Origin: a virus | DNA: 64,000 bases | Reading direction: 5' to 3' (one strand) | Virus record (IMG/VR): IMGVR_UViG_3300035698_031273 | Coordinates: 32,001 to 96,000 of that record | Made by a program: the position numbers and the translations under genes | The notes under the pieces: generated by a model | Told to the model about the DNA's origin: nothing | Databases searched by the model: none | Seen by the model: the letters and a program-made list of their open reading frames with translations, nothing else | In this document: one piece after another, positions 1 to 64,000 of the stretch | How the letters are laid out: each line of letters opens with the position of its first letter | Position numbering within the stretch: position 1 is the stretch's first letter

Positions 1-483
1 AACTCTGATTTTGATCTAGATATTGGAGGTGAATGGATTAGGCATTTTGATGTAGAAATTAATAATGATGCTGAGCGTTTTTATACTCTTAATGGACTTC
101 TTCTTCCTCAAGATGTTTCTCCTAAGAAAAGAGAAGTTACTGGTTCTATGATTATTATGGGTCGTCATCCTAATTTATCTAGTCAGGCTCTTACTAATCA
201 AGAGCGTTGTACTGAAAGTACATGGGTTAAATTTGGATATCAGATATCAAATAGTCAGTGTGGAGCAGGTTTTTATTCTTGTTTACCAAATTCAGTTTTT
301 CAAATTGAAGAAATAGCATTAACAAACGATCTTTTTGAAACAACAGTAAATTTCCATAATTTTCCTGTGGCTCGACAAAGATTAAGTACAGAGTCTTATG
401 ATTTTAATCAGACTACTGGCTCAACAACTGATCCTGATCCTATGCTAAGATATATAAATGAGGATCCAGATTCATTTACATAA
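1..483 (+). CDS. Major tail tube protein, C-terminal part (gene starts before the window)
   Basis: Frame 1 is open from base 1 (NSDFDLDIGGEWIRHFDVEINNDAERFYTLNGLLLPQDVSPKKREVTGSM...). The 'F.V.INN..ER.YTL....P.D....KREVTGS' pattern is typical of tail tube proteins. It lies directly upstream of the chaperones and TMP. Confidence 0.8.
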   Translation, partial: NSDFDLDIGGEWIRHFDVEINNDAERFYTLNGLLLPQDVSPKKREVTGSMIIMGRHPNLSSQALTNQERCTESTWVKFGYQISNSQCGAGFYSCLPNSVFQIEEIALTNDLFETTVNFHNFPVARQRLSTESYDFNQTTGSTTDPDPMLRYINEDPDSFT

Positions 484-510
484 TTTATTATAATTTTTCT
501 CATTTTCTTT

Positions 511-538
511 AAAAATCCCGTATTTCACGGGGTTTTTT
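511..538 (+). terminator. Rho-independent terminator
   Basis: AAAAATCCCGT-ATTTC-ACGGGGTTTTTT hairpin with a U-tract, 27 nt after the tube stop codon. The flanking A-tract could make it bidirectional. Confidence 0.8.
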
Positions 539-678
539 ATCATGTTTGGTAGAAAATACCTATTTCTGTGTTTCTATGCATGGAAATATAAGTAATTAAA
601 TATCTTTTAAAATTTCTATTCTTTTGTGTTTTATTTTTTTTGTCGATAGATACTTAGTGTGTTTTAAGGAGAATCAAG

Positions 679-1125
679 ATGCTTTTGAATGATAGTTCCA
701 ATAATTTTATTATAGTTAAAGTTTACTATATGTATCGGGAAGATGAATTTGGTAAACGTGTAGTTGTGGTTTCTGATAAAAAAGCTGAAGAAATGCTTTC
801 AAATATTGATGAGGCTAATAAGAAACAGGTGCAGATATTATCTACTCAGTGGAGACAACTTTCTTGGAAGGACCAGAAAGTCATTGTTAAGCAATCTGCT
901 AGTATTTCTGATCCTGTTACAGGTAGTGTAAATTTTGATTTATATGGTTTTAGAGACGCTAGGATTAAGGCCTGTCTTAAAAAGTGGAATTTGACTGATG
1001 ATGAACAAAATCCTATTCCAGTTACACCTGAAAATATTGATTTTTTACCAGCAGATATTGTTTTTGCTTTACAGGCTAAATTTGATGCTGCAGTGGAGGT
1101 CAGCGAAGAGGAAATGGGAAAATAG
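679..1125 (+). CDS. Tail assembly chaperone (gpG-like)
   Basis: 148 aa, AAGGAG RBS, located between tube and TMP. Has a 'KKWNLTDDEQNPIPVTPENIDFLP' chaperone-type motif and ends in a slippery G GGA AAA. Confidence 0.8.
   Translation: MLLNDSSNNFIIVKVYYMYREDEFGKRVVVVSDKKAEEMLSNIDEANKKQVQILSTQWRQLSWKDQKVIVKQSASISDPVTGSVNFDLYGFRDARIKACLKKWNLTDDEQNPIPVTPENIDFLPADIVFALQAKFDAAVEVSEEEMGK
1116..1122 (+). other. Programmed -1 ribosomal frameshift site GGGAAAA
   Basis: ATG GGA AAA TAG gives an X XXY YYZ heptamer in the correct phase. The -1 frame reads ATA GCA GAG GCC ATG... without a stop into ORF 1134..1325. Confidence 0.85.
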
Positions 1126-1325
1126 CAGAGGCCATGAGTGCTTTAGCTGGTGGCCGTAGTGTTCCATGTTCAAATCCTTGTATTTCAGAATTTTTGTTGG
1201 CAAAAGAATTTCACTGGACTCTAAAAGAGATAGATGAAACACCTTATGAGAAGATAAAGCTTTTTCTTGATATGTTATCCATTTATAATAGAGTCCAAAA
1301 TAGTGCTAATAAGAGTAAAAAATGA
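1122..1325 (+). CDS. gpT-like frameshift extension (gpGT fusion, about 215 aa in total)
   Basis: -1 frame continuation IAEAMSALAGG...EFLLAKEFHWTLKEIDETP, a 'LA.EF.WT..EI..P' pattern typical of gpT segments. No clear RBS for ATG 1134. Confidence 0.8.
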   Translation: MAEAMSALAGGRSVPCSNPCISEFLLAKEFHWTLKEIDETPYEKIKLFLDMLSIYNRVQNSANKSKK

Positions 1326-1444
1326 ATGATTTATTAATATTTTTGTTTATAAGGGAATTTTATTTAACATTGGAAGAAATAAAAAAAATACCAAGTAATA
1401 TGGTGAGAGAAATGATTTTGTTATTAAGAAAGGAAAATTTATGA
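1322..1444 (+). CDS. 40-aa stand-alone gpT-like paralog (not in the ORF track)
   Basis: Manual translation gives MNDLLIFLFIREFYLTLEEIKKIPSNMVREMILLLRKENL*. ATGA overlaps at both ends (1322-1325, 1441-1444). Aligns with EFLLAKEFHWTLKEIDETP. Confidence 0.7.
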   Translation: MNDLLIFLFIREFYLTLEEIKKIPSNMVREMILLLRKENL

Positions 1445-1863
1445 TTAGTGTATTGGTAAAAGAAAACGAAGAAATAACAGTAAAGATTGTTATTGGTGCT
1501 AATAAAGATGGAAATATTTATTGTGAGCCATTTAGAGACAAAGAAGAACTAGTGAAGTTTCTTGGTGAGGACATTAAAGGAGAAATAGAAGAACATATGG
1601 TTATTTTTAGGAGACCAAGTTCTAAAGACATGAAGGAAATATCTGCTGATGTATTTAGTTTTGGAGGAGAAGGTGATATAGGTTTTAATCCTTTGGCTGC
1701 TCGGTTTGCTAAAATGAAAAAACTTATAAAATCATGGTCTTTTTTTGATGAACAGGGAAATAAAATTGCTGCTACTGCTGATAATATCTCTTCTTTAAAT
1801 CCTGCTATTGGCAATGTTTTAGGAGCAGAATTAGATTCAGCAACAGGTGGATTAATTAGATAG
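1441..1863 (+). CDS. Second tail assembly chaperone paralog (gpG-like)
   Basis: 140 aa. RRPSSKD...KLIKSWSFFDEQGNKIAATADNISSL aligns with RQLSWKD...ACLKKWNLTDDEQNPIPVTPENIDFL of 679..1125. Confidence 0.7.
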   Translation: MISVLVKENEEITVKIVIGANKDGNIYCEPFRDKEELVKFLGEDIKGEIEEHMVIFRRPSSKDMKEISADVFSFGGEGDIGFNPLAARFAKMKKLIKSWSFFDEQGNKIAATADNISSLNPAIGNVLGAELDSATGGLIR

Positions 1864-1864
1864 T

Positions 1865-2263
1865 TCACCTGCCTGTTATTTTTCCAAGAAAGCCAGATAT
1901 GACAGTTCCCGCATAGAAGATAAGTAGAAGTATTAAATATCCTACCAATTGTATTTCTTTGGCGGAACAAGGCCACTCCCATATCCATACACAAATAACT
2001 GTTAATATCCATATGAGAAATGTGGGAATCCATGATCGTGTTACAAATATTAATAGAAAACTAAAAACAATAACTAAACAGAGACGGTCAAAGTGAAAAT
2101 CTTCTATTTCTTCATCTTCTTGTAGTGTCCATCCTTGTTTGATATCATGTCCGAGTTCCACCATCTCAGGATCATTTTTGCATTCTCCATAAGCCCACCA
2201 CATGACAACAATGAACAGAACTACTGCTCCTATTTTTGTAATTATTCCTAGTTTTGTTTCCAT
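1865..2263 (-). CDS. Small multi-pass membrane protein, paralog 1 (moron-like)
   Basis: 132 aa, about 4 hydrophobic helices, GAGGT RBS. Shares METKL, WW.Y, WT.QEDE..ED.H..RL and IW.WP...KE with 2344..2730. Confidence 0.8.
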   Translation of the reverse strand: METKLGIITKIGAVVLFIVVMWWAYGECKNDPEMVELGHDIKQGWTLQEDEEIEDFHFDRLCLVIVFSFLLIFVTRSWIPTFLIWILTVICVWIWEWPCSAKEIQLVGYLILLLIFYAGTVISGFLGKITGR

Positions 2264-2320
2264 TTTTACCTCTGGTTTTATTGCCTTTTATTTCATTTCT
2301 CTATTTTAATAGGTTTTCTT

Positions 2321-2338
2321 ATATAATGCTGGAAAATT
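2321..2338. promoter_or_regulatory. 18-bp motif ATATAATGCTGGAAAATT, copy 1
   Basis: Identical to three copies at 2793-2940; lies about 58 bp upstream of the minus-strand gene starting at 2263. Confidence 0.6.
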
Positions 2339-2343
2339 TTAAA

Positions 2344-2730
2344 TTATTTATTAAAAATGCCTTTTATAGCAGCTCCAAATACAAGAACAAGTCCTATTGC
2401 AAGAAATGCAGCAATTTCTAATTCTTTAAAAGTTAAAGGCCATTTCCATATTGCTACAGAAAGAATAATTAATGCCCATAAAGAAACTACAAAGCCAGGA
2501 GATATAAACAATAAAATAAAACTAATTCCCATTAACAAGAATAAACGTCCTAGATGAACATCTTCTGTTGTTTCATCTTCTTGTTGAGTCCATTCTTCTG
2601 TAGCAATATTTGCAATAGGAGCCAAGTCAGGCCACACTGCTTTATATCCCCACCATATGGCAATTATGAATAAAATTGGCACTCCTATTATAAGACAGTA
2701 GTTTTTGATTACTTCTAATTTAGTTTCCAT
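2344..2730 (-). CDS. Small multi-pass membrane protein, paralog 2 (moron-like)
   Basis: 128 aa, about 4 hydrophobic helices; tandem paralog of 1865..2263. Confidence 0.8.
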   Translation of the reverse strand: METKLEVIKNYCLIIGVPILFIIAIWWGYKAVWPDLAPIANIATEEWTQQEDETTEDVHLGRLFLLMGISFILLFISPGFVVSLWALIILSVAIWKWPLTFKELEIAAFLAIGLVLVFGAAIKGIFNK

Positions 2731-2792
2731 TTTTTTACCCTTTATTTAGGTTTTTTATTTTAGCATCTTTCTCTACATATATCAATTGAATC

Positions 2793-2940
2793 ATATAATG
2801 CTGGAAAATTATAGAATTTTGCCCAAAAATAATGAAAAAACTGCATTTTTACTCAAAAATAAGGCATTTTTCATATAATGCTGGAAAATTTCACATTTTA
2901 ACATAAATAAATGGGGTTTTTTATATAATGCTGGAAAATT
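2793..2940. repeat. Three direct copies of ATATAATGCTGGAAAATT (2793-2810, 2873-2890, 2923-2940)
   Basis: Exact 18-bp repeats with periods of 80 and 50 bp in the divergent intergenic region. TTTTACTCAAAAA also recurs (about 2847 and 2946). Confidence 0.85.
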
Positions 2941-3033
2941 CCTAATTTTACTCAAAAAGAGGGATTTTTCAGAAAAAATTAAAATAAAAGGGTAGGAAAT
3001 TTCTTTAAAAAATTCTTTGAGGATTAATTTATT

Positions 3034-6000
3034 ATGCCAGAAGATGTAAGTAAAAATATAAATTATAATATAGAAGCTAATCTTAAATCTGTAGGTTTTG
3101 GTAAGGCTACTGGTGATGTTAACAAAGTTTTAGAGGAGATGAAAAAACTAAATATCGTTAATAAAGCAGCACAAAAAATTTATGGAGATACAGGAAAATC
3201 TATTGTTAAGATGGCCAGAGACAATGTAAGAAGTTCTAAAAATACTTCTAAGGCTACGAAGGAATTAACCGAACATACAAAAGGCTATAGGAGAGAAATA
3301 AATGTCTTAACAAGATCAGTAAAAAATGCTATTGGCTCTATTACTAAAATAGGGGTTGCATTAGTAACAGCTGGTGAAATAAATATTAGAGGTTTCAAGA
3401 CTTTACAGGAATTAAACAAGTCATATATTAAAGTATCTGGCTCTGCTTTAAAATATGGAATTGGCTTGGGTGAAGTTGAGGCCATGTCGAAGCGAGCTAT
3501 TAATACAATGGGATTAACTCGTAAAGAAGCACTTGAATTGTTTGATGTTTTTCAGAAAGGATTTGTTGGAGTAAGTACTATAGGAGTTAAGGGTTTTGAA
3601 AAGATATCTTCAAATATTAGAAATGTTGTAGGTCCAGATTTACAAGCCATTACAGCAGCATTCGGAGAAATAAATGCAATAACTCAAAGATTGCCTAGTA
3701 CACTTTCTTTGTTTGAAAATGTTAAAGACCCAGCCATTAATAAAAATTTGAGAGAATCTATTACTTTATGGCAATTAAGTGGAACCATGACTAGAGAATC
3801 AGCAAATATGATGCGTGATTATATTACACAGGGTCAGCAATTAACGGAATTTGAAAAAGCAGAACGAGAAGAACTGAAAAAAAGTCAAGCGGTGTTTCAA
3901 AAGTTTAAGGAAATTGCTATAATCGTTGGATCAGGAGTAGCCAAGGCATTAATGCCTATCTTTGAGGAAATATCTTCTTGGATGAAAAAGTTTAGAGAAG
4001 GACCTACTTTAGGAGACATGTTTGAGAAGTTTAAAGAAAAAGTAGAAGAGACAGTGCCTCATTTAAAGAAATTTGCTCAGGCTATTGCTTACTTAGGGTT
4101 AGTTGCATGGTTAGCAAAAGTTGCTGTTGGAGCAATGCTGGTAGCAAAGGCTATTGCTGCAATTGGATTTACACCGCTTCTTATAGGTATTACCGCTGCT
4201 GTTGCGGGCTTTTTTGCACTTAAAGCAGCATGGGATCATTTTTTCGGCAGCAAAGGTATGGATAAAATGTTAGAAGGGCAAAAAAAACAAGCTGAGCAAA
4301 CCAAAAAACAAAAAGAGATTGAAGAAGAGAGGCAAAAAGAAGCATTAAAAGCTGCTCAAGCTATAGGACAAGCAGAGTCAGATAGAGCCGCTGCTATTGT
4401 AGCAAGAACTCAGCTTAGTCAGAAATCAATAGATGCTCAAAAAAGTGAGTTGTCTAGTCTGGTGAAATATATGCAGATGACTAATAGAATTTCTACCGAA
4501 GAACTTATGATAAAACGAGATAAAATATTAAAAGAAATTACATATCAGATAGGTCGTCAAGAAATAATTATACAAAATGCTAAAAAAATTCTAGCTAGTG
4601 AAACAGCTACTGCTGATCAAAAAAAAGAGGCAGGAACATCAGAATCTAATGCAATTGCAAAAATAAATACATTAAGGGTAGAAGAGTTAACCACAGCAGA
4701 AAGCATTATGCCAGTTTACCAAACAAGATTAGATATTGTTAGTAAAGAAGCTAATTTGATGGGATCAATGGTACAATTGGTAGACAATTATGCTATTGGT
4801 GTTGGAGCTTCAGCAAAAATGAGAATGCAAGCAGTTTCTGCCTTAGACAAACAAATGAAAGTTCTTAAAGACGAAATGAAAATAGCTGAAGATTTGTATG
4901 AAAAGAATGGGGATTTATATGCCCTTCAGAGTAGAATGCTTGATTTACAGAACCAACAATTGCAAGTCCAGATGAAACAAGCTTCAATGGTAAAAACTTT
5001 ACGTGATGGATGGATCGAAGCTATTGGAGCTATGAATACTGGAGCCGGAAGATATTCTAAGATAATTATGGATGCCAATCAAAATACTGCTCAATTAATA
5101 AAATTTGGGGGTATTATTTCTTCTCGTTCTGGTTCTTATGATCCTGAAGCTGGCTATAGAACTGCTGCTAGATATTCTGCTAATCAACAGGGAGGTTTTA
5201 CTGCTCCTCAATATGGAGTTGGAGGTCAAGGAGGTTTTGCTTATCGTACTCCTACTACTCCACTTGAAGCACTTATGTTGGAGCAAACAAAACGTATGGA
5301 AGCCGCTGGTCTTGCTGCTTCTTATGGTGAAGCCATTTCTGCAGGAAAAGGTAATCAAGAAGGACAGGCTCTTTCTCAACATCCTTATAAAGAAGCTTAT
5401 ATGAATTCTGGTGGAGGTCAAATGGGTGGTGGAGCATCGAAAAAAGTAGAGGACAGCAGAAAAATATATAATGATAGAATGGCGGCTAATTTAGGAATAC
5501 CGACATCTAAAAAAACAAAATCTGAAGATGAAATAGAGGGTAGTAAAACAGATATAGAAAAAATTGTAGCAGAATTAGTTAAAATATCAACTGATAAAGT
5601 AGAAATTAATGGAAAAAATATAAGTTTTTCACCAACAGGAGGAGTTTCACCAACGGGAACAGTTTCACAAGTTCCGCCTCCTACTCCTACTGAATTAGAA
5701 GCAGCATCTCAAATAACAGGAACATTACCAGTAACAAAAGCTAAGCCTATCGGACCAGAGATGACAGGTGAAGTTGAATATAGTAGTTCTGGTGCAATTA
5801 GTAGTGCTGGTATTCCTCGGGGTTTGACGGTAGGAGGTGTGGAATATAGCCAAAAACAAGCAGAACAATATAGACAGATAAAGGCACATAAACTTTCTCC
5901 TGAAATAGAGGAAAAAATACGTACTACTGAAGGAGAACCACGTTTACAGGAAATTAAAGAGAAACTTGCTGCCGAACGAGATGTGTGGTTTACACAACTT

Positions 6001-6600
6001 GAGAATCTTGTATCTTCAGGAAATGCAGGAGGACGAACAGAACAAGAGGTTCAGGTAGAAATGAAAAGGCTAAAAAATAGCGGTTGGGGTGGGTTATATA
6101 ATACTTTATTGACCGACGACGCACTGAGAAATAAAGCTAGTAAAAGATTAGAACAAAGAACTCAAAAAGAGGAATCTATGTCTCCTTCAATGAGAACAAG
6201 AGAAGCAGGACAGTTTGATCCGGATATAAATAGAAGCGTTATGGCTGCTGATGCCGCTATTGCCTCAGATGAAGAAGATAAATATAACAAAGATATTGCA
6301 CGGGAACAAAAATATCTTAAATCACAAGATGTTGTGCAGCAGATGAGACAAGCAGCAAATGTAAGAGTAGATGAACATCGGCAACAATGGGAAGGACAAA
6401 ATTCATCTTTTACTCCTTTTGATACAAATAATAATGTTGTTCATGTTAAATCAGATCCGGTTTCTGTTAATTTGAAATTAACCGATCTTTTTAAATTTCT
6501 TAAAACTTTTGACAATCGTGTTGCATCTACTATTGAGAGTGCGTCTACTGTGGCGGTAGAAAATCATATTGCTAAAAATGCTGATGGTTTAGTTTCATAA
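3034..6600 (+). CDS. Tape measure protein
   Basis: 1188 aa, helical Ala/Lys/Gln-rich, with a hydrophobic stretch near aa 350-400 and coiled-coil segments; follows the chaperones; GAGGA RBS. Confidence 0.85.
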   Translation: MPEDVSKNINYNIEANLKSVGFGKATGDVNKVLEEMKKLNIVNKAAQKIYGDTGKSIVKMARDNVRSSKNTSKATKELTEHTKGYRREINVLTRSVKNAIGSITKIGVALVTAGEINIRGFKTLQELNKSYIKVSGSALKYGIGLGEVEAMSKRAINTMGLTRKEALELFDVFQKGFVGVSTIGVKGFEKISSNIRNVVGPDLQAITAAFGEINAITQRLPSTLSLFENVKDPAINKNLRESITLWQLSGTMTRESANMMRDYITQGQQLTEFEKAEREELKKSQAVFQKFKEIAIIVGSGVAKALMPIFEEISSWMKKFREGPTLGDMFEKFKEKVEETVPHLKKFAQAIAYLGLVAWLAKVAVGAMLVAKAIAAIGFTPLLIGITAAVAGFFALKAAWDHFFGSKGMDKMLEGQKKQAEQTKKQKEIEEERQKEALKAAQAIGQAESDRAAAIVARTQLSQKSIDAQKSELSSLVKYMQMTNRISTEELMIKRDKILKEITYQIGRQEIIIQNAKKILASETATADQKKEAGTSESNAIAKINTLRVEELTTAESIMPVYQTRLDIVSKEANLMGSMVQLVDNYAIGVGASAKMRMQAVSALDKQMKVLKDEMKIAEDLYEKNGDLYALQSRMLDLQNQQLQVQMKQASMVKTLRDGWIEAIGAMNTGAGRYSKIIMDANQNTAQLIKFGGIISSRSGSYDPEAGYRTAARYSANQQGGFTAPQYGVGGQGGFAYRTPTTPLEALMLEQTKRMEAAGLAASYGEAISAGKGNQEGQALSQHPYKEAYMNSGGGQMGGGASKKVEDSRKIYNDRMAANLGIPTSKKTKSEDEIEGSKTDIEKIVAELVKISTDKVEINGKNISFSPTGGVSPTGTVSQVPPPTPTELEAASQITGTLPVTKAKPIGPEMTGEVEYSSSGAISSAGIPRGLTVGGVEYSQKQAEQYRQIKAHKLSPEIEEKIRTTEGEPRLQEIKEKLAAERDVWFTQLENLVSSGNAGGRTEQEVQVEMKRLKNSGWGGLYNTLLTDDALRNKASKRLEQRTQKEESMSPSMRTREAGQFDPDINRSVMAADAAIASDEEDKYNKDIAREQKYLKSQDVVQQMRQAANVRVDEHRQQWEGQNSSFTPFDTNNNVVHVKSDPVSVNLKLTDLFKFLKTFDNRVASTIESASTVAVENHIAKNADGLVS

Positions 6601-6623
6601 CATTTCTTTTTTAGGTAGTTCAT

Positions 6624-9600
6624 ATGGCTATTGTTTGTAAGGCAGAAGGATTTTTGGCTTATAATTCATCTGATTTAATTCCAGATGGATATATATGGCC
6701 CATTTTAAATAAAGAACACCCTGTTGGTGGTGTCAGGCAAAATGATTTAGATAATCCAGATGAAGGTGTCTCTTTTACTTACGAAAGAGATGCTGATGGT
6801 AATGTAACAGGAATAATTGAAAAAAGAAAACAATTGCCATGTTCATCTATAAATATTGAATGTATTTTTGGAAAACAGATGACAAATCAAGGGGGAACCC
6901 TTGTAGAACCAGGTACTTTTTTTGGGACTCCTGCTGGTAGTATAATAGCGGGATCTCTTCTTACAGGAGTTATGACAGGAGCACCATCACAAGGAACATC
7001 TAATTTTATTTTTCATATATGTGCAACAGAAACCAGATTTAATGTTCCTGTTAAAATAACTGAAGAAATTTTACAAACAGGTATATTTGAATTACCCTAT
7101 TATCCAATGTCAGTATTTGCTGTTGTTAAAGAATTTGTCGACCCCAATGACGAAACAGATACTGTTCCACATGGTTTGAAGTTCACAGATGCACAATTAT
7201 CTCAACTAGGATTATCTGAGACACGTAGACAGTATTTTAAAATAAAAGGGGTTACAGATTATAAGGGACGTTTTGGTGGAGTATATGGTAGTGCTGCTGG
7301 ACAACCACCACAATATGGCACTCCTGAAGCAGTAGATAGTATTTCTCCAGATTTATTTTTAGAAATTATAAGAGATAATAGAAAACTTAAATTTAGAGGA
7401 GATAATCCAGATGGAGGAGTTATATCTGGTTTACCTGTTGCCTCTACAACACAGAATGACATTACTGATAAAAAAATAAAAATAAATACTGATGGTCTAA
7501 CTGAAGAAGATTTAGGAAAAAAACTTTATATTACTATGTGCTTAGGGAGAGATAGATATGTTAGACATGTTGTTTCTCATCGTGGTAATGCTATTAACGC
7601 TGGTTCTGTTGGTGGTTCTGGAACAGCAGGCATTTTTTCTATAGGATTTGTAGTAGATGCATGGAATTATCAATTGTGTCAATGGATGGTTCCCAAGGGA
7701 GATCCTTCATTTAATGATAGTGATTCAGAATTTAAAGTTCCTTACTCATCTTTTCCTGCTCCAGTAACTGGAGAAACACTTGCTTCTCGTGTGGGAGAAT
7801 CAGATAGTTATGACGTAATAGAAGGATGGAGATTATCTGAAGGTATAACATATAAAACTTCAAAAATGTGGGCAGCAGATAAAAGGGGTATTATATTAAT
7901 TACCATAGAACATGGTCAAGTTAAACAAGCAACAGATACTATTATATTTCCCAGAGACCAAATAAGAGACCAAAATTGGTTTGATAATTATTTAAAGGAA
8001 AATAATTTAGAACAAGAAAATATTTCTTTATTTTCTGTTCAAGATGTTACTGGAATATTATATGATATTAGTGATATCAATAATACTCTTTTATATGATC
8101 AAGAAAAAATACCATATTATAGACCATTTGCGTTAGCACTTCAAAATGTAAGTAAATATTCTACAGACGATAGTCAGAGTGGTGTAGGAATAGTAAATCT
8201 TGATATTGTTAATAATAACTTACAAGTAGATGGTTCTTTTTATGATTTATCTAATTCATTATTTAAATCTACTCCTATGAGTTCTTATTTGGCTTCTGAC
8301 TCTACAGCAGGAGAAATGGGATATTCTGGGTTTGGTTGTACATTTATAGATGACAAAGGTAGTTATTTTGCAGGAAGCAATCCGTCTAATCAAACTACTT
8401 TTAGTCTGTATGTTCCAACAGGATTTATTATTGAGTCAGACTGGAGATTATTTAGTCCAGAATTTTATGGAAAATTTAGCAATAAAACAAGAATATATGT
8501 TGAAGATTTTTCTGGAGATGTTACTAGTCAACTTAGTAATTTATTTGTAAAGACAACTCCTATTATTGAGGGAGCTATATCTGTAGATCATAATTATTTT
8601 AGAGACGCAATATTAGTATTTGAAGATAATAAACTTAACGAGTGTATTTCTTTTCAATATTTTCCAAGAAGAAGTTATAAAAAAATAAGAAACAGATTAA
8701 CTTATAATAAAAATTTAAGTCATAATGTTCTTCCTTTTAATCATCATGATTTTTTAGGGGTTGGTTACGATAGATTAATAGGAACTATTCCTAGTTATAG
8801 CGTTGGGCGTCCTGCTTCTGTTGATTATTTTTATGCTTGCAATCCCCATCTTTCGGGAACATCTTATGATGAAATATATACTAAGAAAGTATTAGTTGAT
8901 GAAGGTCAAGTTAATTATATTGCTCCTGATAAAATAAGTATTGATATTGATGAAATTGATTTATTTCGTTCTCTTCAAATAACCTATTATTGTCATAATG
9001 TAGTAAATCTTTCAGAGGATCAAAAAAATATTTCTTTGCAATTTACCAGTACTAATACTGTAATTAATAATGTATACATGCCATTTTCTATGTCTACTTC
9101 TTCTTTTCCTAATCTTTTAATTATAGATTGTCGTTTTTATCGAGGAGGCCCTATTATATTAGAAGGGGAAATATTAAGATATGTAACTATACAAAAGATA
9201 GAAGCCATTACCATGGAACAGAATACTTTTTTTAAGTATAAGGTAGATGGTAAACAGCCTTCTATGATATATAGTGGGGATAATAAAATTGCAGTACTTT
9301 ATTCAGACAAGATGAATAATCTTTCTATAACTATTAGTTATGATAATGGGCTTAGCTGGTTTAATTATCAGGGTATCATTAGATTAGCAAAGGGAGAAAC
9401 TGCTAGTTTGCCATACATTGTTCATGATGATGTTATGAGTTTTATCCATTTGTTTTATGTTTTGAATAATAAATTTTTAATGTATCGGCAAGTAAATTTA
9501 AATGATCTTGTCTGTGAAGATTCTTTTTTAACATACAATCCTCCTGATTTAATAGGTCCAAATATTTCAGATGATGAAATTCAAGGAATAAATTTAGATG

Positions 9601-10490
9601 GGTCTTTGCAGGACTATACCGATAGGGGAAAACGACTTAGAACACAAACGAGCTATTTTGTTTGTGGAGATGCAGAGGATACATTTTTTTTACAAGAGAT
9701 AGGTATATCTCAAGAAAGACAAGATGCTGGTCTATCACAGAGATTTGTATATATGGGTAATGAATCACAAATGGATAAACCTTTTGAGGAAAGTAGATAT
9801 GCTGCTTATAAAGATAAGCACGGAAGAGTAAAATTATATTTTACTACAGAAGGAAAATTAAATATAAAAATAAGTTCTAATTTTCTTACTTGGTCTTATG
9901 CTGGTAAAGATATAGTTTTTCACAGGAATTTCTTTCCTAGTGATGGTAGTATAACTCAGGTTGATTTAAGTGATACTGAAATAAATAATATTCAGACAAT
10001 TTATAATGAATACTCAGATGTAGTTTCAATAGTTTATTTCCATGATAATATGATGTTTTTAAGAAGTTTTCCTAATCATTTAATAGTAGCAAATTATGTG
10101 AATGATCAGTTAGATGCTGAGATTATTACTAATTTTATTAATATCAATAGGGATAATTTTGATGATATTCCGATATTTCTTACGGGTAGATTATCTGATG
10201 AAATTCAATCATCATATACTATTGTTAGAGGAAAAATTGATTCTGGAGCAGTAGTTAAAGAAGCATATTTAGATAGTAATTCATCTATTATGGTACCTTA
10301 TCCAATTGATGAACTATCCGGTTTTTCCGGATTGTTGGATGTAGATACAGAGGTACAGCCATTTGGATTTATAAATGAAACAGGTGCTATAAGATTATTT
10401 TATATGGATTCTGAGGGGAACGTTCAAGGAATGTTAATTATGGCTGGTAAATATCCAACATTGGATGTTAAAATGGAAAATGCTTTATGA
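6624..10490 (+). CDS. Large putative tail-tip/baseplate protein with C-terminal Asp-box propeller-like region
   Basis: 1288 aa directly after TMP; acidic and beta-rich; ISYDNGLSW Asp-box motif. Confidence 0.55.
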   Translation: MAIVCKAEGFLAYNSSDLIPDGYIWPILNKEHPVGGVRQNDLDNPDEGVSFTYERDADGNVTGIIEKRKQLPCSSINIECIFGKQMTNQGGTLVEPGTFFGTPAGSIIAGSLLTGVMTGAPSQGTSNFIFHICATETRFNVPVKITEEILQTGIFELPYYPMSVFAVVKEFVDPNDETDTVPHGLKFTDAQLSQLGLSETRRQYFKIKGVTDYKGRFGGVYGSAAGQPPQYGTPEAVDSISPDLFLEIIRDNRKLKFRGDNPDGGVISGLPVASTTQNDITDKKIKINTDGLTEEDLGKKLYITMCLGRDRYVRHVVSHRGNAINAGSVGGSGTAGIFSIGFVVDAWNYQLCQWMVPKGDPSFNDSDSEFKVPYSSFPAPVTGETLASRVGESDSYDVIEGWRLSEGITYKTSKMWAADKRGIILITIEHGQVKQATDTIIFPRDQIRDQNWFDNYLKENNLEQENISLFSVQDVTGILYDISDINNTLLYDQEKIPYYRPFALALQNVSKYSTDDSQSGVGIVNLDIVNNNLQVDGSFYDLSNSLFKSTPMSSYLASDSTAGEMGYSGFGCTFIDDKGSYFAGSNPSNQTTFSLYVPTGFIIESDWRLFSPEFYGKFSNKTRIYVEDFSGDVTSQLSNLFVKTTPIIEGAISVDHNYFRDAILVFEDNKLNECISFQYFPRRSYKKIRNRLTYNKNLSHNVLPFNHHDFLGVGYDRLIGTIPSYSVGRPASVDYFYACNPHLSGTSYDEIYTKKVLVDEGQVNYIAPDKISIDIDEIDLFRSLQITYYCHNVVNLSEDQKNISLQFTSTNTVINNVYMPFSMSTSSFPNLLIIDCRFYRGGPIILEGEILRYVTIQKIEAITMEQNTFFKYKVDGKQPSMIYSGDNKIAVLYSDKMNNLSITISYDNGLSWFNYQGIIRLAKGETASLPYIVHDDVMSFIHLFYVLNNKFLMYRQVNLNDLVCEDSFLTYNPPDLIGPNISDDEIQGINLDGSLQDYTDRGKRLRTQTSYFVCGDAEDTFFLQEIGISQERQDAGLSQRFVYMGNESQMDKPFEESRYAAYKDKHGRVKLYFTTEGKLNIKISSNFLTWSYAGKDIVFHRNFFPSDGSITQVDLSDTEINNIQTIYNEYSDVVSIVYFHDNMMFLRSFPNHLIVANYVNDQLDAEIITNFININRDNFDDIPIFLTGRLSDEIQSSYTIVRGKIDSGAVVKEAYLDSNSSIMVPYPIDELSGFSGLLDVDTEVQPFGFINETGAIRLFYMDSEGNVQGMLIMAGKYPTLDVKMENAL

Positions 10491-13400
10491 AAATAGCTAC
10501 TGATGGAAATATAAGAAATATACCTAAAATAAAATATCCTGGTCCAGGAGATTTTAAAGATGTAGAAAATCCTGTTTCTGCTATAAATACAGGTATAGTT
10601 GCTTTAAAATGTATTATTAATGGAATTAGTCCTTTTGAAAGAAGTTCTCGTGAAGATGATGCTTTAGTTTTTAATAATAATACTTTTAGTGAAGAAAGAT
10701 TACAATATTATCCAGATATTCCCCCTAATTCTGTTCAAACAATACAGGGTCTGGAGGGAATTACATTAATGCCTAAATATGTATTTAGGCATAATTATTT
10801 ACAATGTACTCCAAGTAAATTTGCTGTAGTAGCAAATGCTAAATGGGAGGAATTAAAAGGAAGTGATAAGGCATATCAAGTAAAATATATGGAGGAACAA
10901 ACATGGCTTATAAGACCAGGTTTGTTTGATAGTGATTTTATTCGTATTGATAAGTATGGCAATACTATCTCATTAGATTGTGTTTCTGAACAAATATGGC
11001 AATATGTGGCAGCTCAATTACCAGATAATTCTGATGATATTGATAAAAATAATGATGGGTCTGCTAATTCTCGTGTAAGTTTGGACCAATGGACAGAACA
11101 ATATAGTACTAGGATTATGCAACCAGCTAGTAGTAATAGTTTAGATGAGCAAACAGTAGAAATTCAATATCCCGTACAAATATCTTCTTCTAATTGTCAG
11201 GGAGTTGGAGTTCATTGGGGGCTAAAGAAAAAGACACCTTTATTTAAGGGAGAAGATTTTTTTATTCAATTTAGAAAAGTATCACTTGCTGAAGATATTC
11301 CTTCTTTAACCAAAGATGACTCAGAAAGAAGATTTTCTTATTATAATAGTGATTATAAAATTTTAGACGTAAATAGAGTAAGTGATTTATCTTGGTTGCC
11401 AGAATTAGAAACTTATATTTATGATAATCAGGGAGTTTTGGGAGTTTCTTATAGATACGATGAATATGGTGTTCAAAATGTTGAAATTACTGATAAAAAA
11501 ACTTTAAATTTTTCTAATCAAGCTTATTATATTGTGGAAATAGGTGATTTTCAATCTGATCCTGAGAATCATTATTTCATTGTTATTTGTCAAAATTCTG
11601 TTCCACTATGTTTAACAGTAGAAGACAAAGAAGTTTTAGATGTTTTTGGACAAGAAGGTATACTTAGGTTTTCTAGAGTTTTGAGTACATGTAATGGAAG
11701 TATGATACGTCTTGGGGAGGAAAGTTCTGGTACTAAAATAAGGGGTGCAGATTTAATTAATACAGAAGTTTTAATGATGACTGTTAGAAATTATTTAGGA
11801 AAGTTGATGATAACCTTTAATGGAAAGGGTTTTGAAACAACACCTTGGGTAATTGATCGTACTGATTTAGGAGTAGATGGTAGTAGTAAAGTTAAAATAG
11901 TTAATGTTCCTCATTCTACAATTTCTGTTTTTGGAGGAAATATTAATTCAGGTGTTTTATTTGGTCCTTTACAATATCAAAAAAAAGTAAGTTTTCGTCA
12001 TCCTTCTCAATTAATGAGATATAAAAATACTGTTGGAATAAATAACGAGTCATTTTCTTTACCTTCTCAGTCTAATTTTCATAATCTTTATTTAAGAATA
12101 AATGATATTGGAGAACCTGTTCCCAGTCTTATTAATACTGGAGAAGTTATTTTTGGTAACAACGATCCGTATAAACCATATTTTACACAAGATGCTCAAG
12201 TTTTTAGAGAACACTTAAAAGATGAAAATAATATATGGAATTGGGGAAATTTTTTCGGAGAAGAATCATTAAGGGAAATGTTACCTCCTATTTCTTATTA
12301 TGTTAAATTATTTGATAATGCTATGACAGGTGAGTTTAGAAAGGCTTTTCAGGCTTGGTATTATTCTCTTAATTATTCTGAAATTAAAGTTGATAAATAT
12401 AATATTTCTATAGACGCAAGTAATCGGCGTCAGTATTTTTTTACAGAAATAAAATTATTAGCAGGAGATCATTTATTTGGTAGTCAAGATGTTTTGCCTT
12501 CTGGTGTTGTTCGTAAAAACGAGAATAATAATCTTCCTTATGTTAATATGTGGGCTTTACAATCTTGTAAACCACCCATCCTAACGATGATTAGGTTGGT
12601 TGCTGATTCTAACCCAACTCCCAGATGGCAGACAGAGATAGTAGATGCCAGTAATCATGTTCTTAGTTTTAATGAAACATGGAGCACCACAGACTTTACT
12701 TCGTTGGAACATAAAGGATCAATTAAATTTTTAGTAAACGAAGGTATGTATATGGATGAATGGGATCAAGGTTATGTCACAGAGAGATTATTATCTCTTA
12801 GAGACAAAACTTTTTATGTTGAAATATGGGGTGGTTACGAAGCACAAGTTGGTGATTCATCTAATGATCTTGATAGATGTAATTATCCACAAATGCCAGG
12901 TTTATATAAATTATTTACAGGTATTTGTAGTGGGGGAACTATTACTAGGTCTTATGGGCAGAGGGTAATGGACTGTGTTTTGGAGGACTATTCAAAAGTT
13001 CTTAAAGATCAAAGATTTTTTAATAGTCCTTTTTTTGATGGAGTTAGGGATGTTAATGCTGTAAATCAAATTTTAGATATGGCAGGTTTTCGTTCAGATA
13101 TGATTCCGTGGAATATTGTTCTTTCCGATGGAACTCCATTAACTTTGCAGAATTATGGTCCCAGAATAATATTAGATAATTTAGCTTCTACTCCAGCTAA
13201 TTACCAAATGAATCTTATTTTTCCTGATAATAGAATAGCTTATTCTTTACCATATGCTTTGCCAAGTTCTTACGCCCGTTTAACACAACCATTTTACAAA
13301 TTTAAAGCTGGTAGTGATACTTTTCATGATGGTATTGCGAAGATATCTAAAACAGGGGGAAAAATATTTTTCTTTGACCAGTTTGGTATTGCTCACTTTG

Positions 13401-13969
13401 AAAATTATTTTGATCATTATCAGGATATAGTTTTAACCGGAGGGACAGTTGATTTAAGTGAGATTGCTTTTTTGTATTCAACTAATCCAGATACTTATGC
13501 TGGACAATTAATATTTAAAGGAATGACAGTAAACCACGATGTGTCTTCTGCATATAATCATATTAAATTATTAACAAATACTCCTAATTTCACTCCTGTT
13601 TGGATGGATAATGTTAATTGGGATTCATTTGATAATCCTGAGTCAGAAGGATTTCTTGGTTATTTAAAGTTATTTTATCAGGCAGAAGGTGTAATTGGGG
13701 ATGAAGCTGCTGCAGCACGTTTGTTGGAATTTTATAGTATACAAATGTTTAAACCTCCTGTTGTAGTTAATTTTGAAAGTTATGGTCAGCCCGTTAGAGC
13801 TTTAGATATTATTGGATTAAATTATGTTCCATTAAGGGTAATGAAGGTAGAATCTACTATGGAGCCTCAAAAAAATATATGGTGGCAGACATTAGAGTGT
13901 GAGTGGACTAGTGTTGCTGACTATTATAATCTTTTAACAGCTAGAAATCCACTTATCACGGAGGTTTAA
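10487..13969 (+). CDS. Baseplate hub / Tal (gp27-like) protein with long N-terminal extension
   Basis: The C-terminal third shows hub-type motifs LFTGI...DCVLEDYSKVL, KIFFFDQFGIAHF, AYNHIKL and GQPVRALDIIGL...RVMKVESTM...WQTLECEW. ATGA overlap with the upstream gene. Confidence 0.65.
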   Translation: MKIATDGNIRNIPKIKYPGPGDFKDVENPVSAINTGIVALKCIINGISPFERSSREDDALVFNNNTFSEERLQYYPDIPPNSVQTIQGLEGITLMPKYVFRHNYLQCTPSKFAVVANAKWEELKGSDKAYQVKYMEEQTWLIRPGLFDSDFIRIDKYGNTISLDCVSEQIWQYVAAQLPDNSDDIDKNNDGSANSRVSLDQWTEQYSTRIMQPASSNSLDEQTVEIQYPVQISSSNCQGVGVHWGLKKKTPLFKGEDFFIQFRKVSLAEDIPSLTKDDSERRFSYYNSDYKILDVNRVSDLSWLPELETYIYDNQGVLGVSYRYDEYGVQNVEITDKKTLNFSNQAYYIVEIGDFQSDPENHYFIVICQNSVPLCLTVEDKEVLDVFGQEGILRFSRVLSTCNGSMIRLGEESSGTKIRGADLINTEVLMMTVRNYLGKLMITFNGKGFETTPWVIDRTDLGVDGSSKVKIVNVPHSTISVFGGNINSGVLFGPLQYQKKVSFRHPSQLMRYKNTVGINNESFSLPSQSNFHNLYLRINDIGEPVPSLINTGEVIFGNNDPYKPYFTQDAQVFREHLKDENNIWNWGNFFGEESLREMLPPISYYVKLFDNAMTGEFRKAFQAWYYSLNYSEIKVDKYNISIDASNRRQYFFTEIKLLAGDHLFGSQDVLPSGVVRKNENNNLPYVNMWALQSCKPPILTMIRLVADSNPTPRWQTEIVDASNHVLSFNETWSTTDFTSLEHKGSIKFLVNEGMYMDEWDQGYVTERLLSLRDKTFYVEIWGGYEAQVGDSSNDLDRCNYPQMPGLYKLFTGICSGGTITRSYGQRVMDCVLEDYSKVLKDQRFFNSPFFDGVRDVNAVNQILDMAGFRSDMIPWNIVLSDGTPLTLQNYGPRIILDNLASTPANYQMNLIFPDNRIAYSLPYALPSSYARLTQPFYKFKAGSDTFHDGIAKISKTGGKIFFFDQFGIAHFENYFDHYQDIVLTGGTVDLSEIAFLYSTNPDTYAGQLIFKGMTVNHDVSSAYNHIKLLTNTPNFTPVWMDNVNWDSFDNPESEGFLGYLKLFYQAEGVIGDEAAAARLLEFYSIQMFKPPVVVNFESYGQPVRALDIIGLNYVPLRVMKVESTMEPQKNIWWQTLECEWTSVADYYNLLTARNPLITEV

Positions 13970-13970
13970 T

Positions 13971-14201
13971 TTGAATACATCAAAAAATAATGTTCGTTTG
14001 TCAGAATTAGAAAAAGGCATACAGAAAATGATTGATTATAGAATGAGAACCAATCAAAGCAATTATGATTTTGTCAGGGATCGTAATGGAATATTTAATT
14101 CTGGAGCCTTTCAATTAAATAATTTTGGAGGGACATCGAATTATGCGTCGTTTGGTGGAGGACGTAAACGTGTAGGGGAAAAATATATTGTTGGAAAATA
14201 A
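13971..14201 (+). CDS. Small hypothetical tail-tip protein
   Basis: 76 aa, TTG start with GGAGG RBS, directly after the hub gene. Confidence 0.6.
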   Translation: MNTSKNNVRLSELEKGIQKMIDYRMRTNQSNYDFVRDRNGIFNSGAFQLNNFGGTSNYASFGGGRKRVGEKYIVGK

Positions 14202-14236
14202 ATTTATAAATCGTAATTTTAGGAGTAATAAATAAA

Positions 14237-17200
14237 ATGGGTACTACCCAATTCTATGCGATGGCCTACTTCGATTTTGGTGATGATCTATCAACTCCTT
14301 TAAATGTACAAAAGGAAATTGATCGTTTTGTTCTTATAGATAAACAAATATATGCTTTATATAATGTTTTTGGAAATGGAGTTATTAGTGGATGGGAAGT
14401 CTCAGACGGGGGATATTCTAATGAAACAGGTATTGCTGTTATTATCTCTCCTGGTATTGGTATAATAAAATATTTAGCTGCTGAAACTACTTTTACTAAT
14501 AATGTTGACGGGTTGCCTCCTAATAGTATTTTCCATTTATATGCAGTTCTACAAGGAAAAACAGTTCAGAATAGGCTTATTAATTTTGCTATTTCATCAA
14601 GTAATATTGACAATGATTCATCTTTGAAGTTGGCTACCATTACAACAGGAGATAATGCTGTAGCCACTATAGACAATACGGTTAGAGATTTAATTAGCTT
14701 TGATGAAGTAATTAGAGAACAAATAGATGCTCATAAACATAGGGGCAGTCCTACTAAAATAGATTTGCAAAATGAAGTTAAGAATCAGTTGCCTGGGGCT
14801 AGAATAGAAGGTATAGATGCTTCTAAAATTGTTAGTGGAACATTTGACCTTGAAAGACTTCCTTCTATTGATCATAATGATCTTGAAAACAATGGTATAT
14901 TAACACATGCTGCACTTGATACTTTATCTAGGTCTTTAACTCAAAGCAATAAAGAGTTATTAGGGGAAATAGCCAGTATAAATCTTTTTAAACAACTTAT
15001 TTTTTTGAAATATAAATTTGATGTACATAATACAGCTTATGTTATTGATGAACATTTTGTCAATGAATTTGTTATTATTCCTGGAATCACTCCCGATGCT
15101 TATATTGATTTTTCTGCCAGTACTGCTCAGATAAATTTACAAGAACATTGTATTAGTGGTAAACCGGCAAAGATAGGTACATTTACATCTATTTATTGGG
15201 ATTCTCAACAATCTTTTGAAGGAGCGGAAAGTTATAGTGATGTTATTATTTCAGGTGGTCAGGTTTCGTTATCTAGAGACTATACAGTAGTAGATATAAT
15301 AGAAAATTTTGAAGAAGCCACTAGACCAGGTCAACCTATCCCTGGTTTTACTAAATCAGTTGTTATTTTAAATGATGATTCAGAGATTGTTGCTGAAGGA
15401 TCTGATGTGAATAAGATAGAAGGTTTTTATAGTGGTAGTTTTACATCTTCAGCCACTATTAGGAGTAACTTTACAAAGATATTTTCTACCCCTCGTAATT
15501 GGACTAATTATAATGAATTAGTTTTTGATATTAAATGTTCTATTACTTCCCATCAACCAGTTTATGGGTATTTTGTTTATGTAGATGGAAATGGAACAGA
15601 ACATAATAGAGAATTTACTATTTTATCAACTAATCAAACGACGTTTAATGAAGATCCTGCTAAAAATAATTTTGAAACGGTTGTGGTGGACATATCATTT
15701 TGGGACAGATCTAATATTACTAAAGTAGTAATATATACTGATGAAAATGATGAAAATTTTGTTTTTTATCTAGACAATATGTTTGTTCGTCGTGAAAATT
15801 TAGTGGTTTCAGAAGGTTTTATAAGATTAAGACATGAAGCACAAACTTCTGTTACTTTTTATTCTGTGATTTATAATGCTACTGTTCCTGACAATACAGG
15901 GATACAGGTTAGGGTTAGAGTAGCTAATTCTGTTGATTTATTAGATAGAGTAGGTTATTCTTTATCTCTTAATGATGGGGATATATTTGCAATAGTAGGG
16001 ACTGCAGCAGAAATCGAAATAAGATTAACTAGTAGTGATGGACAATCTACTCCTATTTTGGATTCTGTTGAATTAAGGATGTTGGTAGAAGCTACTTTTC
16101 ATGGTTTTGATATAAATACTGCTACTGAATGGAATAGGGGAGATAAACAAAATATTACTGTTTCAGAATCAGTTACTTCTTCATTAGATTCTGATCTAAG
16201 TATAAGTCCATATATTAATGTGGACGGATTATCTTTTTCCGTTAAAGATATAATTAGTGAAATAACTGATGAGGGTGTAGCAATTTATGGTATATCTGGT
16301 AAAAATATGCCTATTTCTCCTTTGCAAGCGGCTCATTGGGCTGATTATCCCGCGTATAAGTTTGATGATATACTTTCGGTTGTAAGAAAATATAATAAAC
16401 ATTTTTTAGTGGCAGATTCAAAAAATAATCGAGTTATTGAAGTAGATAAGGATGGTAATTTTATTCGTGGTTTTGCATCTACATATGTTAGTAGTGGCAA
16501 CTTCTACCCTTCTAACTCTTGCTATAAGTCTTCTAATGGTGTTTTAACAATTGTTTGTACTTCATCTTCTATAGTATCAGATATAACTAAAATAGTTCTA
16601 TATTTGAGTGGAGCACCTACAAAGTTAACATCCAATGAGATCGTTTTATCTACGAATAAAGGGCAAGGAAAAGTTATTGAGATACAACTTGGTAGTGTTT
16701 TGATGGCACAGTTGGCTGGGGTAAGTTCAGGACTTACTATAGATTTTGAAGTAGGAGCATTTAGTAGTGGAATTGAAAAAGATTTTAATGCAACTAAATT
16801 ATATGGATTATATGGCATAGAGTGTTTTATTGGTGATTATACTTATATGGATGGTATTAAAACTCCAGTTTTTGTTAATATTTTATCTTCAGATAATTGG
16901 GTTGTGTGTAATGCCGGTATACGTTATACAGAGGATGGAGAAGATATATCTTTTGAAAATCTTGGTGTAGAAGTTCCGTCAATTATTGAGTTTAAACCAT
17001 CTACATTGGAGACTGTTTTTACTACTGATAGAATTGGTTTTTCAGAATTTACATTGGGAAGTTTAGTGGAGATTAGTAGTACTCGGTGGGTGGTAGCAGC
17101 TTTGGGAAGTTTTGCTGGTGCTTTAGGTGCAGTTGTTCCCGATAGTAATATTTCTCATTTTAGATCTGCTGCTTTAGAGGCTCTAAAAGATTTTAGATCA

Positions 17201-17458
17201 GGAATATTTATTATTGATAAACCATCTGATGTTCCTAAACTTCAATATACAGCCCCAGATGGTCTTTATATTTCTGATATTTCTAGGGCATCAGACGGAA
17301 CGTTTTTGGCTGGTGAATCAGCTTTTGTTAATGCTAGTGGAAGACTTATTAAATTAGATTCTTTTTGGAATATAACCTGGATGTATGGAAATGGAACATT
17401 AAATGCTGTTAATGACGCTAAGATAATGTCTAATGGAAATGTGATTGTAAGTGTTTAG
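14237..17458 (+). CDS. Tail fibre/upper-baseplate-like protein (paralog of 37768)
   Basis: 1073 aa. N-terminal GNGVISGW anchoring-type domain, HKH motif, DASKIVSGTFDLERLP fibre-type motif, beta-sandwiches, NHL-like repeats (LVADSKNNRVIEVD). Confidence 0.65.
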   Translation: MGTTQFYAMAYFDFGDDLSTPLNVQKEIDRFVLIDKQIYALYNVFGNGVISGWEVSDGGYSNETGIAVIISPGIGIIKYLAAETTFTNNVDGLPPNSIFHLYAVLQGKTVQNRLINFAISSSNIDNDSSLKLATITTGDNAVATIDNTVRDLISFDEVIREQIDAHKHRGSPTKIDLQNEVKNQLPGARIEGIDASKIVSGTFDLERLPSIDHNDLENNGILTHAALDTLSRSLTQSNKELLGEIASINLFKQLIFLKYKFDVHNTAYVIDEHFVNEFVIIPGITPDAYIDFSASTAQINLQEHCISGKPAKIGTFTSIYWDSQQSFEGAESYSDVIISGGQVSLSRDYTVVDIIENFEEATRPGQPIPGFTKSVVILNDDSEIVAEGSDVNKIEGFYSGSFTSSATIRSNFTKIFSTPRNWTNYNELVFDIKCSITSHQPVYGYFVYVDGNGTEHNREFTILSTNQTTFNEDPAKNNFETVVVDISFWDRSNITKVVIYTDENDENFVFYLDNMFVRRENLVVSEGFIRLRHEAQTSVTFYSVIYNATVPDNTGIQVRVRVANSVDLLDRVGYSLSLNDGDIFAIVGTAAEIEIRLTSSDGQSTPILDSVELRMLVEATFHGFDINTATEWNRGDKQNITVSESVTSSLDSDLSISPYINVDGLSFSVKDIISEITDEGVAIYGISGKNMPISPLQAAHWADYPAYKFDDILSVVRKYNKHFLVADSKNNRVIEVDKDGNFIRGFASTYVSSGNFYPSNSCYKSSNGVLTIVCTSSSIVSDITKIVLYLSGAPTKLTSNEIVLSTNKGQGKVIEIQLGSVLMAQLAGVSSGLTIDFEVGAFSSGIEKDFNATKLYGLYGIECFIGDYTYMDGIKTPVFVNILSSDNWVVCNAGIRYTEDGEDISFENLGVEVPSIIEFKPSTLETVFTTDRIGFSEFTLGSLVEISSTRWVVAALGSFAGALGAVVPDSNISHFRSAALEALKDFRSGIFIIDKPSDVPKLQYTAPDGLYISDISRASDGTFLAGESAFVNASGRLIKLDSFWNITWMYGNGTLNAVNDAKIMSNGNVIVSV

Positions 17459-17479
17459 GTTTTATGACGAAACAAATTT

Positions 17480-18580
17480 ATGATAAAAACCAAGATACGC
17501 TACGCATGTTTTTTAAATCATACGGGATATAGTCAAGCAGCACAGGATTATATCTTAGCTTTATATAATAGTGGCAAATATGATATTAAAATAAATTTAT
17601 ATGGAAAGCACCCTTCTAAATTAGCTATATCTGAGAAAACAAATAAATTATTTAAAAATATGATAGATAAAGATGATAATGGTCGTAAAATACTTATATA
17701 TCATTGTATTCCACCTATGCAAAAAAGAGCTGCTTCTTCTAAAATAAATATTGGTTTTGGTACTTTTGAGACTTTTTCACCTCCAGATGATTGGGTGTCA
17801 ATTCTTAAAAGAAATACGGCAGTAATTTTTCCTTCTAGTTTTAATAAAAAAATATTTAGTAATTTTTTGTTTAAAAAACCATGTTTTCATATTCCTCATT
17901 GTGTGAATACTGAATTATATAATGATGCAGTTGAGCCTAAAATTAATTATGACAAATTCACATTTTTATTTATTGGTAGTTGGAGGCTACGAAAGGGTTA
18001 TTCTGCATTACTTGAGGCATATTTTTCTGAATTTGATGTTTCTGATAATGTGCAATTACTTATAAAGACCGATAAGTCAGACCAATCTGAAAAATATATT
18101 TGTGAGTTAAAACGTCAATACAAATTAAAAAGTAAAGGATTACCATCTATTATTTTTGAAAAAGATATATTGGATGAAACAAAAATGCCGGGATTTTTAA
18201 AATCTGCAAATTGTTTAATAATGCCGACAATGGGAGAAGGCTTCGGTTTACCAGGTTTGCAGTGCATGTCTCTTGGAGTACCTATAGTTATAACAAATTT
18301 TTCAGGGTGCCAAGACTATGCTAATAACGACAGGGCAACAATGTTGGAAATAGAGGGATATAGACAATTTTCTAATTTAGATAGGATACCTCAATTTTCC
18401 AATAAAAAATGGGCATTTGTTTCTGTGAGACAAATAAAAGAAAAGATGAGATTTGTGGTAAATAATTATGAACAGGTAGAAAATAAAGCTAAAAATGCCA
18501 TACCGTTTGTTCATAAAGAATTTAATTATAATATCACAGAAGAAAAATTTTCTAGTATGTTGGGAATGTTTTATGATTAA
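17480..18580 (+). CDS. Glycosyltransferase, GT-B fold family 4
   Basis: TGYSQAA N-terminal motif, FIGSWRLRKG, and EGFGLPGLQCMSLGVPIVIT signature. Confidence 0.9.
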   Translation: MIKTKIRYACFLNHTGYSQAAQDYILALYNSGKYDIKINLYGKHPSKLAISEKTNKLFKNMIDKDDNGRKILIYHCIPPMQKRAASSKINIGFGTFETFSPPDDWVSILKRNTAVIFPSSFNKKIFSNFLFKKPCFHIPHCVNTELYNDAVEPKINYDKFTFLFIGSWRLRKGYSALLEAYFSEFDVSDNVQLLIKTDKSDQSEKYICELKRQYKLKSKGLPSIIFEKDILDETKMPGFLKSANCLIMPTMGEGFGLPGLQCMSLGVPIVITNFSGCQDYANNDRATMLEIEGYRQFSNLDRIPQFSNKKWAFVSVRQIKEKMRFVVNNYEQVENKAKNAIPFVHKEFNYNITEEKFSSMLGMFYD

Positions 18581-21500
18581 AGCTATAATTGATCCTCAGT
18601 TTGGAACTATAGAGCAGGCTAAACATTTAAGGTTGAGTTTATTTAATCTTCCTAATGATACAGGAATGCGTATCAAAATAGAAGATGCTACCAATTTATG
18701 TGCAGTAAAATTTAATGGGGAAGATAATTTTGATATAAATCCTAATATAAAGAATGTTAATGGAACTATTAATATTACTATTCCTGAAGAATGTGCATAT
18801 AATGTTATTAGTTTGTTCGTGTTTTTATTCAAGAAGGAATCAGATGCTTATAAATTGTTTAGGATAATACCTTTTGTTTATCATGTAAAAAAAGAATTAT
18901 TTAAATCAGAATTTGATGGAAAAATAAATTTATTTCCTTCATTTGTCGAGAAAAGTCAATCTTTTATGATATCTGTGCAGGCTGATCCTAATACTGAATA
19001 TTTTGTATTAATAAATGACAAAGATTTTTTTATTAAGACTAATGAAATTGGTGCTGGTACTACTCATGCCAAAGCAACTGATTTTTTAATTAATAAAGAA
19101 GTTGTTGTTCTTCAGAATTTTCCAATAGGAATATCTAAAAGTAAGAATGAAATTCCGTGTTTTAGTGGGTGTGAACTTTGTGTTTTGCCAAATAATGTAA
19201 AAACACATGTAGATCCTCGTTGTGAAATCTCAGGTTATATATTTACTTTACCTGAAGAATGTAAAGATTCTGAAATACCAGAGGATGTGGTACCTACTCC
19301 TCCTGATCCTAGAGTGGAACCAATAGATATAGAAACGAAACGTACCGACTGTAAGAATAAGATGGTAGATCATACGGGATTAGAATTTTGTAGAATAAAT
19401 AATCATGATGCTACTATTTTAGCAAGTGGACAGTCATTACATGCTGTAATAAGTGTTGATTCTGAAATTGTGGAATCAAGTAATGAAGCATATAATTATC
19501 CGAGAATATTTATATTAGATGACGAGTCTTCATTAGATGTGCAGGTATTATTTAGTGCTAAAGTATCTGTTCCTCCAAAAGCTACTACTGATGACTTGGT
19601 AATATATGTTGACAAAAATACTTATGATATGTGTTCTAGAATCTTTAGTGAAACGGTGTATATTGTTGTGTTTAATGAACAACTTGGTTATCGTTCATTT
19701 GAATTAATTGGCAGAGAAATTCCAGATAATTATGTTCCTTTTTATAGAGTAATTGCTTCTAAGGGAGAATCAACCGTTTCGGTTGATGAATGGATTCTTT
19801 GTGAATATGCTGTGTTTTTCATAAAGGGTGAGTCTTATCCTAATATTGAAGCTTCTTATGTGGAAACACTACCAATTATAAAAGATTCTTCTGCTAATAT
19901 TGTTCCTTCTCTCAGTGTAACAATAGCAAGCAATCGATATCATGTTGGATCTTCATACGAATCTTATGTTTATGTTATTGCTGAGGCTGTTATTTCTAAT
20001 GAAAGTCAACTTTTTTATTATTCTTTTACTGTTGGAGAAACTGGATATTTAAGTAAAAGTTTTGGATGGAAACAAATTACTTATGATGGAAATAATTATA
20101 ATCCTAAGGCAATTGTTGATTCTCGTGGAAGTGTACATGTAACATGGGAAAGCGATAGAACAGGGAATATTCAAGTATATTATGGAGTTCTTGGTCCAGC
20201 TTCTCGCATGTTGGGAAATACAATTTTATCTTCGATATGTGATAAATATGCAGAATTATATAGAAAAGAGGATAAGCCTTTTACATATGTTACCGAGAAT
20301 GTAATTATTGATGCTGGACAAGAATATGGAATATCACCTCAAATTGTTTTCGATAGTTATCCTGTCTTAGATACATTGGAAAGTGGAGTGGTTACAATTA
20401 AGGGTGAAGATTCTTTTTCTGTTTCTGGTAATCCTATTTCAGACACAGCTATGTTTTTCTATGCTTTAGATGATGATTCTGGATTAGATTTAAATAATAA
20501 TATGTTACAAATTAACTATCAAGTTGATTTTAATTTTTCAATGTCTATATCAAGAACTTCTCCAATTGATGAAGATGTAACGTTGTCTGGTTCTATAAAT
20601 CCTTTACAAATAGACGATTTATTTTCTCAATGGAAACAACAATTTACTTTTTCAAGCAATACAGATATTTATAATTTTCCTGTTTATTCTATAGGAAATA
20701 ATACGTTTATAATAGGTAGACAAGATTCTCTTTATGATCGTATTTTTCCAATAGTTGGGGCTTATCGTAATTCAGATATAGATCATGTTGCTGCTGAAAC
20801 TGATATAGCATTATCTTTTGTGCCAATATTAAATGGTGATGATAGCAATGTTAGACACTGGATTATTGGAGTTATGCCAGAAAAAGTTAGATTTGAAGCT
20901 AATAATTTAATTAGAACACAATTGGATTGGTGTAGTGAGAAAGGTGTTATATGTACTCCAGATTGTGGATACGTAGACAACATGAGTGAAATTGTATATA
21001 CAGGAAAAGCAAAATTTGTTTTTGTGTATAATGGAGATGATTCTTTTTATGGTACTCCTGATTATAGGAAAGCAGGAATTGTAAGAGAAATTAATGGGTC
21101 TTTTGATTTAGCAGAAATAAATAATATTCAAATAATTGTTGGGTATGAGAAACTTTATGCAGAAAATTTTTCTGACTTATTTGAAGAAAAAGATTATTCG
21201 TTTGAACAAGAAACTTCTTTTTATATTTGTACTGTTACATTATTTTTTAATAATAATGCTATTTTTTCTGAATCTTTTCCCACTAGTCTTGCCAGCATAG
21301 ATCGGTTTGATTTAGGATTTGGATTGCCCACAGGAGGATATTTAATAACCGATGATTTTTATCCATATGAGTCAAATATTTTTGATGATTTAGAAGAAAC
21401 AAGTTTTAATGTTGAGTTTGACAATATTGTTTTATCTTCTCCTACTTTTTATGTAAATGAGGAGATTGCTATAGTTCCCTTGTCTATTAGAAACATTTTA

Positions 21501-22289
21501 GACCCTGTTGTATCATCAAGTGTTTCGTCTACTCAACTCCAAGAGTTTTTTGAAAGCGAAAATAATTATATTACTATGGGATTTCCGGGAACAATTGATG
21601 AAGATCCAGTTTCTGGTTTAAGCGATTTTGCTATCGGAGCTAGAGATAATTTATTTCTTCAATTGCCAATTACATTAGAAGGTATAAATATGGCATCTTC
21701 TATTGCTGTTGGAGTTGGTGACGAGCCTCATTTATCGTGGCAATCTAATAGAAATAAGAATTGGAATATATATTATAGTAATGCTCTTGATATTAACATT
21801 CCTTTTCGTTTTGATACTAGGATAACTAGTTCAACCAGTAATAGTTTATCCCCATCTGTTTCTGTAAGTAGAAATGGTAAAAGAATGATATGTTGGCATG
21901 ATAACAGAAACGGTGATTATGATATTTATTCAGCATATTCTTCTGACACTTCGAATGCTGGACAAAATAATTGTTCTCTTTATCATGCAATGGATGTAAT
22001 GCAAACACATACTGATTCTTTATGTTCCATTACGTTTTCTTATACGTCCACGAGTACAGCAACTTATAATTTTATTATTTATTTTTATAATGATAGTTAT
22101 CAGACTGATTTGTATAGCACCATTAGCTCTATAAATTTAGTTAATGGCTGGCAAAAAGATGGTATTCCTTTTGACCCCGATGGAACTGAAATTACAAATG
22201 GACAGACTGTAACCATTACTTATGCTCCACAAGTTGATGATGGAATATTTGATCGTATTTTATATTATAAACATGCAGTAGATAGTTAA
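18573..22289 (+). CDS. Large structural protein with W-x-[SD]-x-R propeller blades
   Basis: Likely start is ATG 18573 (8-bp overlap with the GT stop) rather than 18495. Blades VTWESDRTGN, LSWQSNRNKN and ICWHDNRNGD; C-terminal ~90-aa domain shared with 22302 and 31160. Confidence 0.65.
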   Translation: MIKAIIDPQFGTIEQAKHLRLSLFNLPNDTGMRIKIEDATNLCAVKFNGEDNFDINPNIKNVNGTINITIPEECAYNVISLFVFLFKKESDAYKLFRIIPFVYHVKKELFKSEFDGKINLFPSFVEKSQSFMISVQADPNTEYFVLINDKDFFIKTNEIGAGTTHAKATDFLINKEVVVLQNFPIGISKSKNEIPCFSGCELCVLPNNVKTHVDPRCEISGYIFTLPEECKDSEIPEDVVPTPPDPRVEPIDIETKRTDCKNKMVDHTGLEFCRINNHDATILASGQSLHAVISVDSEIVESSNEAYNYPRIFILDDESSLDVQVLFSAKVSVPPKATTDDLVIYVDKNTYDMCSRIFSETVYIVVFNEQLGYRSFELIGREIPDNYVPFYRVIASKGESTVSVDEWILCEYAVFFIKGESYPNIEASYVETLPIIKDSSANIVPSLSVTIASNRYHVGSSYESYVYVIAEAVISNESQLFYYSFTVGETGYLSKSFGWKQITYDGNNYNPKAIVDSRGSVHVTWESDRTGNIQVYYGVLGPASRMLGNTILSSICDKYAELYRKEDKPFTYVTENVIIDAGQEYGISPQIVFDSYPVLDTLESGVVTIKGEDSFSVSGNPISDTAMFFYALDDDSGLDLNNNMLQINYQVDFNFSMSISRTSPIDEDVTLSGSINPLQIDDLFSQWKQQFTFSSNTDIYNFPVYSIGNNTFIIGRQDSLYDRIFPIVGAYRNSDIDHVAAETDIALSFVPILNGDDSNVRHWIIGVMPEKVRFEANNLIRTQLDWCSEKGVICTPDCGYVDNMSEIVYTGKAKFVFVYNGDDSFYGTPDYRKAGIVREINGSFDLAEINNIQIIVGYEKLYAENFSDLFEEKDYSFEQETSFYICTVTLFFNNNAIFSESFPTSLASIDRFDLGFGLPTGGYLITDDFYPYESNIFDDLEETSFNVEFDNIVLSSPTFYVNEEIAIVPLSIRNILDPVVSSSVSSTQLQEFFESENNYITMGFPGTIDEDPVSGLSDFAIGARDNLFLQLPITLEGINMASSIAVGVGDEPHLSWQSNRNKNWNIYYSNALDINIPFRFDTRITSSTSNSLSPSVSVSRNGKRMICWHDNRNGDYDIYSAYSSDTSNAGQNNCSLYHAMDVMQTHTDSLCSITFSYTSTSTATYNFIIYFYNDSYQTDLYSTISSINLVNGWQKDGIPFDPDGTEITNGQTVTITYAPQVDDGIFDRILYYKHAVDS

Positions 22290-22301
22290 TAGGGAGAGAT
22301 A

Positions 22302-25300
22302 ATGCCACTTTTACGAGTATCAAATAAATATAATCATTTACCAAACGAATGTTATATTACAGTAAGTACCAATAATTCTGAGTCTTTTTACACAACTGAT
22401 TGTACTAAGTCTTTTACTCTTGAGGAAAGACCTTTTACTCTACCATTAAATGTTACTATTAAATTTGAAAAAATAGAAGGTGCCGAATTTGAGGAAGTGT
22501 ATGTTGATCGTTCTAGTGCTCAATATGGACTAACAGATTCTACAGTATATAGGGATGGAGAATGGAGACCAGCATATAAGGTAGAAATAATAATGCCAGA
22601 TAATAGTTATAGTTCTTATGATGTAGAAATACGTTATAAAAATAGTTATTATTTAACGGTCAAAAAAGAAGGAACAATATCTGGGCAAATTTATGGAGGA
22701 GAAGAAGAACAAAGACAAAGAATATATTATGATACCCCTATACTTCTTAGTTCATCTAATGATTATTATATCTTGTTGGCCACTAGTAATGATCCTAGAG
22801 ATGAGGTAAAAAGGTGGATTAATACCGAGGAATCAAGTGCAGAAGCTGAGAATCATGTAAATATGGAAGGAGGAGATAAGACTGTATTTGTAGAGTTTAT
22901 TAGACCAGGAACACAAAGTTATACATTAACAACATCTGTCCTACCAGATAATGATATTGGAGGTACTTTATTAACTAATCCACAAGGACCAGATCATATA
23001 GAGGGAACAACAGTATTATTAAATGCATCTCCGGCTCCAGGGGGACCAGGGGAGCCAGGTTGGTTTGTTGAGGAATGGATTGGTACAAATGATGATGATT
23101 TGACCACTTCTAATAATGAAATTACGATGCCCAGTCAGGACACTACTGTAACTGTGAAATTTGGACATGCTCCATTTCATATAGAAGTAGAAGTTTATAC
23201 TGGTGGAATTCTTAATAATACTGGTGGAACTGTTGATATTATATCAGATGAATATACTGCTGGTTCTGTTGTTAATATAACAGCTACTCTTGCTACTGGA
23301 TATAAAGTTCAAAAGTGGGTGGGAACTCAGATTGAAGCAACCTCATCTAATTCTAATTCTATTTTTGTGGATGCAAAGAAGACTGTCCAAGTTTATTTTA
23401 TAGAGACAACAATTATAAATTATACTTTAGAAACTTCTGTTGTAGACAATAATTATGGTTATATTCAACCATCCTCAGGAGACCATGAAAGCGGCATAAC
23501 AGTTACTTTAACTGCTGGTGCAGATGTTGGATATCGTGTTAAAAAATGGACAGGAACAGATAAAGATAACATAGTGGATAAAATAAATTATGTTACTATG
23601 ACTTCTGCTAAAACTGTCGAAGTACAATTTGAAGTAGATCCTGATTATGTTGCTCCTCCAGACACTGACTTGGACCCTGCAGTTCCAGATGAACATGGAT
23701 GGATAATATCTCCTTATACATATGATAACATATTTTTATGTCCTTCTGATGAAATTTTGGGAAATGTAATTAGATTTACTTATTATAATGACACTGGTTC
23801 GGAACAAAATTTAAATTTTCATATAAGATTTTATGCTGATATGGGAAGGGAAATTTTATTATATACCGCTTTTACTGTTTCAAATACAAAAAGATGGTTT
23901 ATAGAAAATGCTCCTCCTATTGTATTTCCTAATGGGGGAATTACTGTGTCTGATGAAGGTACGACTGACATTATGTTTGTCCCAGAAGTTTTACCACATG
24001 AAAAAATAGAAGAACAGAGAAGATATTTAGCAAATACTACTAGTGGAAATACTTATGAATTGCCATTATTATGTGGTGTTAAATATTATGCTGATATAAG
24101 TTATAAGTTTCAGAACAGTAATTATATTTATCCTTTAAAAACAATAGTCTTTAGAACAACTGGCGAAGTTATACAAGGTAATTTTGGTAGGAGAAATGTT
24201 GACGAAAGCACATGGGTCTGTTCTGGGCAAGGTGTTGATGACATGAGAGTTACTAGTTCAATGGGGCAGGCTATATCTCCATCATTAGAATCTAATTTAT
24301 TTGGACATTTTATGGTTGTTTGGGAAGACACGAGGAATGGGCTTCCTAAAATATATGGGGCAACCTATGATTCTGATAGTGAAGTGTTATACTCTAGTGG
24401 TCAAGGATATTTTGATTCAGTAAAACTTGATCAAGGACAACATCCTAAAATTTTAGTTGATCAAGCACAAAATTTTTATATATCTTCTATTGATCGGGAT
24501 CAGATATATGTAAATAAGTGTTCTTTGCCGGTTAGAGGTATTCAGGAACCTCCTGTTATTTATGATTCTGAACAATTGTGTTTTCCTGGATCTGGTACTT
24601 TTTTAGATATAGGAGATGACATTAGAATAAGAATTTATCAGGAAGATAATAAGGGCAGTCTTGTCATTAGTGAATCGGAAGTCTTAACTGTGGTAACGAG
24701 TACTTATGTTCGTTTTGATGTAACTGGAGTAGCTGGTTCATATGCTGTTAGATTAAGATCATCTTCAGATAAAAATTGGAGTGATTGGATCAATATAGGA
24801 GTTGGTATTTATACTGGAGTGAATGAACAGGGACAACCTAAACCCAAGACAGAAGCTGACTTTTCTTATGATGCTTATTTTATTGGAAATAATAGATTTG
24901 TAGTTCCATGGGACATAAGTCGTGCAAATGGAATACGTAGAGTTTGTGGGCAAATTCTTACTGTATATGGAATTACTAAAACATTTTGTATTGAATTCCT
25001 TTCTAATTTTGATGAGTTAGATTATTCAGTTGAATTTTATAAAGATAGCGATTTTAGTAATAAGTTTTCTTTTTATAATGGAATGTTTGTGCTTAGTGCT
25101 GTTACTAGTAATATTGTATATGTAAAAATAAAATTTAACACGAATGAAGACATGGGAAGTTTAACATTTAATATAGTACAGCAAGGAATTAATGATAGAT
25201 TTGGAGAGCATAACGGGCTTATATTGACCAAATCTCTTACGGAAGAAGGAGTATATACCGGAAGTTTTGAAATAGAAAAAAGTGATGGAGTTTTTAATAA

Positions 25301-25607
25301 AGATGGAAAAGGTATTCTGACAGTTAATATTCCTGGTTTTCCTACCAACTTAGAAGCTACATATTGTAAAGATGACATTTTTTCTTCTGACGGAAATTAT
25401 TTAGATTATTATAATGTAAATGGCACTTTTGTCAACCATGAAACATTAAGAAAAGCTAATGATGTTAGTGCTGAGGAAGTTTTTTCAGCATATCGTACAG
25501 CCCAATTTAATCGTGTTATTGATACAAATAGTCTAAAGAGATTATATGACAGTGATGATCCTCAGTATTTATTTGGTGATACTTCTTTTTACAAAGATAG
25601 AGAATAG
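22302..25607 (+). CDS. Structural/adhesin protein with divergent InlB B-type repeats
   Basis: 1101 aa. Repeats of 'YTL.TSV....G......G..V.L.A....GY.V..W.GT.......TM....TV.V.F'; VVWEDTRNG blade; Ig-like C-terminal domains. Confidence 0.65.
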   Translation: MPLLRVSNKYNHLPNECYITVSTNNSESFYTTDCTKSFTLEERPFTLPLNVTIKFEKIEGAEFEEVYVDRSSAQYGLTDSTVYRDGEWRPAYKVEIIMPDNSYSSYDVEIRYKNSYYLTVKKEGTISGQIYGGEEEQRQRIYYDTPILLSSSNDYYILLATSNDPRDEVKRWINTEESSAEAENHVNMEGGDKTVFVEFIRPGTQSYTLTTSVLPDNDIGGTLLTNPQGPDHIEGTTVLLNASPAPGGPGEPGWFVEEWIGTNDDDLTTSNNEITMPSQDTTVTVKFGHAPFHIEVEVYTGGILNNTGGTVDIISDEYTAGSVVNITATLATGYKVQKWVGTQIEATSSNSNSIFVDAKKTVQVYFIETTIINYTLETSVVDNNYGYIQPSSGDHESGITVTLTAGADVGYRVKKWTGTDKDNIVDKINYVTMTSAKTVEVQFEVDPDYVAPPDTDLDPAVPDEHGWIISPYTYDNIFLCPSDEILGNVIRFTYYNDTGSEQNLNFHIRFYADMGREILLYTAFTVSNTKRWFIENAPPIVFPNGGITVSDEGTTDIMFVPEVLPHEKIEEQRRYLANTTSGNTYELPLLCGVKYYADISYKFQNSNYIYPLKTIVFRTTGEVIQGNFGRRNVDESTWVCSGQGVDDMRVTSSMGQAISPSLESNLFGHFMVVWEDTRNGLPKIYGATYDSDSEVLYSSGQGYFDSVKLDQGQHPKILVDQAQNFYISSIDRDQIYVNKCSLPVRGIQEPPVIYDSEQLCFPGSGTFLDIGDDIRIRIYQEDNKGSLVISESEVLTVVTSTYVRFDVTGVAGSYAVRLRSSSDKNWSDWINIGVGIYTGVNEQGQPKPKTEADFSYDAYFIGNNRFVVPWDISRANGIRRVCGQILTVYGITKTFCIEFLSNFDELDYSVEFYKDSDFSNKFSFYNGMFVLSAVTSNIVYVKIKFNTNEDMGSLTFNIVQQGINDRFGEHNGLILTKSLTEEGVYTGSFEIEKSDGVFNKDGKGILTVNIPGFPTNLEATYCKDDIFSSDGNYLDYYNVNGTFVNHETLRKANDVSAEEVFSAYRTAQFNRVIDTNSLKRLYDSDDPQYLFGDTSFYKDRE

Positions 25608-25612
25608 TTAAA

Positions 25613-27073
25613 ATGGCAGTTCTTGATAGTCCAACTTTAATATATCCTAACGGGGGAGAAGATATATGGTTTAGGGAAATAACCATTACATGGGAAGAGC
25701 CAGATTACGATACTTCTAATTATAATTGGTATGAAATATTCTTTACGGATAATTATACTGTTAGTGGCAGTCCAGATTGGATGCAAATAGCATCTCTTCC
25801 TGTTTCTGTAACGTCTTTTCAATGGTATATGCCGGTATTTGTTAAGGGAATACAATGTAGGTTTGCAATAAGATTAAGAAATGAAAAAGGAGAAAGAAGT
25901 GAAAGAATTATTTCTGCAGGCAATATTACAATTAAAAGTAGTCCTTTAGAAAGTCCTTCTGTTTTTAGTCCTGCTCCTCAAGGCAATTATTTTGCATATG
26001 TTCCTATTATTTTTAATCAAGAAAATGTGATAGGTAAAATTTCTCAACGTGCATTTTATCGAGGATACTATAGTTCAGAAACCCACGATATTGATTGGAC
26101 AGTTATTCCAAAAATATTTTATGTTGGTTCTCCCACATATTATTGGAGTGTAGAAAATCTTTCGTCTTCTAATGATTATTCTTTTAAGTTTGAGTTGGTT
26201 GAAGGAGATAGTATTTCCAAACCTGTTTTTATAAACAATGTAAATATAAATGTTTTGAATTATTTTACAATAGATACCATTCCTCCAAAAGGAACAGTTA
26301 CAATAACAAATAATCAACAATATACCAATAATAGAGATGTTATACTTGATGTTAAATCTTTCGACGAAACCACTTCTGTGAAAAGTGTAACTATACAGCA
26401 GGCGGTAATATCTTCTGATGGATTTCAAATTGAATCTGTCGGTATAGCACAGAATTTAGGTAATGTAATTACTTGGCAAATTTCAGGAGAAGAAGATGGG
26501 GTCAAATATTTACAGGCTAAATTGAAGGACTATGGAGATAATGTGGAAATCAATTCCTATAGTGATGAAAAGAAATATTTTCGAGTATATAATAGTATTG
26601 CTGATAGTACAGTATCTTCAATAATGGTAAATGGAAGTGATATTTGGTCAGCTTTTGCAGGTGATGGTTATCAAGTTTATAAGAACAGGGAGTTTGTTGT
26701 TGCTCCGTCGTATGAAGTAACATCTATGCATTTTTATAGTAATGTTCCTTATTTTTGTTTGAAAACATCTTCAAATACTGGTATTTTTCAGCGTTATATA
26801 AACGAGACATTATATACTTTGATGACATTTACAGATATAGATAGTATTATAAATTCTTCAACTGTGTTTAATAGTCTTCTTATTTTAGGAATGGAAAATG
26901 GAAATCTTTATTCTTTCAACGGAACGACGTTAAGTTTGCTTACATCCTACAACAATAGTATTACTGGTGTTTTTACAGATAATAACCTTTTATATATTAC
27001 TCTTGATAAAAGTTCTATTATGGGAGTTTATGATGGTTACAGTTTTTCAACCGTTTCTTCTCTTTGGAGCTGA
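25613..27073 (+). CDS. Ig/Fn3-like domain structural protein with propeller-like C-terminus
   Basis: 486 aa. PTLIYPNGGE...ITITW domain and DTIPPKGTVTI...KYLQAKLKDYGDN Ig-like domain. Confidence 0.6.
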   Translation: MAVLDSPTLIYPNGGEDIWFREITITWEEPDYDTSNYNWYEIFFTDNYTVSGSPDWMQIASLPVSVTSFQWYMPVFVKGIQCRFAIRLRNEKGERSERIISAGNITIKSSPLESPSVFSPAPQGNYFAYVPIIFNQENVIGKISQRAFYRGYYSSETHDIDWTVIPKIFYVGSPTYYWSVENLSSSNDYSFKFELVEGDSISKPVFINNVNINVLNYFTIDTIPPKGTVTITNNQQYTNNRDVILDVKSFDETTSVKSVTIQQAVISSDGFQIESVGIAQNLGNVITWQISGEEDGVKYLQAKLKDYGDNVEINSYSDEKKYFRVYNSIADSTVSSIMVNGSDIWSAFAGDGYQVYKNREFVVAPSYEVTSMHFYSNVPYFCLKTSSNTGIFQRYINETLYTLMTFTDIDSIINSSTVFNSLLILGMENGNLYSFNGTTLSLLTSYNNSITGVFTDNNLLYITLDKSSIMGVYDGYSFSTVSSLWS

Positions 27074-27075
27074 TC

Positions 27076-28053
27076 ATGGGGAATAATGCGGAAATTAAAT
27101 ATTATCTAACTAGCTTGCAAAATAGCATTGCTCAGAATAATTTATCGCAATCTATTGGAGGGTATATAAGTACATCTCTTTTATACCCAGAAACAACAAT
27201 AACTTCTACTGTTAGTTTTTTTGATACAACATTGGAGATATCTGATTTTACTCAGGTTCCGAATCAGGTATATTTATTTTCAGGATATGAGCTTATTGAG
27301 GTAGATGCAATTACTTCAAATACTGTTGTAATTCAAGAAAGAAGTGTAAATGGTATTAGAGATACACATATTTCTGGAGATATAGTAAAAGGAGTTTCAT
27401 CAAGACTGTTGTTTGATAATTTTTTTAATGAAGAAAATAAGCAATATCGTTGTTTTGCCATAAAAAACGATAGTGCAACAGTTACTTTTTTTGATGTTTC
27501 AGTTAAGTTGTCTTTAAATAGTCAGAATAATTATAGTTCATATAATGTAGCTGTTGAAATTCCTAGCAATGATTATGTAAGTTCTGCATCTACGTCCGAG
27601 GGGACAGACTCTACATTAATTGACAACACTCTTATTTCTTATAGCTTAAATCAATTTAATGATGCTGTTATCAATATCCTTTCAGGTAGTAATCTAGGTC
27701 AAACAAGAATTATTTCTTCTTTTGATAATATTACGGGAACGATTACTGTAAGTAGTTCTTTTCCTCATGATAATGTAACGGGAATAAATTATGAAATTGA
27801 ACCTGGTCCGGCTCAAAGAACTAAATCAGGTGAGATATCTCCAGATATCTCTTTGTCTACATTTTCTGGCTTTAAGAGTGTTAATGTAGGAATTCCAATT
27901 GATGTAAATGGTTTGAGAGACAATGGTAGTAATCTAGAACCTAATGATGTAATTTATGTTTGGGTAGAACGTAGTATGTTGATTAATGGTTTGGCTTATG
28001 ATAATAATACTTTTGTTCTGGATGTTGATTATTCAGATATTGGAGGGTCATAA
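27076..28053 (+). CDS. Putative tail/baseplate structural protein
   Basis: Likely start is ATG 27076 (GGAG 6 nt upstream). SIGGYIST...LFD...YRCFAIKN scaffold with two small inserted beta-domains. Confidence 0.6.
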   Translation: MGNNAEIKYYLTSLQNSIAQNNLSQSIGGYISTSLLYPETTITSTVSFFDTTLEISDFTQVPNQVYLFSGYELIEVDAITSNTVVIQERSVNGIRDTHISGDIVKGVSSRLLFDNFFNEENKQYRCFAIKNDSATVTFFDVSVKLSLNSQNNYSSYNVAVEIPSNDYVSSASTSEGTDSTLIDNTLISYSLNQFNDAVINILSGSNLGQTRIISSFDNITGTITVSSSFPHDNVTGINYEIEPGPAQRTKSGEISPDISLSTFSGFKSVNVGIPIDVNGLRDNGSNLEPNDVIYVWVERSMLINGLAYDNNTFVLDVDYSDIGGS

Positions 28054-28055
28054 TT

Positions 28056-29063
28056 TTGGATTTAAGATCTTCTGTTAAAATGTTCTTACAATTTGAAACT
28101 TCAGATGTTTTAATAGATTCGGTATCTAGTAATCATTTAGATGTGGTTGGGACTTCAGGTGTGAGTACGATTTCTGGTGATCTTGGTTATGTCATGCAAC
28201 AAGATCAGTATCTTTTTATGAATAATTCTAGATTTTCGGTTGACCAAGAAATGATGATAGGGTTTTGGCTTTATCCTGTTAATCCTGGGATGGTAGTTGA
28301 AACCCCACCTACCATTGAACCCTTAAGAATTTCTCTTATGGATTACGGGAATGATAATCCTTCTTTAAATCCTACTATTCTTGGGGATAAGTTATTTGTA
28401 CTTTATGAAGAGACTAATACTAACGGTACGAATGTTTTGAATTTACATATGAACAATAGCGGATATACCGCAAAAACAGAATCATATACAGCAGGAGTTT
28501 GGCATCATTTTCTTATTGCTTATGATGGCAAAGAATCATCAATAAGAATAATTGTAGATGGCAGAAACAGTAATATAACTGATGGAGGCAATGTTCCTAT
28601 TCACTTATATTCTACTGTTGCTGATTTTTATCTTAATAGAAAAATAATTGAAGGAAGTTATGATGTTGCTAATAATCAGGGGTATATAGGTGATATTTTT
28701 GTTATGAACGAAGTATTATCATCTACTAATGATTTGGAAATATTTGTTAGAAAAATAGTAAACAAATCAACCGAATGGACTTTAGATGAGGAAAATTGGT
28801 TTACAGAATATTTTAATCAGGGGTTTTATATCCCTCAGGACCCAACTACAATAAGTGCCACATCATTTATTAATGATATGAAAGATTTGTACATTTCTAA
28901 TACTAAGGGGCAGATTAATAGAGGGTCTCCTTTGTTTTGGGAAGTAAGAAGATCTTTTTCTCAATCTTCTGAAATAAATTTGCTTAATAAAAATGTTCGG
29001 GGTAGTCAGGTGAGTTCTAGTAACGGGTATCTAGAAATAGGTGGGTCAGTTGTTCGTTTTTAG
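28056..29063 (+). CDS. LamG/ConA-like jelly-roll domain protein
   Basis: TTG start; IGFWLYP, GVWHHFLIAYDG, IIVDG and GYIGDIFV motifs. Confidence 0.75.
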   Translation: MDLRSSVKMFLQFETSDVLIDSVSSNHLDVVGTSGVSTISGDLGYVMQQDQYLFMNNSRFSVDQEMMIGFWLYPVNPGMVVETPPTIEPLRISLMDYGNDNPSLNPTILGDKLFVLYEETNTNGTNVLNLHMNNSGYTAKTESYTAGVWHHFLIAYDGKESSIRIIVDGRNSNITDGGNVPIHLYSTVADFYLNRKIIEGSYDVANNQGYIGDIFVMNEVLSSTNDLEIFVRKIVNKSTEWTLDEENWFTEYFNQGFYIPQDPTTISATSFINDMKDLYISNTKGQINRGSPLFWEVRRSFSQSSEINLLNKNVRGSQVSSSNGYLEIGGSVVRF

Positions 29064-29072
29064 GAAATACAA

Positions 29073-31163
29073 ATGGACTTAACAGTAAAAATAAATAATA
29101 TAAGTACTTCTAATCAAGTTGTTATTACTGATGATAAACCTACAATTACTTGGGATTTTGAAGAACTAATAGATGTCAATATAAGTGGAGATGCTGGAAT
29201 AATATCTTCAACAGAACCAATAGAACAATTAGATTTTACAATTTTGATTGCTGATAATAATGTTGGCTGGGGAGAAAGTTTTTTTGTAGGGAATATTACT
29301 CAATCTGATATTATTACTACTAAAAGAAAATCTTGGAAATATCTTGGACCATTGCTTGAAAGAGGACTAACTTATTATGGTCAAATTAGAGTTCGTGATG
29401 AACTTAATCAAAGTAGTGGCTGGGTAGAGTTTTCTTTTCGTTATAATTCTTTACCTTATATTCAGACTGCTAGTTTATCTCCTTCTTCTCCAACTATAGA
29501 TGATGACATAATCTTATCTTATACTTATTATGATGCTGATGGAGACATAGAATCAGGCACTTTTATTCGTTGGTATCAGAACGGAGAGTATCGTTCTCAA
29601 TTTGATGACAATTTAATAATTCGTTCAGATTTCACCAAAGATGGAGATATATGGTCTGTTAACATTATTCCTAGTGACGGATATGAATATGGTCAAAAAT
29701 ATGTTCCATCTTCAGTTGTGGTTAATTATAATTATCCAGAGATTTCTTCGGCTACAATATCTCCTTCCACTCCTAATGAAAATGACATTTTAAAAGCAGA
29801 ATTTGTAACAGATTTTAAGGATTTTACTGGTTCTGAACAAATTAGATGGTTTGTAAACAATGTCTTACAATCAACACTAGAAAATAATATTTATGCCAGA
29901 CCAGATGTTGGTCCGGGAGATATTGTTTTTTATCAAATAAAATATCCGGAGGATACATCATATTCTACCTCTCAGAGTGTTACGATTGTAGACTCAAATT
30001 TTGTTGTAAGAGATATAAAGGTAGATGGATCAGTGGAGCCTCTTTCTGTTATTACTACTAGACCAATTGTGACATGGGCTGTGCATAGTCCATCTAACAG
30101 AAAAAACACTTATCTTTCTATTAGGGTAGGAACATACTATGGTGCTGCCAATATTTATAGTTCTGTTATAAATACGGATGATACGGCTTGGCGTTTGCCA
30201 GATAATATAATAGAAAAAGGAAATGATTATTTTATAGGTATATCTGTTAGTGACTCAACAACATTTCCAGAACATATATATACAAAGTTTCGTGTTACTG
30301 GATCTAGATGGACAGAAAGTGTGAGCAATACAACAGGATGGACGGTTGAAACAAGTTTTCTACTTAGTTCAGAAGATGATTTTAGTGAACAAATTTATCA
30401 GTTTGTTAGGATACAAGATGGTAGTTATTTTGCGGAAATAAGAATACATAATGAAAAATTAGCGTTTGTATCAAGTGATACCACTTATTCTGCAGCAATA
30501 ACTACTCAGGGAGCACATGTATTAACCATTGTAGGACAAAATAATAATATAAGAGTATATTTAGATCGTATTTTATTGATAAATGCTGATGGATTGTTTA
30601 CTCAGCCTACATCTGCTAAACTTCTAGAAATCGGGAATAATAAGGATTCTAATTTTGTTATCTTTTATAAATATGTATACTATACTACATTAAGTGATTA
30701 TTATCCTGAAAGTTCTTCTCAATATTATAATATTAGTTTTGGAGAGTATTTAAACTTTCCGAATAATTCAATAGTATCTTTAAGAGAGTATATAGAGAAC
30801 CTAACAGAATATAAAATATTTTCTACTAATCCTCATAATGAAGAAGAGGGGGCAACTATTTATAAACTAATTCCAGGCGAGCCGATTAGTTTACATACAG
30901 TGAATAGAACATTTTCACCTATAAATAAAATAAGAGTTTCTCCAAATAGGAATTATACTGTTTTTTGTCATTCTAAAGGAGCTTCTATATTTCGAGGATA
31001 TCATATAGAAGATTATACTTCTTCTTATATATGGGATATTAGTTCAGCGGTTTTACCAGATAATGATGGATGGGAATTATATCAAAGTTTGGGTAGGAAT
31101 TCAGTTCAATTAGTAAGTGAAGGTTTGGTTATAAATACTTTGTATCAAGGACAAGAAAATTGA
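29073..31163 (+). CDS. Multi-Ig/Fn3 and lectin-like domain structural protein
   Basis: 696 aa. KPTITW/RPIVTW Fn3-like units, YTYYDADGDIESGTFIRWY Ig-like repeats (shared with 52406), and a GSRW...GWTVE lectin-like domain. Confidence 0.65.
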   Translation: MDLTVKINNISTSNQVVITDDKPTITWDFEELIDVNISGDAGIISSTEPIEQLDFTILIADNNVGWGESFFVGNITQSDIITTKRKSWKYLGPLLERGLTYYGQIRVRDELNQSSGWVEFSFRYNSLPYIQTASLSPSSPTIDDDIILSYTYYDADGDIESGTFIRWYQNGEYRSQFDDNLIIRSDFTKDGDIWSVNIIPSDGYEYGQKYVPSSVVVNYNYPEISSATISPSTPNENDILKAEFVTDFKDFTGSEQIRWFVNNVLQSTLENNIYARPDVGPGDIVFYQIKYPEDTSYSTSQSVTIVDSNFVVRDIKVDGSVEPLSVITTRPIVTWAVHSPSNRKNTYLSIRVGTYYGAANIYSSVINTDDTAWRLPDNIIEKGNDYFIGISVSDSTTFPEHIYTKFRVTGSRWTESVSNTTGWTVETSFLLSSEDDFSEQIYQFVRIQDGSYFAEIRIHNEKLAFVSSDTTYSAAITTQGAHVLTIVGQNNNIRVYLDRILLINADGLFTQPTSAKLLEIGNNKDSNFVIFYKYVYYTTLSDYYPESSSQYYNISFGEYLNFPNNSIVSLREYIENLTEYKIFSTNPHNEEEGATIYKLIPGEPISLHTVNRTFSPINKIRVSPNRNYTVFCHSKGASIFRGYHIEDYTSSYIWDISSAVLPDNDGWELYQSLGRNSVQLVSEGLVINTLYQGQEN

Positions 31164-34100
31164 GTACATACAAAAATCTTATTTTATCTAATAATCCAAT
31201 TATGTATTGGAAACTAGATACTTCTGGACTCAGTAGTAGACCCCCTTATACGGAATTTTATGATGAAATGTCGTATAGAAATGGGGCTTCCGTAAGTCTT
31301 TATGGTTATGATTTTAGTTTGTATTCAGATGACAGTCTTGTTCTTAGTGATAGCTCTGGCAAATCAATATATCAACCATTTGATGTAGCGGGAACACCTC
31401 ATTATATTACTGATATTAGTACTGAGTTTACTAATGTAGGAGGCACATCTGTATTGCAAGTTGGTGGGAGTATATTATATCCATTTACACTTGAAGCTTG
31501 GATTAAACCAATATCTCTTCCAACTGATGCTTCACAAGCATTAATAATGGGACACTATGATAGAACAGGTGTATCTTATACGGGATGTTCAGTGACTATT
31601 GATAGATGGGGAGTAATCCGGGCTGGGGCTTGTCTTCCTTGTGGAGCAGCAGGAACAATTGCTTCCTATGCTATTGCGGTAATAAATCATGTATATCATA
31701 TAGTTTTTGTTAAGAAATCTAATCTTACAACTGAACTTTGGATAAATGGGGTGTTAGAAGGTACAGGTTCTCATCTTTCTCCCTCGGGAACAATTAATTC
31801 AGGTTTTCGTATTTTTTATGGTCCCTGGTATTCTACTTTTAGTGGTTATATAGATGAGGTTGTTGCTTATAATCATGTTTTAGATGAAACTGATATTCAA
31901 GAACATTATGAATTGGGAACTACCTCCGGGATATTGCCAGATATTATTGACACAACTGGTGAAAGTGTTTATACAGAATATGGAAGAATTACAGGAGGAA
32001 AATGGTATTATTCTCAAAATAAACCTGGTTCGAGATGGTATGACACAGTAGATAATTCTATGGGATGGACAGTAGATATGGGACTACAAATAGTAGATAT
32101 AAATAATAGTATGATTTTGTCTACTAATGAACCTCCAAATGGGATGGGAGTATATATTAACGATGGCACTAGGCAGGAAAGCATATATTTTTTCCAACAA
32201 GAAATTTATTTTACGAATGCTAAAGAAAAAGTATTATATGATGCAACTCAACTTTCAGATTATTTTGTAGTGGGAAAAGGTGATAGTTTAAAACTTTTTG
32301 CTAGACCAGATGGAGAAACATTATGGCAAGAACTTGCTAGTGTTGGGTTTTCTACATCCGCTACTAATGAAGGGAATGCTAGTCGTCCAAGAATCACACA
32401 ATCAATTTCTAATGAATTATATGCTGTTTGGCAAGAAGATGTAACAGTTTCTTCCCATATTTATTATTCTGTTTTTGGTGATAGTTGGGAAAATCCTGTT
32501 GCTATAGTTAAAAATAGTTATGGGGTATCTAATCCAGATATTGTTATTGATGCAAATAATGTTATTTCTATTGTTTATGAAAGCAAACAGATTGATTATA
32601 CAAATATTGGGTTTATAGAAAAAACATCATTAGGATGGTCTAACGAAGAATTTTTAACTGCTGAGGTCGGAGATTCTGTTTCTTCCAAAATTACTTTTGA
32701 TAGTCTTGGTAATTTACATGTTGTGTGGGAAGATCATCGTTCAGGAAAGCCAGAAATATTTTCTATAAAAAGAGATTCTGTTTCTTTGAAATGGTCTGAA
32801 CCAAGAAAACTTTATACTTCTCAATACGGTTCATTAAGGCCTTCTATATCATCTTATCTAGATGATATATTTGTATCGTGGACAGAAAAAGAGTCAGATG
32901 GTTCATCTAAAATTTTAGCATTATCTTTTGATGCTACAACTTTGGTATCAACGGATGCTATAACTATACCTTCTTTCTATTTTCGTGCAGACAATTCTTG
33001 TGTTGTTGCTAATATGTCAGGTAGTGTATTTATTTGTTGGGTAGATGAGAGGGATCAATTTGATGAGATTTATTTTAGAATAATTATAAAAACATTTGAT
33101 CCTTCTGATATGTCTCCGAGATTAGTACCTCAAAGCTCAGTTATGTTAGTAACTAATGGACATGGTGCAGCGGATCATCCTGACATATCGGAATCTACTA
33201 GTACTGGAGATATTTATATAGTATGGGAAGATTATTTTGATGCAGAAAATGATCCAAGTGCATTATCTAATCCATATATTGCTGAGACATTTAAACAAAG
33301 AAAAACTATATTTTTGGCTTGGTATGATAGTAGTGAAGGTATTTTATATTCTAGTGGGCAAGGTTATTCTGATACAAAAGTTATTTTTGACGATATGAGG
33401 AGTGCTACATTTCCAGCAATTCCACAGAATTTTTCTAGTAACGTACCCATTATATATCAAATGATGTCTCAATATGAAAATGATTGGTTATATACTAAGG
33501 AAAGATTTGAAAGAATAGGTTATTTTGGTTGTGATACTCCTCTTACTGAGGAATTTAATGTAACCAACAATGTTGATTATGGAGTTAGGAATGACTGGAC
33601 AATTTCCAGAGTATTAGAAGGAAAGGAAATTAGATTTGGTGATTTTTCTAATTCATTAACGGGACAGTTATTATTTACCCATTTTAAGTATTATACGGAT
33701 GATGCAGTAGAACCTTTGGTTATTAAGGAGATTTCAAGTGATCAATTTAAAATTGGTGCCTTGGATGTGTTTGATGGTGCAGTCAGTAATGCTGGAGATG
33801 CATGGCTAGTGGGTCCATGTGGAGTATTATTCTTTTCTAATAGTAATGGAACTATATTTCTTGTTGGTACTCAAGCCGAAGTAGACGATTTAGGTGCTGC
33901 AGTTGTTGGCCCTGAGGAGGGAATACGGGCACTTGCTTTTGATAAAAATAATATAATGTTTTTGGGTTGTAAAACAGGTCTGTATTATTCTATTAATCAT
34001 TATGGTGGTTTTTATAAATTAAGTGGTCCTCCCGACAATATAACTACAGTTGCTTTTGACAAAAACAATAAATTGTTATTGGGAACTGACGATCAGGGAG

Positions 34101-37100
34101 TAAAGGCATATATAGTTAATAGTGATGGTAATACTGTAACGTTGACAGAACAAACTGATTTTACAATTGATTTACCTAATACATTTATTACAGATATTAG
34201 AGTTGATGATAACAATGTGGTTTGGGTAGGAACAAAAGGAGGACTGGTCAGATACTATAATTTAACTTCTATTATATTTACTATTTCAGACGGACTGCCT
34301 TCTAATATTGTGAATGATATATCTATAAAGGATGTAAGTACTCGTTTTGTAGCAACTTCGAATGGGGTTGCCAAAATGAGTGGAAGTTATTTTATTAACT
34401 TTAGCTCATGGGATGATCATTTATATAATAATAATGTAAAAAGTGTAACTTGGAAGAACCCAAATATTCTTTGGTCAGGCACTATGTCTAGAATTTCTCA
34501 GTTGATATTTGATGATACCTCTGAATCGGTATCTGTTAAATACTATGAGCCAACTGAATATTCACGAATAGCTCAAGATTACGACGACCTAATGACATTT
34601 TATATAGTAATGGACGATAGTACACAAACGATTGGTGAAAATTCTGTTGTTGAAGTATATTTAAATGGGAATAGGTTGTCTCATGGTTATGACATTTCAC
34701 CGTCTCCTGTTAATATTATAAGGTTCAAAACAAATCTTAAATCTACAGATGTTGTAGATGTGACGGTACGTAACAATTTAAAGATAATGAGTTCTTTTGC
34801 ACAATCTGACAAAGAACGTGAAATTTTAGGTAGAAACACAATTAAAATAAAAGATATGGGGGTTAAAAGTGTAATAGATGGAGATATATTTGCTGCTACT
34901 GAAGGAGATGAAAATGAATTAAAAGTAAATGACAGCAATAGTAATCTACCTTTTGATAGTGTTCATTTTGATATTACTCCACCTACAGGTTCAATTACAA
35001 TAGGTAAACAGTTGAATCGTAATACTGTTGAAGTTTCTATGACTGCAGATGATGGAACAAATGGTTCTGGGGTTGAGAGTATGATAATTTCTAATTATAG
35101 TAATTTTACTTCTGATGGAACTATAACTCAAAGTTCAATTCCTTTTGCTTCTAATTCTACTCATAATTTAGGATTTTCTACAGAAAATGTTGCTGATCAA
35201 TATTTGTTTACTGTTGGTAATGGCAACTCCATTTGTTTTTTTGTTGCAGATGCTAATTATTTATGGTCGGGAACTTCTTTACCAGCAAAATTATATCAAT
35301 ATAATTTCTCAGAACAAGAATGGCAAGAAATTGTAGATTATGGAGATGATGATTATATTGATTTTGTTACAAAATACAATAATAAGCTTATTGTTAGTGT
35401 TGGCTCAGATAGAGATTTTGCTAAAATTTATGTATATGATCTATCTTCTTCTTCTATAGATGTTTTGTCGTTTTCTTTATATGTTTTTGAAGAGTCACGG
35501 GCATATTGTTATCGTGAACTTAATGATGTATTGTATATTGGTACTGGTTTAGGAACTGGAGATGTATATGGGTCCAGAAAAGGAGATAGTGGACACATTT
35601 GGAGTTTTGATGGTCAAGTAGTTGTTTCACTTGTGGGGGGATTAGGAGAAGATGTCTATTCTTTAGCTGAGGCAAATGATACTTTGTATGCTGCCACAGG
35701 AGCAGAAGGCTCTATTTATGAGATTAATCCTATTGACTCTACTTCATTTATGATACATAAGGAGAATAGTGCTTTAATATCTGCTGAAAGTGTGGAATTC
35801 AATAGTAAACAGTTGTTATTTTTTGGGGGAGAAAATACAGGGTCTATTCTAAGAACTTATGTAGAGAGTTATTCATTTTATAGGTCTTTTCAGACAGTTG
35901 CTTCTAATATTTCAGTTCTCAAAACTTTTCTCAATAGTGATGGAACCTATACTATCTATGCCGTGGTTGGGAAATCTTTATATTATTTCTCTCAGGATGG
36001 GAACTGGACATGGAAATATACTCATAATGAAAATATTAATGATATAACTTGGGATGTGAATACAGAAGTTATTTATGTTATTTCCAATAACAAAATAACC
36101 AAGATAGAACCAATTACAACAAATAAAAATGTTTATTTGCAACTTGTTGATAGGGCTGGAAATAAGAGTTTACTATATGATTCGGAAGGAAATATAATTG
36201 CAAGTATGGTCGGTAGCATTTCTATATCTTCACTTATTGGTTTTGTTAATGAGAATAAAGTATTTGAAGTGGATGAAGATGGTGAAATTGTTTATTCTTT
36301 AAATAGCGATAGTAAATTTTATTCAGGAACTCGTATTGAAGAGGAAAAGGGAGTATATGAGAGTGAAATTTTTGACGGTACAAATGATTTAGTTAAATGG
36401 GATACTATATCTTGGCAGGTAACCGAGTTAGACAATACTTCTGTTTTGGTATATGTCAGAAGTTCGTCTTCTCAAACAGATATTCTTTTAGAAGAATGGA
36501 TTGGACCTTATACAACTTTAGATTCTAATGGAGTAGATATTAGTAGTTTTGGTGCTAAATATTTTCAATTTAAGACAGAACTTATTAGTCAACAAAAAAA
36601 TATTAGTCCGCTTTTTCATAGGGCTAGTATAAGAGTAATTACAAAAGAAGCTGTTCATTTCTTCACTACTAATTTCATTTTGCCAAGTTCTGTTCGCAAG
36701 GGTTTGTTAACCAGTGAAAAAATAACACCTATTGCTGCTGATATTGTATTTGGGATAAATTCTTCAAATTCAGTAGATTTTTCTGAGTACCAGATAATAG
36801 ATGATAATAGACTGTTTGCCAATACTCAAAATGGAGAAAATTTGAGGGTTGGGATAAAACTTATAAGTCCAAGTAGATCTGTATTAGAGCCAGTAGATTA
36901 TGGAGAATATGGTCCTTATCGTTCTCTTCTTTATGTTAATACTGTTGATTTCGATTTTACAAACTCAACCAGTTCAACAAGAAATTATTATTTTGAAGTT
37001 GAATTTTATCAAGATATATTATTAAATAATTTGATATGTTCTGTTTCGACAGAGGGGTCTCAAGAGGGTTTCAATATTGATGGTCAGGCTCCGGTTGCTG

Positions 37101-37762
37101 GTGGACATGCTATAGTTAGTGGTGATACTGCTTCTGTTTTTCTAGCGGTATCTGGTAGCATTAACTTAAGATGTAATATTTATTATTATCCTCGTATAAG
37201 AGCATATTATTATGACGGTCTAGGTAACAAGGTATATTCATTAATTTCTGATGGACATTCATTTATAGCTTCCTGTGGAACATCTTTTGTTGACACTATT
37301 AATTTCGGTTTTGAGAATAGTACTTCTGTTCAACAAACATATAATTTTAGGATTAGATTTTATACAGATCCTGAACGAACTAATGAGCATTTGGTAGTTT
37401 ATAGTGGAAATGATACCACAGGTTGGTCTGTCAATGGTTCTAGCATGTCTATTTCTGGAGTAACTATTTCTCCTGGAGGATCTGTTGATGTTTTATATGA
37501 TCCGGATAGTTCTTTATTCACACCATTTACTACCTACTATTTAACAATAGATACTTTTGATGGTAGCGAATTCGTTCCTGGTTCTTATAGTTACACGTTT
37601 CAAGCTAGGGATATTACTAGCTTAGAGTATTGTGGTCCTTATGTTGACGTTCCCATTGTTAAAAACTTTGCATTAATGATAGAGTTGGTTAATAGCGAGT
37701 TAATAAGAATTAATGCTGGAGAAGCAGGAGTTGATAGAACTCTTGGTATACAAATTATTTAA
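31160..37762 (+). CDS. Giant adhesin/baseplate protein (LamG, lectin-like, several beta-propellers, Ig)
   Basis: 2200 aa, TTGA overlap. N-terminal LamG (PIMYWKLD, FTLEAWIKP, GYIDEVVAY); WEDHRSG blades; Reg_prop-like GLPSNIVNDI repeats. Confidence 0.7.
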   Translation: MSTYKNLILSNNPIMYWKLDTSGLSSRPPYTEFYDEMSYRNGASVSLYGYDFSLYSDDSLVLSDSSGKSIYQPFDVAGTPHYITDISTEFTNVGGTSVLQVGGSILYPFTLEAWIKPISLPTDASQALIMGHYDRTGVSYTGCSVTIDRWGVIRAGACLPCGAAGTIASYAIAVINHVYHIVFVKKSNLTTELWINGVLEGTGSHLSPSGTINSGFRIFYGPWYSTFSGYIDEVVAYNHVLDETDIQEHYELGTTSGILPDIIDTTGESVYTEYGRITGGKWYYSQNKPGSRWYDTVDNSMGWTVDMGLQIVDINNSMILSTNEPPNGMGVYINDGTRQESIYFFQQEIYFTNAKEKVLYDATQLSDYFVVGKGDSLKLFARPDGETLWQELASVGFSTSATNEGNASRPRITQSISNELYAVWQEDVTVSSHIYYSVFGDSWENPVAIVKNSYGVSNPDIVIDANNVISIVYESKQIDYTNIGFIEKTSLGWSNEEFLTAEVGDSVSSKITFDSLGNLHVVWEDHRSGKPEIFSIKRDSVSLKWSEPRKLYTSQYGSLRPSISSYLDDIFVSWTEKESDGSSKILALSFDATTLVSTDAITIPSFYFRADNSCVVANMSGSVFICWVDERDQFDEIYFRIIIKTFDPSDMSPRLVPQSSVMLVTNGHGAADHPDISESTSTGDIYIVWEDYFDAENDPSALSNPYIAETFKQRKTIFLAWYDSSEGILYSSGQGYSDTKVIFDDMRSATFPAIPQNFSSNVPIIYQMMSQYENDWLYTKERFERIGYFGCDTPLTEEFNVTNNVDYGVRNDWTISRVLEGKEIRFGDFSNSLTGQLLFTHFKYYTDDAVEPLVIKEISSDQFKIGALDVFDGAVSNAGDAWLVGPCGVLFFSNSNGTIFLVGTQAEVDDLGAAVVGPEEGIRALAFDKNNIMFLGCKTGLYYSINHYGGFYKLSGPPDNITTVAFDKNNKLLLGTDDQGVKAYIVNSDGNTVTLTEQTDFTIDLPNTFITDIRVDDNNVVWVGTKGGLVRYYNLTSIIFTISDGLPSNIVNDISIKDVSTRFVATSNGVAKMSGSYFINFSSWDDHLYNNNVKSVTWKNPNILWSGTMSRISQLIFDDTSESVSVKYYEPTEYSRIAQDYDDLMTFYIVMDDSTQTIGENSVVEVYLNGNRLSHGYDISPSPVNIIRFKTNLKSTDVVDVTVRNNLKIMSSFAQSDKEREILGRNTIKIKDMGVKSVIDGDIFAATEGDENELKVNDSNSNLPFDSVHFDITPPTGSITIGKQLNRNTVEVSMTADDGTNGSGVESMIISNYSNFTSDGTITQSSIPFASNSTHNLGFSTENVADQYLFTVGNGNSICFFVADANYLWSGTSLPAKLYQYNFSEQEWQEIVDYGDDDYIDFVTKYNNKLIVSVGSDRDFAKIYVYDLSSSSIDVLSFSLYVFEESRAYCYRELNDVLYIGTGLGTGDVYGSRKGDSGHIWSFDGQVVVSLVGGLGEDVYSLAEANDTLYAATGAEGSIYEINPIDSTSFMIHKENSALISAESVEFNSKQLLFFGGENTGSILRTYVESYSFYRSFQTVASNISVLKTFLNSDGTYTIYAVVGKSLYYFSQDGNWTWKYTHNENINDITWDVNTEVIYVISNNKITKIEPITTNKNVYLQLVDRAGNKSLLYDSEGNIIASMVGSISISSLIGFVNENKVFEVDEDGEIVYSLNSDSKFYSGTRIEEEKGVYESEIFDGTNDLVKWDTISWQVTELDNTSVLVYVRSSSSQTDILLEEWIGPYTTLDSNGVDISSFGAKYFQFKTELISQQKNISPLFHRASIRVITKEAVHFFTTNFILPSSVRKGLLTSEKITPIAADIVFGINSSNSVDFSEYQIIDDNRLFANTQNGENLRVGIKLISPSRSVLEPVDYGEYGPYRSLLYVNTVDFDFTNSTSSTRNYYFEVEFYQDILLNNLICSVSTEGSQEGFNIDGQAPVAGGHAIVSGDTASVFLAVSGSINLRCNIYYYPRIRAYYYDGLGNKVYSLISDGHSFIASCGTSFVDTINFGFENSTSVQQTYNFRIRFYTDPERTNEHLVVYSGNDTTGWSVNGSSMSISGVTISPGGSVDVLYDPDSSLFTPFTTYYLTIDTFDGSEFVPGSYSYTFQARDITSLEYCGPYVDVPIVKNFALMIELVNSELIRINAGEAGVDRTLGIQII

Positions 37763-37767
37763 ACAAA

Positions 37768-40700
37768 ATGCCTATTTTAACACCTCATTATAGTTTAACT
37801 GCATTCAACTGGGGAGACATTTATTCGTCTGCTGCAGATAAATCTAGATTTACCATAATTGATAATCAACTAGCTTTTTTATCAGATAGGGTTGGAGATG
37901 GACGTATAGATGGATGGCAAGTAACTGTGGAGAACTATTCTACCAGAGAAATATCTGTTTCTTATGGTTTTGGTATAATAGATAGATTTGCTACTTATAC
38001 TCATGGAGTTGTGTCTACTCAAGTTCCATTAGATCGTATTAGTTATTTATATATGAGACGTAAAAATAATTTATTAGGAGGGTTTAGTGGATATTCAAAT
38101 CGAGCAACCTTTTCTTATTTGGATACTATTTCACCTTTAGCCCCATCTAATTTAAATATTTCTTCTCTCTCTTCTTACAGTTTAACTCTTTCTTGGAATG
38201 CTAATTCTGAAGCAGATATAAATAATTATAGAGTATATAAAAGTTCTGATGGTATTACATATACATTCTTAGAAGATACTGTAAAAAATACTTATACCGA
38301 TTCTACTGTAGATGAAAATACAATTTATTTTTACAGGGTATATGCAGTTGATAATAGCGGTAATATAAGTGATCCTTCTGCTATTTTCATTTCGACTTTA
38401 GCAGATGATACCGTGCCGTCCAATCCAACATATTTTCAAGTTTATGAAGGAGATGAAAGTTTACAAATTCTTTGGGACCCAGCTCCAGCAGGTAATTTAA
38501 AAATTCCAGGGACTTTAATGACATATGAAATAGTTCTGGATTTATTAGATGAAGCAGGACAGTCAACAGGAGATGAATTTAGTATTCATTCTGATGATGC
38601 AGAAAATAAATTAATTGCTCGTGATTTACTTAATGGTCGTAGTTATAAGGTTACTATTTATTCTATTAGTAAAAGTGATGTTTTGTCAACTGGATTATCT
38701 CTTGTTAGAACACCTAGATATAATCAAGGTGCTACAGAAGTAGATTCAGTTAGTGTAACTTATAGACGAGGAATTGTTGAAGATATAGACATAGTTATGA
38801 TGATTACATGGGTTTTTGAACCGGATCCTTCATCTTCAGATATTGGTCCTGGAAAGATTCCGGATAAGTACACGGTTACTGTAATTGAAAATGGAGCACG
38901 AGAGGGAGAGCCTATTTATGTTTTAGGTTCAGATGCAACTTCAATTAATTTGAGATTATTACCATTTAAAGATTCATCTGGTTCCATTATATATGAATAT
39001 GTAAAGCCATATACAGAATATACAATTATTGTTCGTACTGTTTATGAGGAAATGGTTAGCAATGGAAACGTTAAAAGAACTACTAGTCCCGTATATCAAG
39101 TTCCTTTGCCAGTTAGTAATTTAGAGGCAGTTAGAAAAAATAATAATGATGTATTATTCAGGTGGAATAATACGACATCTCCTTATTTTTCCCATAATAT
39201 AGTTAGTTGTACAATAGTTTATTTAGACGATCCTAGTCAAGCAGATATTATTATAGCAAGTGGCTTAGACATAGGAAAAGCCACTACTTATATAGTTGAT
39301 TCTTCATATTTTGTATCTTCTGCAAGGTATGAATTTAATATTCAAGTTTTTGATTTATTTGACAATGAGAGTGTTATAAAACAAGTTATGTATTCAACTC
39401 CTGATGCAGTTGTTTTAGGCAAACCTAGCGTGCCAAACAATCAGGATATTTCTTTAAGATATGGGGAAATAAAGATATTTTGGGACCCAATGAGTGAAGA
39501 AGAAATTACAGGATATAGGATATATCGTGCTGTTTATAATGTATTTTTAAGACCTTCTAATTTTGTGCGTTTGAGCACATTGTCTTCTGGACAAGTTGAA
39601 TATTCTGATTATGTTGTTGATACAGAAATTATTTATGCTTATTTTGTAACTTCTATTGATATTTTTGGTATTGAATCTTTAAATCCTGTAGATGATAATT
39701 ATATGTCGTATCCTTTATTGATTGGAAGTGCTATGTTAAATGCTTCTTTTTCAACTCCAACTAATTTAACAGCGGTTGAATCTGGTCTAAGTGCATATTT
39801 AACATGGGATTTATCTAATGAATTATTTGATGGCTATCAAATATTTAGATCTAGGGGGAATGATTATTCTTTTGAGCATATAGGATCAGCCGGTTTTTCA
39901 GAAACTACTTTTTTAGATGAAAATGCTTTAATCATATCCGGAGACTATTATTATGTTGTAAGAAAGTTTAAAAATGAAGGACAGTTATTTATAACAGAAT
40001 CTACTGTCATTCCTTCTTCGGCAATAATATTAGCTAAAATAACTTGTTCCACAGATCCATTATCTATAACAGGTATTTCTATCATTATAGATCAGACTGT
40101 TGCTAATGAAATTAAAAATTTACAGGATTTAATTTATTCAGAAACACAAGAGCAAATAGAGGCTCATAAGCATGTATTTGATACTGAACGTGATGTTGAT
40201 AAAAGAATAGATCTTTATTCTAATATCGTTGTTGTAAATTGGATTACTCCTGATTATCGTACATATACAACAGATACAGACATACAGGGAGCTACAACAT
40301 ATATATTAAAAGTAAGTGGAACGGTTAATGAAGATTATTTTGTAGATGAAAATGGAAATGTTCAGACAGCTAAAATAGAGACTGCTAAAGATGGGTATTC
40401 TCCTATAAATTATCAGGTTGATTTAGATAATGGAGATATAACATTTGAAGCAACGTTGTATAGTCCTGTTTCTGGTGTTTCTGTTCCATATTCCACTGTC
40501 CCCTTTGTTTCATTGCAGGTCATTGGTATTGTTGAGACTCAAAATGATTTGCCAAGTTCTAGGTTAGAGAATTTAAGTGCAACACAGATAGTATCTGGAA
40601 AATTAAATACTGTTCAACTTCCGTCTATTTCTCATCAAGGAAGACTTAATGAAGAACTAATACCTATTGGGATATCGTTAATATCTGTTGATAATTTTGT

Positions 40701-43485
40701 TTATTTATTTTCTAGTGTCAATTCTCCTGATAATAGTTTTGGAACTTGTATAACTTTTTATGATATTATTGGGGTTCAAGACAGTGATAGTGAATTGTTG
40801 GCTGCTACTAGCAATGGGATATTATACAGTGATAATTTAGGAGTAGAATGGTCAAGAAAATTTACTATTAATATTCCTATTTTTAAATTATTTTATTCTG
40901 TTTCTCTTGGTATTTATTTTGCTTTAACGAATTATTCAGTATATTATTTAAAAGAAGATTCTTTTTCTGAATGGGAAGAAATGGGAGGAACGCAAGCGGC
41001 AAAAGTTATAAGAGATATTACAGAAGATAATGGTGGTAATCTTTATATAACTACGGATTTGGGAGTTTACAAATTAAAAAGACAATATGCTTTTAGAGAA
41101 TTTGAATGGGAACAACTACCTATATTAGGTCCTCGTAGTACTGATGCATATGGTATTTTATATGATTCTAGACTTGATCGTTTGCTTGTTAGTAATGAGA
41201 TTGGAGTTCTTGAATCTTATAATGGAGGTCAATCATGGAACTTCACTTCGGAATTTTCTGAACAAACAAAAATACGTTCTTTTGCTCAAAATAATGATTT
41301 TATTTTTGCTCTTACAGATGATGAAATTTGGAGAGAAGCTCCAGATGAAAATTTCGTAAAGGTTTCAGATTTATTTTCTAATAGATGTCTTAAAATTGAT
41401 ATTTATGATGGTATTATTTATGTTGCTTCTGATATAGGACTTATTTCTTCTAGAGATTATGCAAATATATATACAGATGTTTCTTTGGATATTTCTCTAG
41501 CTTTTCCAGAAATGGATCGTAATGGTTTCTCTCCCCCAGTATATGCTATTAGACAAATAGATAATATGTTCTTTGTTGGCACAGAAAGAAGACTTTATTT
41601 TTATAATGAAAATAAATTATTATTGCAATATGATGAAGCAAATACTGTTGTTCCTTCTTTTTATATTGATGACGAGATACAAGAAATAGGAGTATACTAT
41701 AATAACTATGATGAAAATTCTGTTTCCTTTGAGGAAAAACAAAATTATTCTTCAAAAATAGTTGTAGCAAATAAATATAACGAGTATAAATGTAAATATA
41801 GTGGATGGGCTCAGCAAAAATTTAATGCCCAAGTTTATATATATGTGAATGGAACGAAACTTGCAGAATCCACAAATATATTGATAGACAAAACACCATT
41901 CTATGATTTTGTTTTTCCAACCTATAATGATTTAAATAGTAATTTAAGTACTGCTCAAACTGCCGAGATATTAGCAACTACAGCTATAAATAATTTGCTA
42001 GATGTTGATATTACTGTGGTGATTAATAATCAAATATCAGATCAAGTTTCTAATGTTTACGATTTGTTAGAAAAATTTCTTTCTCAGTTGTACCCTGGTG
42101 CTCGTTATATTAATGGTGTGTCTATTTCTCTTCCTCAACTTACCTACGAACTATATGATAATACTGGTAGAGTTGATAATGATGGCAAAACGGTTTACGA
42201 ATCATTTACTCCACCTATAACTGTTAATATTACTTCGGGTCAGGTTCAATTAGATAAAAATATGGATAAGTATGATGATATTAGAATGGATATAATAGGA
42301 GTTTCGGTTAAAAATATTGGAGAATTAAGTCATTTAGAATTGGAAGATAATTTTGAATATATAAATTCTGGTTTATCTACTGGTTTGTCTCAAGTAGCCC
42401 ATAGTAACTTAGTAAAAACAGGAATTTTTTGTGAATTAACATGGCCAGATGAGATGGGAAATTACATAACTTTAGAACAAACAAAGTATATTGTTCCAAG
42501 AACGAGGGATTGGTATGATAAGTTGAACTCAACTATTGATTATTCTAAAGAAAAATTTGCTGAGACCATTAATCTTTCTTTACCATATGCTCTAACATCT
42601 ACTTATGTAAGTACTAATAATAAAGTATATGTTGGTGGGCCAGGGGGAATACTTGCTTTTAATTTTGATAGTTTAAATGTTGTGGAATTTTCTATTCCTA
42701 GCGAACCAGATGTCACCATTAAGAATCTTCTTTTTTATGATGGTATATTATATGCACTGACTGAAAGAAATCTTTATAAAAGTATTAATTTGGGAGTTAC
42801 ATGGTCTGGTATAGATCGGACTGGTTTGGGTAATGATCTTTACACAATGGCAATATTAAACAATAATTTTGTTGTGGGATGTGGAGATGGAGTTTATTGT
42901 AAAACAAACAATGAAACAACATGGAGAAATACGGTAAATAGTAATAGTCCCGTAGAAACCATGATTAGTCCTGATAGATTATTTGTTATAGTAGACAATA
43001 GTATATATTATAGTTCTGATACTTTGAATTTTTTTAAAGTTGAGTATACTGTGGATGCTTATTTTTCTGGAGTATCTCCACATCCTAGTTATGCAGTTTC
43101 TTCCGATATTATCATAAGAGGGTTGTCAAAACATAGGGGAGTTGTTTATGTAGCTACTGATGATGGTTTATATACTGATGCTGGCAGTTTTTATGGAAAT
43201 AGGCCAATATTAAGATTAGTGGATTTATGCGATAATTTGCAGGATTCTAGTAAATTATCTGTAAATGCAATTAATGAAGATACTAATAGACTGGTTGTAG
43301 GCTTGTCAGATGGTAGTTATTATATTCTTGAAGATAATCAATTTACTTATTATCCTTATTCTGGATTACAAACTATTCAGGAAATACTTTTGGAAAATGA
43401 AATTATTTGGTTTTTTGGACAGGATATGGCTAAACGAGAATTTGTTGAAACCCCGTTTAAACTTTCTATTGCTGCTCCTGTATAG
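37768..43485 (+). CDS. Giant tail fibre-like protein with about six Fn3 domains and Asp-box propellers (paralog of 14237)
   Basis: 1905 aa. GDGRIDGW N-terminus, Fn3 repeats (LSWNAN...YRVY...YFYRVYAVD), HKH, ATQIVSGKL..VQLP, and SDNLGVEW/SYNGGQSW/SINLGVTW Asp-boxes. Confidence 0.7.
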   Translation: MPILTPHYSLTAFNWGDIYSSAADKSRFTIIDNQLAFLSDRVGDGRIDGWQVTVENYSTREISVSYGFGIIDRFATYTHGVVSTQVPLDRISYLYMRRKNNLLGGFSGYSNRATFSYLDTISPLAPSNLNISSLSSYSLTLSWNANSEADINNYRVYKSSDGITYTFLEDTVKNTYTDSTVDENTIYFYRVYAVDNSGNISDPSAIFISTLADDTVPSNPTYFQVYEGDESLQILWDPAPAGNLKIPGTLMTYEIVLDLLDEAGQSTGDEFSIHSDDAENKLIARDLLNGRSYKVTIYSISKSDVLSTGLSLVRTPRYNQGATEVDSVSVTYRRGIVEDIDIVMMITWVFEPDPSSSDIGPGKIPDKYTVTVIENGAREGEPIYVLGSDATSINLRLLPFKDSSGSIIYEYVKPYTEYTIIVRTVYEEMVSNGNVKRTTSPVYQVPLPVSNLEAVRKNNNDVLFRWNNTTSPYFSHNIVSCTIVYLDDPSQADIIIASGLDIGKATTYIVDSSYFVSSARYEFNIQVFDLFDNESVIKQVMYSTPDAVVLGKPSVPNNQDISLRYGEIKIFWDPMSEEEITGYRIYRAVYNVFLRPSNFVRLSTLSSGQVEYSDYVVDTEIIYAYFVTSIDIFGIESLNPVDDNYMSYPLLIGSAMLNASFSTPTNLTAVESGLSAYLTWDLSNELFDGYQIFRSRGNDYSFEHIGSAGFSETTFLDENALIISGDYYYVVRKFKNEGQLFITESTVIPSSAIILAKITCSTDPLSITGISIIIDQTVANEIKNLQDLIYSETQEQIEAHKHVFDTERDVDKRIDLYSNIVVVNWITPDYRTYTTDTDIQGATTYILKVSGTVNEDYFVDENGNVQTAKIETAKDGYSPINYQVDLDNGDITFEATLYSPVSGVSVPYSTVPFVSLQVIGIVETQNDLPSSRLENLSATQIVSGKLNTVQLPSISHQGRLNEELIPIGISLISVDNFVYLFSSVNSPDNSFGTCITFYDIIGVQDSDSELLAATSNGILYSDNLGVEWSRKFTINIPIFKLFYSVSLGIYFALTNYSVYYLKEDSFSEWEEMGGTQAAKVIRDITEDNGGNLYITTDLGVYKLKRQYAFREFEWEQLPILGPRSTDAYGILYDSRLDRLLVSNEIGVLESYNGGQSWNFTSEFSEQTKIRSFAQNNDFIFALTDDEIWREAPDENFVKVSDLFSNRCLKIDIYDGIIYVASDIGLISSRDYANIYTDVSLDISLAFPEMDRNGFSPPVYAIRQIDNMFFVGTERRLYFYNENKLLLQYDEANTVVPSFYIDDEIQEIGVYYNNYDENSVSFEEKQNYSSKIVVANKYNEYKCKYSGWAQQKFNAQVYIYVNGTKLAESTNILIDKTPFYDFVFPTYNDLNSNLSTAQTAEILATTAINNLLDVDITVVINNQISDQVSNVYDLLEKFLSQLYPGARYINGVSISLPQLTYELYDNTGRVDNDGKTVYESFTPPITVNITSGQVQLDKNMDKYDDIRMDIIGVSVKNIGELSHLELEDNFEYINSGLSTGLSQVAHSNLVKTGIFCELTWPDEMGNYITLEQTKYIVPRTRDWYDKLNSTIDYSKEKFAETINLSLPYALTSTYVSTNNKVYVGGPGGILAFNFDSLNVVEFSIPSEPDVTIKNLLFYDGILYALTERNLYKSINLGVTWSGIDRTGLGNDLYTMAILNNNFVVGCGDGVYCKTNNETTWRNTVNSNSPVETMISPDRLFVIVDNSIYYSSDTLNFFKVEYTVDAYFSGVSPHPSYAVSSDIIIRGLSKHRGVVYVATDDGLYTDAGSFYGNRPILRLVDLCDNLQDSSKLSVNAINEDTNRLVVGLSDGSYYILEDNQFTYYPYSGLQTIQEILLENEIIWFFGQDMAKREFVETPFKLSIAAPV

Positions 43486-43511
43486 AGAATACAAAATTAT
43501 GTTTAAATTTA

Positions 43512-45395
43512 ATGGTGGATGAGTTAATAATGCCTACTGGAGAATATGATAATTGCGAATATGGTTACAGATGTTGGAATCTTATAAATAAATCAGTTGG
43601 TTTTTGGAAGATGGAAGATAATGTAGCAAATACTGATGTTACTGATAGTTTATATGATAATACCGGATTTGCCAGTTGCGATACAAATACTATTAGTGTA
43701 GATGGAAAAATAGGCAGATGTTTCAATTTTGATGGATGGTCGGTATATCTTTCTATGCCTCGGTGGGATTTTATTAATAGTGGATATGACTATTCTGTTT
43801 CTTTGTGGCTAAACGCAGAAATCATAACTGGTGGAACTATATGGCAACTGGCTATGGAAAGTGGGGAATATACAGGATTAAAAATTAGTGCCGCTGGGCA
43901 ACTTATTTATAGTGGTTTAGATTCCGATGGAGCACTTTTGGGGAATTATACTACCATAGTGGCTGATACTTGGTATCATGTTGTTTGTGCATTTGATTCT
44001 AGTTCGGGTGTTTCTTATCTATATGTTAATGGGGTATTATATGATGATTTTCTTCATGCAGTATTGGGAGCTAATACGTCTTATTTGTATGTAGGTATTT
44101 CTATGAGTGCCCCTGGAGTTATTAGCGATTATTTTAATGGGAAAATAGATGAGTTTAGTGTTTTCAATTATACTTTATCACAAGAAGAAGTTCTAGATTT
44201 GTATAATTATGGAAATGGAACAGAGGGACTTTTAGGGGGAGGTAGGTATTATCTTTATAAAGATGAATCTATAACGGTAAACGAAACCAAATCAATAGAA
44301 TTGATTTGTAATGACGACGAAAGTGCATCTGTTATTGTTGGTGATAATATACATTTTGTTGGACAAGATAATGGTAAATTAGTATGGGATATTGGAGGAG
44401 AGAACGAATATACTTTTTATAGTACTACTGCAAAAGAGGGAGAAGAAATACGGAGAAGATCTGGTGATCAAGAATTTGTGGTAAAATGGATTGGAATTGG
44501 TAGTCAATTATTTGATGTGATTTTGTATAATTCTGCTGTCAAACGGGCACAAATATTTGATATTAATAGTTCTTTTATACCAACTAAATCATCTCTTTAT
44601 CTAAGGAGATCTGGTTTAGATGTGGCAAGTTTTTTTACTATTAATGATTTTTCTCCTCTTATTATAGATGCTAGTAATTTTTTAAATTTACAACAAAATG
44701 GTTATAGACTTATGTTGAACGATACGTACACTGACTATACTGGAAATGGATTTATGGAAGTGGTTAGGGGAAACTCAACCAGTAGATATCCAATTGCTGA
44801 ATATCCCATAAGAGCAACTAGTCCAGGATTGTTTTATTTGTATGTTAGAGGTCAAGCATTAATGGCAGAATATAAATTTGATGTTTTAATAGACAATAAT
44901 GTGGTTTCTTCTATTAGTGAAACTTTTGCATTCCCTTCAACTCAATGGAGATGGTTTAGTACTTCTTTTGTTATTCCCGATACTTTAACTCATACCCTTG
45001 GGATTAGGATGAATGCTGATGAAACAACTTTAGATCAGTTATATATATCAGCAATAGATGATCCTACTTTATTTGTTGATGATTATTCTGCTTCTTTATC
45101 AATTAGTCCTTTTGTAACTTTACATGCTAATTTATATAAGGTAGATAATGATTATAACATTTTAGAAAGATTTTTTATATATGATTGCAAAAATACTATT
45201 GAGGATATTCGTGGAGATGGGTGGTATAATTTTGATTTACAATTATTTGGTGATGATGCTCCCGATTTTACTGAAAAAGCAGCAATTGTTTTTTCAACCA
45301 GTGGAGACAATATGACTAATTATATTGTTTGGGAATTTTCTACTACTGAAGATGGTAATCCTTATTATTTATTACCATCGGCTGTAAAGGTGTAA
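43512..45395 (+). CDS. LamG plus CBM-like domain structural protein
   Basis: 627 aa. VGFWKME...GKIG..FNFDG...WYHVV...GKIDEFSVF (LamG); YTGNGFM...FYLYVRG...HTLGIRM...LDQLYI (CBM6/35-like). Confidence 0.7.
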   Translation: MVDELIMPTGEYDNCEYGYRCWNLINKSVGFWKMEDNVANTDVTDSLYDNTGFASCDTNTISVDGKIGRCFNFDGWSVYLSMPRWDFINSGYDYSVSLWLNAEIITGGTIWQLAMESGEYTGLKISAAGQLIYSGLDSDGALLGNYTTIVADTWYHVVCAFDSSSGVSYLYVNGVLYDDFLHAVLGANTSYLYVGISMSAPGVISDYFNGKIDEFSVFNYTLSQEEVLDLYNYGNGTEGLLGGGRYYLYKDESITVNETKSIELICNDDESASVIVGDNIHFVGQDNGKLVWDIGGENEYTFYSTTAKEGEEIRRRSGDQEFVVKWIGIGSQLFDVILYNSAVKRAQIFDINSSFIPTKSSLYLRRSGLDVASFFTINDFSPLIIDASNFLNLQQNGYRLMLNDTYTDYTGNGFMEVVRGNSTSRYPIAEYPIRATSPGLFYLYVRGQALMAEYKFDVLIDNNVVSSISETFAFPSTQWRWFSTSFVIPDTLTHTLGIRMNADETTLDQLYISAIDDPTLFVDDYSASLSISPFVTLHANLYKVDNDYNILERFFIYDCKNTIEDIRGDGWYNFDLQLFGDDAPDFTEKAAIVFSTSGDNMTNYIVWEFSTTEDGNPYYLLPSAVKV

Positions 45396-45397
45396 AA

Positions 45398-46663
45398 ATG
45401 ACTGATATAGGAAGAACAGATATTGTTAAGATTTCTAGTCCTGTATCATCAAATTATCTTCAATTTGGTCAGAGTATTTCGATGTGGGGCAATTATATTG
45501 CTGTTGGTGCTATAATGGATAGAAATGATGCTGGAACAAGAACAGGTGTTGTTTATTTGTATCAAAAAGATGGTACTTATGTTCGTAAAATAGTTCCATC
45601 TGATGGAGTGGTAAATGGCTATTTTGGAATTAGTGTTTGTTTGTATGAGGATTATTTGATTGTTGGATCTCATGGAAAAAACAATAGGGCAGGGGGTGCT
45701 TATTTGTATAAAATAAGTGACACTGGTTTTGAAGATATAGAAACATTTGGTGGTGTTGCAAATTCATATTTTGGATGGAGAGTAAAAATATATGATGGGA
45801 CAATTTTAATTTCAGCACCTTATTCTGAGGATACAGAAGGAAGAGCTTATGTATATACTTATGATACTTTAGGTATGACTTTATCTTATCAAATTGTTGC
45901 CTCAGATGCTAAGTGGGGAGATCGTTTTGGCTATGCAATAGATCTTTTGGGAGACAATATAATAATTACAGCACCATCTCAGGAATATCCAGCACCAGAT
46001 CCATCTGAAGATACTATATGGATAGACCCTTATACTCCTTATGAGGGACCAGATCCTCGAGCATATTTGTATAAAGTTAGTGATAATCTTTATGAAAGAA
46101 TTATTCGTCCATCAGTATTTCGTTATGATAGTAGATTCGGACAATCTTGTTCAACATATGGAGATACAATTGTAGTAGGAGAGCCTAAAGCAAGAAATTA
46201 TGAAGATAGGGAAGTAGGGGCAATAAATTTTTTCAGTATATCAGACTCATCTTATAATAAAAAAATATTTGATGCTGTTAACACTTCTTCTAGTTTTCTT
46301 TCTACGAGTAACTTTGCTTATAGGCTTTCTGTTACTTCTGATTATATCTTTGTTGGGGATACTGAGTATTATAGAGATGGTTCTATTATTGGTTGCGTAG
46401 CTGTTTTTGATTATAATGAAAATTTATTAGGAAGAATAACCACTAGTCAGGTTAGTGATGGTTCTAATTTTTCTTATGGTTTATGTTCTTTTGGTCCTTA
46501 TATAGGGATTACGGCTCCTCTTGATTCTTATTCTGGTTATACAAACATTGGTTCGGCTTTTATCGTTAGAATGGACGGGAGTATTTTTTTCCCTACTGAA
46601 ATAACAACATTGCAAATGATAGACTACTACAAAGGCTTAGGAGGTCAGTCTTCAGATGGATAA
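45398..46663 (+). CDS. Seven-bladed FG-GAP repeat beta-propeller protein
   Basis: Seven FG.S....G..I.VGA-type repeats (FGQS, FGIS, FGWR, FGYA, FGQS, FAYR, FSYG). Confidence 0.85.
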   Translation: MTDIGRTDIVKISSPVSSNYLQFGQSISMWGNYIAVGAIMDRNDAGTRTGVVYLYQKDGTYVRKIVPSDGVVNGYFGISVCLYEDYLIVGSHGKNNRAGGAYLYKISDTGFEDIETFGGVANSYFGWRVKIYDGTILISAPYSEDTEGRAYVYTYDTLGMTLSYQIVASDAKWGDRFGYAIDLLGDNIIITAPSQEYPAPDPSEDTIWIDPYTPYEGPDPRAYLYKVSDNLYERIIRPSVFRYDSRFGQSCSTYGDTIVVGEPKARNYEDREVGAINFFSISDSSYNKKIFDAVNTSSSFLSTSNFAYRLSVTSDYIFVGDTEYYRDGSIIGCVAVFDYNENLLGRITTSQVSDGSNFSYGLCSFGPYIGITAPLDSYSGYTNIGSAFIVRMDGSIFFPTEITTLQMIDYYKGLGGQSSDG

Positions 46664-49600
46664 AAATACTTGGCTTTTAGATTTTGACAGAACACATGCT
46701 TTTACCATTTATTCAGATTTTGATGCATGGGACGAAGATAACATAAGCATAACAATTCCTCCTGAAAGCGAAGATACACTTCATTTAACAAGATTTTCGG
46801 ATCTTCTTGGGCAAGAATTTTATCGTACAAAAATAACAGAGGATGGAGATTCTGAAATTGTAGAGTTGAATTTAGACGAAAGACTTATTACTCTTGTTGT
46901 TGATCAGAGTGGAAGTATGACTTGGAATGATAATTCTTCTTTACGTCATGAATTAGTTAAAGATATGATTAATGTTTTAAGTGCTACTTATCCTGGTAAT
47001 ATTAAATATAATCTGGTAGAATTTGGTGGGACACCAGTACAAATATTTTTCTATGGTATGGTGGTAGACTACAGTATAGAAGATTCAAATATTATTTCTT
47101 TAAATTCTCAAATATTTGGTGACGCTGATAATAATTTTGCTGGAGTTAGGGTGGTTAGAAAAATAGGTTCTTATCCAAATGATCCTCTTGATGGAGATAT
47201 TGTTACAGAAGGGCTTATGACCAAGGCATTAGATGAAAATTTAACTCCTGGAACAAGATATTACTATACATTATTTACTTATGATTCTAATTATGTTTTT
47301 AGTAATGGAATTAGAATTTCTGCTGTTCCAATAACAAGAGAAATACCGAGGGGAATTTCTCTTATAAATTATGATATTTATAAAGGAACAGGAGTTATAA
47401 GAGATGACAATACTGTTGGATTATGGCATTTTGATGAGCAGAAAGGAAGCATGGTATATGATTTTTCTGACTCAAAAATAGATCTTCTTTTGAATGGAAA
47501 TGAAGTTTGGTATCAAGCAGATCAGGTTGCTTCTGGAATTTCTGGTATCAGATTTAATGGAGTTAATACATATCTATATTCTGATGAATTAAATACTGAA
47601 CAGACATTGTCTGATGAAATTACAATTATGGCATTTATATTTCCTTATGAAGTTTATGATCCTTCTCCCGATCCATCTATCGATAATCCATCTGAGGACG
47701 AAATAAGTTATCCAATAGTTGTAAGACAAAATGTTAGTAGAATCAATTATGTTTTTTATATGTCAAATGATAGACTTGGTTTTTCTAATGGTGTAACTAA
47801 TGTAGTTTCTGATGAAGGAGTTCTTAGAGAAAATGAATGGAATCATGTTTCAGTAACATGTAATTTTTTAACAGGATTAACTATATTTTATGTTAATGGG
47901 GTTGATGTGGGACAAGAAGTTTTATCTACTATTGGTACTGCAGCTAATCTAATGGAACTTATGTATACTGATATAGGATACGATAGATATTCTAAAACAA
48001 CAAGTCTTCAATATTTTTGGGGCAGAATATGCGAAGTAAGTATTCATAATACTGTTAGAAATAATGATTATATTTTAAGTTATTCTGATAGCAATTTAGA
48101 TGACAATTATAAGATGATAAAATCTGAGAACGAATTAGATAATGGAGACAGATTAGTTCTTTTGAAGTATGCTATCCCTGAGGATTTTAATTTTTCAGGT
48201 GGTTCTGTAAAAATCATAAAAAGCGAAAAAAATATTCCGTCGTGGGATGGAGATCAAGATAGTACAATTTTATTATCGAGAAATCATAATACATATGGAT
48301 TTTTCTATACCACTGATACAGATGATTTTGCTTTAGGTGAGACATATTATTATAGGATTTATTCTGAGAATGTTTTGGGGAATGTTAGTTATCCTTCTGA
48401 TTCTCCTTCTATTGAGGTGCAAATTCCAGAAATTTCTCAATTAGATTATTTACCATCTATTTCTCTTACAAGTGTTCCGTCTAATTTAATTGTTAGACCT
48501 GGTAATACAAAGGCATATTTGGAATGGAATAATGGAATACAGGATGACGTATCAAGAATAAAAATTTATCATTCTTATAATTCCTATCCTATTGTTGATA
48601 CTAATGGAGAATCAAGTGGAACATTAGTTTACACTGGATTTTCGGGAGATAATGAATATGTTCATAGATATGTTGAAAATGACAGGAGATCTTATTATAC
48701 AGTATATTATTTAGATAAATATAAACGTCCTTCTGAGTTAGATGATGATATTTTATCTATAAGTGGAAGTGTGATGCCGACTCATGATAGCAATGACATT
48801 GGTATTCCATTGATGGAAGTTGAAAATGTTTATTATGAATTGGTTAATAATGATTCAATAAGTATTTCTTGGGAGCATCCTGTAGGGTTTCAAAAAGATA
48901 TAAGCGGATATTTAGATCAGAAAGTATTATTTTATGCTGCTGTTACAAATCAGTATGGAGTACTTATAGAAGATCAAATATCAGTTACGATGGAAATTGT
49001 TCCTAATATCTTGAGGCAAGATCAGGCAGAAGATGTTTTTATTAATAGAAATGCTTCTGATGTCACAGATAAAGATCTTTATCAATTTTCCGTTAGTGAA
49101 GATGAGACATCTGGTTTTGTTAAAGGTACGTTGACGATGACCATGGATTCTTATTTTCTCGGTGTAATTTCTGAAGCCTCTTTTTCAGTAAGGGTTACTT
49201 GTCGTATACCTGATAGTAGTGGCACAGGGGATTTATTTTCTTTTAAATCTGATTTTATAACTGTTAGTCTAGATAATCCATGGGATATAGAATTAATAAA
49301 TAGGGACAATTTGCAGGTAACTGAAAAATGTTATATTGTGGAATCTGGACAATCTAGTAAAGCTTTTGGAGGTCTTCTTTCTGTGGCTGAAAGGCCAGAT
49401 AGGTTGATTAGATCGTTGCAAACTTTTAATGGAATATATATCAGATCGGAAAACCCATTTACAGCACGTGCTATTTTGACTTATAGAGGAGATTCTTTAT
49501 CAAGAGAAATAAGTGTTGACGTAGCGGCCTGGGAATCTGAAATGAATCTTTGTGCTTATGCTTCTTCAGATGTGCAATATGAAGGACAGAGAATAAGACC

Positions 49601-64000: not shown

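What the first reader, a model, noticed from the sequence alone, without database searches (positions are those of the whole stretch)
44541..46725. Whole FG-GAP gene inserted inside a beta-sandwich domain shared by its two neighbours
Seen: 43512 has KRAQIF...LYLRRSG, an inserted CBM-like domain, then LHANLY...GWYNFD...AIVFSTSG...NYIVW...PYYLLPSAVKV*. After the FG-GAP gene, 46656 begins MDKNTWLLDFDRTHAFTIY. From memory, the choice-of-anchor-R-like domain (AQxF...LYL..G...W..F...IV...NY..W...Y...TW....F.IY) ends with that TW...F.IY segment. Also, the FG-GAP ORF ends SSDG* and removing one T gives SSDG-KNTW, possibly a relic of the uninterrupted sequence. The family assignment is inference.
Basis: partly seen in the sequence, partly recalled or inferred. 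Interest (0 to 1): 0.72.

Follow-up and report, generated by a model that had tools for sequence, protein, structure and literature searches.

The report
FG-GAP gene inside a split phage domain
In this giant phage a small sugar-binding-type fold is encoded half at the end of one gene and half at the start of another. That split is old and common in related phages, but only this lineage has a whole FG-GAP propeller gene in the gap, once fused to the downstream gene and since cut off by a one-base shift.

Summary
The last about 285 residues of the 43512 protein are a lectin-like beta-sandwich with a nested CBM6/35-like domain. This sandwich stops one hairpin short. The missing two strands (TWLLD, HAFTIYS) open the 46656 protein.

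- In about 35 relatives the two parts are one polypeptide. In over 100 they are adjacent genes cut at the same loop.
- An AlphaFold model of a natural fused form places these strands inside one sandwich. It matches the phi812 tripod protein at Z 13.3 and Cwp84 at Z 12.5.
- The FG-GAP ORF did not cause the split. The cut predates it, and none of 24 related loci has a gene there.
The FG-GAP ORF runs in frame into the ancestral leader of the downstream gene (MIDYYKGLGGQSS). Skipping one base restores the family's exact spacing.
- The same shift is fixed in a lineage about 81% identical, seen in several assemblies.
- No slippery site or RNA structure supports programmed frameshifting.
- 'Choice-of-anchor R' found no HMM support.
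- Joining of the two chains by strand complementation is inferred, not shown.

The scan has reported similar split-domain joints in other phages.

The parts
43512..45395 (+). Gene for the 627-aa upstream protein: N-terminal LamG-type domain plus the C-terminal 'socket' domain
   Evidence: ORF. Pfam Laminin_G_3 at aa 89-227, E 1.4e-17. An 80%-identical orthologue, P0055, is 619 aa.
44541..45392 (+). Lectin-like beta-sandwich lacking its last hairpin; it ends with the family's conserved terminal strand (PSAVKV)
   Evidence: 166 representative homologues. Split forms all end ...DEY..PSAIK(I/V)* at this point. The fold is inferred from models of homologues.
44616..45053 (+). Nested CBM6/CBM35-like jelly-roll inserted after the first strands of the sandwich (approximate limits)
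   Evidence: The equivalent block of homologue L017 (model residues 16-158) matches CBM6E 8j3x_A at Z 17.6, rmsd 2.1, 126 aligned, and CBM35 4qb1_A at Z 14.8. Foldseek E was 3e-7 to 2e-6. Mapped to the window by alignment.
45398..46663 (+). FG-GAP repeat propeller ORF (421 aa), unique to this lineage at this position
   Evidence: Pfam FG-GAP_2, E 1.9e-35, 5 stretches. None of 24 related loci has a gene between the socket domain and the 46656 homologue, apart from one 55-aa mini-ORF in L022. GC3 is 0.156, like its neighbours.
46616..46660 (+). Tail of the FG-GAP ORF (MIDYYKGLGGQSSDG): the ancestral start codon and leader of the downstream gene, now in the FG-GAP frame
   Evidence: Profile hit at positions 3-20, abutting the 46656-frame hit. 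Homologues begin M..(L/I)(E/D)YYKA.NGESSL..TW. The tail is identical in relatives P0205 and P0325-P0328.
46656..46663 (+). Frame-switch site: ATGGATAA holds the start of 46656 and the stop of the FG-GAP ORF. Skipping T46661 restores one reading frame
   Evidence: Sequence. ATG 46656 is the first start codon after the in-frame stop (frame print). The AGGAGG at 46639-46644 was read by eye.
46656..52409 (+). Giant downstream protein (1917 aa): plug hairpin, first half of a vWA domain, LamG, Kelch propeller
   Evidence: Pfam VWA_2 at aa 79-131, Laminin_G_3 at aa 319-472, Kelch at aa 1553-1737. 54 homologues.
46668..46718 (+). The two 'plug' strands (TWLLD and HAFTIYS) that belong to the upstream sandwich
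   Evidence: They align to strands E138-141 and E144-151 of the L052 model, where 10-residue block pLDDT is 83-94. They lie inside the range matched by phi812 and Cwp84. In P0116, P0149, P0150 and L022 they are encoded apart from the giant protein.

Best explanation
This is the virion adhesin/baseplate gene block of a giant phage (a 107-kb fragment, estimated about 22% of the genome).

**The joint.** A lectin-like beta-sandwich with a nested CBM6/35-like module sits at the junction of two proteins, and its coding sequence is cut in the loop before its last hairpin.
- The upstream protein (43512: LamG plus sandwich) ends with the strand PSAVKV.
- The giant downstream protein (46656: vWA, LamG, Kelch) begins with the missing strands TWLLD and HAFTIYS.
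- This cut arose from a fused ancestor and is kept in a large clade of related phages.

**Likely mechanism (inferred).** The N-terminal hairpin of the giant protein most probably completes the sandwich of the small protein in trans. That would fasten a small exchangeable sugar-binding module to the giant protein.

**History of the FG-GAP gene (inferred from sequence relics).**
1. In this lineage an FG-GAP propeller module came to lie in the joint, as an N-terminal extension of the downstream gene, in frame with its leader (MIDYYKGLGGQSS).
2. A one-base insertion then created a TAA stop.
3. By chance this put the ATG inside GATGGA in phase with the rest of the gene.

The result is three genes, with the FG-GAP stop and the 46656 start overlapping (ATGGATAA). 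That overlap favours coupled translation.

**Shown:** the homology, the architectures, the frame relic and its fixation. **Inferred:** trans-complementation, the order of events, and coupling.
For: **Fused and split forms**
- Residues 2-270 of P0018, P0021, P0023, P0027 and P0033 match 43512 aa 346-623 (E 5e-36 to 2.5e-12). Residues 270-660 match 46656 aa 1-400.
- Ten IMG/VR loci show the same fusion.
- Among 150 representatives: 88 stand-alone, 28 FG-GAP+domain, 5 LamG+domain, about 25 fused.
- Split forms end uniformly at PSAIK(I/V)*.

**Tree.** Fused forms are basal. The window and P0055 lie inside a 106-row clade that is almost entirely split (SH-aLRT 94), itself inside a 124-row clade with support 100.

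**Structure**
- L052 is a natural insert-less fused form. Its model has pLDDT 83-97 over residues 11-150.
- The plug strands have 10-residue block pLDDT of 94 and 83.
- phi812 baseplate chain 9euf_0: Z 13.3, rmsd 2.5, 141 aligned over model residues 6-155.
- Cwp84 4ci7_A: Z 12.5, 136 aligned over 4-154.

**Sliding boundary**
- In P0116, P0149 and P0150 the plug strands are fused to the socket protein. Their giant partners P0030 and P0032 start after the strands.
- In L022 the strands form a separate 55-aa ORF.

**Frame relic**
- Colinear profile hits in two frames.
- The same 12-residue YY-to-TW spacing.
- The same arrangement in P0205/P0001 (81% identity) and in cluster members from JGI, Logan and ENA.

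**Precedent.** The C-terminal hairpin of Tuc2009 BppU completes a sheet of BppA domain 2 (PMC4742702).
Against: - No coordinates of the models were available, so strand pairing was judged from DSSP, pLDDT and aligned ranges only.
- In the CBM-containing fused model (L017) the plug strands have only pLDDT 53-71.
- 88 clusters of stand-alone socket proteins show that the truncated domain can be made alone and may be stable without the plug.
- Forms in which the plug is covalently on the socket protein (P0116, P0149, P0150) leave the giant protein without it. In those phages attachment must use something else.
- The origin of the FG-GAP module is unresolved. It is no closer to the FG-GAP modules of related socket proteins (up to 33% identity, 82 bits) than to generic FG-GAP proteins (BLAST E-values down to about 1e-25).
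- The window's domain is outside the FG-GAP+domain clade.
Confidence: 0.68

Rival explanations
1. Programmed +1 ribosomal frameshifting at GGA-UAA-A. A fraction of ribosomes would skip U46661 and make an FG-GAP-46656 fusion of about 2336 aa alongside the two separate proteins, as phages do for some capsid and tail genes.
For: - The shift restores the family's exact reading and spacing.
- The arrangement and an 18-residue identical stretch ending one residue before the stop are conserved at 81% overall identity, in several assemblies.
- A stop codon in the zero frame is the classical pause element of +1 sites (general knowledge).
Against: - After a +1 slip from GGA, the P-site tRNA-Gly would face GAU and could not re-pair. 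Known sites use CUU-U or CCC-U (own knowledge of prfB and Listeria phage PSA).
- The AGGAGG lies 13 nt upstream of the GGA codon, not about 3 nt as in prfB. It fits better as the ribosome-binding site of ATG 46656.
- No stable RNA structure (z = +0.85) and no Rfam element.
- An identical run of 18 residues is only the third longest in the alignment, so it is not exceptional.
Confidence: 0.06
2. The 43512 domain is complete and autonomous. The TW...F.IY segment would be merely the start of the next module of the giant protein. Fused relatives would show neighbouring domains on one chain, not one shared domain.
For: - Stand-alone socket proteins are the commonest form: 88 clusters, all ending at the same residue.
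- pLDDT of the plug strands is modest (53-71) in the CBM-containing fused model.
- No multimer prediction could be run.
Against: - In the insert-less model the strands are confident (10-residue block pLDDT 83-94). The best structural matches align 136-141 residues over a span of about 150 that includes them.
- Natural forms attach these strands to the socket protein and detach them from the giant protein (P0116, P0149, P0150, L022). That is the opposite of what this rival predicts.
- In insert-less forms the cut lies in an Asp-box-like hairpin, S-x-D-x-G-x-T-W (motif recognised by eye).
Confidence: 0.2
3. Different order of events. The FG-GAP gene arrived as a free-standing cassette in the short spacer between the two genes. 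Separately, the downstream gene suffered the one-base shift and re-started at ATG 46656. The FG-GAP stop was then lost, so its ORF now reads through the dead 15-codon leader.
For: - Related split loci have a spacer of about 10 nt or an overlap where a cassette could land.
- The FG-GAP module is not detectably closer to the locus's own FG-GAP modules than to generic ones.
- The window's domain lies outside the FG-GAP+domain clade.
Against: - It needs three events (insertion, frameshift, stop loss) against two for the fusion-then-frameshift route.
- None of the 54 homologues of the 46656 protein carries FG-GAP, so neither route has an intermediate on record.
Confidence: 0.25

Closest known systems
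Lactococcus phage Tuc2009 baseplate tripod: the BppU C-terminal beta-hairpin completing a sheet of BppA domain 2 (PMC4742702)
   Same: A two-strand hairpin at the end of one baseplate protein completes a beta-sandwich of a separate carbohydrate-binding accessory protein and holds it on the baseplate.
   Different: - There the joint is seen in a crystal structure. Here it is inferred.
- The plug here is N-terminal, on a protein of about 1900 aa.
- The socket fold is lectin-like with a nested CBM, not titin-like.
- Here natural fused, split, re-fused and three-piece versions all exist.
Staphylococcus phage 812 tripod protein 'leg' domain and the C. difficile Cwp84 lectin-like domain
   Same: Best structural matches to the insert-less domain are 9euf_0 (Z 13.3) and 4ci7_A (Z 12.5). 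The phage 812 paper itself likens the tripod leg sandwich to Cwp84 and suggests receptor binding (PMC13433997).
   Different: - No sequence similarity is detectable.
- In those proteins the domain is encoded on one chain.
- I inferred that chain 9euf_0 is the tripod protein from the paper's description. I did not check the chain table.
CBM6 / CBM35 carbohydrate-binding modules
   Same: The nested block has this jelly-roll fold: 8j3x_A at Z 17.6, and 4qb1_A at Z 14.8 with 122 of 128 residues aligned.
   Different: - It is nested inside another sandwich of a phage structural protein.
- No Pfam CBM hit on the window protein.
- Ligand-binding residues were not examined.
Donor-strand complementation in chaperone-usher pili
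   Same: An incomplete Ig-like sandwich is completed by a strand from the next subunit.
   Different: - Pili use one donor strand and a chaperone-mediated exchange, repeated along a polymer.
- Here a single hairpin joins two different proteins, and covalent (fused) versions exist in relatives.
vWA domain split between 46656 and 52406 in the same gene block
   Same: The same giant protein has a second intradomain gene boundary that is closed in relatives. I also saw 46656 and 52406 fused in L016, L017 and others.
   Different: It is a different domain and boundary, and no extra gene sits in that cut.

Membership tests
   No NCBIfam hit at E up to 10 for 43512 aa 335-627, 43512 aa 238-627, 46656 aa 1-200, the insert-less L052 aa 1-200, or L017 aa 1-300. 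HMMER filters drop most very weak matches, so a very distant relation is not excluded.
FG-GAP_2 repeat (PF14312) beta-propeller | Repeated FG-GAP_2 profile matches above the gathering score | tested here: met
   E 1.9e-35, 121 bits against a cut-off of 23, in 5 stretches. About seven G-x-A-Y-hydrophobic strands by eye (inference).
Cwp84-type lectin-like beta-sandwich (as in the phage 812 tripod leg) | Structural superposition over the whole domain | tested here: met
   Tested on the model of homologue L052 aa 1-200: 9euf_0 at Z 13.3, rmsd 2.5, 141 aligned; 4ci7_A at Z 12.5, rmsd 2.6, 136 aligned. Carried over to the window protein by alignment.
Cwp84-type lectin-like beta-sandwich (as in the phage 812 tripod leg) | Detectable sequence homology to solved members | tested here: inconclusive
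   A profile of alignment A5 found no PDB sequence at E up to 1.
CBM6/CBM35 fold (nested block) | Jelly-roll superposition over a whole CBM | tested here: met
   8j3x_A at Z 17.6, rmsd 2.1, 126 aligned; 4qb1_A at Z 14.8, 122 of 128 residues aligned; 2vzp_A at Z 14.1. Tested on the model of homologue L017.
CBM6/CBM35 fold (nested block) | Sugar- and calcium-binding residues | not tested
   No residue-level comparison was made.
Trans beta-hairpin complementation joint (Tuc2009 BppU-BppA type) | One protein ends before the last strands of a sandwich, and its partner begins (or ends) with exactly those strands | tested here: met
   Shown by alignment to natural fused forms and by the model.
Trans beta-hairpin complementation joint (Tuc2009 BppU-BppA type) | Physical complex of the two chains through that sheet | not testable with these tools
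   No multimer prediction is offered. A chimeric sequence may not be submitted, and model coordinates are not returned.
Programmed +1 frameshift site (prfB / phage 'shifty stop' type) | P-site codon whose tRNA can re-pair in the +1 frame, followed by a stop | tested here: not met
   The site is GGA-TAA. The +1 codon is GAU, which cannot re-pair (sequence; the rule comes from my own knowledge of prfB).
Programmed +1 frameshift site (prfB / phage 'shifty stop' type) | Stimulatory element (close upstream SD, or RNA structure) | tested here: not met
   The AGGAGG lies 13 nt upstream of the GGA codon. Fold z = +0.85. No Rfam match.
Gene fission of a single ancestral gene | Orthologous single-ORF forms in relatives with conserved synteny | tested here: met
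   The order 37768-like | domain | 46656-like | 52406-like is conserved. The domain and giant protein are one ORF in L017, L020, L021, L023-L025, L027, L032-L034 and L052.

The most novel reading that the evidence does not exclude
The joint may now be a three-chain assembly. The ancestral N-terminal segment of the giant protein has been divided between two proteins. The leader (MIDYYKGLGGQSS) is now the C-terminal tail of the FG-GAP propeller, and the hairpin is still on the giant protein. Both pieces would dock on the 43512 sandwich. In that case the one-base shift turned a fused propeller into a separately made, non-covalently attached adhesin. More generally, the split sandwich would be an evolvable plug-and-socket into which giant phages splice new receptor-binding modules.
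Probability: 0.2. Interest if true: 0.72.

Novelty: new variant of a known kind. Interest (0 to 1): 0.55.

Why it matters
**A natural series of one domain boundary.** Within one phage family the same boundary appears in five states:
- fused;
- cut before the last hairpin;
- cut after it;
- cut on both sides, giving a 55-aa mini-gene;
- cut with a whole propeller gene in the gap.

Such a series is good material for asking how giant virion proteins are broken into, and rebuilt from, separately encoded pieces, and how new adhesin modules are added without destroying assembly.

**A datable frameshift.** The one-base shift made a stop and a start at once, which illustrates how a fused gene can survive fission.

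**Annotation.** The terminal domain of the upstream protein and the N-terminus of the giant protein should be read together.

Tried and rejected
I could not fetch the DNA of the 81% relatives or of P0048-type proteins that way.
I folded natural fused homologues instead.
- **Model coordinates** are not returned, so strand pairing was not measured directly.
- **First searches with the whole 43512 protein** found only LamG matches.
- **Alignment A4** was misaligned by the CBM insert and was discarded. A5, built from sub-ranges, was used instead.
- **Scanning viral contigs** for P0048-type proteins found only the loci already known. A degenerate DNA pattern for the tail found no other viral contig.
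- **A remnant-socket idea** was dropped. I considered that the FG-GAP ORF retains the first strand of a deleted socket domain (FFPTE against FVPTK). It is a match of only 4-5 residues, and AFIVRMDG is simply the last FG-GAP blade motif.
- **A permutation-by-duplication origin** from an FG-GAP-LamG-domain ancestor (P0084, P0132) is not supported beyond marginal BLAST ranking. The tree places the window outside that clade.
- **Pfam and NCBIfam scans** gave nothing for the sandwich.
- **A PDB sequence search** found nothing.


Full report
**Setting**

The window is bases 32001-96000 of a 107-kb IMG/VR virus record that CheckV rates at 22% complete. GC content is 31%. Related contigs reach 548 kb, so this is a giant phage.

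Positions 3-55 kb hold a run of same-strand genes for very large proteins with FN3, LamG, vWA, Kelch and FG-GAP domains. The finding covers three of them:
- 43512-45395, 627 aa;
- 45398-46663, 421 aa, FG-GAP_2 at E 1.9e-35;
- 46656-52409, 1917 aa.

**Observation**

The FG-GAP ORF ends GAT GGA TAA. The next gene starts at the ATG inside GATGGA, giving an 8-base overlap. ATG 46656 is the first start codon after the in-frame stop.

**Are the two flanks one domain?**

The 43512 protein has LamG at aa 89-227 and no family match for aa 335-627. A full HMMER search with aa 335-627 found 166 representative proteins. By architecture they divide as follows:

| Architecture | Clusters |
|---|---|
| Domain alone (275-300 aa) | 88 |
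| FG-GAP + domain | 28 |
| LamG + domain | 5 |
| FG-GAP + LamG + domain | 2 |
| Domain at the N-terminus of proteins of 1100-3281 aa that continue as the 46656 protein | about 25 |

- In five long homologues, residues 2-270 match 43512 aa 346-623 (E 5e-36 to 2.5e-12) and residues 270-660 match 46656 aa 1-400.
- In 24 related loci the gene order 37768-like | domain | 46656-like | 52406-like is conserved. The domain is either a separate gene directly upstream or part of one ORF of about 3250 aa.
- All separate forms stop at the same place...W-E-x-x-D-x-D-E-Y-x-x-x-P-S-A-I-K-(I/V)*. The 43512 protein ends the same way, NPYYLLPSAVKV*.
- The next protein then begins M..(L/I)(E/D)YYKA.NGESSL..TW.(I/L)N..KRHAF.(I/V)YSD.

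**Structure**

I could not fold a chimera, so I folded natural fused forms.

*L017 aa 1-400 (47-row alignment).* pLDDT is above 88 for residues 1-240. Strands at 262-266, 271-275 and 282-286 correspond to PSAIKI, TWLLD and FTIYS, at pLDDT 53-71. Residues 16-158 are a CBM6/35 jelly-roll: 8j3x_A at Z 17.6, and 4qb1_A at Z 14.8 with 122 of 128 residues aligned (Foldseek).

*L052 aa 1-200.* A metagenome locus (L052, GC 49%) encodes a form without the CBM, still followed directly by the TW and F.Y strands and the vWA start.
- pLDDT is 83-97 for residues 11-150.
- Strands fall at 129-132, 138-141 and 144-151. The 10-residue blocks 131-140 and 141-150 score 94 and 83.
- An all-against-representatives structural search aligned 141 residues over model 6-155 to the phage phi812 baseplate chain 9euf_0 (Z 13.3, rmsd 2.5). 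It aligned 136 residues over 4-154 to the Cwp84 lectin-like domain (Z 12.5). The next matches were PBCV-1, Bxb1 tail-tip and cyanophage A4 virion proteins at Z 10-12.
- The phage 812 paper describes the tripod 'leg' sandwich as Cwp84-like and a possible receptor-binding site (PMC13433997).

Almost every residue of the span is aligned, so the last hairpin lies inside the one domain. The 43512 domain therefore ends one hairpin short, and 46656 supplies that hairpin. In insert-less forms the cut falls in an Asp-box-like turn, S-x-D-x-G-x-T-W (recognised by eye).

**The boundary slides**

- P0116, P0149 and P0150 carry linker, leader and both strands at the end of the socket protein and stop at ...YSDFD.IED*.
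- Giant proteins P0030 and P0032 start just after, at MAKKIVVPP.
- In L022 the leader plus the two strands form a separate 55-aa ORF (L022:9819-9986) between the two genes.
- L056 splits the giant protein and the 52406 homologue into two genes each. L016, L017 and others fuse 46656 with 52406.

**Did FG-GAP cause the split?**

No. In a maximum-likelihood tree of 143 domain sequences, fused forms occupy the basal clades. A 106-row clade (SH-aLRT 94, inside a 124-row clade at 100) is almost entirely split. The window and P0055 (support 100) lie inside it, next to LamG+domain and stand-alone forms. They lie outside the 45-row FG-GAP+domain clade, which has support 98. The root is at the midpoint only.

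None of the 24 loci has a gene of 100 aa or more in the cut. The FG-GAP ORF has the same GC3 as its neighbours. Its source is unresolved.

**The relic**

The FG-GAP ORF ends ...TTLQ-M-IDYYKGLGGQSSDG*. A profile of 30 split-type N-termini matches this tail at positions 3-20 in the FG-GAP frame. It matches 46656 from position 19/21 onward in the other frame, at E 1e-18.

The tail hit alone is weak window-wide (E 1.2). Its weight comes from three things: it is colinear and adjacent to the strong hit, the YY-to-TW spacing (12 residues) equals that of homologues once one base is skipped, and the M is where their start codon lies.

Orthologues at 81% identity have the same arrangement. P0205 and P0325-P0327 are 420-421 aa and come from JGI, Logan and ENA; the cluster also holds a 148-aa fragment, P0328. 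All five end ...MIDYYKGLGGQSSDE*, and P0001 and P0330 start MNKNTW. The shift is therefore real and fixed, not an assembly error.

The simplest history has two steps. FG-GAP became an N-terminal extension of the downstream gene, and a one-base insertion then made TAA and brought a fortuitous ATG into phase.

**Programmed frameshifting** is unlikely:
- there is no codon at which the tRNA could re-pair;
- the AGGAGG is 13 nt from the site and fits as the ribosome-binding site of 46656;
- there is no RNA structure (z = +0.85) and no Rfam match;
- the identical tail run (18 residues) is only the third longest in the orthologue alignment.

**Mechanism**

By analogy with Tuc2009, where the C-terminal hairpin of BppU completes a sheet of BppA (PMC4742702), the 46656 hairpin most likely completes the 43512 sandwich in trans. 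That would hang a LamG plus CBM module on the giant protein. This step is inference. Whether the FG-GAP tail still docks there is open.

**Family name**

'Choice-of-anchor R' was not supported by any HMM search. No Pfam match to the sandwich itself was found.

**Verdict**

This is a real and well-documented intradomain gene boundary, with a lineage-specific propeller gene and a frame relic in it. It is a new variant of a kind of joint known from Tuc2009 and already noted by this scan in other phages.

Noticed in passing
L022:9819-9986 (IMGVR_UViG_3300037247_001786): A 55-aa mini-ORF encodes only the leader plus the two plug strands. It lies between the socket gene (same frame, stop at 9804-9806) and the giant gene (ATG 9989, MTKKIVVPP).
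   Followed up: partly
Proteins P0116, P0149, P0150; P0030, P0032: An alternative cut. The socket protein carries linker, leader and plug and ends ...YSDFD.IED*. The matching giant proteins start right after the plug (MAKKIVVPP).
   Followed up: partly
L056:200-10021; L016:9941-18865; L017:9188-18928: Fission and fusion are rampant in this block. L056 splits the 46656 and 52406 homologues into two genes each. L016 fuses 46656 with 52406. L017-type loci fuse the domain, 46656 and 52406 into about 3250 aa.
   Followed up: partly
L052:6001-6450 and P0048-P0053 aa 125-145: Insert-less forms have an Asp-box-like S-x-D-x-G-x-T-W turn exactly where other phages place the gene boundary.
   Followed up: no
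window 14237-14540 and 37768-38070: The 1073-aa and 1905-aa proteins share an N-terminal module of about 100 aa (33% identity, E 3.5e-6), and a second short block (47% over 34 aa).
   Followed up: no
L035:2900-11800 (IMGVR_UViG_3300045125_000158): Homologues of 37768, the socket domain and 46656 are broken into many short ORFs under table 11. This could mean decay, assembly errors or a different genetic code.
   Followed up: no
window 55411-59644: A block downstream of the giant genes is syntenic with L028: 29-43% identity to five consecutive ORFs. The window gene list has one more ORF here, 17480-18580.
   Followed up: no
L017:9254-9475 (aa 23-96 of the fused protein): The nested CBM gives a sub-threshold Pfam hit to GH115_C (E 1.6e-4, 22 bits against a cut-off of 24.1). 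This agrees with the structural matches to C-terminal domains of GH115 enzymes.
   Followed up: no
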